Shown: in pieces, positions 1 to 64,000 of the stretch | Layout: the number at the start of each line of letters is the position of its first letter | Numbering within the stretch: position 1 is the first letter of the stretch | NCBI GenBank assembly: GCA_977017575.1 | Contig: CDRNVI010000002.1 | Location: 310,001 to 374,000, forward strand | Direction of reading: 5' to 3' | Length of the DNA stretch: 64,000 nt | DNA from: Paramoeba atlantica | Lineage: Eukaryota > Protista > Discosea | Translations under genes and position numbers: made by a program | Notes under the pieces: generated by a model | Database searches by the model: none | What the model was told of the DNA's origin: nothing | The model's input: the letters and a program-made list of their open reading frames with translations, nothing else

Positions 1-889
1 ATCCTTAAACTCGCATTACTATCAATAATCCAAAGAGAGAGTATTGGAATGGATGCCACACAGGACGATATTTCACCTGAGGTTGAACACGTAGAAATTT
101 CCTGAAGTTGTTCTGGGAAAATATATTTACTTAATGCTAACAAGTCAGACCATTGAGAACGAAGTTGGTCGCTAATATATAGACTCTTCAAGTTGGTTTC
201 AAATTGTAGTTCGGACGATGAATAGGATATTGGCACGGCTGGTTTTGCTTCAACACGCAAAGCAACATAAATGCTTGAAATAGGGGCCGAAAAATAGTCC
301 CAGAACAAATACGGTAATGAGGACCCATATTTTCGCTCGCGCTTCGTCGTCGATGAGTCCTGCAAAGTGATCCAACAAGTATCCTTTAGAGAACATTGTA
401 TGTAATCTCCTGCGTGTAAAGTTTGGAGATGCTCGCAAGGTAAAGACACTGAATATCTTTCATCCTGCTCAGACTTCAGTTTAGTTCTCCGGGTCTCTTC
501 GGTGGCATCGTAAAAACTTGCATGCGTCAGAACGAATGGCCAGATCCACCACATGGTTCAAATAGTTGGTTCACATAATATGAAGAAATTTTAAAATAAG
601 CGCAAAATTTTAGAATATATTTTTTTGTATCGCTCCTACATGTCGTGGTCTTAAGGAGGCGGTCCGAATCCATCATATTTCTATTCCACCAAAATTCGTT
701 AGAGTAATATTCTAGTCGTTTATATCATTTTACTTACTTAGTATGTCTAAGACTTGTTTATTTTAATTATGGGGTTGTCCTAATTTATGGTACCGCGCAC
801 TACTTTCGACATTTGATGTATTTTTCGGGATTCGACTGTCACGAACCTTAAAATGAGTCACGAGGCATGTTTTGCGGGTTTTCACGCAT

Positions 890-1906
890 TCACCTTTCCG
901 AATCACCGCACATAATCCCGGGGCTCGATCGCAGATCCATAACAGGCACTTGAATGCATTTACGGGTGCGAAAAATGTTGAGCGGGGAGCGTTGAAAGGT
1001 TGCACAAGCTTCCCAAGGTGCGTTCAAGTCCTTTAACAGCACATTCACACTCTGCGCATCCCATAAACCCGACAGTTGTATGGGACCCATTTCACAAACC
1101 TGTGTGTTTGACTGAGCCACTGTGACACGAGCCGTCGCACGAGGAGGACCGACGACCTCCACAAAGGTACGTTTGTCCAACGAGGGCTGTGCCCGTAGAT
1201 CTACCGACTCAGACCAATTTTGGTTCGCCCAGATGCACAACAGAGCGGATAAAAAAACTGTTTTAAAAGCAGGACGTACACGTGCAGTGCCAATGATAAG
1301 CCCAACCACGAAATTGGCCACCAGAACGTGCCAAAGATACATCTCTGAGAGAATTGAAATTCCCACGAAGAATATAATCGCGAGCACAATACTTACTACA
1401 AACGCAGCCACTACTGCAGCAGAAGCCATTTTTCCATCAGCCCCAATGAACCCTTTGTCATAAAGTTTTCTCTTTTCCACACGAGAGAGAATTTCATAAC
1501 TGTCCTTTATGCGCTGAAACTCAGCCACCTCGCCTCCTTGATCGGGATGATACGTTTTAGACAATTCGTAAAAGCGACGCTTGACTTCGGAAGAAGACAC
1601 AGATCTATCGAGTCCAAGTCGTTCATAAAGATTTTCGCTCCAAGGCTTTGGATCTTTTGTAGAGTTCTGGGTTGTGGATGTAGTGAAGTCTCTTCTACAA
1701 AGAATGAAAATAGTGGTGCTTTTACTAAAGGTAACATGAAGATAATTCCTCAACACATCACTTCTTTCGCAATATGATGAGTTGATTTGACGAATTTCTC
1801 TATGCGCAAAAGGCCTCAGAATGGAATGGTATATTGGTACAGATAGCCTCCTGGAAAGTCCTTTGGACAATAGATTCCTAGTAACTGATAGTGCCTGCAT
1901 ATTCAT
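890..1906 (-). CDS. DnaJ (J-domain) protein with downstream transmembrane segments
   Basis: J-domain NLYERLGL...FYELSKTYHPDQGG...FQRIKDSYEILS with HPD motif, followed by hydrophobic helices; start codon uncertain. Confidence 0.85.
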   Translation of the reverse strand: MNMQALSVTRNLLSKGLSRRLSVPIYHSILRPFAHREIRQINSSYCERSDVLRNYLHVTFSKSTTIFILCRRDFTTSTTQNSTKDPKPWSENLYERLGLDRSVSSSEVKRRFYELSKTYHPDQGGEVAEFQRIKDSYEILSRVEKRKLYDKGFIGADGKMASAAVVAAFVVSIVLAIIFFVGISILSEMYLWHVLVANFVVGLIIGTARVRPAFKTVFLSALLCIWANQNWSESVDLRAQPSLDKRTFVEVVGPPRATARVTVAQSNTQVCEMGPIQLSGLWDAQSVNVLLKDLNAPWEACATFQRSPLNIFRTRKCIQVPVMDLRSSPGIMCGDSER

Positions 1907-2149
1907 GGGATTAGGATGTTTTAAGAATATGGGACAAAATGAACATCATACAGAAATTGGGGATTGTCTTAAACACTTCTTGAATAATGTAGCTAAAAGT
2001 GCTATGAAGGAAGGCATAAAGTTCGTGTCATAAAGCAAATATCCCCCTGTAAAGAAGATCTCCTCTATTAAAGAAACTTTTTGTACACCTGTCTCGTAAG
2101 AAAATTGCTCATTGAGCGAATCTTGATAATCTTATATTATCAAGATTAT

Positions 2150-2300
2150 CAAAACTTTGAGCGAAGTCCCCGTTTACGAGTAAAGCCCAACTGCGAGCGT
2201 AGCCCTGGGACAGAATTATATTTTTTGGGGACCCGCGCGCTGGAGCGCGCGGGTCGTGCACTGAGAACCTATGTCTGCACCTCCGCAGGATTGTGTATTT
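2150..2300. repeat. Dispersed repeat, copy 1 (partner at ~6360-6515)
   Basis: Shared AAAGCCCAACTG(C/T)GAGCG(T/C)AGCC..GGGACAGAATTATATTTTTT...CTGAGAACCTATG...GCAGGATTGTGTATTT with internal subrepeats. Confidence 0.8.
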
Positions 2301-2839
2301 GTTTTCCTATATGTGTATATTGCGACACCTAGTCGACGTGTCTAGGCCAAACAGTGAGCCGAATGACCTAGTTGATCAATTCGCGAAAAAATTAGAACTC
2401 AAAAAAAATCACTCCACTAAAAAAATACTTTCTTTAGAACGAATTTTAGAAATGTGACGCTCATTTTTTTTGGAAAATATGCGACGCTCTTTGGAAAAAA
2501 AGCGCTCGTTGAAATTTCAACGAAATGTGGACACGTCATTGATAAAAAAACAACGAAGTGTCGCCACGTCGTTGAAATTTCATGATCATCAGGGAGTGAT
2601 CTGATCAGGGAGCGTTGCGTAAGCCAAGGAACATTGCATAAGTGATATGTTAGAAGTTGTGTCCAAGAGATCCTTCTTGGTTAGGAAGCCCAAGTGAATA
2701 GAAAGCCCAAGTGGATCCATCGAGCGCGCTATTAGCGGATTATCCTATCCCCGAACGCTATTTTCCAAAATTGGAAAATTTACTGTATCCCTCCGGATAC
2801 ATACAAATCAAAAATGGTGTATAAAATATATTATGATAT

Positions 2840-3330
2840 TAAAATCGTGAAGGAGGCACATCATGATTTGGGCGTGCATGTCCCGAAGCGGTGTGGGACA
2901 TGTGCGTCTAGTTCAAGGGAATCCGAATGCCACCTTTTTTTGCCACCCAGTACGTCGAGATTCTTGAAAAGAATCTTGCCCCCTCCATCGAAACTAGGGG
3001 TCTAGACCCCCCAAAAGTCATCTTCCAACAAGATAATGACTCCAAGCGCACAAGCCATTGTGCGCAGCGTTACCTTCGGGGTGCCGGGATTGAAGTCATG
3101 CAGTGGCCCCCGTAATCCCCTGACTTAAATCAAAATGAAAATGTGTGGGAGGAACTCAAGCGACGCCTTGCAGCGCAAGATGATCCACCAAGCGGGGTCC
3201 GAGAGTTGTGGGAGGGTAAAGATGGAATGGGCGAACATACCACCCTCAATATACCAAGCCCAGGTGTAGAGTTTGCCTGCCCGTATGAAGGCAGTGCTGA
3301 AGGCTCGTGGGGGGAATACACATACGGACA
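2840..3330 (+). pseudogene. Tc1-type DD34E transposase remnant
   Basis: VIFQQDNDSKRTS...WPP*SPDLNQNENVWEELKRRL...GVRELWE; in-frame stop and frameshifts; 34 residues between D and E. Confidence 0.9.
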
Positions 3331-3781
3331 TAAACTCTCTAAGGCGATTACGTTTCATCCATTTTTTGGGTCAAGATTTTCTCTATAAGAGGTAGCAAAA
3401 AAACCCCTCGAATGCTAAACTTTTTTACATTCATTATTATTTCTTTGGTAGAACGAGCTGAGATAAACTATCTGTGAGTACTATTAGGTGACACTCATGC
3501 CTACACTACTAGCACACATTACCAGCGCAACCGTGATATTTAATCAATGGCTGTATACAAAAGCAAAAAATCGAAAGGTTTTTTTGCTGAAGATGAAAAA
3601 TTATAACACCTACCTCACGGTAGTTCGGGGTCATTCTAGGCGGATTTACGGTGCATGGTCTTGCTTTGGCAAGTAAAAAATGCAAGATAAAAATGAGCTC
3701 ACAATATTTTCGGTTTTCGTCCACTATTATAGTGATCTTTAAAGATGACCTTAAGGGATAAGATCAAAAACGATTCGATCC

Positions 3782-4735
3782 CTATTTGGCGGACCTGTTG
3801 CCAGGAACAGCAGTGCCTTGTAATTTACAATTTAACATTGAGTATGGATCGGGTATCTTGTGTTTCATTTCAGTATCGTTGTTTCGTGAGCTTCGCGCTT
3901 GCAAGTTGTAAAACTCTACTTGCACCTTCGTGTCTAGGTCGGATTGCTTCTTATGTATTACCTGGCTTACATGTTGCATGACGTCTCCTCTCCAAGTGCG
4001 TGTGGAAGCTGGGCCTTGATCCTGCAATGGAATAACGCTGTCTTGAAGACACTTGATCAAATCAACGATTAACTTTGGAAACGAAATGCAGCTGTCACAC
4101 AGAAACAAAAGGTGATGCACTGCGTCATTGTTAATGTTGGTGCGCAATAGCGTAGAAACTTGCTCAACGAGCATTGCCTCTATTTTGTATCGCATGAATC
4201 CGTCCTGTGAAGCAAGTTTATCTGGGGGAATTGGTGCATTTTCTACAGCGTCAATAACTACGTCTGCCCAATCCCAAGATGCGGATAATCTCTCTCGAAG
4301 GATGTCCAAGCATTGGTAGGTCGCATCGGCTACAGTAAAAATTTTGTTCGACTCTTCCTCACTTTCATCAGCTTTTTCATTTCCTGTGTCAGGGAAAAGT
4401 ACATTCAGTAAACCAAAATTAGAATTCGGATCCGTATGAGCCTGCAAGACTGCAAGGGCTATAGCAACACAGTGTAAATAAACCTCTTCACAAATTTCTG
4501 TAAGATCCAGTTCTTCGTTGAACTTCTGTAAAAATCGTGAAAGACGAAGCAGGGTATGATATCGAATAGGGGAATGGTTCAAAAAATTATCAACATCCCA
4601 ATAGGCAAGGTGTCGAATACACTTCCTTAGTATATTCTTATCAATAGTGGTTTCCATAAGCATTTTTTTGTTTTCTTCGTTTTTTGGAGCGCAGAGATTC
4701 AAGCAACGGAGAACGTAGTTAATTTCAGCTTCCAT
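3782..4735 (-). CDS. Hypothetical alpha-helical protein (317 aa)
   Basis: Long open frame on the strand used by all host genes; no recognised motif. Confidence 0.6.
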   Translation of the reverse strand: MEAEINYVLRCLNLCAPKNEENKKMLMETTIDKNILRKCIRHLAYWDVDNFLNHSPIRYHTLLRLSRFLQKFNEELDLTEICEEVYLHCVAIALAVLQAHTDPNSNFGLLNVLFPDTGNEKADESEEESNKIFTVADATYQCLDILRERLSASWDWADVVIDAVENAPIPPDKLASQDGFMRYKIEAMLVEQVSTLLRTNINNDAVHHLLFLCDSCISFPKLIVDLIKCLQDSVIPLQDQGPASTRTWRGDVMQHVSQVIHKKQSDLDTKVQVEFYNLQARSSRNNDTEMKHKIPDPYSMLNCKLQGTAVPGNRSAK

Positions 4736-5699
4736 TCTGGACTTAAATTATTAATACTTTTCAACTCACACGTACATTGGATTGTCCAAATTCACTCTTA
4801 CATAAATTGTTTAAAGTGCTTTATGTATTATAAATCTCCGGCCAAAATAAGGCACCGTCCTCTAAAATCCAAATGCTTCGCTTGTTTTATCTAATTTTTG
4901 TAGCATTTTATAGATCTCAACACAAAGAGTTTGCGCGTTAAGAAACGGAACAAGAAATCTCAAATGCATACGTTTGAAACGTCGGAACATTGCATTTTTA
5001 AGCCCTTAAAAATAAAAAAAAACGCCCTCGTAAACGAAAAACTCTTCTCCCCTCTGAGAAATTCAACTTTAGGGTATTAGGGGAAATTTAACTTTAGGGG
5101 TATTATTGCGCGGGTTGTTTACCACCTCTTCCTCTCTCTTCTTTATGGTATCTTAAAAACCTGGGTCCCGGGATTTGAGCCCAGGTAGTCCGAGCCCAGG
5201 TAAGACATGCAGTTCAGAATCTGGTGGTTACTTTTTCACAACATGCGAGCCTGAGCCATACGTTGTTAGTGGGAAACAATTTGCGAAGGGGTGGGCATGG
5301 CGAGGGCCCGCATGAGTAGTTCCTACGTAGAAGAGTATCCGAAACGAAAATATAGACCACAGTAATAACCCTAGGAACGCAACACGCGTGAAGTCCATTC
5401 TAAAAAAGAAAGAACAGACACGAGAATCTAAGTACTATCATAGTACTTTGGCACATAGTCTATGTGCAACCACGAAGATGATAAACTGTTGTGGACACCG
5501 CGTCGTACGCTGGGACACGTCCACCGCCGTACACAGAAACCAACTACAGAAGAAATCACGGTGAAAGTGAAGCGTTATTGCGCCAAAAAAATATTCTAAT
5601 ATTGGTTTGAAACAAATACATGTATGTATTCTTTTGGAGTGTGCCAGATTATTACAAACACAACCTGTTTTATCACTATGAACTGCGCACAACACAATT

Positions 5700-6005
5700 A
5701 ATTAAGTTGTCTGCTGGAAGCCGAACCGTAGCGCGCACTGATTGCTGGCGAGCGAGTCGCTCGCTGGGAAACGACTTGCGGCATGAGACAGTTTATCATC
5801 GACCTTCTTTGGTGCACACCAACACTGTTGAACGCATGAATGAGATGCTCAAGAAAGCAGTACAATCCCGTCGGAATGGGACCCTTGGGTGCCTTGATGA
5901 AGAAAGAAAAGATCGACCGAAGTTCAGCGGAGAACTTGTCAATGATCTGAAGATCGGAAATAGCGCGGGAAACCCTTTAAGAAGGTGTGAGAAGATCTCT
6001 AATTA
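5700..6005 (+). pseudogene. Merlin/ISXO2 (IS1595-like) transposase C-terminal remnant
   Basis: GSRTVARTDCWRA...HETVYH...VHTNTVERMNEMLKK resembles the ISXO2 TD.W...H..VNH...HT..IE motif. Confidence 0.75.
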
Positions 6006-6359
6006 ATATGCAGTCACAGCTTTTTAGAAGTGAAATCAAAAGAAATAAGTAGTAGCGGTCCATAAACCTAAAAAAATGTCTTCATTTATTTATTTCAAAA
6101 AAGGCGCAATAATGCTTCACTTTGGCCGAAATCACTTATCCTACACATGCGAAACGAATGAAACCAATGGATATTGAAAAAGCAAGATTTTTAATGAAAT
6201 CGTGGACTTCACGGGCACTTCCGTGAGTTTTAGCGATACCTTGATGATTTGTCAGGGATGTGCTTACGTGTCAGACCCTGAATCATCGAAAGGTCAATCT
6301 CATCATCGAAGGTGATTTTATGTGCTTCTCAGCCGAAAAAAGTACACAATATATTTTTT

Positions 6360-6515
6360 GAACCCAACTGTGAGCGTAGCCCACGTTTGCGAGTAAGGCC
6401 CCCATTTTCGAGCAAAGCCCAACTGTGAGCGCAGCCTTGGGACAGAATTATATTTTTTCGCGCCCCCGCGAGCTCTGAGAACCTATGCCTGCCACTTCTG
6501 CAGGATTGTGTATTT
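6360..6515. repeat. Dispersed repeat, copy 2 (partner at ~2150-2300)
   Basis: Direct sequence similarity to 2150-2300 with tandem CCCAACTGTGAGCG subunits. Confidence 0.8.
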
Positions 6516-6679
6516 AATCTGCGACATAAGATGTGCTAACTGAGTGTATCGGTGTTGTTTTTGAGATCTACGATATTTGTGGCCTGCGAGGAGGAGAGTT
6601 GTATTTTTCGGATCGGTGATACTAGCAAGGTACAAATGCCATGTAAGCGCTTCTACCCTTCTTCTCATTGTTTTTAGTT

Positions 6680-7462
6680 TCATGAATTACGAAGAGGATG
6701 GTGCGCGCGAAAAACAGGCTCTTTTAAAGAGCCTGTTTTTTCTTGTGGACAGTGAAGTGCTGCGAAGTCGTGAAGCTAACACACCGTCCGAAGATCAAGA
6801 TACGCCACCTCCCAGTAGGAGGCTCCTACATAGTTACGAACTCCTGGTTCGTGGGCGGACAGAATTTTTAGTCCGCTGGTCGGTGCTGATGCCACGACAC
6901 GCGCGTTGCTTTCAGTGGAACGTTTGTGCACGTGTTGCGCTGGGTTTACGTCTGTGCGTGGGTGGCAATCTTACGATTCCATCCTGGCGGACAGTGCGCA
7001 GAACAATGGATATCTCACCACGGCTTATTAGATCCCCCGTCTTGTGTTATTCATGGTCGTGAGATGATGCGCGACGTCCCTGGACGATCTGACATCCAGG
7101 TTTGCCGATTTCACGAATTCTCAACAAATCCCTGTCGATTGAAGCGTGGGAAATACGAACCCTATGTTTCTTCTCGAATGAAACTTGACGCAGGGAAGTT
7201 GTTGCGAGTTTGGGCGGACATCGCGGACAATTTGGCTGCCGGTCAAACTGTTCGTAATCGTTGCATTCGCCGGAAAGTGATGACGAGATTGTTGCAAGAT
7301 TTGGGGAATGCAGCGCTTCACCAGGATGAAAATACCGTGTACACTTTCTCACGTCTCCAGATGGATGAAACTCTCCCAGGAAAACGAAAATACCAACGAG
7401 GAAGACTCACCCGAAAAACGTATGTGGTTTCTGAATGTCCTCGTTCACATTTCACGGTTTGA
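6680..7462 (+). pseudogene. Merlin/ISXO2 transposase N-terminal remnant
   Basis: W...HGLLDPPSC...M...C...C zinc-ribbon-like N-terminus, then LQMDETLPGKRKYQRGR (ISXO2 first-Asp motif DE...KRKY.RGR); frameshifted. Confidence 0.8.
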
Positions 7463-8343
7463 GCTATTAGTTTAGGCCCCCTGAGCCATAAAATGCAGTG
7501 ACCTGCATCCCAGGAGTCAACTTTGCTCATGACAATGCTCTTAGCACAAGAAATATCCGGGCATCCTGCGCAAACCGGAGTAAAATTTTCCTAAGTCATG
7601 CGGGAGGAGCGCTTGTAAGACAAAAATGAACATAATTATGCTAAGAAACGATGTCTAACGCTTTTACGAGACAAAAAAAAATGGAAGTGTTAAAAAATTG
7701 GGCGAAAAGAATTATTTTTTGTGCAATATTGGGTTAATTTCACCGTCTTTTCTACTATTTGCATTTTTTTGGATTTGTATTTTTTCCCTTCTTTATAAAT
7801 CAGAATGAATCGTGTAAATTTGTACGAGCTCCAGCGTGAAACACATGCCGACATTATCACAGATGCAGGACACTATACCTGTCCCTGGGCAGCGATTCAG
7901 ATGATGAAAACGAGTCGTCAGACAAAGCTGAAACAGCTGATGCTCTGCACATAGAAAAACACAGCCGATGCTCTGCACATATTCTGAAAATATATCCGAG
8001 AATGCATACACTGTATGATGAATCTGAAGCGAGCTGTAGTGAGAGTTCCTCTAGCAGTGCCGAAGACGATACTACCAATACAGCTGTCATTAACGTTCTA
8101 AAACGAAACTGGACATTTTAAAAGCCATTCTTGGGTCATGCGCAAGTCTGCGAGAGCTCTCCAATGCGATGCTACTCTCGGGCCTACGGTATACACTAGA
8201 TGTATCACTAGATACAAAGAATAGTTTGGTGCAGGGAGGTTAATCCACCTCATCAAACACGTTTTTGTTGCAAAAGAGAGTTCCTGTTTCATTACGAGCT
8301 CTTTTGTAAGTGACTTTATCTACAGTATCATGTTTTTGTGTTG

Positions 8344-9561
8344 TCATTTCTTGACAGTTTCTTTTGTCATTCCTTCTACTCTTCTCTGTAAAAACAAAAG
8401 CTTTCTTTTGTCATCTCCAGAAATCCATGATTTTTCCAGTAATTTCTGCATTTCTTCTTGTACCTTTGTCTGTTCCCGTTGGTGCTTTTCCTTTACATCT
8501 TCGGGGACATTTTCAAGCGAATGTTCATATTTGTTTAGTGCGGCACCATATTTACACCACTTTAAAAAGGCAGAAGTCACTGAATTGATATTTTCCTTGC
8601 ATGCTATACGTGTCGGCGCCTCAGGAAACGTTGTCTGCACTTCACGTACAGAAGTTTCTTCCGGTTTAGCGAGCCGGTCCTTCCCTATTTCGCTATTTTC
8701 TGAGGTTGGCGTATTCGTTGTCAACGTGTTCTCCTGTAACGATAGTGTCTCTTGGTCGTGGGTTATTAGCGTATGTCGACGTAAATTCGAGAGGCTATCA
8801 AAGAAAGTATCGCACGTCGGGCATTTGAGAGGTAAAATTTGCAACACTTCCGCTATCTGAGAAAGTCTCGGGTACACTTCGTTACCATCCACTTTCAATG
8901 ATTTATCGTCCAAACATTGAAAATACTTCTTATTGTAAATCAAACTCCACAAGTAAGATGCGGATTCTGGGACGTGTTCGAGCTCACTGCTCAGTATATG
9001 AAGCTGCGTCGAGCTCCCTTTCCCATGTACTGCAAGAAAACCTACCCTATATCCTACTCCCGACTTTGATGCGTACGATGACATAAACTCAGCCACTTCC
9101 TCTGCCGTCACAAATGATGCATCGTCACCTAGTTGTAGATCTTCCACTGACAAATTTTCTTTCTTGGCGTACAACTCCGCATAATTAAGAGTAGGATACC
9201 GTTCAAGGAGGGCTTGAGCAGCGGAAATCGCGCTGTAACGGTCAATAAACCTGCTAACTTGTTGCCGTAAAGTTCTGTGGTAAGCACTTATACTCCGCAC
9301 GGGCTTCTGGGGTAACACGACAACGTGAACGAAAGCCCACTTACAGGGATGCATGACAAAAACAGTCTCATCTGAAAACGCAATCACAGTCTCCGGAGTG
9401 ATAGGCACTTGTAGTTGAGGAAATAGAGGCCCCACATGCATGTGAATTGGTGTTCCTTTTTCGTTCAATAGAGAAACTTGCTGCGTGTCTTCGTCAGTGA
9501 ATTGTAGTGTGTCATCTACCTCCGTGGCCTGCGTATCTCGGGATCGCTTTGTACCAGTCAT
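8344..9561 (-). CDS. Hypothetical protein with a single C2H2 zinc finger (405 aa)
   Basis: CPTCDTFFDSLSNLRRHTLITH; long open frame. Confidence 0.65.
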   Translation of the reverse strand: MTGTKRSRDTQATEVDDTLQFTDEDTQQVSLLNEKGTPIHMHVGPLFPQLQVPITPETVIAFSDETVFVMHPCKWAFVHVVVLPQKPVRSISAYHRTLRQQVSRFIDRYSAISAAQALLERYPTLNYAELYAKKENLSVEDLQLGDDASFVTAEEVAEFMSSYASKSGVGYRVGFLAVHGKGSSTQLHILSSELEHVPESASYLWSLIYNKKYFQCLDDKSLKVDGNEVYPRLSQIAEVLQILPLKCPTCDTFFDSLSNLRRHTLITHDQETLSLQENTLTTNTPTSENSEIGKDRLAKPEETSVREVQTTFPEAPTRIACKENINSVTSAFLKWCKYGAALNKYEHSLENVPEDVKEKHQREQTKVQEEMQKLLEKSWISGDDKRKLLFLQRRVEGMTKETVKK

Positions 9562-9850
9562 AATGAGTAGTTCAATTACGGAAGTTCAATTATGGAGCGA
9601 TCCCCAAGATCTACCTTATGGCAATTTTTTATAGTACTTGTACAGAGTCTTTGGACAAGGTGAGAGCCTACCTCATGATTTCTAAAACCAATTTTAAAAC
9701 TAAAATTTCAAGAATTCGTAAGTTTTATGCAACGTTATTCCGATATACTGTAAGCTTCTTACAAAAAGAATTCCGAACACTTGAAATTTACTGAAAAATT
9801 ATTTCCTCCAATTTCACAAGTTATTACCTCCCCAAACCAAACCTACCCCC

Positions 9851-10789
9851 CTACACCACCTCTTCCGTCGACACCATCCTATTCCCCTTCTCCTCACTCT
9901 TTGAAGACCACGGCGGGTTCTGTACCGCCATCTTTCCATACCCCGGATCGTTCTCAATACGATACGGTAGTGCACTAAACGGCACGGTCTGATAACTCAC
10001 TCCGGCCTCCTCCATCACCACACTCCGCACCACCCCCCCACTCGACCCATCTCTTGCAATGGCATGGGCGACCGCGTGGTGGGCGAACCCTACTGTCTGT
10101 TCCTTTGTCATCCCTTTCTTATAATGTTCACCGACCCAGGCATACAAGTAACTCGACCCGCTCCCCCCAAGCGCGTAGTCCTGGGCAATCAGCGACCCCC
10201 CGAGGGGAATCGTGTAGACCTGACCGCCATTGACCCGGTCGTACCCACACACGAGTATCCCGGCCATAATACGAGATCGGTGACGGTAACATAAAAGTTG
10301 AGTCACCCGAGCCGCCGTTTTAACTAAGGTGCAATACTCATATTTTCTATTCTTGTTATCCGTTTCTTTTTTATGTTCATTGCTGTTCTTTTCTCTATTT
10401 TCAATATTTTCATGACTTTCTATATTTTCACCCTCCACTCTCCCCCCGTTTCGTTCCTTCATTTCTTTTTCTTTTAAGTAGTGTGCCACGGCATGGGCGA
10501 TGGCTTGGGTGTCGGCAGCGGAGCCGGAACGACCACAGTAGATGGACTCGGATAGTTTTGTGCATTTATTCGACACGCGGTTCACGACGTAGGACCCCGA
10601 GGAGGTGCGGGAGTCCGCGGCCAGGACCGCACCCCCGGGGTAGGCCACCGCCAGCAGGGTGGTCCCCATGGACACGGGATGGCCGCAGGGATGGGGGGAG
10701 GGGAGAGAGGAAGGGGAAGAGATGTCGGAAGAGTACTCGCGGAGGTAGTGGGGGTCCATACGGAGGAGGCTGGGGTCGTGGGTGAGCAT
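9851..10789 (-). CDS. PSMB6: 20S proteasome subunit beta type-1 (PRE3/PSMB6-like)
   Basis: Propeptide then MG|TTLLAVAYPGGAVLAADSRTSSG, RSGSAADTQ, GGSGS, RDGSSGGVVR; ~45-aa low-complexity insertion. Confidence 0.95.
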   Translation of the reverse strand: MLTHDPSLLRMDPHYLREYSSDISSPSSLPSPHPCGHPVSMGTTLLAVAYPGGAVLAADSRTSSGSYVVNRVSNKCTKLSESIYCGRSGSAADTQAIAHAVAHYLKEKEMKERNGGRVEGENIESHENIENREKNSNEHKKETDNKNRKYEYCTLVKTAARVTQLLCYRHRSRIMAGILVCGYDRVNGGQVYTIPLGGSLIAQDYALGGSGSSYLYAWVGEHYKKGMTKEQTVGFAHHAVAHAIARDGSSGGVVRSVVMEEAGVSYQTVPFSALPYRIENDPGYGKMAVQNPPWSSKSEEKGNRMVSTEEVV

Positions 10790-11158
10790 GGGGAAGGTCG
10801 GGGAGGTAGAAATTTGCGAACTGGGTAGGGTAAATTAGGAAGAAGAGGGATATAGAGAGATAGTCGTGAAAATGTGTGACAAAACGTCAAAACGAGACCT
10901 GAAATTGAAGGAAGTATAAAAATTGAGTGACGCGCATGCAGAGCTGTACTGATCACTTATGGTTTTGATTGCCTATTAGATCACACCATGAAATGTCTCT
11001 CTCATAATTATGATTAATAGTTACTTTATGTCACAGTATATCAACTTCAAAACCAATCGACTACGTATCAATTCACTATTATCAAGAAATCTTATCCCAC
11101 CTGTAAACTTAACCATTCCTCCTCTGCACCCCAAAATCCTCATTCTATTTTCTCTTTC

Positions 11159-12628
11159 CTATTTTTTCCGAATCACAAACAGCAATGCGCCTGCAATCAC
11201 TGCCCCCAACACCCCATACAGGCACAGCTCCACGGTATCCGCGGAGATCCCCCAAATCGTGTCCTCCGCCTCCTCCTCCCTCTTATCCTCCCCCTCCTTC
11301 TCCTGTGGCGGTTTGTTCACCACGGAGGCGGGATCAAAATAGGGGTTGATGTAAACCACAGGGCGACCGCCCGGGGTCACCGGGTTCCCAGGACCCACCC
11401 CGGAGGAATAGGGCCCATTGGGGGGGAAATACGGGTGCATCCCTGTTGGGTGGTTCCAATGCGTATGGGGATACCCTCCACTCCCCTCATTTAGACCATA
11501 CCCCCCGGAAGGGGCATTTCCCACAACGGGGGGAGGCCCCCGGGGGTGTAGGCCCACAACGTTTTGTGGTGCAGCACGACTCGAGGGGGCTACGCCAGAT
11601 TGTGTGGCTCCCCCACCCCCGGTAGTACTCGGGGGATTGGCTTTTTGTTGTTTCATCCACTCCGGCTCCCCTTCAATGTGAAGATTGTGACACTGGGGTC
11701 CAAACTCACACACCCCGACACGGAAATACACACACACCGCGGGGGTATCTTGTGCCGTTTTCGCCTTATTTTGATTGGTCTCTACTTTCTTTTTCAGCTC
11801 TGCCATGGTTTCCTCTGAAATCCCACAATTCTTCGCCCGCACCACCACGAGCTGTGGTTTCCGCTCCACGAGCGCACAGAGGCTCTTTCCCACCTCCTCC
11901 CCGAGCGCATTCTCACACAAATCCAGACTCGCAACCCTGGGATGGTCCCCGAGGGCTCGAATCAGTGCGCTCCACCCAATTTCACTCCCCGCTGTGTTTT
12001 GAATCGTCACGACACGAATGGATTGGTTGCGGGTTAACACGTGACTGATCGCGAGCAACTCCTCATCGGTGATTTTATATTCGTCAGGGTTAGGTTTCGT
12101 TTGGGGTTGTCGTGGTGTGGGGGGTACGGTTTCCTTTGCCGTTTCTTCATGGGTCATCACCTCTTCCTCTTTTGTCACCACCATCTCCTCCTCCTCCTTC
12201 TTTACCTTCCCGTCAAACAACCGTACGGCACTAATCGCGTCGTGATGGATCTCACTGAGTAGCGTTCGTAGATTACTCTCGCGGTCGGTTAACCCATAAC
12301 TCGAGTGGTAGCACGGGACACCGAGGTGGGAGGCGGCACGGCCCGCGGCGTGTCGCGCGTTGGTGAAACGGCGCGGCGGTCGCAGCGGCTCCGAGAGGTA
12401 CTGCGGGGAGATGCGAGCCCCGTCGGAGAGGGCGCGGGCGGCGGGGGAGGGGGAGGGGGGAGGGGGGGTGGCGGGAGAGCTACTCGTACTGGAACCTGGG
12501 GTAGGAAGAAGAGGGGTCGTGGAACCGGGGATGGGGTCGTGGAGAGGCACTTGACGCATGCCGACACGACGGGAACGACGACGGGTGCGGTCGGTGACGC
12601 CTTTGGTGGTGTCGGAATCGGGGTCCAT
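11159..12628 (-). CDS. RNI-like LRR + CCCH zinc finger + C-terminal membrane anchor protein
   Basis: LDLCENALGEEVG-type LRRs; CVYFRVGVCEFGPQCHNLH (C-x5-C-x5-C-x3-H); terminal helix LCLYGVLGAVIAGALLFVIRKK. Confidence 0.75.
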   Translation of the reverse strand: MDPDSDTTKGVTDRTRRRSRRVGMRQVPLHDPIPGSTTPLLPTPGSSTSSSPATPPPPSPSPAARALSDGARISPQYLSEPLRPPRRFTNARHAAGRAASHLGVPCYHSSYGLTDRESNLRTLLSEIHHDAISAVRLFDGKVKKEEEEMVVTKEEEVMTHEETAKETVPPTPRQPQTKPNPDEYKITDEELLAISHVLTRNQSIRVVTIQNTAGSEIGWSALIRALGDHPRVASLDLCENALGEEVGKSLCALVERKPQLVVVRAKNCGISEETMAELKKKVETNQNKAKTAQDTPAVCVYFRVGVCEFGPQCHNLHIEGEPEWMKQQKANPPSTTGGGGATQSGVAPSSRAAPQNVVGLHPRGPPPVVGNAPSGGYGLNEGSGGYPHTHWNHPTGMHPYFPPNGPYSSGVGPGNPVTPGGRPVVYINPYFDPASVVNKPPQEKEGEDKREEEAEDTIWGISADTVELCLYGVLGAVIAGALLFVIRKK

Positions 12629-13064
12629 GGAGGAGTGGGGTGGCAGAGGGTAAGAATAGAGAAAGGGAAAGTGGAAAAAAAGGAGAATGTTAAGGAAAAA
12701 TTAAGGAGTAGAAATGCATGGGTAGTGCGGGTCGGAGAAGGGTGCTTTCAGGGGTGCGGGCTGAATTTAGAAAACTAAAGCAGGTTTAAATGTCGGATGA
12801 AGAAATTTTTTATTGGGGTCGCGTTTTTCAGTTTTCCTCTGATTTTTCTTTTATTTTTTAATGTTTTTAATAAAGTTGCCAAATACATGCCTTGGAGTGT
12901 GGGATCGTCAAAAATGTTCTTTGTGTACACGTTACATGTACCTGCGTACATCTTTACATTCTCTGATCATTTTTTAAATGTCATTCGCAATGTTCACCTA
13001 TACACACCTGGTTCCTATCGTACCCCATACCCTCCTATTCTCAATAGACATACTGAACATGGAA

Positions 13065-14075
13065 CTACTCCACCACCTTCTTCTTGTAACAAGAGCGCAT
13101 CTCCTCCACAAGCTTCGCGTGGTCCACATTCTTGGTAAGCTGCGCGGCACGGGCGTAGATATCAAAAATCCGCTCATCCCCATTGTACTCATGCACGACC
13201 CGGGACCACGCCTCGAGCGTATCCAAACTCTTACACTTGCGAATTTCCTCCGAGGAAATCGCCCGGGAGGGGTCAACATCATCCCGGAGCTGGGCGCACT
13301 CTTTTTCGAGCTCCGGGGTCCAGTTCGAGGCCTTCGCCTCCTCGGCGTGGTCCCTCTCCACCTGGTCCACCACCTCCAACATCTCCTTCCGCGCCTCCGC
13401 GTCATTCGCCGCGACCGTCTGGAAATCATCATAGTACACAATATGGTACTTCTCCGGGAGCCATGCCATCAGCCGCTCACTGATCTCATTCCGGTCATAC
13501 GGGTGCAGCTCCGTGTTCAAATTCCACCGCGTCTTCTCCCGCAACGACGACGGCGAGCCCCCGGGGAGGATATCCAGCCGGTTATCCTCCGCGACCTCAT
13601 TCGCCCGGATACACTTCACGTACTTCATCTCGGCCTGGACGTGCTCCTCATCCACGATGCGGGCCAGCATGCTGTCCTCGACCGCGGGGCCGCGCGCGGC
13701 GTACTTCCCCTCGCGGAGGAGGGCCTGGGAGCGGGCCACGACGTTGGCCTGTTTCTCCAGCCGCAGCCGCGTCTCGTTGCCGAACTCCTTGCGGTTGAGG
13801 CCGGGGTTCATGCGGTCCGCGTCGAAGAGGAGGCACTCGTAGGTGGAGAGGAAGGTGAGGGGGGGGAACCAGGTGAGGATGTCGCGGACCTCCTCGGGGG
13901 GGCGGTGGACGGGTTTGAGGTGGGCGGGCCTCTCCCCGGTCCAGCGGAACGCGCTGAGGTCGCACTCCATGAGGTGGCCGTACCACCGGTCCGGGTCCCC
14001 GGCACGGCCTTGGGCGAGCAGGGAGGGGGTGGGGCGGAGCAGGGAGGAGAGGGTGCGGCGGAGGAGGGAGGGCAT
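13065..14075 (-). CDS. Probable mitochondrion-targeted protein (336 aa), function unassigned
   Basis: Arg/Ser/Leu-rich presequence-like N-terminus (MPSLLRRTLSSLLR), strong GC3 codon bias, upstream polypyrimidine tract. Confidence 0.7.
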   Translation of the reverse strand: MPSLLRRTLSSLLRPTPSLLAQGRAGDPDRWYGHLMECDLSAFRWTGERPAHLKPVHRPPEEVRDILTWFPPLTFLSTYECLLFDADRMNPGLNRKEFGNETRLRLEKQANVVARSQALLREGKYAARGPAVEDSMLARIVDEEHVQAEMKYVKCIRANEVAEDNRLDILPGGSPSSLREKTRWNLNTELHPYDRNEISERLMAWLPEKYHIVYYDDFQTVAANDAEARKEMLEVVDQVERDHAEEAKASNWTPELEKECAQLRDDVDPSRAISSEEIRKCKSLDTLEAWSRVVHEYNGDERIFDIYARAAQLTKNVDHAKLVEEMRSCYKKKVVE

Positions 14076-14325
14076 GGAGGGGGGAGGGGAGGGGGTGGAT
14101 TTGGGGTGGGAAGAGGGGGTAGATAAAAGAGTAAAGAGAACTTGGAGGATAAAATAAGGTTTGGAAAGTGTGGGTTACGAAAAAGAATAAATGTCGTGTA
14201 TAAAGTGAGTTTGTTTTATTCTAAAAAGGTTTTTTTTATAAGTTTAAATAGAGGGCTCTTCGTCACGCTTTCGTTACATTCTTGCTTTATGAGGGGAAAT
14301 TTCACGGACCTTCCCTTTTCTCCCT

Positions 14326-14820
14326 TTAGTGTTTCACAAACGCTTTGCCTTGCTTCTCTGTGCCCCGCTTGTGTAGCTTAATCACGTTGTAGCGTACCGT
14401 CTTGCTCAGCGGGCGGCATTCCCCAATCACAACCTCATCCCCAACAGCAGGACGAAAGCACGGGGCGCAGTGTACGGCCATGTTCTTGTGGCGCTTCTCG
14501 TAACGGCCGTACTTCTTCCGGAAGTGCATGTAGTCCCGGCGGACGATAATAGTGCGCTGCATCTTGGCCGAACGCACCACACCACGAAGAATGCGGCCAC
14601 GAATGGAGACTGCGCCCGTGAAGGGGCATTTCTTGTCGACGTAGTGAGACTCAATCGCTTCCTTGGGAACTTTGTAGCCGAGACCAATGTTTTTGAAGTA
14701 ACGACACTTGCCCTTGCGGCCGAGGTGGCTTTTGCTGTCCTCGAAAACGTTTTCCTGCTTCTGGTACGCGCGTTCGGTCTGGTCCGCGTGTTCGGTGGAT
14801 ACGACGTATCGTTTTACCAT
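14326..14820 (-). CDS. RPS11: 40S ribosomal protein S11 (uS17)
   Basis: [59 protein letters not shown]. Confidence 0.97.
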
Positions 14821-15069
14821 TGAAAAAGGGGGTAATTCGAGTAAAGATTCTTGTAAAGACAGTAAAGATGGAAATAAAGGAGTGATTTCTTCAAAGGAAC
14901 AAATACTTTTTAATCATCCCGCTTTTTAATCACGTCCCGGAATGAAAGAAACCTAAACAAAGAGATATTCTAATCCAACTTTGTACATAAGAAATAAAAA
15001 TGTTAATGTCTTCTGTGGCCCATTCTTGCTTGTCCGTCTCGTTTGGAACATCACAAATGGCCTGGAAGG

Positions 15070-15858
15070 TCACGGGCACGTACCTCTCCAATCACTGTGG
15101 TTTTCCGGCAACATCATTTGCCGACGAGTCCATTGAAATTCGCTCTCTGAACTCTCGGGTGGGAGACAAGGACAAAACAGCGGTGCGGAGATCCGAATCT
15201 CGCGTGCGTTTTTACCCTCGTCGCCCTTCTGAGCATTCGGGTGAAACACCTGTCGAATGCGCAGTTCTATTTCGGGTGCAGTGCGCAGCCAACGGGGAAG
15301 ATAGCCCCACCCACTCGTATCGGAGTCCTCCTCTTCGCTCTCGTCCTCTCTCCACTGTACCATACAGTGGCCGTCACGTGCGTTGGGGTCGGAGCCATAT
15401 TGTATCGCAACGTCATCTAATTTTTCTAAGATGGGGTCGGGGGGACAAATACCGCCTGCTTCGAAGGCCTCATCTTTATCGTTGTGTTGACACCAAACAT
15501 TAGACTCCCGCAAGTGGGAGTACGATACCACTTTTCCCCCTTTTAAAATCTCCATTTCGTATGGTGAGGAGGGAAGACGAAACACTTTCTTCCGTTTCGC
15601 AATGCGATGGGCGAAGGGAAAAATTCGAATCGGGTATTCGACTCGTTGTATGGAGAAACCAAGAAAGGAAAGTACTTCCTCGTCGAGTTCTAGATAACAT
15701 TTATGGTTGATCGTGGTTGGAGCAGTGACCTCAAAAGCCGGGGATGTGTTCTGAAGGAAAGTGAAGAAGCATGCTAATAACAGCAGCAAAGAGTAGAAAA
15801 TGCAACCGTTTGATTGCATTACATAAAAGACAGCAACGTAGACTTCAAATAGCAACAA
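15070..15858 (-). CDS. Hypothetical protein (up to 262 aa)
   Basis: Open frame on the polycistron strand; start uncertain; no recognised motif. Confidence 0.45.
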   Translation of the reverse strand: MLLFEVYVAVFYVMQSNGCIFYSLLLLLACFFTFLQNTSPAFEVTAPTTINHKCYLELDEEVLSFLGFSIQRVEYPIRIFPFAHRIAKRKKVFRLPSSPYEMEILKGGKVVSYSHLRESNVWCQHNDKDEAFEAGGICPPDPILEKLDDVAIQYGSDPNARDGHCMVQWREDESEEEDSDTSGWGYLPRWLRTAPEIELRIRQVFHPNAQKGDEGKNAREIRISAPLFCPCLPPESSESEFQWTRRQMMLPENHSDWRGTCP

Positions 15859-15903
15859 AATCTTTCTTATTTTTTTTGTTTAGGGGGCGGGGGTGCCACT
15901 ATA

Positions 15904-17463
15904 CAGGGGGGGTCACGAAAAAGGTGGGGGGTATAAAATTTGTACCATGCGAGCTTTTGACCTAATTCCTTCGGCATTCAACAGATCTCGAAATTTTAAG
16001 ACTACTGGCTCCATTGTTGCCGCCCCTGAAGCTGATATGACGTCATGATAAAATTTTACTGAATTTTTTACCTGAAAATTCTGTAAAAAATAGGATTTTT
16101 ATCATTTTTTATCATTTTAGCCCATTAATCTATGAATAAAATACCACTTAACTCTTTCTAACACATCTTTTATGCCGAAAACACTTCGCCGCCAGAGGCG
16201 CACCCTCTCGACGCAACAAATCACTTATAAAACACGTGTAATTTGCGTCCATGAGGTACAAAACCAGGGACGTTCGATTACAGACACTGCTGCTCTTATG
16301 AAATGCAGTGAAGCAACTGTCTCTCGATAGGTTAAACGCCACCCGGAGACAGGAGGGTTAGAACGTATAAAATACATACGTAAGAATGCGATTGATAATG
16401 AAGAGTTTCGAATAATGTTAGAATCTATTGTAGATGAAGAAAATCAACGTAGTCCCATTGGCTGTCCATCTTGGAGGTGGGTTCACCGCCAGATCGATCA
16501 AACCAAGTACCCATGCTCTCTTTCGTCTGTGAAAAGATCACTGAAAAGGAGCGGGTACATAAGCAGAAAAATGAGGAAAGTTCCTCATCTCACGCCTCAG
16601 CACAAATTCGACCGCCTGGAGTTGGCAAATCGTTTGGAGAGGTTCACCCCTTTTCAATACGCCCGTATTCTGTGTACGGATGAAAAGATTTTTAAATGCG
16701 GGTACCACTCACACAATATTTGGTACATTTGCAAAAGGTCAGATGAACCCCTTGAGGTACCAAAAGATGTTGAGAAATATTTCGGAGGAAAGGGGGTTCA
16801 TATTTGGATGGCGGTGAGCCTTGAATGGGGGGTTCCCAAGGTTCACTGTTTTCATGAGTTTGCGGAGAATGAGACGGTCACTATTGAAACGTTTCTCTCT
16901 GCCATGACAAAACGAAATGGTTTCTACAACTGGTTAAAGCGTAAACCAGCGGCAACAGTGATCATGGATAACGCTCCGGGCCATAATCACGCTCGCCGCG
17001 TCGGCAGAGACATGGGTATCAGCATTCCTGATTGGCCTGCCAAGTCGCCGGATTTAAATTTAATTGAAAATTTGTGGAGCATGATGGATCACCACATAAA
17101 ATTTACTCTCCGCCCCACAAACCGTAAGGAACTACAAGCTGCAATTCTAAAAGCGCTTGATTATCTATTATCTGATATGAAAGCATCGTATAATAATACT
17201 TTGACGAGCTTCCCGTCCCGAATAAGACTTCTTCGAGAAAAAAACGGGGGATCAATAATGAAATAATGAGAAAATCCGAATATGCAAAAAACAAAAAAAC
17301 CTGTTTTTTGCCGACTCACCATTATCACTCAACCTTATATGCCTAAGTAGTTATAACTCACGCAGTCTTAAAATTTCGAGATCTGTTGAACGCCGAAGGA
17401 ATTAGGTCAAAAGCTCGCACGGTACAAATTTTAGACACCCCACTCTTTTCGTGACCCCCCCTG
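15904..17463 (+). mobile_element. Full-length IS630-Tc1-mariner DNA transposon (1560 bp)
   Basis: ~110-bp imperfect TIRs starting CAGGGGGGGTCACGAAAA, TA on both flanks, central transposase. Confidence 0.95.
16172..17266 (+). pseudogene. Tc1-like DD32E transposase with one premature TAG (16328-16330)
   Basis: ATG at 16172 is in frame with ORF 16415-17266; HTH-like N-terminus; CTDE...MDNAPGH...WPAKSPDLNLIENLW. Confidence 0.9.
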
Positions 17464-17574
17464 TATTTCGTATGAGAGGGGATGCACTGACGCGCCTGTA
17501 AAACTAGCTCTTCTTCCTTCTTCCTTCCCATGTCCCATCAAAAATTGAAACTATTTCACAATTAGTCCTGGATA

Positions 17575-19240
17575 TAAACGTTGTAGCTTTTAAACTCGCA
17601 CATTCATTACGATGACCTTTTCATGAAATGTACATTTCATGTACATTTCATGAAATGTACATGTATGTAAAAAGGAAGAAAAATTATATATATTCTATCG
17701 GTAATTTCATCGGTATCTCGTCGCAGACAGGTACAGATGCATCGTCACAGGATTGAAGTTTAAAACTTCAAGACAAAGTCTGCGTTTTAAGCGACTCAGA
17801 ATAATGCAATTGTTTAAATATGGAATTCTAACCCCTGATTCTAACCAACATGTTCAGGTCAAAGCGCATTAGTAGAAAAGTATTCATGCAAATCATACAA
17901 GACTGAAACAAAGGTATCATCACGTTAGAAAAATACCCCCCTTGGCACGAACCAAACTGAAATTCGCGAATAAACAGTGCTGGATAAAAACAATGTAACC
18001 TTTAAATTGGAACATTCATTACGATGACCTTTTCATCCGTATCTCGTCGCAGACAGGTACAGATGAATTGTCACAGGATTGAAGTTTAAAACTTCAAGAC
18101 ATGTGGATTGTCAATGTCAGTGCAACAATTTGTCATACTCAGTGCAACAAATTAATAATAATTGTCATACTCAGCGCAACAAAAGGTTAATTCTACATAA
18201 TACACTTCATATACTAATTTCTACATAATTCAGTTCATTCAACAAAGTCTGCGTTTTAAGTGACTCAGAACAATGCAACTGTGTAAATATTGTTTTGTCA
18301 TGCATTCATAGTGCAGAGATAAGCCCCACAGTGTCCTTAGCTGCATACGACAGGTGGATCAAGTGGGGGTTCGTCCTCGCCGGAGGGGTACGGGTGCGGA
18401 GGGCTGGCGTCCCAGGTGCTGAGAGCTCGGTTGTCATGTGCAGGTGCAGAGAGCCGGATGCGCAATACCCATATTACAGTTTCGGAGGCAATACGGGTAC
18501 AGAGAGCTGCGACAGAGCCGAGGTGCGGAGAGCTGGGTGACCGCCAGGTGCAGAGAGCCGGGAGGCTCGTGGGCGGAGGACACGTCTAGTGGTCCTCAAG
18601 GGAGGCCACCGTGACGCATTGCCTCCTCGGAAAGGCAGGCACGGGAGAAAGAGAAGCCGAGAGAGGGAAGCACACTCACTCCAGGGGGTGAGTCGGGAAG
18701 GGGTGAAGGGGTGGAAGCGCGTGCCCTGCTTCAACAATATAGAGGGACAGCTTCAGCTTTAGTGCCGGCCGGCAAAGGGCATAGAAATACAGTATGCCCG
18801 TTGCCGGGGAAAGAAAGGATGAACTAAGGAAAAAGTACCAACAAGGTCCAAAAACTGTATTGGAATTCTAATCCTTGTGCAATCAACAAGTATTCATGCA
18901 AATCATACAAGGCTGAAACAAAGGTATCATCACGTTAGACAAATACCCCCCTTAGCAGGAACCAATGAACTACTACTGTACTAATACACAAAGAGAGTTT
19001 GCAGAACGATTCAATGAAAACTATTCTACATTTCGCATTAAATAATGAGGAACACGAAACTCGCGAGTGAAAGTAGGATATAAACAATGTAGCTTTTAAA
19101 TTGGAACATTCATTACGATGACCTTTTCATCGGTATCTCGTCGCAGACAGGTACAGATGCATTGTCACAGGATTGAAGTTTAAACTTCAAGACAAAGTCT
19201 GCGTTTTAAGCGACTCAGAACAATGCAACTGTGTAAATAA
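17575..19240. repeat. Cluster of ~400-bp units sharing a ~110-bp core with a TTGAAGTTT(T)(A)AAACTTCAA palindrome
   Basis: Core ...CGGTATCTCGTCGCAGACAGGTACAGATG...TTGAAGTTTAAACTTCAAGAC at ~17706, ~18040 and ~19130. Confidence 0.9.
18295..18825. repeat. ~530-bp GC-rich dispersed element, copy 1 (partner at ~47450-47980)
   Basis: Colinear similarity with 47450-47980; six GGT(G/A)C(A/G/T)GAG(A/G)GC motifs. Confidence 0.9.
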
Positions 19241-19299
19241 TTTTTATTGGGGGAGATACCACTCCCTCGCTATCCTCTGGCCCGAAATTTCGCCTCGAC

Positions 19300-20195
19300 A
19301 AAAACATTTCCGGAAAAAAAATCGCTAAGAATCAAAGGCAACACCACAAATACCAATAATTTGCACCAGTGAGAAACCCCTTCTCCGGATGTTGGCGATA
19401 CAAGGCTCGGAGGGTAACGTAAAGAAATATGAGTTTCAAACCCAGCCCCTTGGAATGAGAATCCCTCGGCAAGGTGTCTCTCGTGTGTTCTCGATCAAAA
19501 CGAAACTCAGTTATTGTATGTGAAGCCGGGTTTTGCTTATTATGATATTTCTTCATGTGTGTTCCGATATCGCTTAGTGATTGTTTTCAATAGCATGTTG
19601 GGTTAAGCCTCAAAGCTCTCCTGGTAGAAACTAGAGCTTTATGATACAGTCGGCTTTTTTCTATGCTTATCAGGCAGGTTCTCGGGATATGCAACATGCT
19701 CGCTCCAAGTGGAGATACCATAAGGAAGATCACGATAATCGTCATCAATAAGCTTTAAAGAGACTTTCTTAAGATCTAGGGGATGGACCGGCCACGTCGC
19801 CAGTGCAATTAAATCGTTCCACCCAGAGTTTCACAGTTCCCTCGTGGACACCAAAATTTTGGGCAGTCCGGGAATAAGACTCTGTTTTCTCAAAGTCCGC
19901 CACAAGAAGCATCATGTGACTTTCCATAATCTTCCCTGGTGAGGCATAAAACACCACGGGAAGCCCTTGAACGAACTCGCTTTTGAGGCATGAAACGGGG
20001 AAAAAACAAAAAATTGCCATATTTTCACAGGAAAAAAATACTCTTTTTGTCATCAGGTTAAATCGTACAAGTCGAGCGTTCCGAATACGCCAAAGACATA
20101 CAACCCTGCGAGAGCTCTCCAATGCGCTATTATTTCAAAAAATTGAGCAAATTTTACAAATTTTAGACCCCCCTAGATGGAAGTTTTCACCCCTG
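19300..20195 (-). mobile_element. Degraded Tc1-like element (5' TIR plus HTH remnant)
   Basis: TA-CAGGGGTGAAAA TIR with the GCGCATT.GAGAGCTCTC motif at 20108-20195; SYSRTAQNFGVHEGTVKLWVERF helix-turn-helix. Confidence 0.65.
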
Positions 20196-20749
20196 TATGG
20201 AATGTATATGCAACATAAGGCGTTGTTCAGGAAAATAAGAATCGAACATCTTCCTTTTATTCAGCACCTACCAGACAATATCTTAACAAAGGGGGTAAAA
20301 TTGCTTCCTTTACTGCTCCGGAAAAGATTACCTCTCCAATGCAATAAATAGAACAGATAAAAAATCTTAGGTGATTAGTTAAGCTTAACCCGGGTCCAAT
20401 GCTTATAACTGAGTTTCATTTTGCTCGAGAACACTTGAAAGACACTAGCATCCGAAATTTTCTGATTGGGCACGTAAGGAGCCCGCTTTGTAATGTTTTC
20501 AAAAATAAAAACATTGAAACATTTTATATGAGTTTACCTGATTTTGGTGCAGCCTCTTGCTACATTTAATGGTTACTGCATTGGAGAGACGGTAAAACAG
20601 CTTTTCTGAAGGTCGGACGTGGACTCCTGTGACCTCCAGTGATTACCAGCGACTGCCAGTGACTGACAAGATTGCAGGTATTTATGACAGTTACAGTTGC
20701 ACATACATTTTGGTAAAAAGAGTAATCGTTTAGTAAATTCATTGGTCAA

Positions 20750-21611
20750 GTGCGAAGCAAAATCAAATATTTCTCAGAAAGTCTAGTTTGCCACTACGGT
20801 ATTCTGGCATACATGGCCACAATAAAGAAGTACTGCTCTGTTTGCGACAGAGAGACGTTGTTCCGCGTTCGCTCCAATTCTTCCTGTCTGGATTGCTCCT
20901 CACGAGGTGATAATACAACATTATTTTTAGAAGCCTGCCAGCATTGTGCTGAAAATGGTGTCCCTGTTGGGAAGAATCTATGCCCACAGTGCCATGGCGC
21001 GCAAAGTTCGAAGATATTTGCATTACCATTAGTGGCCAAACTAAGCGAACGTGGGCTTGACATTGATAGAGTCAAGTACGTTTGTTGTTCTTATGTCGGG
21101 TGGAACATTTGTGGTCACACCATGTCGTTCTCCCAGGTGGCGCACATATTATGCATCATAAAAAATTGTGCTAAGGCTGGGCCCCGCAAGACGTATCTTC
21201 GATCAGCCGAGGCAGTCGCTTCTTGGCTGGGACGCGCTCTTCAAGGAAAAAGTACGCAAGATCTTTCAAAAACATTGCGTCGAATTTGGGAGTCCTATCG
21301 AGGACGTGAATCCTTCGAAAAGACAAACATGGCCCCCGAACCCCCCAACAAGCCCGTCTGAAGCTGACTATGAAACTAATGCCCATGAAAAGCTGGAGTT
21401 CAATGAACGACTCGCTCATTATCGTTCTCGCATTGAGCACGTATTCAGCCGTGCTTGTGTAGGTCGTTGGCTGGCGTTCAAAAACTGGACTTGGAATTCC
21501 AACTTATTGTTTTATGCATTTTCGTGTGCCCTTATAATTCATAATGTAGAAATGTTTGGTGAAAGTCAAGCATTATTTCACAAAAAGAAAATTGTTGATG
21601 TTCTCATTTGA
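20750..21611 (+). pseudogene. IS5/PIF-Harbinger/ISL2EU-like (DDE_Tnp_4) transposase remnant with Cys-rich N-terminus
   Basis: FNERLAHYRSRIEHVFS...RW..F C-terminal motif; several CxxC pairs upstream; two overlapping frames. Confidence 0.55.
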
Positions 21612-21819
21612 TCATATTTTATTTACAAAGTGTTTTTTAGGATATTTTTCGCATATTTCTGCACAGCCAAATTCTTCAAGTTCTGTATATGGTATGGCGA
21701 ACGGCCATAGTCGTGATCAAATGACTCTGGAAACACTTTTTTAAGTAGTCAAACTCTCGTTCTCGGAAAGCTGAGCAGATATTTGCAAACACACTTGAAG
21801 ACCGCCGTAGTTCCTCGAC

Positions 21820-22200
21820 TAATGACCCTGTGTTTGAACTGGCCGCAAGCGAACGTACCATTGTTCACACGGATGGATAGAGAGGCAGCAATGCCTTGGG
21901 CAACAGACTAAGCCATGGAACAGTAAAACATCGCCGTCACTGGGTTGATCCTGTCGCCGGGGTGCACACTCAGACTTCTGAGCGCATGAATGGAATGTTG
22001 AAAAAAGAAGTCCGCATGCGTGGCAACGGCACACTTGGTAGTGAAGTAGAAGCGCGAGACAACCGGCTGAAGTTCGCCTGAGAAGTTGTAAACGGTAAAC
22101 TGAAAAGAGGAGAACAAGACGGTTATGCCCTCCGTCGCCTGTTTCAAGACGTGAAGTGGTATTGCGAGAACGTGGAAATCGTTCTAGAACAAGTTTAAGC
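21820..22200 (+). pseudogene. Merlin/ISXO2 transposase C-terminal remnant
   Basis: IVHTDG*RG...HGTVKHRRHWVDPVAGVHTQTSERMNGMLKK; homologous to 5700-6005. Confidence 0.85.
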
Positions 22201-22949
22201 CAACGTTTAAGATAACTCGAAGAGAGTTTTAAGATGCTATAAATCTTATAAAAGTCAACATGAATAGTCAATATGAGATTTTTCTGAAAGGGTGAAATAA
22301 TGCTTGACTTTGACCAAATGTTTTTACGCCACAAAACATCAGGAAAATATGACAATAAAAAAGGGAATGATGTTGGGCGAAATATTCTGAAAGGCAAATT
22401 TCAAATTCGTAAGAACATGTTTTCTCGCTATCCGAAACCCAGCACTGCGTCCGAAGATCTGAAACAGGAAAAGTTGAGTAAATTTTTTAATTCAAGTATC
22501 TAAAAGAATTGAATATTAAAAATCACGTATTAAAAATGGTTTCATGCAACCAAACGTTCCATTTACTTTTTGTACAGTGGGTTTTTGTGCAGCACCTTTT
22601 GTACAGTAGGTTTGAACTCCAGCGCTTCGCTCCTCACTTCACTTCGTCCTATTTCTAGTCATCCTGACCTCCAGTGACTGCCAGAGACTGTCAGCGACCT
22701 TCAGCGACAGTCTACATACTCTCCATTATAGATGTTGCCTTCTTTCTTACAATCTAGTTTTTACTTGTTTTCAATTCCAATTCCAAAATTAAAACGCTCA
22801 CAATAAAGGAATGCTGGAAACATGCCTTTCCTACTTTACTAAAAGAACAAGATTACTTTTGACTTATATTATCTTGTTCTTTTATGCCTACACCGAGAGC
22901 TTTGAGAAACACTACACCCGACTCAGTCTAAACCTCAAACGAAGCTCTT

Positions 22950-23530
22950 TTGTCTAAAACTGGTAACGAGTGCTTCATAAATGAGGGCAACGTCATGAAA
23001 TGCACCATATGCGATACTGAAGTTCATTCGAGAAGACTACCAGAACATTTAACTTCAAAAAGGCATGTGAAAAATACTACACCCGACCCTCCTCAAACTT
23101 TAAGCGAAACTAAGAGAGACATTATGGAAGAAGATGTTTCATGCAACGAAGAACTGGTAGATGAAAAATCAAATTATGAAGTTTCTGACCAATCAGAGAA
23201 AGATCCCAGGGAAGTCGTCAGGATATTTTTAAAAGATTCACCTTTTTTCACTCGCGACTGGAGAAACATTATTCAACTCTGCGCAAGTAAAATAAAATCA
23301 GGTTGCATTCGCAAATATAAAGAGCGTTACGATAGCCTTGGCAGTTTTGCTTGTGGAGCCTGCGGAATATTACAGGAATCAACTGCTGCACTAAATCGTA
23401 TTGACTTGTCCGAATGATCAGTACTTCAAGAGGAGAAAAATCCTGTAATGAGCCACATCGATATTGGCGTAAGACACATGCCCCTTGTAAATGAATCGTA
23501 CTATCACGTAAACAATAACCTTTTGAAGCA
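22950..23530 (+). pseudogene. TE-like fragment with U1/matrin-type zinc finger
   Basis: CTICDTEVHSRRLPEHLTSKRH, then FACGACG; stop at 23417; interrupted by a MITE. Confidence 0.45.
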
Positions 23531-23712
23531 CCAGGGTAATGTGGACGAGGGAGATACCAATAGTGTAGGTGCGGCAGTTTTCCACAGGACAAACGGCATC
23601 TCTGCCTTTTTAGGCGTCTGTCTTCAATTCCATAAGGGAAATACCGTTTTTCCTGCGGGAAACTGCCGCACCTACACTATTGGTATCTCCCTCGTCCACT
23701 TTACCCAGGGTT
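23531..23712. mobile_element. Fold-back hairpin MITE, copy 1
   Basis: GTGGACGAGGGAGATACCAATAGTGTAGGTGCGGCAGTTT inverted on the other arm. Confidence 0.85.
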
Positions 23713-23739
23713 GGATATTTTTTAGAAATACGGAAGTCT

Positions 23740-24600
23740 GCACGGAATTCTAATCCTTGTGTAACCCACATGTTCAGGTCAAAGCGCATTAGTAGAAAAG
23801 TATTCATGCAAATCATACAAGGCTGAAACAAAGGTATCATCACGTTAGAAAAAGAGATTCCTTTAGCACGAACCAATGAACTACTACTGTACTAATACAC
23901 AAAGAGAGTTTGCAGAACGATTCAATGAAAACTATTCTACATTTCGCATTAAATAATGAGGAACACGAAACTCGCGAGTGAAAGTAGGATATAAACAATG
24001 TAGCTTTTAAATTCGCACATTCATTACGATGATTTTTTCATCAGTATCTCGTCGCAGACAGGTACAGATGCATTGTCACAGGATTGAAGTTTAAACTTCA
24101 AGACAAAGTCTGCGTTTTAAGCGACTCGCAACAGTATAAAGATTGAATAACCATCACTTTCATTGATTATTTATTCGAGCTAATAGTTCTATCCGATTAT
24201 TTCAAAATCGAGGGAATTCGACTAAGAATGGACCCTCCTCAGTCGGGTGGTAACGATCCTGCTTGAGCACCAAATATGTTCAGCACCAACTAAGTATGTT
24301 ATGAAAGCTCTTGAAGAGCAAAAAACAAAGTCATAAATATATTATATTTTATAATTTTCATAATCTCTCTTCAGAACCTTTGACTTGCCATTTAAAGAAC
24401 CCAAGAAGAGATAGAGTAGACAATGAGGAAGACGAAACATGTGAGAGAAAAATACGCAGAATAAAAACGAAGCTACTCATACATTTGCACATTTCGATTA
24501 CCTTTTCATCGGTATCTCGTCGCAGACAGGTACAGATACATTGTCACAGGATTGAAGTTTAAAACTTCAAGACAAAGTCTGCGTTTTAAGCGACTCGCAA
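23740..24600. repeat. Further copies of the ~400-bp palindrome-core unit
   Basis: 23740-24130 is nearly identical to 18870-19225; extra core at ~24500-24600. Confidence 0.9.
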
Positions 24601-24674
24601 CCGTGCAAAGATGGAATTCTACCCCTCGAATAACCATCACTTCCATTGATTACCTGTACACCGAACACGCCCTC

Positions 24675-26531
24675 CTAGCCTCCTCCCAGCATCCTCGTCG
24701 CCTCCCCATACACCCTTTCATACCTCTCTGGACGTTGTGCGAGATGGAATGCGTAGCTCACCGCACCTGCGGCATGCATGGAGAAACTAAACTGTTTTCG
24801 TCTCATGTGCAGCGCGAGGCGAAGGGCGAGGCCCCACTGCGCGCCCTGGGCTGCGCCCCCGATGACGAGATTCCCCGCGAGGTTACTGGAAAGTCCCCTC
24901 CAGTGGGTGTAGACCCAGAGGTGGTGCCTCCACTGTTGTTCCCTTAGCAATAAATACTGTATCTCGAGCTGTTGTTTAAGGGAGAGAAGTACATGTGGGT
25001 GTTGTTGTTGTTGTTTTAACTTATTATGATTATGAAAACAATCGTTTAAAAGGTTAGAATACAAAGCAAAAGCGGGCTGCCAGCGTTGGCCCGCGAGACA
25101 CTGCTGGACGAGGGTTTGGAGGGTTCTGTGATGGGGGGTTACGTTCCGGTGGGTCATGAGGGTGTAGGTCGCGAGGGCTTGTCGCCATTGGGTGGGGGTA
25201 CAGCTGGAGATGAGGAGGTCATAGCCCAGGCCGTGGGCGGTGTGGCTGGCGTCGTCCATCCAGGACTGGGAAGAGATGCGTGAGGTGTTGTCAAGAGCGC
25301 AGAGGGCAAGGATTTGGGATGGGGAAGAGGAGGAGGAGGAGGAGGCAGAGACCAGTCGAAACGCGGCTAATGTCACGACCCAGTCCTGTTGGGAGGTAGC
25401 GGAGTGTAGAATATCCCAGAAGGTAGTACTGGCGTGAAATGGGGCGTATTTAGCAAGGAAACGAAACCCTTTGCGCCAGTGGGTCCCGGAGAAAAGCAAT
25501 GCGGCGATACGACTCAACCAGTTGGAGGGGATCCCGGACGCGACGTCGGAGAAACTTTTGAGCACACGCAACGCGGCGTCCCAATGACCGGTCTTAATTC
25601 CGAGGCATACCATCATCGCAAGTGTCTCGGAGTCCAACGCAATGCCTTGACAGACCACCTGATGAAGGGATTGAAACGCAGCCGCCCATGACCCCCGAGA
25701 TAAGTACTCGGGAAGGGACACAGGAAGCGAGATGGATTGCCCCTCAGAGAGGTGGAGCATGTCGCTTTTTCGCAGAATCGCCGACAGAATAGCAGGGGAA
25801 ATGCGTTGTTGAAAGGAGGCCTCACGGAGACACTCAATGAGTTGTTTGGGAGGAAGAGGAATTCGTCGCTTGATGGCCCATTGTACCACAGCGGTTGTAT
25901 TGTGTGGGGATAATACACCAAGGAGTGGAGGCCGGGGTGGTCGTATTTGTGTGTAATATTTCAACGCCTCCGTCCACAGACCGGTGCATGTACAGCTATG
26001 ATAGAGCAGCTCGCTATCTTGCGAGTTGATTTGTTTAGGAAGGTGAGTACGAAGTAACTTCAGGAGAATCATGAGTAGCGGTGCGATTTGTTTAAGTGTG
26101 CCCTCATATAGTCGATGTCGCAGCAAGGCGAATATACTAACACAAGCATATTTTGAAAATGCTGCAGCATGCCCTAAGAAAAGCACGTACGACAATGCGC
26201 TTTCCCCATGTATCATAGCTAACGCCCGGGACCATATGGAGTCCATCGATTCTCTTTTCAACTCGGTTTCAATAAATTGGATACATAAGAGTGCTGAAAT
26301 CCAGCATTCATCTTGTAGAAGAGGTAGGCAGAGGTGGCGTTGCAAAATGTGGGCGAATTTATCGTCCTCCTTGTCCGTCTCCGCGCAAGCCCGGTGCAGC
26401 GACGTGGCACACAAGGCAACATCCTCCACGCTTGTGGGAGGAACAATACGGCAGACAGTAGCAAGGGCGTAAAGGTGCTCTTTGGTCTCCTCGAGCTCTT
26501 CTGATGGGTCAACCACGGGCTTATTGCACAT
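24675..26531 (-). CDS. PPR-like helical repeat protein (618 aa)
   Basis: YDLLISSCTPTQWRQALATYTLMTHRNVTPHHRTLQTLVQQCLAGQRWQPAFALY and other W..A(L/F) helix pairs. Confidence 0.65.
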   Translation of the reverse strand: MCNKPVVDPSEELEETKEHLYALATVCRIVPPTSVEDVALCATSLHRACAETDKEDDKFAHILQRHLCLPLLQDECWISALLCIQFIETELKRESMDSIWSRALAMIHGESALSYVLFLGHAAAFSKYACVSIFALLRHRLYEGTLKQIAPLLMILLKLLRTHLPKQINSQDSELLYHSCTCTGLWTEALKYYTQIRPPRPPLLGVLSPHNTTAVVQWAIKRRIPLPPKQLIECLREASFQQRISPAILSAILRKSDMLHLSEGQSISLPVSLPEYLSRGSWAAAFQSLHQVVCQGIALDSETLAMMVCLGIKTGHWDAALRVLKSFSDVASGIPSNWLSRIAALLFSGTHWRKGFRFLAKYAPFHASTTFWDILHSATSQQDWVVTLAAFRLVSASSSSSSSPSQILALCALDNTSRISSQSWMDDASHTAHGLGYDLLISSCTPTQWRQALATYTLMTHRNVTPHHRTLQTLVQQCLAGQRWQPAFALYSNLLNDCFHNHNKLKQQQQHPHVLLSLKQQLEIQYLLLREQQWRHHLWVYTHWRGLSSNLAGNLVIGGAAQGAQWGLALRLALHMRRKQFSFSMHAAGAVSYAFHLAQRPERYERVYGEATRMLGGG

Positions 26532-27101
26532 AAGACAAAAATTGGTCGTATGGTGTAACGCCCGCGGCGTTGACCGCCATTTCAGAAAACTCTTTTTGGT
26601 AACGGCAAACGTTTCCGTCCCTTGTTTGCCTCCTCTCTTCTTCGGTTAGTGTTCCGGATAGCATGAATCATGGTGAAGCGGCAAAAAAAATTGTACAACT
26701 TACATGTATATTGAGTTCAGCCGCGTTAAAAAGTTCTTGAGCAAGAACGAAAATGAGAGTGCAATATAAATAATATCTCGTTGTATCCAAATAAAGAATC
26801 AAAGAAAAAATAATACTGTCGTGATAAATGCGCACCACAAGTACGAGAGTTATTGACTGTCCTGAATAGAATACCGAACTATTCGTATATTCTATTAGAG
26901 ACTTCTTACAGAAATATTATCTACCTGCTACGCGTAATGCCGTCATATGGAGTACAATACAACGGCCTTTACTCAACGTTATCCCATTCACACCCCATTG
27001 ATCTACTCTATCTAAATGAGCGGGATGCACTAAAAACCACAAGAGCCGTAATCAGGATCACAACCTTGTTCCACGAAACCTCACACCCCAACCCCTTGTT
27101 C

Positions 27102-29474
27102 TCACGTCACCAACGTCACCTCATCCCCCCTCTCGTTCTCATTCTCCGTCAGAATCACACTCCCCGCCTCATGGGCCTGTTTCAACGCCTGCGCAACCTG
27201 CACCAGTGAAATTCCCCCATGTTGGACCTCATGATGAACCTCATGCAGCGGAAACGTCACCACCCCCGAATTCTGATACAACGAACTTAACGCCCCCATA
27301 ACCTCTGCCATAACCTCGGGTTCTACCCCCCTAACCCCCCCCTCTACCCCCCTCCCCCCTCCAGAACTCCCCTCCCCCCCATCTCCCCTCCCCCCTTTCC
27401 CTTCCCCCCTCCTCCCCTCCCCCTCCCCCTCTTTTCTCTTCTCCTTCCCTCCCCCCCTCCTCCCCCCCCACTCCGCCATCTCCCCCACCCTCTCCTCCCT
27501 CGCACTCACCGTGGCGTTCACACTCCCCCTCACCAGCCCGTACCCCACCCCCACGTCCTCCACCCCCACCACGGGGCTCATCCGGAGCCGGGCGTGGGCG
27601 GTGGAGAGCCGGATCAGGGACTCCAGGGTTCGCGGGGAGACGTGGAGGACGTCCTGCTTGTCGGCCTCGGGTAGCGGGCCCTGGGCCCCTCGCAGCTCCG
27701 AGTAGAGTTCGGAGACCAGGGCGACGGCGGGGGGGGAGAGGAGGGGGTGGAGCTGCCGCGCCTTGTGGAGGTATTTGCGTAGGAGGGGGAGGGGGAGGAG
27801 GGAGGGTTTGTGCCAGGGGTTGGGGAGGTCGTGGGGGGAAGGGGGAGAGGAGGAGGAGGAGGAAGAAGAGGAAGAGGTGGTTTCGTTTTGTAAGGGGAAG
27901 GCGGTCATGTGGTTGGTAAGGACGTGGGAGGCGAGGGAGCGGGTGTGGACGGTCCCGCGACGGTCAAGGATGAGAAAGGTGAGGTCGAAACGGGAGAGGA
28001 GAGACTCGGGGAGGCCGAGGTTTGTCCCGAGGGAGTGGGCGGTGGAGTAGTACCCGAAGAGGGGGTTGGCAGCCGCGAGGACGGAACACCGGGCGTTGAT
28101 ACTGGCGTGGATTCCGGCCTTCGCGATGGTAATGGTTTGCTGCTCCATCGCTTCGTGCATGGCCACCCGGTCTTGGGAACTCATTTTATCGAATTCGTCA
28201 ATCAGAAGCACGCCGCGATCAGCGAGGACCATCGCCCCCGCACACAGCGTGCGTTCCTTCGAATCCGCATCCTGCATCACCGCCGCCGTGAGCCCCACCC
28301 CTGTGGATCCCCGCCCTGTGGTGTGAATCGCCGTCGGCGCTAGCGCATACACAAACCGCATCAACTGCGATTTCGCCGTCGCGGGTTCCCCCACAAGCAG
28401 TACGTTAATATCCCCACGAATATGTGAATCCTTCACATGACGTTCCACCCCACCCGCAAGCATCAACAAAATCCCTTTCTTCTCCTCCGTCCGTCCATGC
28501 ACACTCGGGGCCACACTCTCCGCCAAAACCTCCAACACATCCCCTCGGGCCGCGATTCGCGCAATCACCTCCTCTTCCTCCTCCGAGATTGCATTTTCCC
28601 CCTCCTTTTCCCCGATGTTTCCCCGGTACGGGGTAATCCCTTTCGCCAGCAGCACGGCATCAAAATCCTTCCTCCCTACCCTATCCCGGACATAGGGCTG
28701 GTGCACCCCCACCACCACCACCTTATCCCCGCTCTTCACCACGTCCACCAAGTCCTCCTCGGCGCGGACCTCCACGCTTCGGGGGAGCTGTCCCGGGGGG
28801 GTGGACTCCGGGGACTCCTGCAGGGTGAACCGCTGGACGTCCTGGTAGGTGGAGAGCCCGAACTCGGTTCGGAGGAGATGCCCGAGGTTGTCCTTGGTGG
28901 GCATGTGGTTAATGACGGGGAGGGTGTCGTTCTCTAGGGAGGGGGCCACGCTGTCACGGTAGCTGCGGGAGGTGTAGCGGGAGGTGGTGGGGCAGTAGTG
29001 GGTGGTGTGGAGGACGCGGCAGCGGGGGAGGGCGACTTTGGTGACGATGCCACGGACCGAGACGAGGTGGGTGGCGCAGGAGGCGGTGAGGTCACGGGGG
29101 GAGAGGGTGGGGCCGGCGAGACCGCGGAGACCGATGCGGAGGGAGGGGGAGGGGGAGAGATTTTGGGTTTTGGATTTGGTAAATGGGGGGGTGTGGCGTT
29201 GGGTGAGCTCGGTGAGGGCCATCTCGAAGAGGGGGAGACAGAGGTTGGGGTTTTCTAAAAGGTCGTGACCGAGGGAGCGGCCACGGTCTTTGTCGGCGGC
29301 GGTGGGGTAGAAATCGAGGAGGTCTTCGAGGTCGACGAGGAGACGGGAACGGCCGAGCTGAAGGGTCTCGCTCATGCGGCGAGCGTAGCGTTCCTCGACG
29401 TGGTCCCAGTTGAGGAAGTCGAGGAAGTGACGACGTAGGGTGGTTTGTTCATCGGTTAAAATACGTCGGTTCAT
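27102..29474 (-). CDS. MCM3: DNA replication licensing factor MCM3
   Basis: GDINVLLVGEPATAKSQL, IDEFDKMS..DRVAMHEAMEQQTITIAKAGI, SRFD; HYCP without a full zinc finger, as typical of MCM3. Confidence 0.93.
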   Translation of the reverse strand: MNRRILTDEQTTLRRHFLDFLNWDHVEERYARRMSETLQLGRSRLLVDLEDLLDFYPTAADKDRGRSLGHDLLENPNLCLPLFEMALTELTQRHTPPFTKSKTQNLSPSPSLRIGLRGLAGPTLSPRDLTASCATHLVSVRGIVTKVALPRCRVLHTTHYCPTTSRYTSRSYRDSVAPSLENDTLPVINHMPTKDNLGHLLRTEFGLSTYQDVQRFTLQESPESTPPGQLPRSVEVRAEEDLVDVVKSGDKVVVVGVHQPYVRDRVGRKDFDAVLLAKGITPYRGNIGEKEGENAISEEEEEVIARIAARGDVLEVLAESVAPSVHGRTEEKKGILLMLAGGVERHVKDSHIRGDINVLLVGEPATAKSQLMRFVYALAPTAIHTTGRGSTGVGLTAAVMQDADSKERTLCAGAMVLADRGVLLIDEFDKMSSQDRVAMHEAMEQQTITIAKAGIHASINARCSVLAAANPLFGYYSTAHSLGTNLGLPESLLSRFDLTFLILDRRGTVHTRSLASHVLTNHMTAFPLQNETTSSSSSSSSSSPPSPHDLPNPWHKPSLLPLPLLRKYLHKARQLHPLLSPPAVALVSELYSELRGAQGPLPEADKQDVLHVSPRTLESLIRLSTAHARLRMSPVVGVEDVGVGYGLVRGSVNATVSAREERVGEMAEWGGRRGGGKEKRKEGEGEGRRGEGKGGRGDGGEGSSGGGRGVEGGVRGVEPEVMAEVMGALSSLYQNSGVVTFPLHEVHHEVQHGGISLVQVAQALKQAHEAGSVILTENENERGDEVTLVT

Positions 29475-29617
29475 GGAGAACTGGAGAGGGTGTGCGTGGT
29501 GTTGTGAGACAGAAATGTATGTGGTCCCTAGGAAAGGAACATTGATGAGGACAAGATGTCGTAAAAGATAACCTCGAAAGAAAATGCACTGAAAGGTGGA
29601 GAAAGTTCTTTTATATA

Positions 29618-30318
29618 CAGGGGTATAAATTTGGATGTGGGGTTTCTAAATTTTGAAAAACTTAGCCAATTTATAAAAACTAATAGCGCATTCGAGAGCT
29701 CTTGAACAGGAATCATGAACGTGCATGATCATGAATGGCATCTGCGTTAATTAGATTTTCAAGTGTTTTGGGAGACAAAATCTTGCATTTTCCAGTTTTT
29801 CTGTTTTCCCCCCTGATTCATGCTACAAAGACGGGACGGTGGACGATCGCCCGAATATAAAGACTACAAAAGGGATTATTCTTCGCCTGGGCAAGTTGAC
29901 GCATACTTCTTGTTGCCGATTACGAAACAACACAATCATTTTGGCGTTGAAAATTTATGGTCCATAGTGAACGACTTCAAAAATGGTTGAGCCCCTCGGA
30001 ATCGTGCAGATTGATCATTCCAATCGAAACAGTGTTTCAAGGCCCCTCAAAACGCTGTGAAGAGCTTTCGAAAGCGATGCCGTATTGTGAATGGAAAGAA
30101 CGGCCATAATTGCGATTCTTAATTATTTTTTTCGATATTTGCTATTGCTTTAGAAAGTACAAATCGTATTGGGCACTTTGTCGGGGGGGAAATACTCCCT
30201 TGTGCCTAGTCCGGCTATGTTCGGTGCATGAGCCCTGTTCGAGAGCTCTCGAATGCGCTATTATTTTCCAAAATTGGTCAAGTTTTGGACCCCCCCCACA
30301 TCCAAATTTACACCCCTG
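29618..30318. mobile_element. MITE (701 bp), CAGGGGT family
   Basis: ~90-bp TIRs CAGGGGT(A/G)TAAATTTGGATGTGGGG...AATAGCGCATTCGAGAGCTCT; TA flanks. Confidence 0.9.
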
Positions 30319-30557
30319 TAAGTTGTAGATTTGGGCGTACCTTGTAGGTTTGAGTACGGAAAAATAGCGCTCGTACGAAGTGCTCCAATTTTTCTCTCTC
30401 GGATCGTAATTCACATTCTTCCTATGTTCATTTTCATTAGGAAAACTTCTATGATTTATATTTCACAGAAGAAATCGTTTGTCATTTACTTACGGGTTTC
30501 ATTGTGTTTTCGTTCTCATAGAATAAATGATGCTCCTACATCGCTAGCTCATGCGTC

Positions 30558-32123
30558 CTACTTATCGGACTCAATCTCTACCGTTGAGTTGACCAGGGAA
30601 CGCTGATACGGGGATAGTGAAGCCAAGAACTCCTCAGTAAGAATGGTCCCATCTCCGGCACAAACCTTGACAGGTGAAAAACGGGGGGGTTGGGTTTCCC
30701 ATTTCTCACACCACTTGGGCAGCACCTCGGTTCGCAGACGTTCATCACAGATTCGTTTATTTTCTGCCTGTGACCTCGTCTCCTGTGACTGCGTCCGGCA
30801 CACTTCTGTGCCGTCCAAAAAGAGAACAGCGGTCACATGGGTCTCTGTTACGTTCGCGGCCTGACCTCCAGGTCCGCTGCTTTTTGTGGTATGGTATTCC
30901 ACTCGGGTACGAAGTCCGGCGTCCAACGTCTGTGCAGCAATCACAGGACGTACACGAAATGTCAATCTCTCCTTGTCCATTCCTTTTCTCTCATGGGTAC
31001 GTTGCTCCTGAGCTGCTGTAGCGCCGAGTACCAACCCATACGCTCCCATACCACCAAGCTTCTGAGTGAAATACACTGCGGTTTGTTTTCCTACGGGCTG
31101 GAGTACAAACCCTCGTGTGGTGAGTTCCTCTCGGAGGTCACCGGGGACTTTGTCCAATGCGCAGCACAGAACACAGTCGAATCGATGCATGGGAAAGCTT
31201 CGCGTGATGTACTCCTCGCAGAGCTCCGCTAGACACTGCGGAGCGCGGATTGTCGTTGCGTGATCGTGGAATTGTTCCTGCAGCAGGTTGGCATATAACC
31301 GATGCACCTCACTGACGGCACGGTCTGCGTTCGAGTGTTCCTGTACAGTACTCGCGGTTAGTATACGGGAACACAGATTAGAAAATGCAACAATGCCAGG
31401 TGACTGTGCCCGCAGCCGCTCGATGCGCTTTTGCATTCGGTGGATCTCCACGTCTCGTGTAGCGAACTCCTTTTCACGCAAAATGGTGTTCTTATGACTG
31501 TCCTCGACACGGGCGAGCTGTTGCGTAAGAGCGGCGTGCTTCTGTTTCAGGTCGCGCACCTCACGTTCTTTTTGCTTTAGGTCCATTTGTTCGTTTCGCA
31601 AGTCCATGTATTTTTGATCGATCTCGTGCAGTGACTTGCGGATACTTCTCTCGGATGTTACCAACTGCGAATTTTGCTGCAGGGTCTCGTTGTGCTGATT
31701 TTGTAGCTTTGTAAATTTTTCGGTTACATTGTCCAGTTGCACTTGTAGTTCTTGTATTCGCTCTCTTCTATGCTTCAACTCGTAAAGGATTTTTTGAACG
31801 CTTTGCGGAAGCTGCGAGAGAGAGTCCTCGGTCATACCTTCTTTGTATCCACATATGGGTGCATGATCTGAAATTTTCGGTGCTGGCGGATAGGGAATCT
31901 TCCTATTAAAAGTACGCTCATATCGATTCGCCTGATCACGAGCCTTCTCGTATAATGAAATCTGCACTTCGATAGCTTGGTGCATGTTTGATAAATTGTT
32001 CGTTATGAAGCGTTGCATGAACGTCGGTTCACTATCTTTTTTAGCATCGCTATTTTTAAAGCGCACCAAAAAGAAGTATGGATTCCGCGAACGTGGTAGG
32101 CTATCAACACACTTGCGTATCAT
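30558..32123 (-). CDS. Coiled-coil protein with C-terminal class I release factor-like GGQ domain
   Basis: Heptad-rich segment followed by TKSSGPGGQAANVTETHV...SQETRSQAENK (RF-1/ICT1-like). Confidence 0.75.
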   Translation of the reverse strand: MIRKCVDSLPRSRNPYFFLVRFKNSDAKKDSEPTFMQRFITNNLSNMHQAIEVQISLYEKARDQANRYERTFNRKIPYPPAPKISDHAPICGYKEGMTEDSLSQLPQSVQKILYELKHRRERIQELQVQLDNVTEKFTKLQNQHNETLQQNSQLVTSERSIRKSLHEIDQKYMDLRNEQMDLKQKEREVRDLKQKHAALTQQLARVEDSHKNTILREKEFATRDVEIHRMQKRIERLRAQSPGIVAFSNLCSRILTASTVQEHSNADRAVSEVHRLYANLLQEQFHDHATTIRAPQCLAELCEEYITRSFPMHRFDCVLCCALDKVPGDLREELTTRGFVLQPVGKQTAVYFTQKLGGMGAYGLVLGATAAQEQRTHERKGMDKERLTFRVRPVIAAQTLDAGLRTRVEYHTTKSSGPGGQAANVTETHVTAVLFLDGTEVCRTQSQETRSQAENKRICDERLRTEVLPKWCEKWETQPPRFSPVKVCAGDGTILTEEFLASLSPYQRSLVNSTVEIESDK

Positions 32124-32256
32124 TCAGTTAAATTTTTTGAGTAAGATTTTAATCAAAATCAGTTAGTGATATTGTTCAAAAGTACACAGCAGAAACGAAG
32201 TCAGAACGATAATACATGTATACGCATGCATGAGTACGAATACCTGATATGCTATA

Positions 32257-32350
32257 CAGGGGCGCAAATCGGGTGCTGGGGGTCTAAATTTTGTAATCTT
32301 TTCTCAATTTTGGAAAATAATAGCGCATTCGAGAGCTCTCGCAGAGGTCT
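32257..32350 (+). repeat. Solo TIR of the CAGGGG/GCGCATTCGAGAGCTCTC family
   Basis: TA-CAGGGGCGCAAATC...AATAGCGCATTCGAGAGCTCTC. Confidence 0.75.
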
Positions 32351-32995
32351 ATGTTTTTGAATAGGAAGTTTTCCGGGGTGTAAGGCGGTGCTTAACTGAG
32401 CAGAAATCCAAAAATGTCACGCGTTGACGACAATGTCATGACTATCTGTTTTAATGTAATCAACTGCCTTTTCAATAGATCACAAAATTTCTATTAGTGT
32501 GATACGGACAGATTTTTGGACTTTGCCCGTATTAAATGGGGGGTGCCCATGGCGCAGAAAATGACGCTATTTCTTACCGATAAAATATGTGTATAATATT
32601 AAATATTCCCCTGCACTTTTACCGGAGGTATCGTATCTTGGTCGAGTGATATATGAGATTCGTCGCCGATTCGCGGCTTCGGTGGATGCTTCCTGATCCA
32701 TGATGTGAGCAGATCATTTGTACCATGTGATGAAGTATCACACTGTTGAGACATGGTGTTGTTATGAAAAATATTCTCTGAATCAAATTCTAAGCACAAA
32801 AATGAGGAAAACTGAGGAAAATATACTTCAATATTTTTGATATTGCTCAAAACAGGCGTCTAAGCCAAAAAGATAATTTTCTCCGAAAATCGAAATCGGA
32901 AGGTAAAAAAAATTCCCAAAAAAAATCCGGGCAGGGGGGTCAGGGGGTCCGTATTAAAGGGGGGTCACAGTATGATGACACTTACGGTATTTAGG

Positions 32996-33733
32996 TCAAC
33001 CTCTCCACGCTACAAAATCTCTGCGCGGATAAACGCCTTCGTTTCGAAGATTTGTATCGTTCGTTAAAGTGACATTGGTATTCATAAAATTGAAGCTCAA
33101 TGTAGGTAAAAAACTTGAAATGTCGACAATTCCGCAAAGACTTGGATTGAAAGCCACACTTAAGTAGGAAAGAGACTCGGGAAGATTTGTAAACTTCAAC
33201 TCTCCACTGAATCTATTCATGGATATCATGAGACCTTTTAATGAGAGTGACATATTTTCTAAGTCTGGAGTGCCACTAAATTGATTTTCACTGAGATCAA
33301 GGAGCGTCATGGTGGGAAAACTTTCGAGTCTGAGCTTACCGGAGAACGTGTTAGCGTTCATGATAAGGTTCTTTAATTCAGGTAAACAAACGTCAAAATT
33401 CACTTCTCCCGTAAATTTGGCATCGAAAACAGAAAAGTCTTCTACAGTTTTTGGAAGGAACTCAAAATTTAGCTTTCCACCTATGTTCAAAAGATCCCAA
33501 TTAACTGAGGAAATTTCTGACCGTTCATTGCATGTTACGCCTTGCCAAGTACACACGGATACTATTTTGACACGCCCTAACAAACCCCTTCGTTTCGTAG
33601 TTTTCCACGATTTCATTTTGTGTCGTACATTTTCAGTAAAGCGTTCCATCATTTGTTCCTGAGGCAGAAGGGCCATAGATACCTTTCCACGCCGCAGATC
33701 ACGACCGTCATCGACACAGTATAAGTTTAGCAT
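32996..33733 (-). CDS. Leucine-rich repeat protein
   Basis: TWQGVTCN N-cap and L.L..N.FSG..DL..LP repeats. Confidence 0.8.
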   Translation of the reverse strand: MLNLYCVDDGRDLRRGKVSMALLPQEQMMERFTENVRHKMKSWKTTKRRGLLGRVKIVSVCTWQGVTCNERSEISSVNWDLLNIGGKLNFEFLPKTVEDFSVFDAKFTGEVNFDVCLPELKNLIMNANTFSGKLRLESFPTMTLLDLSENQFSGTPDLENMSLSLKGLMISMNRFSGELKFTNLPESLSYLSVAFNPSLCGIVDISSFLPTLSFNFMNTNVTLTNDTNLRNEGVYPRRDFVAWRG

Positions 33734-34377
33734 CTAGGTAAAACGTTTAAAGATAATTATTTTTTAAACATAAACCCTGTTCCGGGTTAATGTGTCTATA
33801 GCTACGTATTGTGCCGGGGGGGCACAATAACCCGGAACACGGTTTACTAGTGATACTGTAAGTACAGTGAGGCCAATATTCGTGGAACAAAAGTAAGTAG
33901 GTTTTTTTATTAAAAGGGGCCTTTATTTCGGTTTTCCGGAGTGCGATCTTTTTTTCCTTATTCGAACCCTCTGGTATGGACATCCGATATCGCTTTATCA
34001 CTGCCACCGCCATCGAACTTGGTAGAAGTATGTGTAGGGCTACGTGCGTAGGGTTGTACAAACGCATGAAGGACTTAAACGAAATTGAAGCACGTGAGCG
34101 CCATAATATACTGATTCAGTATATCATGCTCATAAAAGTTGATGCGAATAAAACCTTACAAGCTCACTAGACGCATCAGGGGACATCGTATTTGATGACG
34201 TAGATGATCCTCAAAAGCAAACTTCAATGCCAATAACGAATGACGAGACAGCTGCCTCCAATTCGCACAGCGAAAAAAGAAAATGCAAACGCCCTCGGAA
34301 AACACTATCGAGTGAAGACCTTGAAATACAGCGACGCGTGGTGAACTATTCACTTTCCTGCGAGCTCTTATTAGTTA

Positions 34378-36118
34378 CAGTGGTTTCAGTTGATCTTGCC
34401 CCCCCCCCATCGGAATTTTGATTTTTTTATCCATTTTTGCTCATCTTTGCAGCATTGGAGAGATCTCGTTCCCCTAGCGAAGAGCTTTGCCGCCTTTTTT
34501 TCATAGAGACCCTCTGGTGCCCCCTGGGTTCGAAAAACACTGTTTTTTTGGACGTTTTCTGTGTACACAACCATTTTTTGTCACATTTTCCCTATTTTTT
34601 GTACATTTTGAACATGTAAGTACGAGTAATAGTGTTCTAAATTGATAATTTGAAAGCTCTATGTCTAGTACCATCCCTATCGCCTAATTTAATATAGTCA
34701 ACACCTCTACATTATGCAGACCAGACCCTCTAACCCCAAACAGGGGGAGTACGTACAAGGATGGAATGACAAAAGAGAAGACAATCCCCCAATATCCCAC
34801 AAAGGAACCGTGGCATTACCTCTTTGCGAGAGAAAAGAAATAATAAAGCAACACAAAAAGGGATTAAGCATACACAAATTATCTAATAATTTCGGACGTG
34901 ACCGTCGCACCATAAGAAGAATTGTTAACCTGTGGAAGGAAGGAGAAGATCTTACACCCCAAAAATCCCCAGGAAAAAAATCATCAAGGCGGTTTAAGGA
35001 CCTTGTAAAAAAAATTGTGGATGATGAAAACGAAACGTACGATGGTTGCTTAACTTATACTTGGATACACGAGCAAGTGCTGAATATGGGGTATAAATGT
35101 TCGTTAAACAAAATAAGAACTATTTTGAAAAATATTGATTACGGTAGATGGGCTAAGTCGCCGAACTGTGACCTAACTGAGGAACACAAGTCGCAGCGTT
35201 TGAGATTAGCAAACGAATTGCTTACATGGCCTAAAGAAGATTTAAACAAAATCATTTGGACCGATGAAAAGTTGTTTACCTGTGGGGTTCATGGGTCTCA
35301 GTTTTTCATTGGACCTAAAGGGTGCCAAAGAAAACCTCGCTGCAGAAACCGTAGGTGGTATGGGGGGAAGGGGGTAATGGCTTGGATGGGTATTAGTGTA
35401 GAACACGGATTTTTCTTGCACGTGTTTGAACCCAATGACAATACAACTTATGAAAAGGCGCACAAGGTCACTGGGGGAGTGATCCTTGACTCCTTTCAGA
35501 AGCCTAATGGGTTTTTACATTATCTCAAAGACCACGTTGACAATGTGACCGTGCAAATGGGTAATGCTACCACCCATAGCTTGGCAAAAGGTGAATTGAT
35601 TAAATATCGTATTAAACAATTGTCTTGGCCAGCGAATTCGCCTGATTTAAATCCAATAGAAAATGTTTGGAAACAAATGAACGGTATCATAAAGAAAAAA
35701 ATTAAGCCCCACAATCATGCTACCCTCGCCGATGCCATTAAAAAAGCTTTTCAGATTCTAAAACGTCCTCAAGAAAAACGTAAAGTGTGTAACACAATTG
35801 ATTCAGTCCCTAATAGACTTCAAAAAGTGTTGCAAAACAATGGAGGCCATTCCGGATACTAGTTCTTTTCCTTTAGAGTTAACTTTTGGACATAAAATCC
35901 GTTTTTCGTTCCATTTTTGATATGGTAAAAAAATATTATTTTATATTATTTTGGTCAACTTTCGGGTCACCCAAGGGGCACCAGGGGGTCTCTATGAAAA
36001 AAAGGCGGCAAAGCTCTTCGCTAGGGGAACGAGATCTGTCCAATGCTGCAAAGATGAGCAAAAATGGATAAAAAAAATCAAAATTCCGAGGGGGGGGCAA
36101 GATCAACTGAAACCACTG
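34378..36118 (+). mobile_element. Full-length Tc1-like DNA transposon (1741 bp)
   Basis: ~160-bp near-perfect TIRs starting CAGTGGTTTCAGTTGATCTTGCC, TA on both flanks. Confidence 0.96.
34714..35862 (+). CDS. Tc1-like transposase, intact frame, second catalytic Asp replaced by Gly
   Basis: HTH, WTDEK, QMGNATTH (expected QMDNA), WPANSPDLNPIENVW; 32-residue spacing. Confidence 0.92.
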   Translation: MQTRPSNPKQGEYVQGWNDKREDNPPISHKGTVALPLCERKEIIKQHKKGLSIHKLSNNFGRDRRTIRRIVNLWKEGEDLTPQKSPGKKSSRRFKDLVKKIVDDENETYDGCLTYTWIHEQVLNMGYKCSLNKIRTILKNIDYGRWAKSPNCDLTEEHKSQRLRLANELLTWPKEDLNKIIWTDEKLFTCGVHGSQFFIGPKGCQRKPRCRNRRWYGGKGVMAWMGISVEHGFFLHVFEPNDNTTYEKAHKVTGGVILDSFQKPNGFLHYLKDHVDNVTVQMGNATTHSLAKGELIKYRIKQLSWPANSPDLNPIENVWKQMNGIIKKKIKPHNHATLADAIKKAFQILKRPQEKRKVCNTIDSVPNRLQKVLQNNGGHSGY

Positions 36119-36153
36119 TATTTTGGGGCTTCTTTCACGGTGCTATTGACATA

Positions 36154-36860
36154 CTGTACCCCCCTATTTAAGAGTCCGTCGATTTTGGGCATTTGGACTC
36201 TTACTATCCCCCCCTATCCTAGCGTTGCCTCAGTACCCCCCCTCATTAGCGTTGCTTTTTAGACCGTCTCTTCAAGACTCTCTTGCCGCGAAGCGGCGAT
36301 TTTTTTTGACCCCCCCCCTCCTAGCGTTGCTTTTTCCCAAAATCAGGCAACGCTAGGATAGGGGGATAGTAAGTGGGGGGTCAGAATTTTCCGGACTCTT
36401 AAGTAGGGGGTCAGCATTTTTTCATAAAATTTCAATATGGCCGGTCCCTTTTTTCTCTATTTTTTCCTCTAATGAAGGTCGGCGTCTGTACTATCGATAA
36501 AATAGCAGTTCCAGGGAAGACCACGAAGAGGTCTCAACCATACTTTCCATTACGCACTCACATCAGGAGTGGTAAAGTTTATAAATGTCTGTAACAATTC
36601 TAGTCTAGTTAAGGGTTGAGGAGGGTGGCTGTGTTTCATGCTTGCCCGTAATCTACTCCTTCCTCGGAGTACTATCACGTACATGTATAGATAAACATGT
36701 ATAGATAACATGTATAGATACGCTTGGAAATATTAAAAACGCATCTAAACGCAATGAGCTGACAAAAAAAATAACAAAAAAATTGTCAGCCCAAGGCTTC
36801 GTCAAAAAGGACTCGTAAGTAGGGGGGGTACCCCTTGGACTATTAAGTAGGGGGGTACAG
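36154..36860. mobile_element. Non-autonomous CTGT-family element (707 bp)
   Basis: TA-CTGTACCCCCCTA(T/C)TTAA(G/T)AGTCC inverted at both ends; internal inverted repeat CCCCCTATCCTAGCGTTGCC. Confidence 0.8.
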
Positions 36861-37199
36861 TACATGTATTCATTTTTCCTCTCTCGAAAATTTTCTATCT
36901 CTGACTTTTTTGTTTCACCATGCAAATATTAGTGGGACAAAAATTAATATTTGTATGCGTCCTACACTTACACAATGAATGGAACCATTAAAAAATTTTG
37001 GACGACAGTAAAAATTCAGTGTAATTAGCCTTTGGGAAAATTCGTTGGATTTCTTCGTCGCAAAGGTCGGAAACAACTGAAGAAGCATCACCGCTGAGTC
37101 CGGGGGTGGTTTTAGTTGAAAACAGGTTGTAGTTACACGGACCAACATCCCCCCCCGAGGGAAAACAACTAGAATGTGACGAGTTCACATTCGAAATTC

Positions 37200-37640
37200 G
37201 TTCGATTTCGGAAAGCTAAACCAAACCGTTGACTTCCGAAATAATCGTCCAAGCATGCTAGCGTCGTACCGAGATATTGTCACCAGAAATCGCTTTCGAG
37301 AATCGCGATTATTCCCTGTACGGGTAATTTTCTTGACGTAAACAAAACTTGCAATTTTTTTACTCGCAAAAACTATCCAACCTTCATGGCTGGACACACC
37401 TCTTTTTCATCTTCGAAAGGCCTTCGTGAGCACTCTCTGTGGGTATGAAAATACGTCGCTACGAAAAGGAGAATACAAGGGTATAGCTCTGCAACTGCCA
37501 TTGTTAGAGTTCGATGACACCGTCAATCAGGCAGCCAATGAATTGCAAAGGTACCACGGTCAGCTACAAGGACAGGGAATTGGGAAGAACGAACGAAGGG
37601 CGCATATCCTTTTCGAACTTTCTCGACGAATATCCTAGAT
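37200..37640 (+). pseudogene. Degraded paralog of the CxxH transposase at 58982-59746
   Basis: RKGEYKGIALQLPLLEFDDTV aligns with TKGKYRGIALSHLLVRFDSNV. Confidence 0.5.
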
Positions 37641-37745
37641 ATCAGTGAACAGAATAGAGTACTCCTTCCCGAAGAGGAATCGCATATTGTACTGTGAGAA
37701 CTTATTCGGTCTATAAACGTTGGACTTCCTGCCACCTGGACAAGC

Positions 37746-39359
37746 CTACTGCCACCTGGACTTTCGAATCCATTCTTTAAATACCCCATAGAATCTGAAC
37801 TCTTTCACTGCGTCGGAATATTCGTTGGACTCATCTTTCATTTCTCCTCTTGTCGGACCCGTAACAGGGCACGTACGAAGGGTGCGGCTTATTGTCAGTG
37901 ACTCACTCGACGCATACTTCCAGGCTCTGTCCTTCATTTTCTCGGAGCTCACTGTGCTATGTGAGCTAGGACAGTTTCTACGTTTTCTCGTAGCACCCAT
38001 TAACATACCGTGTTTGGAGTCAATACGCTCATACAGGGGTGGCACATCTCGCGACCACAGCTCCGAATATGAACGCAAGGACAAGGGGATCCCCTCGTGT
38101 ATACAATCTACGCAATCCCGAAAGCAGGGTACCGAACCGACCACCGCTATACTCCGCAATGTCGAAGACGACGATGCATGGGTCCATAGCACATCGCTAT
38201 CATTTTCTTCCCTTAACCTGCATTTACTGTTCCTCTCTCCTTTCCCTGCTCCAGAAAGTCTTCCCCAGAAAGCTCTCTCCAGTGCCGGTCGCTCCACAAG
38301 TTCGGAATGTGTCGTATGGACCACGAGGTACTCTAAATTGAGTTTTATGCCGCACAACGCTAGCAGAGCTCCCTGCAATCCCACAACTCCCCATTTGGCG
38401 ATCTTATCCGAGCACGACATGCTGTGGCTGGGATGCCCACGACCGGGTTTCGTACGGACCAGTCCGGGGAGGAAATCGGAGGGATCGCCATGGGGAGCAA
38501 TCATCTGGTTGTGGAGGGCATGGGCCCCCGTGGTGGGTCGTTTGCGGAGAGTACCGCCGGGTGGGCAAGTAGCTCCAGAACGCAGCTTCTCCGGATGAAC
38601 GCTCTCTACAGGGATGTTATCCCATTCTTCACTCGTCTCTTTTTCCGCACTCTCACCTGAGACAATCTTTATTTTCCTTTTCTTGACGCTCCCTCCATCG
38701 ATTTGGACATCATCCTCAAATTCCCTACCCGTCTCTTCTCGTATCTCCGGGACACACGCATCCCCACACGGGGGGTGGGATACGTACAACACCCACCCGG
38801 TCGATGGAAGGCCATCCCTTTTTTCCTCTTTTCGTTTCAGTGCGACATGCAGCAGTGCTCTCCGTGCTAACACCTCAGCATGACTATCCCGTAGAATATG
38901 AGAATACAAACCACCGGGGACGTTCCCCACACAACGAGATCCGGTACCCATACTGTGAACGATAGGAATTATTTTGGATGCTTCTGGATCTGTTTGATTA
39001 TTATTCGCATTCATTTTCTCTTCTCTGTGATACGTCTCTGAACTATTCAGATCCTCATGATGCTTTGTTTTCTCTTCTTGTTCATGATTGGTTTCTGGAC
39101 TGTTTGGGTTGTGATTCACTTTCTCTTTCTTATGATTGGTTTCTGGACTCTTCGTATTTTTATGATTATTGATGTTCTCTTCTTCTCTTTTATGATTGGT
39201 TTTACGTGAAACATGTACCAGCGCGGCTAGAATGGTACCCGAGGGGGTTGGAGTTCTGAACTCTGGGATTGTGTTATAATGATGTCGAACACAGCGGACA
39301 ATGGCACGGGTGTCCTCAAGAGTAAGGGAAAGGGGGGAGGTACTCGGGGTGGCTTTCAT
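37746..39359 (-). CDS. ADAT1: tRNA-specific adenosine deaminase (ADAT1-like, A_deamin domain)
   Basis: DSHAEVLARR, SHPPCGDA, RTKPGRG...SMSCSDKIAKW...QGALL; no dsRBD visible. Confidence 0.85.
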   Translation of the reverse strand: MKATPSTSPLSLTLEDTRAIVRCVRHHYNTIPEFRTPTPSGTILAALVHVSRKTNHKREEENINNHKNTKSPETNHKKEKVNHNPNSPETNHEQEEKTKHHEDLNSSETYHREEKMNANNNQTDPEASKIIPIVHSMGTGSRCVGNVPGGLYSHILRDSHAEVLARRALLHVALKRKEEKRDGLPSTGWVLYVSHPPCGDACVPEIREETGREFEDDVQIDGGSVKKRKIKIVSGESAEKETSEEWDNIPVESVHPEKLRSGATCPPGGTLRKRPTTGAHALHNQMIAPHGDPSDFLPGLVRTKPGRGHPSHSMSCSDKIAKWGVVGLQGALLALCGIKLNLEYLVVHTTHSELVERPALERAFWGRLSGAGKGERNSKCRLREENDSDVLWTHASSSSTLRSIAVVGSVPCFRDCVDCIHEGIPLSLRSYSELWSRDVPPLYERIDSKHGMLMGATRKRRNCPSSHSTVSSEKMKDRAWKYASSESLTISRTLRTCPVTGPTRGEMKDESNEYSDAVKEFRFYGVFKEWIRKSRWQ

Positions 39360-39529
39360 ACATGCGTATGTTATGAAAACATGCGCGTAGGAGAATAATG
39401 AGATTCGGAAAATAGATGTGTTCGGTTTCTACGGAACATGGAAAGTCAAAAAAAATAATTAGGTAAGAGGTATGAATCAAATTTTTACATAAAATACCGC
39501 ATTTAAAGAACTGAGGATTCTTTTGGAAA

Positions 39530-41518
39530 TTATAGAATATCGTCTATAAGCGAGGTTGAATGATACGTCAATTCTTTCGGCTTGGTACTCTCCAGCAAGT
39601 GTGTTGGAAAAGAGGCAGAGGGCAGGCCGTCCTGAATTCCCTTATTCGGCTCCTCTTTAGAAGGAAAAGGTGGCATTGCTTGTAGAATAAGCGGCAGTGA
39701 ATTGTGACGGCAAAGAACAGCGCACTCATGGGCTCTCTGTTGCACCTCCGGACTCGCATCCCCGCGGGCCGCGTAAAAAAAGGTCTCAAGACTATGTCGA
39801 AGTTCGGGATCGGGGAACATGAGGTAAAATTTAAGCAAGCAGCTGAGCACTCGGCTCCGTAAACGAGGTGTCGCGTCGGGGTACACCAAGTACAGTTTTC
39901 GAACCTGATCCTGAACAGTAAATTTCAGTGGAGTCGATGCCAGTTTTCCATACTCGCCCAGAACAAACGCACAAAGCGAAATCAATGCCTCAGGAGGTGG
40001 GCTCGATGCCTCAATTTGCGACAAGCTTTCCAGAGCCATCTCCACGGCACATTTTCGCATAGTACCCTCTCGTGTGAGAACGCGGCAGAAGTGTTCCCAC
40101 ACCTCCTGGCTGTTGCTTCCTAACGTGTGCACGACGTGAAACACAATGTTCACGTACCAATTCGGATCTGCCCGGTGTTTATCAATAATCGGTAGGATCG
40201 CGTGGATCGCACATTTTTGTAAATCATCGGATGCGCTAGTCTGTGCCACGTCTAACAACTCCCCGACAATCTCAGGGGCGTTTCCTACATTACACACCGC
40301 GGGAAGTGCCTCCATAGCTCGGCGCAGGACGAAACTGTCAGTGTCCTTTAGCCCAGCTAAAATCGCACTTTGGTACGACGAAAGGGCATGAAACGGATCC
40401 CCAGTTCGACACTCTGCGAAACGGGTTAACAGCCCAAACCCAAGAGTGCGTAGATTCGCATCTTTGGTGTGGGACGAACGGAGAAACCGACCCAGAAGCC
40501 CCCCAACGGCTTTGATCAGATCGGGATTGCTGTCCTGGTGAATGACGACTCGAATGGCCTCGATCACTACGCTGTTCATCGCGTTAGCTCGATTTGAGGA
40601 CCCACGTGAGGAACTTTTCCCTGCTCGATTCTCGATAAAAAGTTTGTTTCCGGCCTGGAGAATTCGTGCGAGTAACGCATCAATTTTTCCTTCCATATTC
40701 ACATCCGAACCCGGCGGGAGTTTGGCCAACACACGCAGTGCTCGAACTTGCAGCCAGGGAGCGGGAATACCGAAGTACGTGTAGTCCGGCTCAGACTCTT
40801 GTTTCAGTATAATACGTTCTAATACAGCATAAATCTCTCTTCGGGTGGCAGCAGTAAGCTCACCGTGCTCCGCAGATGAGCTCCCTGAGGTGTAAAGTTC
40901 CTCAAATAATGCAAAGCAGGCGTTCAACACACCATAGCCTCCATTTTCGGGAAGTGGTATCAAACTCTGCGCTACGGGAAGCAGATCTACATGTCGGGGA
41001 TCGCGCCGGTGAAACCCAACAAACGTTAGGATCGCTTTTTTCCGCGAACCCGATGACGTATTGATTGAGGTTGCCAGCCGTGCGATGTCATGGGAGAGAG
41101 CATCCAGGAAATCTGGACAGGGGAGATTGGCAGCAGCTGTGAGGGCTACACACTCAAAAGGCTCCTTGCCGGAGTTCAGGTCATTTCGAAGCTGATTCAC
41201 CAACAGAGTGAGCATGTCATCTTTTTCAGTTAGAAGAAGACTACAGGCGAGGTACCCGACGTACTTGGCATGAGGCTGGGTGCTACAGATCAGACGAATG
41301 GCCTCAATGTGTCCAAACTCAACATCGTACCCCATCATGGAGATGTAAAGCAGTTTACATACACATTTCTTGCGCTCATACTCGGTGAGTTGGGTTCCTT
41401 TTTGGAAGCGGGAGCGAATTTTGGCTAATTCTTGTTCCACGCGGTTTTTCTCTCCCGTCTCGTTTCCGGCCAGTCGCCGGACGTCCGCAATGAACGCTGA
41501 CAAACCACGCATATCCAT
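39530..41518 (-). CDS. AP2A: AP-2 complex subunit alpha (trunk only)
   Basis: MRGLSAFIADVR...RVEQELAKIRSRF...YERKKCVCKLLYISMMGYDVEFGHIEA, PAPWLQVR, EVQQRAHEC; probable start at 41518. Confidence 0.92.
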   Translation of the reverse strand: MDMRGLSAFIADVRRLAGNETGEKNRVEQELAKIRSRFQKGTQLTEYERKKCVCKLLYISMMGYDVEFGHIEAIRLICSTQPHAKYVGYLACSLLLTEKDDMLTLLVNQLRNDLNSGKEPFECVALTAAANLPCPDFLDALSHDIARLATSINTSSGSRKKAILTFVGFHRRDPRHVDLLPVAQSLIPLPENGGYGVLNACFALFEELYTSGSSSAEHGELTAATRREIYAVLERIILKQESEPDYTYFGIPAPWLQVRALRVLAKLPPGSDVNMEGKIDALLARILQAGNKLFIENRAGKSSSRGSSNRANAMNSVVIEAIRVVIHQDSNPDLIKAVGGLLGRFLRSSHTKDANLRTLGFGLLTRFAECRTGDPFHALSSYQSAILAGLKDTDSFVLRRAMEALPAVCNVGNAPEIVGELLDVAQTSASDDLQKCAIHAILPIIDKHRADPNWYVNIVFHVVHTLGSNSQEVWEHFCRVLTREGTMRKCAVEMALESLSQIEASSPPPEALISLCAFVLGEYGKLASTPLKFTVQDQVRKLYLVYPDATPRLRSRVLSCLLKFYLMFPDPELRHSLETFFYAARGDASPEVQQRAHECAVLCRHNSLPLILQAMPPFPSKEEPNKGIQDGLPSASFPTHLLESTKPKELTYHSTSLIDDIL

Positions 41519-41743
41519 TTTATGGCAGTGTGTAAGGAGTGAGTAAGTGTAAGAAAAAGACTCTAAATGCAATGTAGAATATTTTAGCGAAGAGAGGATA
41601 TGTGGGTAAGAGAGCAATTTTGCTTTCGATAAGATATACCCTGCCATACATTGGGCATTCAGAACATTCAAGGGCGGTTAAAAAACAATTTTTCTTGATT
41701 CATAAAGGGAAAGAACAAAAGAAATTTACTTTACTTCAGAAGA

Positions 41744-42889
41744 TTACTCATTATTGCATGTAGATTGATTTACTAATTGGTTGATATGATTCGACAAGGC
41801 AAGTAATTCATTGATTTCCAGATGAGAGGCACAACTTCTCAACCGTTCAAAATTGCAAACCATTCTCCTGCTGCGCACGTACTTGACGTAGTAAAAATAC
41901 GTGAAGGCACCCATGAGAAGCTGGCAGTCCATCCTATCCGTCATTCCTCCATGTCCTGGGATAAGATCACTAAAATCTTTTAGTTTGAAAGCACGTTTGA
42001 AACCACTGGCAAAAAACCCTGCGGCAGGCGCGATCAAGGACGCAAAAGCTGCTAAACTTAGTGCATGCAGCTGCACGGGGCGAAACGTGAAAACACTTTC
42101 GCCTCCCCCACAGCCAAGGAATAACTTAGCGAAAAACTGAAGCATACGGTGCTCAATTATTATTTCTTGGGGTAGAAAAGTCAGCGGTATGTCGCTATAC
42201 ACAGGGCTACTAAAATCTTTAGTTTCGCATACGAGGGATGGAAATTGACTTAAAAAGTCAGAAAAGAACCATGCCCAAGCAATTGTGAATAAACAGGCTC
42301 CCGCGAAACCTTCGAGCGTTTTATTCGGAGATAAATGCGACAGTCGAGTTCTTCCGAATAGTTTTCCGCATACATACGCAAAAATATCATTCACAACCAC
42401 ACAGCTACAGGGAAGGATAAACCAAAACATCCCTTGTAGCATATTCGGTACCACGAGAGAACTCTGTACATTAATAAAGAGCAGAGTGACAGTGACCCAA
42501 GTAAGGTGTTCAAACTGTGAGCGGATGAGTCCTTTGCGAAGACTCACTACAAACATGAGAAACCCGATCAAGTATGTGACAAAAGTAAGAAAGTGAAAAT
42601 GCTCATAAAAATGTATCGCTTCCGGCCACGAGGCTACCAGTTGAGGTCGCAGATTCATTAACGTGAGAGAAACCGACGTGATGAGCAAAAGATAGTCCGG
42701 AAGAATGCGAAACAGCAGGACTTGGCTTGCGCGTTTCTGACTGTTACTGACGGCGGTAATTTCGTGAAACATGCGCAACTGGATGAGTAGAACGAAAATT
42801 ATGGTGGGAAGAGTCCCAAGATATAGGATAACGCCGAAACCTGCCACCATGAATATGGTGAGCAACAGCCTCTTCCAGAATTCGTGCAT
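41744..42889 (-). CDS. CDS1: Phosphatidate cytidylyltransferase (CDP-DAG synthase)
   Basis: SPNKTLEGF and SGFKRAFKLKDFSDLIPGHGGMTDRMDCQ signature; multiple TM helices. Confidence 0.95.
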   Translation of the reverse strand: MHEFWKRLLLTIFMVAGFGVILYLGTLPTIIFVLLIQLRMFHEITAVSNSQKRASQVLLFRILPDYLLLITSVSLTLMNLRPQLVASWPEAIHFYEHFHFLTFVTYLIGFLMFVVSLRKGLIRSQFEHLTWVTVTLLFINVQSSLVVPNMLQGMFWFILPCSCVVVNDIFAYVCGKLFGRTRLSHLSPNKTLEGFAGACLFTIAWAWFFSDFLSQFPSLVCETKDFSSPVYSDIPLTFLPQEIIIEHRMLQFFAKLFLGCGGGESVFTFRPVQLHALSLAAFASLIAPAAGFFASGFKRAFKLKDFSDLIPGHGGMTDRMDCQLLMGAFTYFYYVKYVRSRRMVCNFERLRSCASHLEINELLALSNHINQLVNQSTCNNE

Positions 42890-43409
42890 GGAAACAAACT
42901 GTTGGGCGAAACGTAATCAACGGCTCCTGTGACAAACAACGCGATAGATACAGAAGAGTATAGAATAGGAAATTTACTAAGCCATGATCCTCATTCGACT
43001 AATAACGCCAATACAAAACACAGAAATGTAGAAGAGTGTCGAATACTTCATTAAAATTGACGTCCAATATCCCTTGATTTTGAATATTTGCGGGACATTT
43101 ACTAAGTACGGGGAACGGCACCAAGCGTTCTCACAACGAAACAGTTTCTTATTTCTGTGTCTTATCTATGATGTCTCACGCTCCAGCGCTTTGCTAGTAC
43201 GTATGGCAAACAACTCTGGTCCCCAGTTTGACTCATTGCAGATGCTTTAAAGGAATGCTTTTGAGGGTTACCTTTTGCTAGTAACCTTTTGAGTAAGAAA
43301 TCATGGAATCAACTACTCCGTTGTTTGTCCGCCTTGTTGATCATGGTGAGCTGCTTTTATTCGGTTTGATCGCGTACTTCATCGTTTTACAGCAGGTAGT
43401 GTTGAAAAC

Positions 43410-45677
43410 TCAGAGTGGTTCAGGTGACGATTCGCGTTCCATGTCCTCGATTTCCGCAGTGCCGACATCGGATATTAAAAGCGGATGCGAAGTCTCTTCT
43501 TCTCCACCGTTGCCCGAAGGTGGGGTTCCATCCGATTCCGGTTTGTGCATAAACTCTACAAGATCATTCTTCGTAACTATACCGAGTAGAGCGCCGTTCT
43601 TGGTTATCAACACATGATGTACTCCAAGTGAGACAAAAAGTTGCAACAAACGCGAAACTGAATTCTGATAGTGCAACACAAGAGGGGAGTAGTCCATAAA
43701 CTGTGCCAAATTCAACACCCCCGCCTCACTCGAATGCGTCAATCCCTCCTCACCTTCCTTAAAATTCACCACATGCGAAGAAACATCTCCCTCTGCACCC
43801 TTCCCAGCATTCTGCAATTCCCTCCCTAAGTCTCTTCGCGTGATATACCCCAAAAGCTGCCCCGTTGCCAAAACCACCGGATACCCCCGATAGTCACACC
43901 TCTGCACCACCCCCCGCAACTCCCCCACCGTCACCCCCCCCGCCCGCACCACACACATCTCCCGGCTTAGCAACCCCATCTGCCCCACGGTGGTGGGGCC
44001 CTCCACACTCGCGCCGGGGGGGAGAAACGGGTACCGCATCGCCGCGAACTGCTCCTCGTAGATCGACCCCACCCCGAGCCAGGCCCCGAACGCCTTGGCG
44101 GCCATAATCGCCACCGCGCACGGCACCAGGTACTCAAGCCCCCCGGTCATCTCGAACGCCACCACCACCAGGCTCACTGTCATCCGGGACACCCCCGCGA
44201 GCACGGCCAGGGACCCCACGAGCGCGTAGATCCCGGGGTGCACACACGCGACGCCGTGCTGGCAGGCCGCCGGGAGCACGGACTGCGGGAGGAGCGCGAC
44301 CTGGGCTTTTCGTAGCGCGATCCCCAGCGCTCTCCCCATCGCGCCCCCGATGAAGAGGGAGGGGACGAAGACCCCCGCGGGGAGGGGGGCGCCGTAGGTG
44401 AGGGCGGTGAGCAGGGTGGCGACGAGAGCGGTGAAGAGGAGTTGGAACAGCACGGCGCCCTCGTGGGGGTCGCAGAGGCCGTGGAGGTGGTGCCGGGAGC
44501 AGCCGTGGTAGGTCGCGGAGAGGAACTCGAGGGGGTTGCCCGTCATAAAGGGGTTGGAGAAGTTAAAGAGGGCGGTGAGGAGGGTGAGGAGGGCGACCTC
44601 GGTGGTGGGGTAGCGCCGGAGGGGGGTGGAGTGGCGGAAGGAGGTCCAGCGGAGGTTGAGGTAGGTGAGGGCGCTGCCGAGGGCACCCCCGAGGAGACCG
44701 AGGAGGAGGAAACCGGAGAGTTCGAACCAGTACCAGGCGTGGCGGTAGTCGACTTGGAACATGGTAAGCTTGCCGGTGTGGGTGGGGTCGATGCGTTGGA
44801 GGAGGATGGCGGCGGTGACACAGCAGATCAGGGCTTGGTGGAGAAGGCGGTGGGTGAAGAAATAGGAAATCTCCTCGATGCTGAAAATCACCCCACCGAT
44901 GGGAGCTCCGAAGGCTACACTGATGCCAGCACCCGCGGAGGCCGCAATGAGGTCACGGTATTTCGTCTCACTGTCGCGTACGGCGGGGAACAGTCGTGAG
45001 GTGACGTGACCCAAACAGCTGGCAATGTGAACAAAGGGACCTTCCTTGCCAATGCGCAGGCCGCTGCCTACGGAGAGGCAGAGCCCCAGAACCTTAACGA
45101 TCAGTGTACGCAACGATAACAGGTGTTTAATGTTGGTCCCGGAGACGATCATTTTGAGTTCTAAAATACCCCCGCCTGCGGCAAAAGGGGCGTACCATTG
45201 GACTAAAACAGAGCTCGACACGGCCATGACGACAGAGAGTAAGACGTAGATAAAACCTCGGAGTGCAAAATCTGAGGCGTGGTTGTGGTCCAACAGCGAG
45301 GCTTTTCCCCACGTTGCCCATTCCGCACATTCCGCGACGTGCTGACCGACATATCCCATACAGCACTCATTTCTGGGGAGCCAAAAGAAATCTTGGCAAA
45401 CACCGGTTTTCAGATCACCCAGCCAGCGACTCGTCACGTCCACGAAGGAAGCAACAACTCCGCACAAAACACCTGTTAGGATCAAGGTGAGCAAAAGTTG
45501 TGCGTGGTGTCCTGAAAGACCCCAAGGCAATCTTTTACTGGAATTACGGTCAGATGCAACGTGTCTTGTGCCCTCTAGTTCTCGGTGATGAACCCAATCC
45601 AAGTGGGTCCAGTTCTGCGGCATCCGTCCAGGGGTCCGCAGTATCCATGTTTTCAACGCATCGAGACTAAATACCAT
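43410..45677 (-). CDS. CLC chloride channel/exchanger (CLC-3/4/5-like) with CBS domains
   Basis: GGGILE, GKEGPFVH, FSIEE, GVFVPSL motifs; two C-terminal CBS domains. Confidence 0.95.
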   Translation of the reverse strand: MVFSLDALKTWILRTPGRMPQNWTHLDWVHHRELEGTRHVASDRNSSKRLPWGLSGHHAQLLLTLILTGVLCGVVASFVDVTSRWLGDLKTGVCQDFFWLPRNECCMGYVGQHVAECAEWATWGKASLLDHNHASDFALRGFIYVLLSVVMAVSSSVLVQWYAPFAAGGGILELKMIVSGTNIKHLLSLRTLIVKVLGLCLSVGSGLRIGKEGPFVHIASCLGHVTSRLFPAVRDSETKYRDLIAASAGAGISVAFGAPIGGVIFSIEEISYFFTHRLLHQALICCVTAAILLQRIDPTHTGKLTMFQVDYRHAWYWFELSGFLLLGLLGGALGSALTYLNLRWTSFRHSTPLRRYPTTEVALLTLLTALFNFSNPFMTGNPLEFLSATYHGCSRHHLHGLCDPHEGAVLFQLLFTALVATLLTALTYGAPLPAGVFVPSLFIGGAMGRALGIALRKAQVALLPQSVLPAACQHGVACVHPGIYALVGSLAVLAGVSRMTVSLVVVAFEMTGGLEYLVPCAVAIMAAKAFGAWLGVGSIYEEQFAAMRYPFLPPGASVEGPTTVGQMGLLSREMCVVRAGGVTVGELRGVVQRCDYRGYPVVLATGQLLGYITRRDLGRELQNAGKGAEGDVSSHVVNFKEGEEGLTHSSEAGVLNLAQFMDYSPLVLHYQNSVSRLLQLFVSLGVHHVLITKNGALLGIVTKNDLVEFMHKPESDGTPPSGNGGEEETSHPLLISDVGTAEIEDMERESSPEPL

Positions 45678-47449
45678 GGAGTGTCAAGGACGCAATAAGT
45701 AGCAAGGATGTAATAGATGGATACAACCGACAAAAGAAGCGACGCGATTCAGAAACGGTAGGTGTGCTCCGATTAAAATTTTAGAACATCTCACTCAATG
45801 CGCAATATCCTGGAGAATGAGCAAGTGCATCGTTGAAGCGCATAGGACGTCCCCGGCGTACAGAAAATGCAGAGAAGATCGTGTCATACGTTTTAAGTTT
45901 AATATTTGAAAAAATGATTGGAGCTTTGGTCTGCAGACTCTATTAGACTCTGACAATAGTTAAAAAGCGAAAAACTAATATGCTACAAAGAAATGTACTT
46001 CTCGACAGGTCATCCTCATTTTCCCTCTCTTTGTCTTTATTGTACTATCCCGTTCTCTGAGGAAAATTGCTTTTTGAAAATTGTTGGAAAATGAAGGATG
46101 ATAGAAAGAGTGGTTAAATATTTTCTGTCTTTTACGAAAAAAATGAATTTTTAGTTTTCAGTATGTTCTGAAATTTTGATAGCCCCGTGACTTTGTTCAT
46201 CAAGAAATTTCAGAAAGCAATCAGAAAAATGTGCAAAGTCAGGGGGTACATACAGTATGCAAAAAAACTGTTCACATGTTTGACACTTTTTTGTTGGTGG
46301 TGTTTCCCTGTGGCCAGGGGTCGTGTGCATTGAAGTAGTATATCAGAGTAGTGTACGCGTGGGTACTAGGTATATGTTGCCATAGAGCTTCCGACTCAAT
46401 CGGCTTTGTAACAAAAGTGTGATCGTATGCAAGTAAAGAAAAACATGTGAACAGTTTTTTTGCAATTTCGAGTTACGATTTTTTAGGCGAAAAATACAAT
46501 TTACTGATGCATAAAAACGGAGTATGTACCTTCAAATGAATACTAGCGGAACTCTTTCTTGTGCCTTGATTGATGTCTATATGCGCCTACGCATGTAGTC
46601 GACCAAGGAATGGCTTAACCTTGTGGTATTCTTGCTCATTCCTATTTGACCTGACTTTAGAGCTCCAGAACACCTGTGAATCGAGTTGCGCGACTTGCAA
46701 TTGTTCTTTTTGGATGTTCTCTGTATGTGTTCTGGGGCTCCGAGGTGCGCCTAATGGGCTGTACATTCTAAAATCGTGTAAATCTCATTAACAGAGAAGA
46801 TCTTCGTCAACTTGACGCGAACTCTCCTCCCCCGTTCATCTCTGGCGAATTCAGATCCCCATGTAATCCACTCATTTTGAGCGGCTAAGGGCATGTGTGG
46901 CATTATTCTTCATTATTAGCGTATGAAAAATCAACGAACAGTTCGGTATTCGTGGTCCTTTGAAGCAGGACAATCTTACTCGTACCATTGAGTGATATGC
47001 AGCACTATCAGGCCACCACACTCAATGGTACCTTGGGCAGTACACTCATCTAGACCTTTCGTTAAGAAAGGTTCGAATTCGTTAAGAATTCACGGCAAAG
47101 CCCCAAGTCAACCTTAAAAAATGTAAGTAGAAACTTGTAAAAAGTATGAACTTGTAAAAGTGTGAACTTTTAAAAACGTAAGCATGAACTGAAAAAGGAC
47201 TTTGATATATGAAAAAATACGATACTGATTTGATTTCAACCTTTTTAATGAGATATTACATCCCAGACGCGGGGTGGACATTATGCTGAGAAAATTCTGG
47301 TGAACTTAAACATAAGCACGTCAAATCTATGTGTGTAATTGTACATGCCTGATAACTCCTCGTTACCTTCCAAGTTCAGTATACGTACGGACGACGGAAG
47401 CGTAGAAAATCCAAACGTGCCTGAAAATCTGTTCCATTCCAGCTGTTTT

Positions 47450-47980
47450 TTCATGCACTTATCGTGCAGAGATTTGCCTCACTACATGTCCTTACCCGCA
47501 TACGACGGGTGGATCACGTGAGGATTTGCCCTCGCTGGAAGAGAATGGGTGCAGAGAGCTGACGTCCCAGGTGCAGAGAGCTCGGTTGTCATGTGCAGGT
47601 GCAGAGAGCCGGTTGCGTAATCCCCATATTACAGTTTCGGGGGCAATCCGGGTGCAGAGAGCTGCGACAGAGCCGAGGTGCGGAGATCTGGGTGATCGCC
47701 AGGTGCGGAGAGCCGGAAGTCGTAGCGAAGAACACGTCTAGTGGTCCTCAAGGGAGGCCCCCGTGACGCATTGCCTCCTCGGAAAGGTAGGCACGAGAAA
47801 GAGAAGCCGAGAGAGGGAAGCACACTCACTCCAGGAGAGTGTCGGGGAGGGGTGAAGGATGAAAGGCGCGTCCCCTGCTTCAACAAAAAGAGAGACAGTC
47901 CCGACCTTAGTGCCGGCCGGCAACGGGCATATAATTACAGTAAGACTATGCCCGTTGCCGGGGAAAGAAAGGATGAACAA
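47450..47980. repeat. ~530-bp GC-rich dispersed element, copy 2
   Basis: Colinear with 18295-18825. Confidence 0.9.
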
Positions 47981-48419
47981 GCAAAGGATGATGCAGATTT
48001 TCCAGCGACCGTGGAAGCAACGCAGTCTCCAACTCACCGCGCAGCTCGTTCTTGGAAAGGTCCAACTTTATTAGTCCCTGAGGAAGACTCTCCAATTGAA
48101 GTTCCCAGGTCAGATAGTTACACTGAGTACGATGCCCTCCGCAGTCAAAAATAATCAAAGAAGCAGGGATATTTTCCCAATGCATCGGGCCGTGCAGCTC
48201 AAGAGCGTTCCATTGAATCGCAGTCACTTCGCCGGATGGGTCTAAATGTACACCAGGCCATTCGCTGGCTGGGATTTCGTCCCTCCATTGAATCGGAGTT
48301 TTTAGCAGATCTTTTACCATACGAAATAAGTAAAACTCTGGAGGTAGCGTTGCGCGTGAGACTTTCCCACAGAGTGAAGTTCGTGGTTCGTCCTCAGCGC
48401 AAGAGTACAGCAGAATCAT
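47946..48419 (-). pseudogene. Truncated LRR gene, same family as 32996-33733
   Basis: EWPGVHL...IQW N-cap, LESLPQGLIKLDLSKNELRGEL; frame runs into the repeat element. Confidence 0.7.
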
Positions 48420-49088
48420 AAAAAAATCTATGCGTTAATGAACGTGGTGATGGGAATAAAAATGTAACCGTTTATACGACGAGGTGGAACTCAAGCTGAG
48501 TCTAAAACAAATGTCAAAATACAAAATTCGGAAAAGGCTTACCAGCAATCGTATTACTTTCATCGAAGTAGGCTTTCTACAATAAAAATACTGCACAACA
48601 TAGGATCTAATTCCTAAACACAGTGGAGCGCTTCGCAACTATTTCCCATTTTATGACTATACGTTTTCCCCTTTTATGACTATATGTTTTAAGAATTACG
48701 TAACTGAGCTGGAAAGAAGCAAACAAATGAAAAGGGTTCACGATGTTAGCGCGTCGATCAAAATACTTCAGATTTGCTAGAAGAAAAATGGGGGAAACGA
48801 CTTTTTCAAATTCTTCGCATGTGTAAATATGAAATGAGAAACTGCATCAACGTAAAATGTGGCAACAAAATGTAATTTATGTTACAATAAGGGATCAACA
48901 TTTTCTTCATCCAAGGGGCAAATAGCCGATATTTAATCAAAACAATGCAAAACGCCAACATGACGAGCCAAACGGGGCAACTTCTGATCTCGTATAACAT
49001 TACCTACTACCTTGTAGTTTAACTAACATACCCAACTTACCTGAACTCATCTTTATAAAGAATAAAACTTCTATTTTTGTATCACGCC

Positions 49089-50318
49089 TCACAGTTGACT
49101 TTTATGAACCTTCGGCACGTCATCCGGGAACTCCTCCTCAAGCGGCAGCGTCATCGCATAGGTCACCAAATCCTGCGCACTCATCTTCCCCTCCAGCAAC
49201 TGCGCCACCGCGGACAAAATCGGAACCCGAATCCCCAACCTCTCCGCCAACCTCTTTGTCGCCTTCGCCGTCGGCAACCCCTCCACCACCCCCCCTGCCC
49301 CCTCCAACGCCTTCTCCACCCCCACCCCGGTCGCCAGCAGCTGCCCGAACTTCGCATTCCGACTCAACCCCCCATAGCAGGTCAGCATCAAATCCCCCAT
49401 CCCGGCGAGCCCCCCCATGGTCTGCGAGCGCCCCCCGAGCCCCACCACGAGCCTGCGGAGGTCCGCCCAGCCGCGGGTGAGCAGCCCGTTGGTGGTGTTC
49501 GGCCCCAGCCCCAGGGCAACCGCCATGCCGCACAGAATGCTCAGCACGTTCTTCAGCGCGGAGCACGCCTCCACGCCGCGCACGTCCGTGCTGGTGTAGA
49601 CCCGGAACACGTCGGAGGAGAGGGCGCGCTGGACGAACCGGGCGGTCGGGGGGCTCGCCGAGGCGACGGTCACCCACGTCGGCCGGGCCTCCATGACCCC
49701 GCGCGCGAAGCTGGGCCCCGCGAGGAAGGCGGTGGGGTGGTGGGGCCCGAGCTCCGCGGAGAGGATGTCCTCGATGAAGTGGAGCGTGTCGACGGCAATG
49801 CCTTTGCTTACGGAGAGGACAGGGACGGAGGGGGGGAGGTGGGGTTTGAGCGCCCGGAGGTAGGCACGGGAGAATTGGACCGGGATAGCGTGGATAAGGA
49901 GAGTGGAGCCGGGGATGGCCTCGGTGGGGGAGGTGGTGGCGGTGACGGTGGGGGGGAGGGGGGATTCGGGAAAACAGAGCGTGTTGCGGTGATGGGTGTT
50001 GATGTGGGTGACGTGTTTGGTTTCACTCTCCCGCATGAGAATCTTTACGTGATGGCCGCTTCGTCCTAGGGTACATGCCATGGCAGTACCAAACGCTCCA
50101 CCCCCCATCACGCACACACGCATGATTTGTGTAGGATGGCGTAAAGGTCGGGAGGCGAGGTCCTTATGAATGAGCGCCATTTCCGCGTGTGTTACGAAAC
50201 GTGGAGAGGCGCAGTGCTGTTGTGCCAGATCCCTCGCAATCACAGCACACAATTCGGGTGTGACGGAAATAGTGTCCCCGGCAAAGTGGTTCTGCACAGC
50301 AATCAAAACTTGGTCCAT
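49089..50318 (-). CDS. GPD: NAD(P)+-dependent glycerol-3-phosphate dehydrogenase with PTS1-like C-terminus
   Basis: GGGAFGTA, SKGI, GPSFA, LKNV, GDLMLTC...SRN, VVEG; ends -SQL; start set at MDQVL because the longer ORF begins inside a MITE. Confidence 0.93.
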   Translation of the reverse strand: MDQVLIAVQNHFAGDTISVTPELCAVIARDLAQQHCASPRFVTHAEMALIHKDLASRPLRHPTQIMRVCVMGGGAFGTAMACTLGRSGHHVKILMRESETKHVTHINTHHRNTLCFPESPLPPTVTATTSPTEAIPGSTLLIHAIPVQFSRAYLRALKPHLPPSVPVLSVSKGIAVDTLHFIEDILSAELGPHHPTAFLAGPSFARGVMEARPTWVTVASASPPTARFVQRALSSDVFRVYTSTDVRGVEACSALKNVLSILCGMAVALGLGPNTTNGLLTRGWADLRRLVVGLGGRSQTMGGLAGMGDLMLTCYGGLSRNAKFGQLLATGVGVEKALEGAGGVVEGLPTAKATKRLAERLGIRVPILSAVAQLLEGKMSAQDLVTYAMTLPLEEEFPDDVPKVHKSQL

Positions 50319-50373
50319 TTTCCTCGGAAAAAAGGCAGTAAAAAGTAGTACATACGGTAGTAAGGTATACGTA

Positions 50374-50551
50374 ATGTCCCCCCGTTTAAGCGCACCTCGT
50401 TTTCCGTGAAAAGTGCGCTTAAACGGGGGGGGGGGGGGCTGAATCTGTACATAAAAAAAAATTGGCGCCGCTTCGCGGCGCCGCAGTCTACACCTCACCT
50501 CTATGTGCGCTTAAACGGGGGTCTGACTGCGTGCGCTTAAGGGGGGGACAG
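50374..50551. mobile_element. 178-bp CTGT-family MITE
   Basis: TA-(A/C)TGTCCCCCC..TTAAGCGCAC inverted ends; central GGCGCCGCTTCGCGGCGCC hairpin. Confidence 0.75.
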
Positions 50552-50739
50552 TATATGTAGTAGTAAGGTATACGTAGTAAGGTATACAGTCCAGCTCTTG
50601 GCTCCCCCCAGGCTGCAGATCGCACCGTAAGAGCTTTTGACCCGATTCCTTCGGCATTCAACAGATCTCGAAAAACTAGAGCGTTTACTGCCGTCATTTT
50701 GACCATACCGACCCCTATGCGCATCATGGCTAAAAAATA

Positions 50740-50910
50740 CAGGAAAAAATAGGTGTTTTTTTTCATAATTTAAAAAAATCCATTTGTTCCAATTTTTCAG
50801 AGCTTTTTTCTTTATAAATGGTTTCTCATTCCCCCAGCTAGCCTCGTACCCCGCGGCGGTACCAGTCTTGTACTGCCGCCTGTACAATCTGGGCATTGCC
50901 TTTCTCATTC
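50740..50910 (-). mobile_element. 5'-truncated 3' end of a second copy of the CRE-like retroelement
   Basis: Encodes KGNAQIVQAAVQDWYRRGVRG*, matching the end of ORF 51241-52704 (KGNAQIAHAAVQNWYRRGVR*). Confidence 0.85.
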
Positions 50911-51240
50911 AATGAATTTGCGGGATACTCCCGTTCAATCTACACAAGGACAGTATATCAACTCTCCCAAAAACAAAACACCCCCAATCAGTCATAAAAT
51001 AGTGCGATGAATCCAATAGAGAACGTTTGGTCCATAATGGACCGAATTGTAAAGGAAAAATTGAGGGAGATACTGTGCCCCCCCACTTTTTCGAAAAAAG
51101 GACAATTAAATGGGGGGGATCAATTTATTTGGTTAGATGAAACAAAGGTCCCAAACTTTTTTCATTATTTTAGGAATGAAAACAGGTTTAGGAAGCAAAT
51201 GAAAGAAACCTTTTTTTTTGTTTGTCCGCCCCCGAGCCCA

Positions 51241-52704
51241 TTAGCGCACGCCCCTACGGTACCAGTTTTGTACCGCGGCATGCGCTATCTGGGCGTTCCC
51301 CTTTTGGATGGCTACCCCGATTGCCATGATGAAGTGGCTGAGGCAACCATTCTTCTCGCCGGTGGCCTTCCGAGCGACCAGATTTAGAAACTGGAGGGTC
51401 TCGGGTCCGGGGACACCGTACGTGGTGAAGGCCAAGGGGAAGAAATCCATCTCCCTGTCCCCCGCCATTTCCTCGTGAGTGCGCCTTTTGAGACGCTCTG
51501 CCTGCCTCACGGTGAAGGAGGGATCAGCAGCCTCCTTATCTACGTAGGACGGGGCCAGTGGGTTTACCACCGTCGCGTCCACTAGGACTAGCTTCCGCCC
51601 CAAAAGGAAACAAATGTCCGGTCCCCGACCGTTATCGAATCTAGGTTCGACGAGGTCTGGGGAGAATCCGTACTGGATTAATAGGTTGCGGAAAGTTTCC
51701 TTGACCCCCTTGTGGCGAGAGGCTTGTGTCTTTCCCCGAACCTTCTTACAATCCATGGCGTGGACGCAGAACTCCTCATTTTTGAGGGCCGCGCCACACA
51801 CACATTGGATTTCTGGTTCGGAGGTGGGGGCCACCATGTACCGGACTCTAGCGGCGGTCTCCCATTCGGGATCCCGCATGTAGTACTCCGGCCTGTTCGG
51901 CCACGCATTCATCCACTTGGTCGAGTGGATGTTCTGGATCTGTCGCATGCAGACCAGATGCGTGGCCGACGGTGCCTTGTCCAAAGCAGCCGCCCCATAG
52001 GCGCGTCTTTGCTCCCTGGCGGGGGTGCCGGGGGACTGGCCTTGTAAGGCCTTGACTGCTTTGGCCTGCATGTCCTCCGCTTTGTCTTCGAAGGGGATGG
52101 TGCCCAGGAAGTCCGCCGTAAAAAGTTTGTTTACGAACGGCGTCGTTCCCATAGCACCCATCCCTCCGATAAGAGCTTCGGAGCATGCGGTGATGGCCGC
52201 GTCCACCTGCAGGTTCGCCTTTTTGGTCACCCCCGGTTCGTGCGTGCGAACTATGTGGTTCCACCGGGGGCTCCCGCATAGGCGGAGGAGAGGGAGGGCG
52301 CACTGTCTGGGTAAATCCTTGAGTTTACCCAGGAAATTAGTGACCTTGGGGACCTTGGAGAGGACCCATTCCTCTTCCCGCGCTTCCGAGGCGCCAATGT
52401 ACGCCCCCAGAAGTTTCAGTCCCCCCGGACCGTGTTGCATCCGGCTCCCCGAGAAAGCCGTGTGCAGGCCTGGGTGGCGGGTAGCAACCTTGCACTTGGC
52501 CAGCTGTGCCAGGCTGTCCGGGGAAGGCGTGATGTCACCCTGCTCCGTCACCGCGCCTTGGGTATTGGGGGGCGTGACACTGGGGGCCTTGTAGGGAGGG
52601 TCCGTCCCAGCCATATGGGGGTAAGGCGGCGGAGGGGAGGTGGGGCACTCGCATTCCTGACGGGAAGAGTTACGAGGAGAAGTAGAGGCCGCGATTCCCT
52701 CCAT
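51241..52704 (-). CDS. CRE/SLACS/CZAR-like non-LTR ORF2: RT thumb + CCHC knuckle + restriction-like endonuclease, RT palm absent
   Basis: GLKLLGAYIG; CVCG...HAMDC; SRH; EPRFDNGRGPD...LVDATVVNP...AERLK; FFPLAFTTYG; no YxDD in any frame of the ORF track. Confidence 0.88.
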   Translation of the reverse strand: MEGIAASTSPRNSSRQECECPTSPPPPYPHMAGTDPPYKAPSVTPPNTQGAVTEQGDITPSPDSLAQLAKCKVATRHPGLHTAFSGSRMQHGPGGLKLLGAYIGASEAREEEWVLSKVPKVTNFLGKLKDLPRQCALPLLRLCGSPRWNHIVRTHEPGVTKKANLQVDAAITACSEALIGGMGAMGTTPFVNKLFTADFLGTIPFEDKAEDMQAKAVKALQGQSPGTPAREQRRAYGAAALDKAPSATHLVCMRQIQNIHSTKWMNAWPNRPEYYMRDPEWETAARVRYMVAPTSEPEIQCVCGAALKNEEFCVHAMDCKKVRGKTQASRHKGVKETFRNLLIQYGFSPDLVEPRFDNGRGPDICFLLGRKLVLVDATVVNPLAPSYVDKEAADPSFTVRQAERLKRRTHEEMAGDREMDFFPLAFTTYGVPGPETLQFLNLVARKATGEKNGCLSHFIMAIGVAIQKGNAQIAHAAVQNWYRRGVR

Positions 52705-52914
52705 GATAGTACCTGCCCCACCCGGGGTAGGGGTTGTAGCGCCAGGGGTAAGGACATTTTGGGTCTCCCTCCGGGCCCGCCACGTCTTAGAATGAGGACC
52801 TGGGTTTGCCTCGATACAGCCTCTGCGGAGGTTGCATTGAACAACACGGGTGGTCCAGCCCGTTTCGCTTACCAGGGTTTCCGTGGGAAGGAAACAGCAA
52901 AGGAGCCCTTCTTC

Positions 52915-54666
52915 TTAGTTGCGGGGCTCCCAGGCACCGGTCATGATCCGGGGGATACCCAAGACCTCGTTCAGACCGGCGGGGATGTCGTGCGCCGCAC
53001 TCACCCCTGGGGCGGAGACCATGCCGTGGTGTGTCCCGTCATACACCCTGACTGTGGCTCCATCGCTAGGCCCTGGGGGAAAGGGGGGAAGGGAGAGGCT
53101 GACCGCGACTCTTTGCGCTCTGTCCAGCCCTTCCCAGTCGGTGATGGGGGTGGCTTCGCCGGAGATGTCCTTCGGCAGCAGGCTCTCTCCGGGGACCCCT
53201 AACGTGTTGCCCACAATGCTGATTGTGGCTTGAAACGAGCGTTCGGGCGGGCAGGGGATGACTATGTGACCCACGCGCTCGGGGCCAATGTCGAGGAGGA
53301 TTTTGAGGACCTCTTCCCCAGCCGGCTCGTATGGTTTGTCCGGGACTTCCCCACAGGGTGCTCTCGCCTGTATCGGGTACGCGCCCGACCTGTCCGCCAG
53401 TAGAACTGGGGGGAAAGGAGAGGGGGGAGGGAGGAGAGGAGGGAAGTTGGGAATGGGGGGATGAAAGGAGCGTAGGGGGGGCACGGGCCATGGAGGTCCT
53501 TTAGCCACTGTGTTGACCTGGGCCAAGCGCAGGCGGGCTTCCTCGGCGCAGAACCCCTCATAGTACGCCAGCATGGAGGCGTACCGCTCCGTTTTGATCC
53601 GGAGGGCTTCAGGGGCATGCTCCTTTAGCAGGGCAATAGATGCTTTCCTTAGCCGCTTGGGACCGTGCATCTTTACTAGGTGCGACTGTAGGGCTACATG
53701 GTGGGGTTGGGCTACCCCACATTCAATGCAGACCAAATGGCCCGCATTGATCAGAAGAAAGCGATCCTCGATGGCTTTCTGGGCCGCGTGCAGACCACTG
53801 ACAGCCTCCAGGGTCAGCTCACGGCGTGCCCGGGCCTCCATTTCCTCAAGGGAGATCCTCTCGTGCTCCGAGTGTAGGGTCGAGAGGAGACGCAGAGAGA
53901 CAGAGCATCTTCTAGTTTGTGCTAGAGGGAGCCCCGAGCTAGAAGGGGAGGGGAGGAGTTTAAAGCGCACAGCGTCCATCTCCTTGAACTGCTGCGCTAG
54001 CGTGGGGAGTTTCGGCGGACGCTCCGACGGGGCGGGGGCGTCGCTGTCCATCGCGTCCGACGTGATCGGGGGGGCGGTCGCCAGGCCAGGCGTCGAGATG
54101 CGGGAGTATGACGTGTTCCGACTGTCGGAGGTAGGGAGGGGAGCGAAGGAAACGTTGGCAGCTTTCCTCAAGATGGGGGTGGGGGCGACCGTAGTACCTG
54201 TACGGTCAAAGCTCCGGGATCTGTCCCGAGAGGAAGAAGAACGTGGGATCCTGCGGGCTGTGGAGTTGGCTCGGGAGGATCGAGAGGAAGACGTGGAACG
54301 GGATGGAGGGGTCCCTGAGGCTTGCGTCGAGGCACGCACTCTAACGTCGTTCCTGTGCCGAGAGCGCAGAGTAACGCACTCCTCACACAGGCGGTTGTCC
54401 CGCCTGGTTGGCACGAAAGGGAGGCCACAGAAGTCGCAGGCACATGACTTGTGCTGCTCCTTGACACGGACGACCAAGTCCGGCCTCGCCTTCTTCAGCT
54501 CCTCGATGGAGAGCTGGCGCAGCCCCTCGGCCCCTACGGAGGGGTGGGGGCTGGAGCCTCGCCTGAGAGGGGTGGTAGCAAGTCCCCCTGAGGTCGAGGA
54601 TGATGGGGTGTTAATCCCAGTATCGGAATCCTTGTATCCCCGGTGGCCACGCCGACGTCTGGTCAT
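52915..54666 (-). CDS. Retroelement ORF1-like protein with C4 and C2H2 zinc fingers
   Basis: CDFCG...LCEEC; CIECGVAQPHHVALQSHLVKMH; basic and Ser/Pro-rich tracts; directly upstream of ORF2. Confidence 0.75.
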   Translation of the reverse strand: MTRRRRGHRGYKDSDTGINTPSSSTSGGLATTPLRRGSSPHPSVGAEGLRQLSIEELKKARPDLVVRVKEQHKSCACDFCGLPFVPTRRDNRLCEECVTLRSRHRNDVRVRASTQASGTPPSRSTSSSRSSRANSTARRIPRSSSSRDRSRSFDRTGTTVAPTPILRKAANVSFAPLPTSDSRNTSYSRISTPGLATAPPITSDAMDSDAPAPSERPPKLPTLAQQFKEMDAVRFKLLPSPSSSGLPLAQTRRCSVSLRLLSTLHSEHERISLEEMEARARRELTLEAVSGLHAAQKAIEDRFLLINAGHLVCIECGVAQPHHVALQSHLVKMHGPKRLRKASIALLKEHAPEALRIKTERYASMLAYYEGFCAEEARLRLAQVNTVAKGPPWPVPPLRSFHPPIPNFPPLLPPPSPFPPVLLADRSGAYPIQARAPCGEVPDKPYEPAGEEVLKILLDIGPERVGHIVIPCPPERSFQATISIVGNTLGVPGESLLPKDISGEATPITDWEGLDRAQRVAVSLSLPPFPPGPSDGATVRVYDGTHHGMVSAPGVSAAHDIPAGLNEVLGIPRIMTGAWEPRN

Positions 54667-54811
54667 GGGCTTGCGCCGGGGAGAGAGAGAGTAGAGGTAG
54701 AAAAAGAAAAGGATTCAACTTTAGGAATCTCCAAAGCGTTCGGATAAAGTTGGCTTTACAGAAACGGTATCTTTATCGTATGAGTAGTTTTTCTACCTCT
54801 CCCGTACTAGT

Positions 54812-54823
54812 GTAGTAGTAGTG

Positions 54824-54897
<74 letters not shown>
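54812..54897. repeat. (GTA)n microsatellite, ~28 units
   Basis: Directly visible, one GTG interruption. Confidence 0.98.
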
Positions 54898-55878
54898 TTC
54901 TTTTGTCAAACCGCTATAAGGTATGGGGTATGATAGAGCACCGACTCGTGGAGTAGGAGGGCATATTGTAACCCAAGCATGAAGGCGACGTGGGCGAGAC
55001 GATTCGGACGGTGGTGGCGAATGACGGTTCGCAGAGAGGAAAGGTTCGCAGGGAAGAAGGGAGTGGTGGTGGTGGTGGGGAATGGTTGTTCGCAGAGAGG
55101 GGAGAAGAAGGGAGTGATGTTGGAGGACAATGACGGTTCGCAGGGAGGGGAGAAAGGAGGGGTGGTGGGGGTGAATAACTATTATCCATACAAAGGAAGT
55201 AACCGAAAAAAAGTTAGAAACGTAGGTATAGCATATTGTAACATGAAAAACTTGAACTAGACAGTATATAAATACAAACTGACGTCGGGCCCTGATATAC
55301 TGTATGTATCAGGTTCGTAGGGAAAAAATTGAGCCCCCCCTCAAAAAAAAATCCGGAGCCGCTTCGCGGCGCCTCCTGCCCAGTCTCGCCAAAAAGGACA
55401 ATTAAGTGGGGGGGGGGGGACTACGACAATTAAGTGGGAGGGGGACACAGTACTACCCCCTCGCTACCGTAGGTAAATTCGTCGTGCCCGATTTCGTGCC
55501 CGATTTGTGGCCCGATATCGTTTCAGGTGAGTTTTCGAAAAAAATGTTTACAAAGACGTATGTATCGAATAGAGTGACATGATCACTAGTTTTTATTATG
55601 GGTGAAGCTAAAAAAATATATTTTTCCGAAAATCAACTCCTAGACCGCTTTTTGAGAGTTTGGGGCCTGATATACCTGCATACACTTTGGTTTCATTCGA
55701 TATTTCTCCATCCTGTGCCGGTAATTCACTTACAAAGGCTAAAATCTACCTGAAAGTGTGTGACACACAAGGCCGTAGAGGAAGGAGGAGGCGCAAGGCA
55801 AAAAGGCAGAAGGCGGAGCCTTCTGTCTTTTTGCCGCAGCGACGACGACTTCCTCGCGTGGGAAGCTGTAAGGGGTGG

Positions 55879-56144
55879 AAGTATAGGAATATTGCATAAG
55901 TATAGGAATATTGCATAAGTATAGGAATATTGCATAAGTATAGGAATATTGCATAAGTATAGGAATATTGCATAAGTATAGGAATATTGCATAAGTATAG
56001 GAATATTGCATAAGTATAGGAATATTGCATAAGTATAGGAATATTGCATAAGTATAGGAATATTGCACAAGTATAGGAATATTGCACAAGTATAGGAATA
56101 TTGCACAAGTATAGGAATATTGCATAAGTATAGGAATATTGCAT
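55879..56144. repeat. 19-bp tandem array (AAGTATAGGAATATTGCAT) x14
   Basis: 266 bp = 14 units; three units end in C instead of T; about two more units at ~56488-56523. Confidence 0.98.
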
Positions 56145-56274
56145 AGCCGTCTAATCATGTCACAAAATACTGTGAATTGGTTTAGTATAGGTTTAGTTTT
56201 TGGGTATCACGCTTTCACGTGACTCAGTGGCCCGGCCGGCCCCTCCGTGCGTTCGGCCTCTCATTTCCCCCAAA

Positions 56275-56353
56275 ACAACTACCACCTTCCCCCCATTTAT
56301 CAGGGGTCGCTCGCGCGACCCCCGCTAAATAGGGGGGGGAAGGTGGTAGTTGT
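56275..56353. repeat. Nested inverted repeat / cruciform
   Basis: ACAACTACCACCTTCCCCCC arms around a GGGGTCGC-TCGC-GCGACCCC inner hairpin. Confidence 0.9.
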
Positions 56354-57127
56354 GGGGTATGGAGGCCTCTCGCAACTCCGGGGCCTCACCGGGAGCAAAG
56401 GTGAGTTCCCATAGCACCCCGCACCAACTTTTGGTAAAAGTTGAAATCGGTGCCTAAAACTTTATGCATGTGATTGTGCTGTTCCGAAGTATAGGAATAT
56501 TGCATAAGTATAGGAATATTGCAGAGCCCCTCTAATTTTTTAACTTTTGAAAAATTTCTCCTGGCAAGATCCCACCTGTATTGGATCTTACAAATCCTTT
56601 TCCTTGTAGATGAGACTCCAAAGTATATACGCACATCACATTTTCTAAAAATGGAAAAGTTGCATATAGGGGGTGACCCCGCCAAAGTAGCCAAAAACAG
56701 GTGAAAATGGGCTTTTTTAAGCAAAATCCACGAAAAGTGGCCATTTTAGGGCATTTTAGAAGGGTCACCCCTTATACATGTATGTGAAGTCTTCATTTGA
56801 AGTAAAAGTAGTTCAAAGTGATAGATTAGGGTACGTTATAGCGTCCATATGTTCGGTATTCCATTTTCCCGGGGATACAAGTCTATGAGGCACGTAACAA
56901 ATAAAAAAAATCGTATATTTTCGAGAAATATACCACCCTTGACTTTGTAAAAATTTGTTTCAAATTACAAAAAATAGGTGGTTTCCCGACAGTGTAATCG
57001 CAGATCTATACAACGGTTATAATTGTCTACCGAAATCAAGAAACTCATATTAAGGGGTGGGGGGTCAAAAATAGAGTTATGCAATATTCCTATACTTTGA
57101 CCGCTGTAAGGGGTCCTAAGGCTATGT

Positions 57128-57322
57128 AACCCAGGCTAAAGTGGACGAGGGAGATACTAAAAGCACCTTTGGAAGACCGCCACAAAACTGGAACGTCATC
57201 TCCCGTTAAAGATCCTTTTGTGACATCAGAATGCTCTACAAAACGGGAGATACGGTTCCAGTTTTGTGGCGGTCTTCAAAAAGGTGCCTTTAGTATCTCC
57301 CTCGTCCACTTTAGCCTGGGTT
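57128..57322. mobile_element. Fold-back hairpin MITE, copy 2
   Basis: ~80-bp arms starting AACCCAGGCTAAAGTGGACGAGGGAGATAC with a short loop. Confidence 0.88.
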
Positions 57323-58377
57323 TAAACCCGAGACCGAAAAACGGCTCCGAAAGGCAATAAAGAAAGCCTTTGCAATGCTTAAGCGTCATCCTTATCGACG
57401 CCAAGTTTTAAATTGTGTAAATTCTGTTCCTAAATGCTTGCGCATTGTGCAGCGCGTTCAAGGAGACCATTGTGGGTACTAGTGCATAGGAATTTGTACT
57501 CATTTCTTATTTTTTTACCCCCCGTGAAAAAGCAAAATTGGGGGAAATTTCCCAACTTTCACCACGCCCACCTAGGACCCAGGGGGGGGGGGGGTGATAG
57601 GCAAAGCAACGGTGGGAAACGCACTAGTTTTTCGAGATCTGTTGAATGCCGAATGAATTAGGTCAAAAGCTCTTACGGTGCGCTCTGGAGCCTGGGGGGT
57701 GCGAGCCAAGAGCTGGACTGTATGTATGGTAGTAAAGCCTATAGGATGCGCAATATTAATTTTGCAAATTTTTCTATTTTAGTGGCTTCGTTAAATGCGG
57801 TGGTTGTTTTCAACTTAGAAGTCACTCATGCTGCGCGCTTCGCGTTGAAAACGCGTTGAAAACTACCTCCGCGTTTAACGGAGCCACTAAAAAAGAAAAT
57901 TTGCCAAAAGAACACGAATAACGTATTTTTTTGGGTAAAAAAGCTCCCGTTTTCGGCGAAAATTGCGAAATTTTAATCCAAATTCGGACTTTTTTTGATG
58001 CCTTACCAGTAGGGGCAGGGGCCGCATCTGCCAAAAAAAATGTCGTAGAATGGTAGCCGAGATCCCAAGCTCTTAAAATACGTTTTACACACCTTAGCAG
58101 TTAATTAATTAATTTACTATTAACAAATTAGCACAATTAATTTGCAATTAATTAACAAATTAGAAGAATTTGTATATATTAGATTCATCCCCATCGCTGT
58201 TTGTATAATGAAAGAGTCATCCCTGAGAGAGAGAGAGAGAGAAACATATTGGAACTCGCATGGGTCCCATGGAATGTAGAGTTCGTGCCGCAGGGGCTGC
58301 GCGATTCGCGGACGATTCGGAGCGGGAGGAGTCACTGGGAAGCTACGTATTTTTGAATGGACATCTATAATACAGTA

Positions 58378-60374
58378 CTGTGACCCCCCCCTTTAATATG
58401 CACACGTTTTTGGGGTTTGTGCATATTAAGGGGGGGGGGTAAGAGGGGGAAGAACCAGCCCCTCCGGGAAAAAAATTGCGCCGCTTCGCGGCGCCTTTAT
58501 TTCCTGTGCGTTTTTCGAACTTGATTGATTGATTGATTTTAAGGGCATGTATCCCATAGGGACGTACCCTCCCGGAGATAGCCGGGCACTAATTTTTTTA
58601 TTATTCCAAAATACACTTATTATTCCAATTTTTTTAGTATTCTGCACCTGAAAGTTTTCTCAAATTATATTCCATGGATGCCTTTGTGCCTGGCTACATA
58701 GAGAATCTTTTGTATCTATCTTTAGAGAATGCACAAGAACGGCGCGGCTACGGCCTAGGGATCGTAGAAGGCTCAAGCGATGACGATAGTGAAGTGAATT
58801 CTGTTTCTTCCGATGAAGAACATGGTAGCGATATAAAAAGTGTTAGCCTCGAAACCCCTGATGGGGTTCTACCACTGATGACGGCAGTGATAACGAGGAA
58901 GGTTTGGTTGATTGAAAGTACGCCGCGATGTTCCTTTCGTTGTGAAGCATAAAACTGTTTTCAAAACAGAAATGGCGAACTATGTCTCAAACGCACCACA
59001 AAGCTATGGCAACAGTACAACAATGGATGAGAAAAACCTTTGGTGAATTATACACTGTGCATTCTAAATCTCAACTAAAAAAGTGGGATGCAGAAATCAA
59101 CCGGCAACTTTCCAGTAACCTAGGCGAGGAACGCCTGCTAAAGCTTAAGTTCTTGATGGTGGATGGCGCCACTGTCAACCATGTTGCCCGTGTGAATTGC
59201 GAAGGTTTCTTAAAATCCATTTACGATCGTATTGACCCGGTGGGAGAAGAGGACCTAGGAAACATACAGCGCGGAATAAATCAAAAGTACCGTGTGTCAC
59301 TATTATCTTGTATAGGACACATGTTAAATAATGTCTGCAAAACGGCGTTTCAACCCTACGAATCGTCTCCAGCCTTTAATTTTAAAAGAAGCTTTCCGAA
59401 GGCTTTTTTTTCAGGGGGCAAGGCGAGTGCCACAAAGGGAAAATACAGAGGAATTGCTTTATCCCACTTGCTGGTACGATTCGATTCCAACGTAATGCGA
59501 GCTGAGGCACTTCTAAAGCAGTGCTACCTGGTTCTTGGAACAATTTCTCCGACAGCATGGAAAACCAATTTGGCGGAAAAGTTGTGCGAAAGCCTTTGTG
59601 TGCTCAAGCAAGTGATACTACAGGAAGTTAGTGAAGTGCAGGAGAAACTTTTAAACCTTGGGGAAAACGATTTCCAGGAAAAACATCGAATATTTTCAGA
59701 GTGTGGTCCAAAATTTTTGAACACCATGACCAATGCTCGCATGTAGCATGGCGTCGTTACTCCGAAACTTGGAGGGGTTACTCGCTGGTGCTCCGACAAG
59801 TTCACGTCCATGGAATTTCTGGCAAACTATTTGCAAACTATTCAGTTATTCATCGAAGAAGCGAAAAAAGGGCCACGAGATTCTAATTCCATTAAGCGGT
59901 GTCAAAAAATCTTGACTAAATACGGCTCACAATGCATTCAGAAGCAGTGTGAAATTTTTTTGAGCGAATGTAGTGAACTACATGCGGCACTCAAGGAATT
60001 TAGTGAAAGCGAAGATACTCCTATGGCCACACACATTTGCCAAATGTTGGAGCATCTATACGAAATTTCCGAAGGTACAGGAGCACCACAAGGATTACGA
60101 TCATCCCTTTTGCACCACAAGAAAAGACTAGATAAGAATCATAACATGCGTCTCTGGAAACAGGTAATATGGTTTCGACCAAGTTGGGTTGTCCTGTTCG
60201 GTCGGCCAATACGTCAACATGCTTTGTGATATTGGCGAACTGAAATTTTGTCTGCGCAACCACCGTGAAAAAAAATTATTTTTTTGGGGGAGGAAAAAAA
60301 GTCCCCTTTCACCAAAATTTGTGCATATTAAGGGGGGGAGGGAAGGGGGTGCATATTAAAGGGGGGGGTCACAG
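58378..60374 (+). mobile_element. TA-flanked CTGTGACC element carrying a fragmented CxxH (hAT-like) transposase
   Basis: TIR CTGTGACCCCCCCCTTTAATATGCAC at both ends; ORFs 58674-58952, 58982-59746 and 59810-60229 with FLMVDGATVN...SCIGHMLN. Confidence 0.75.
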
Positions 60375-60377
60375 TAT

Positions 60378-60895
60378 ATATAAACCCCCCTCCCACTTAA
60401 TATTTACACACACTTACTATTTACATGGCTTTTAATCTCTCAAATTTTGAAAAATATCACTGAAGCAAATTACAAAAACGCGATGAAAGCAGTTCCTACG
60501 ACTCAAGCGGCGCACCCGAATACTCATCGGAAACTCTATCCGATGAAGGCGTACAACCTTCATGTGAGCAGCCCAACCGGCCATTTGCAATGAGTCACAG
60601 CAGAGACATGAGAAAAGTAAGACTAGGAACGAATGACCCACGGCATCACATAAGGAAAGGCGTTCCATCATCAGTGAAAAAACGAGTTGTTGAAATGAGA
60701 TTGAACAGCATGATAAAAGTGTCTCTTCTCACCTTCGATCATGGATCGGTCAGAAAATTTTATAACACCTGCAGGAGCCCATGTAAATAATAAGTGGAAT
60801 TTCCCCGTAATATTAACATGGACACTTATTATTCACACACTCTTATTATTTACCATTTTTCGCATGTAAATATTAAGTGGGAGGGGGGTTTACAG
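60378..60895. mobile_element. CTGT-family MITE (~520 bp)
   Basis: TAAACCCCCCTCCCACTTAATATTTACA inverted at both ends; left terminal bases degenerate. Confidence 0.75.
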
Positions 60896-60915
60896 TATAT
60901 ATACAGGTATACATA

Positions 60916-61666
60916 CATGGGTGGGCACCTTCAGAGTGGGGGGGTCTAAAATTCGTAAAACTTGTTCAATTTTGGAAAGTAATAGCGCATTCGAGAGCTC
61001 TCAAATAGTCTGGTGTAATCGTAAAAAGCACTCTGCGAAAGATTACGGGAATCAAAGAAAGCTAGAATGGTCCCAAACACGAATTGCAACTTTATTTTTT
61101 AAGCGAAAAAGTCCTTTTTTTCCAAAAAAAATCTCAGTACCCACAATTTCCCCCTTTTTTCTCAATAACGATTTGAAAGCGCTTGGAGACACTCTTTATG
61201 GTCTTCACGCAAGTACTTTTGAGATCGGTTTGAAGTGCCTCGTATGCACTCTCGATAGAAGAGAGGAGATCTTCTATCTCTCGATAGAAGAGAGAATGCT
61301 GTAGCATTGTAGGACCCAGAACGAAAGTAATGGTCTACGAGAAGCATGCGATGCGACGGCCTTACCTTCCCAGGTGGTGAATAAGCATCTCTCTGGAAAG
61401 GAAACCGTGATGTTCGCGATCGTACACGTTTCTGAGGCATTAACGGCGCAAAAAAACTAAAAAAAGCCAAAAAACTGAAAAATTGCATCTTCGGGGAAAA
61501 ATAAATTCCTTGTTTTTCTGTCATTTATCTCGAATGTCTAAAAACGGGAAACGGATGTTGCCATTACACCAGACTACTTGAGAGCTCTCGAATGCGCTAT
61601 TACTTTCCAAAATTGGTCAAGTTTTACGAATTTTAGACCCCCCCACTCTGAAGGCGCCCACCCCTG
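60916..61666. mobile_element. MITE (~750 bp), CAGGGG/GCGCATTCGAGAGCTCTC family
   Basis: ~85-bp TIRs CA(T/G)GGGTGGGC(A/G)CCTTCAGAGTGGGGGGGTCTAAAATTCGTAAAACTTG; TA flanks. Confidence 0.9.
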
Positions 61667-61690
61667 TATATAGGTATATACAGATGTATA

Positions 61691-61790
61691 CAGGGGGGTG
61701 CACGAAAATATGGGGGGGTCAAAATTCGTATAACTCGACCAATTTCGGAAAGCAGCACCGCATTCGAGAGCTCTCGCAGAGTTACGTGTC
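61691..61790 (+). repeat. Solo TIR of the same family
   Basis: TA-CAGGGGGGTGCACGAAAA...CGCATTCGAGAGCTCTC; no partner found. Confidence 0.7.
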
Positions 61791-62379
61791 ATGTGATAAT
61801 GCGTTTCCAGCATTTTTAGATTCTTTAAAAAATTAAAAAAAGTATGATTTTTCAAAGTTCAGAATTCTGCTGCTTTTTGAAAAAAATGCTTTTTTTCTGA
61901 ATTTATCCACTTTTTTGATCCTAATACACTACTATGCCCCAGAAAAGGTCGTATTCGAATAATAGAAAGGTGCAGAAACGGAGTAGATTTTGTTATTCGC
62001 CTCGTGGGCAACTTAAAGCATCTCACAGGATACTTTTGGTTAAAAAATTTGAGGAAATTGATTCTTTTTCGGCTGTCGCCAAGACGTTTAGGTGACTTAA
62101 AACTTTTAGGAATCGATTTTGGAAGAGTAATGTTGCAGGGCCCGCGGAAACTTTTTAAAAGCGAAGAAAAGCTTTTTCAGATCGTTGAAAGCGCTTTAAA
62201 AGCGCTTTTCGAGCTTTTTTTAGCTTTCGAACTTTCGAGCACGTGTGTACACCTTTACCCTGAGGATGCACTTATGTAAATGAGCATGTAGTGTGTTCAT
62301 CCGTGGAATGCCGACTGAAAATGTGCGCCAGACTTACACTTGAAACGTTGTCGTAGAAATTTGGCCTAAAGCAGTACTC

Positions 62380-62870
62380 CCCCACTCATTAATAATTATA
62401 AACCTCCAAAACTTATTAAAAGGTTCGTTTATAGAAATTTAATGAGATCATAATTCTCAGCCTCACTTCTATAATTATAAACCTCAAATTCTTCATTTTT
62501 TATCTAGAAAGACACCTGTACCACATACTTTGCACTAAAAATTGTTTCCAAGTTTAAAGGAGTGTCTCGAAAATCAAGAATTTGAAGTCCGTAATAAGAA
62601 AAAATCACTTATCGAATCTCATTAATAATTATAAACTAAATTTATAATTATAAACTAAAAACGTTTATAGATTATAATTATTAATGGACACTATGAAGAT
62701 TTGGATGGCACTGGATGGCAGCGGATGGCACTGGATGGCACTGGATGACTAATTTTTGTGTATGTAATGGTTTACCCAAAACGAAAATTTGTGGGACGGT
62801 TTGCTCACATCTCAAGTGATGGTGAGGCAAGACTATATGCCAAGACTATATGTCAAGACTATATGCCAGA
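62380..62870. repeat. Short repeat cluster
   Basis: Several TAATTATAAAC motifs in both orientations, ~5 x CTGGATGGCA (62700-62748), 3 x CAAGACTATATG (~62828-62866). Confidence 0.8.
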
Positions 62871-63194
62871 CGATGCACGAGATACAAGTTGCAACCCAAC
62901 AGCATGACCGGTCGTAGGGGATCAGTGATGCTAGAAGCCAAAACGCATGAAAGCTGCTCATCCAAGTATCATTGAAAATTAATAGTATAGTAATAAACCT
63001 AACCCCCAAATTACAAGTACGATACGACAATAAATAATGTAAATACAATTTGCAATAATAATTAATGGAATGAAAATGAAGTGGATTATTAGTTAAAGCA
63101 CCCCTCTTCCCTCTGGTTCTCCCTCACACGTACTACAAATTAAAAGCATATAGTAAGTTTAATATAATTAAAAGCAAATAGTATTAAAAGCATA

Positions 63195-64000
63195 CTGTGA
63201 CCCCCCACTTTAATATGCTCCCCCTTCCCTCCCCCCCTTAATATGCATAAATTTTGGTGAAAGGGGACTTTTTTTCCTCCTAAAAAAAATTGATTTTTTT
63301 TCACGGTGGTAGCGCAGACAAAATTTCTGTACTTTCCAAGCGAGTGATTAAGCATCATATTTTTGCTACTTACACGACTCCGCTCTATCATTTTTCTTTG
63401 CACAGACTGTAAAATGTATGTCCTATCACTTTTTGTAGTTGGGAACCTTGGATGGCGTGATAATAGAAGCATGTACCGTACGATGTGAATTAAGGAGTTC
63501 TTGTGCCGGTGACAATTACAAAGAAAAGTCCTCTGTAAGTAGGGGGGGACACATTAAATATTCTCGAAAGGGGTTGGGAAGTAGGCCTCGATGACAAGGA
63601 TGCATAGAAGTAGCCGCCATCGGTTGTGTGCCGTAGTCGATTGAATCTAAACGCGGCGTCCCTGTCTCGGAACGGTCTTCTGTCTCTAAGGAAAGAGCAC
63701 TACGGGGCTTCTGAGACGATGTCCTCACTTCGACGTCTACGATTCCCTGATTCCCATCCGTAGGTGGGATTCGCTTAGGTGGAACAGGACTGGTCGATGG
63801 GCATCTCTATTGCTTCCAACGGAGTTTTTGCTTCAAATTATTCTTGGAGAGTTGCCGGTTGATTTCTGCATCCCACTTTTTCAGTTGAGTTTTAGAATGC
63901 ACTGTGTATAATTCACCAAAGGTTTCTCTCATTCATTGTTGTATTGTTGCCATAGCTTTGTGGTGCGTTTGAGACATAGTTCGCCATTTCGAAACAGCCT
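63195..64000 (-). mobile_element. Second, inverted, internally rearranged copy of the CTGTGACC element (runs off the window)
   Basis: 63195-63330 is the reverse complement of 60240-60374; 63850-64000 matches 58968-59115 in reverse complement. Confidence 0.85.

Follow-up and report, generated by a model that had tools for sequence, protein, structure and literature searches.

A copy of an RLE-type non-LTR retrotransposon from Paramoeba atlantica that has lost its reverse transcriptase core, probably by deletion at a single locus

Introduction

The elements of the CRE clade (CRE1, CRE2, SLACS, and CZAR) are defined by insertion at a fixed site in spliced-leader (SL) RNA genes (PMC12278014), and bodonids have been reported to carry elements of the SLACS/CZAR type (PMC4728078). 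Derivatives that lack a reverse transcriptase (RT) have been described for several autonomous retrotransposons. MoTeR2 is RT-less, keeps the termini of the autonomous element MoTeR1, and has been proposed to be copied by the RT of that element (PMC7367193), while RIME/ingi and NARTc/L1Tc provide other examples of RT-less derivatives of autonomous retrotransposons (PMC12278014). Sequences resembling 2A peptides have been described both from APE-type non-LTR elements and from the trypanosome elements ingi/L1Tc (PMC3708506).

The window analyzed here, a stretch of 64,000 nucleotides from Paramoeba atlantica, carries an element on its minus strand that an earlier note, made from the sequence alone, had described as CRE-like and RT-less, and for which it had offered three readings (a non-autonomous lineage that borrows RT in trans, a co-opted nuclease, or just a recent deletion). 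The feature is very probably a single decaying copy of a common retrotransposon, the RT middle of which was lost by deletion at one locus.

Comparison with described elements

Judged from its sequence, the element is an RLE-type (restriction-like endonuclease) non-LTR retrotransposon, and the named references that it matched were R2 structures only. As in R2 and other RLE elements, a C-terminal CCHC knuckle is followed by a nuclease of the PD-(D/E)xK type with RH(D/N), (K/R)PD, D, and K motifs, a likeness seen both by profile and in the predicted fold. The full-length relatives of the window copy have the RT domain RVT_1 directly upstream of these parts (found in L003, L009, and L012, and in the library relatives P0001, P0025, P0029, P0063, and P0032). 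An RT placed N-terminal to the endonuclease in the same ORF is therefore a property of the family but not of the window copy, in which the segment is deleted and no YxDD occurs. The family copies further resemble those of other RLE elements in their A-rich tails, target-site duplications, and frequent 5' truncation; the A-tail, a 9-bp duplication with corresponding empty sites, and the 5'-truncated copies (e.g., L020 and L022-L029) all fit target-primed reverse transcription. Unlike R2, the family is not rDNA-specific in its insertion, its flanks being diverse, and in its polyprotein a 2A-like motif marks off a long N-terminal half with zinc fingers; the window copy differs from R2 in addition by the missing RT core.

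The description of the element as CRE-like holds insofar as it is of the RLE type, and fails for the SL-gene-specific site use of CRE, SLACS, and CZAR, since the window copy sits in a Tc1-like repeat and the other flanks are unrelated. Neither the window copy nor ten 5' junctions and nine 3' junctions of other copies, the flanks of which are mutually unrelated, lie at a fixed site in SL RNA genes, and the relatives found by homology searches included no named sequence of CRE, SLACS, or CZAR. The likeness to the CRE clade extends to the host, which is taken to be a kinetoplastid-like protist with a spliced leader. The SL sequence of the family differs in kind, being the 3' part of the leader on the 5' end of the element rather than a split SL gene. 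In L057, L038, and partly L034, this 3' part is fused directly to the first base of the element, as expected of a trans-spliced RNA template and not of insertion into an SL gene. A 26-mer of the fused leader has 691 dispersed occurrences in the genome.

With MoTeR2, RIME, and NARTc, the window copy shares the possession of both termini of its autonomous relatives together with the lack of an RT. Those elements are amplified families with many dispersed copies, whereas the window form is found at one locus only, and the window copy keeps most of its coding sequence.

Organization of the element

The whole inserted unit, bounded by its target-site duplications, is an internally deleted retrotransposon copy of 3542 bp on the minus strand (51178-54719). 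The alignments of more than 40 other genome copies with the window element begin at 54719 and stop at about 51211. The wider bounds proposed before (51120-55260) are incorrect; the flanking sequence outside the element takes in the (CTA)n run and Pro-rich ORFs at 54800-55260. The 5' end (GTTGAATCC...) is common to other copies. At the 3' end, the stop codon, a 15-nt 3' UTR, and a short A-rich tail (ACAAACAAAAAAAAA) occupy positions 51211-51243 (minus strand), the element ending in a short A-run 30 nt past the stop, and similar A-runs end other copies.

Both reading frames claimed for the element are open on the minus strand in the program-made ORF list (52915-54666, 583 aa; 51241-52704, 487 aa). 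They are not, as had been assumed, the separate genes ORF1 and ORF2, since they lie in the same frame with a single TAA between them (52917-52915), after which the frame continues as EEGLL...CIEANPGP... to the final stop at 51241. This premature TAA splits a polyprotein (52915-52917, minus strand); the allele on contig C12, described below, has TAC (Tyr) in its place and an uninterrupted frame of 1157 aa. Tyr also occupies the equivalent codon in C44 (L048; NYEEGLL), C54, and L033, while L034 (contig C30) has a read-through frame of 828 aa and a subfamily of 77% identity has open frames of up to 1465 aa. Because the first four of these copies have Tyr and the remainder read through, the native form of the family is, on the sequence evidence, a single ORF in which the zinc-finger N-terminal half is followed by the 2A-like motif and then by RT, CCHC knuckle, and endonuclease. 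The C54 copy has a stop of its own six codons past that Tyr, at a codon read as Cys in the window and as Trp in C44. ATG-to-stop ORF lists can be a poor guide to gene structure, since a nonsense mutation of recent date has cut one polyprotein into the two "ORFs" listed here.

The N-terminal half of the polyprotein (the former ORF1, 583 codons; 52918-54666, minus strand) is kept in at least 30 other copies. The two zinc fingers attributed to it are present as a Cys4-type motif (C-x2-C...C-x2-C; 54438-54376, minus strand) and a C2H2 finger (53730-53665, minus strand). The C-terminal 159 aa of this half gave an AF2 model with a pLDDT of 35, and an Atlas feature search of the C-terminal part returned scores below 0.8 with a weak ubiquitin-like lead. 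The 2A-like (StopGo-type) motif CIEANPGP (52795-52818, minus strand) stands in frame between the zinc-finger and RT-endonuclease halves and is also found in C54 and L008. Searches of the window copy with Pfam gave nothing significant in the 583-aa or the 487-aa ORF, a single-sequence PDB search with the 487-aa ORF gave no match, and neither did an Rfam search of the window.

Downstream of the motif and of the deletion junction, a C-terminal remnant of the RT with a linker to the endonuclease occupies 51967-52500 (minus strand). It contains AKCKV... and the previously noted GLKLLGAYIG (52422-52393), and the stretch aligns at a position C-terminal to the RT in the 1654 library relatives (E <= 1e-3) recovered by a HMMER scan of 1.84 billion representatives. 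In the long relatives, the conserved region is C-terminal with RVT_1 upstream. The zinc knuckle CxC-x11-C-x-H-x3-C (51748-51804, minus strand) follows, with invariant columns C55, C57, H69, and C73 in a 34-sequence alignment (A1), and then the restriction-like endonuclease domain (51244-51747, minus strand). The catalytic residues listed in the earlier note are all there (RH, 51717-51712; Asp of PD, 51618-51616; second Asp, 51579-51577; Lys, 51489-51487; all minus strand), and the window copy has every one of the CxC...Hx3C, RH, PD, D, K, and GN columns that are (near-)invariant across the 34 relatives. A profile search matched it to the RLE domains of R2 proteins in the PDB (9nl3 and 9dou, E ~1e-13; 8gh6, E 1e-7). 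An AlphaFold (AF2) model of the endonuclease (pLDDT 95.6) has as its best seven Foldseek matches R2 proteins only (R2Tg, R2Pm, and R2Bm; TMq 0.55-0.67), with weak PD-(D/E)xK nucleases ranking after them. By residues, profile, and predicted fold, the endonuclease is thus assigned to the R2 type of RLE.

Insertion site and flanking sequence

At no fewer than 15 other places in the genome, the 80 nt upstream of the element and the sequence downstream of it are contiguous, overlapping by 9 bp (e.g., the uninterrupted target repeat at C26:267023-267157). The overlap in these empty sites identifies a 9-bp target-site duplication, ATTCCTAAA, around the element, with the upstream copy at 54720-54728 and the downstream copy at 51169-51177 (both given on the minus strand). 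The target is a Tc1-like repeat within a 7.1-kb Tc1-like element, and the whole nest is bounded by inverted repeats of 107 nt (50584-50686 and 57617-57723). Positions 51007-51177 on the plus strand presumably encode a C-terminal piece of the transposase, recognized by its NPIENVW motif. The remark that no SL gene flanks the element is correct, the insertion being in the Tc1-like repeat. An SL-like stretch upstream of the element (54757-54782) was considered and set aside, as it is part of the Tc1-like target repeat and not of the element.

Between the A-tail and the downstream duplication lie 33 extra nucleotides (51178-51210, minus strand) that are foreign to the target repeat and absent from the empty sites. 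Positions 2-32 of this segment match C70:288031-288061 and C44:724337-724367 at 100%, and 3' transduction or a template switch is a possible source. In the same neighborhood, a gene at 49089-50498 encodes NAD-dependent glycerol-3-phosphate dehydrogenase (GPDH), and the 77% subfamily is represented by a 3' tail of 76 bp at 50905-50830.

Deletion of the reverse transcriptase segment

As had been claimed, YxDD is absent from the element, [YF]xDD occurring in none of its sense frames. When other copies are aligned with the window DNA, their 5' part aligns up to 52502 and their 3' part from 52502 onward, with 865-1278 bp between the two. The deletion junction, with a 1-nt (T) microhomology, accordingly lies at 52501-52503 (minus strand; ...SPDSLAQ|LAKCKV...), 24 codons upstream of the place at 52430 (RMQH|GPGGLKLLG) where it had been put before. 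The longest copies hold 1254-1278 bp at the equivalent site, and relative to those versions the deletion preserves the reading frame. Apart from the window and one twin, every match to the 487-aa ORF starts at residue 67-68, because other copies have 865-1278 bp more at 52502. The part preceding the junction, which had been taken for a Pro/Ser-rich leader, is not new and represents ordinary polyprotein sequence upstream of the RT.

Close relatives bearing the missing segment have 95-97% nucleotide identity to the window copy. The segment carries a Pfam RVT_1 domain (E 4e-21 in the C54 copy, 1.5e-19 in L009, and 2.7e-20 in L012) as well as YLDD or YIDD, located 33 codons upstream of the AKCKV that marks the equivalent of the junction. 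In these relatives, the RVT_1 match stops just downstream of the junction-equivalent position, so that only the last few positions of the model fall within the part that the window copy has retained.

A second, independent event in the same family is seen in an allelic pair on C44 and C66, which share both flanks at 98-99% identity. The C66 copy is without 1468 bp that are kept in C44, comprising the linker and much of the RT, and this ~1.47-kb deletion indicates that internal deletions do occur in resident copies of this genome. On the sequence evidence, the window deletion could date either from reverse transcription or from a subsequent chromosomal event.

Distribution of the deleted form

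The family is common in the 45.7-Mb assembly, where the 487-aa ORF (endonuclease part) has at least 91 matches and the 583-aa ORF at least 79, and falls into subfamilies at ~90-97%, 72-80%, and 45% protein identity; full-length copies were studied within loci of about ±1.5 kb. A 120-nt probe centered on the junction matched end to end only in the window and at C12:550725-550844, while each of the other 35 matches covered one half only. The genome search scored the best candidates, meaning that a near-identical copy of the junction would show and a diverged one could be missed. The flanks of the C12 copy are those of the window on both sides, including the GPDH gene, a tandem repeat, and the (CTA)n run, the length of which is not the same in the two, and the contigs C2 and C12 are collinear, with the order of four shared element sites preserved between them. 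The shared flanks and collinearity indicate that C12 represents no second insertion but the other haplotype, or else a large duplicate. Among the loci in which the endonuclease match reaches the junction, all others save L020 have RT sequence upstream. L020, tried as a candidate second RT-less copy, proved to be a 5'-truncated copy of the ordinary kind, with its start ~15 nt further upstream amid unrelated, unique DNA.

These observations bear on the proposal that the window copy belongs to a non-autonomous lineage, in which an RT-less element would supply its zinc-finger protein and endonuclease and be copied by the RT of full-length relatives. In its favor, the copy has retained both termini along with the 2A-like motif and endonuclease, and the deletion is in frame; possible RT donors, apparently intact, exist in the 77%-identity subfamily, with frames of up to 1465 aa and several identical copies; and MoTeR2, which is without an RT region, offers a CRE-like precedent (PMC7367193). 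Against this, dispersed copies bearing the junction were not found with the 120-nt probe in the genome assembly, so no second insertion of the deleted form came to light; the junction is confined to one locus, on both haplotypes with identical flanks; and one of the alleles already has a stop codon. The same deletion at several sites, the mark of a deletion-derivative family, was not observed, only the window and its allelic twin having it. The earlier note had itself named a junction unique to the locus and nearly identical RT-bearing copies as grounds against an RT-less lineage, and both are found here, the RT-bearing copies elsewhere being 95-97% identical. A non-autonomous lineage is therefore very unlikely, and the limitation of the junction to the locus and its allelic twin supports the third of the readings offered, a recent deletion.

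The junction could also be an artefact of assembly, the RT segment having been collapsed out, given that the family is repetitive and that the junction is known from assembled contigs. This explanation is scarcely credible, as the same junction occurs on the two independently assembled contigs C2 and C12, between which allelic SNPs and indels are seen in its surroundings, unique sequence flanks it on both sides, and 26-40% of the sampled words of the stretch are held by public runs.

Allelic variation and selection

The window and C12 copies differ at seven positions in 3509 bp, of which two are synonymous, four missense, and one nonsense (TAC -> TAA). Allelic SNPs lie at, among other places, 52915, 52666, and 52248. 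Neutrality would predict 5.3 non-synonymous differences out of seven, compared with the five observed among only seven in total, and the allelic differences look neutral, with no sign in these small numbers of constraint since insertion. In the endonuclease part, the suggested dN/dS comparison with other copies was carried out and gave pairwise values of 0.07-0.27, and the changes private to the window lineage number seven synonymous and six non-synonymous (P = 0.018 against neutrality). The low dN/dS and the ratio of private changes indicate that most of the divergence built up in an active, selected lineage, from which the intact catalytic residues were inherited.

The suggestion that the copy has been co-opted (i.e., domesticated as a nuclease or zinc-finger gene retained for host use) draws on the intact catalytic and CCHC residues of the RLE, its confident predicted fold, and the 1157-aa open frame of C12. 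A domesticated gene would be expected to keep its frame and to show purifying selection after immobilization; here, a TAA interrupts the window allele and the allelic changes are five non-synonymous versus two synonymous, a small sample. The copy is moreover nested inside a heap of transposons and only ~3-5% diverged from ordinary copies, making co-option highly improbable. An in-frame deletion and the 1157-aa frame of C12 are nonetheless what a functional product would look like as well. There is a very slim prospect that the product of the C12 allele, if made, acts on the family, either as an incipient trans-mobilized element or as an RT-less nuclease/RNA-binding competitor; if the latter were true, the RT-less product would interfere with active relatives.

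Conclusions

Taken as a deletion at a single locus, the feature has a plausible history. Target-primed reverse transcription brought the copy into a Tc1-like DNA transposon, as the 9-bp duplication and the A-rich tail show, and a single in-frame deletion of ~1.25 kb with 1-nt microhomology removed the fingers and palm of the RT, including YxDD. The remaining coding sequence probably stays open mainly through youth and descent from an active, selected lineage. The element cannot copy itself, and nothing points to copying in trans; it is presumably drifting at present, with a nonsense codon already in one of its two alleles.

The window copy is of little import in itself, a routine case of the death of a retrotransposon by internal deletion while looking intact. 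The by-products of the analysis concern the family, which consists of RLE-type elements that are not specific to SL genes and carry a 2A-like motif, and some copies of which start with spliced-leader sequence.

Insertions and Repeats within the Tc1-Like Transposon

The 7.1-kb Tc1-like transposon that carries the retroelement is bounded by inverted repeats of 107 nt (91% identity; window positions 50584-50686 and 57617-57723). Within it lie, along with the retroelement, a (CTA)n run (about 54800-54900) and an array of 57-bp tandem repeats (about 55730-56160). The same host element also holds, in the same orientation as the retroelement copy, a 76-bp fragment on the minus strand (50830-50905) that is of the same kind as the coding end of the 77%-identity subfamily (last codons, …GNAQIVQAAVQDWYRRGVRG, plus the stop); this fragment is a second, extremely 5'-truncated insertion. 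The Tc1-like target repeat itself includes a stretch resembling the spliced leader (ACGATAAAGATACCGTTTCTGTAAAG; 54757-54782, minus strand), which differs from the leader by several mismatches and whose surrounding 80-nt block is found again in at least 20 places at 92-100% identity.

At the 3' end of the retroelement, 33 nt (51178-51210) separate its A-tail from the target-site duplication. This stretch is missing from the empty target sites and has 100% matches on two other contigs (C70:288031-288061 and C44:724337-724367); it could derive from 3' transduction or from template switching. The copy also contains an in-frame 2A-like motif, CIEANPGP (52795-52818), which lies between its zinc-finger and RT-endonuclease halves and has Cys at a position where the canonical 2A motif has Asp.

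Allelic Copies and Apparent Haplotype Pairs in the Assembly

Loci L036/L027 on contig C66 and L010/L037/L048 on contig C44 are alleles of another family copy. Compared with C44, the C66 allele has a private internal deletion of 1468 bp with a filler of about 13 bp, as well as an insertion of about 5 kb, absent from C44, with a possible 24-bp duplication. Near-identical pairs of element loci on different contigs are many (C2/C12, C44/C66, C29/C49, C51/C60, and C25/C69); therefore, the 45.7-Mb assembly seems to contain much of the genome in both haplotypes, and copy counts taken from it are roughly doubled.

Spliced-Leader Sequence at Element 5' Ends

At the 5' junctions of several family copies (L057, L038, and, in part, L034), the spliced leader's 3' portion (...GATAAAGATACAGTTTCTGTACCTT) is joined directly to the first base of the element, with a 5' truncation that varies between copies. 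Assembly-wide, a pattern count on both strands found 691 occurrences of the spliced-leader 26-mer (control, 0). Together, the leader-element fusions and these occurrences suggest that trans-spliced RNAs have been retroposed widely in the genome.
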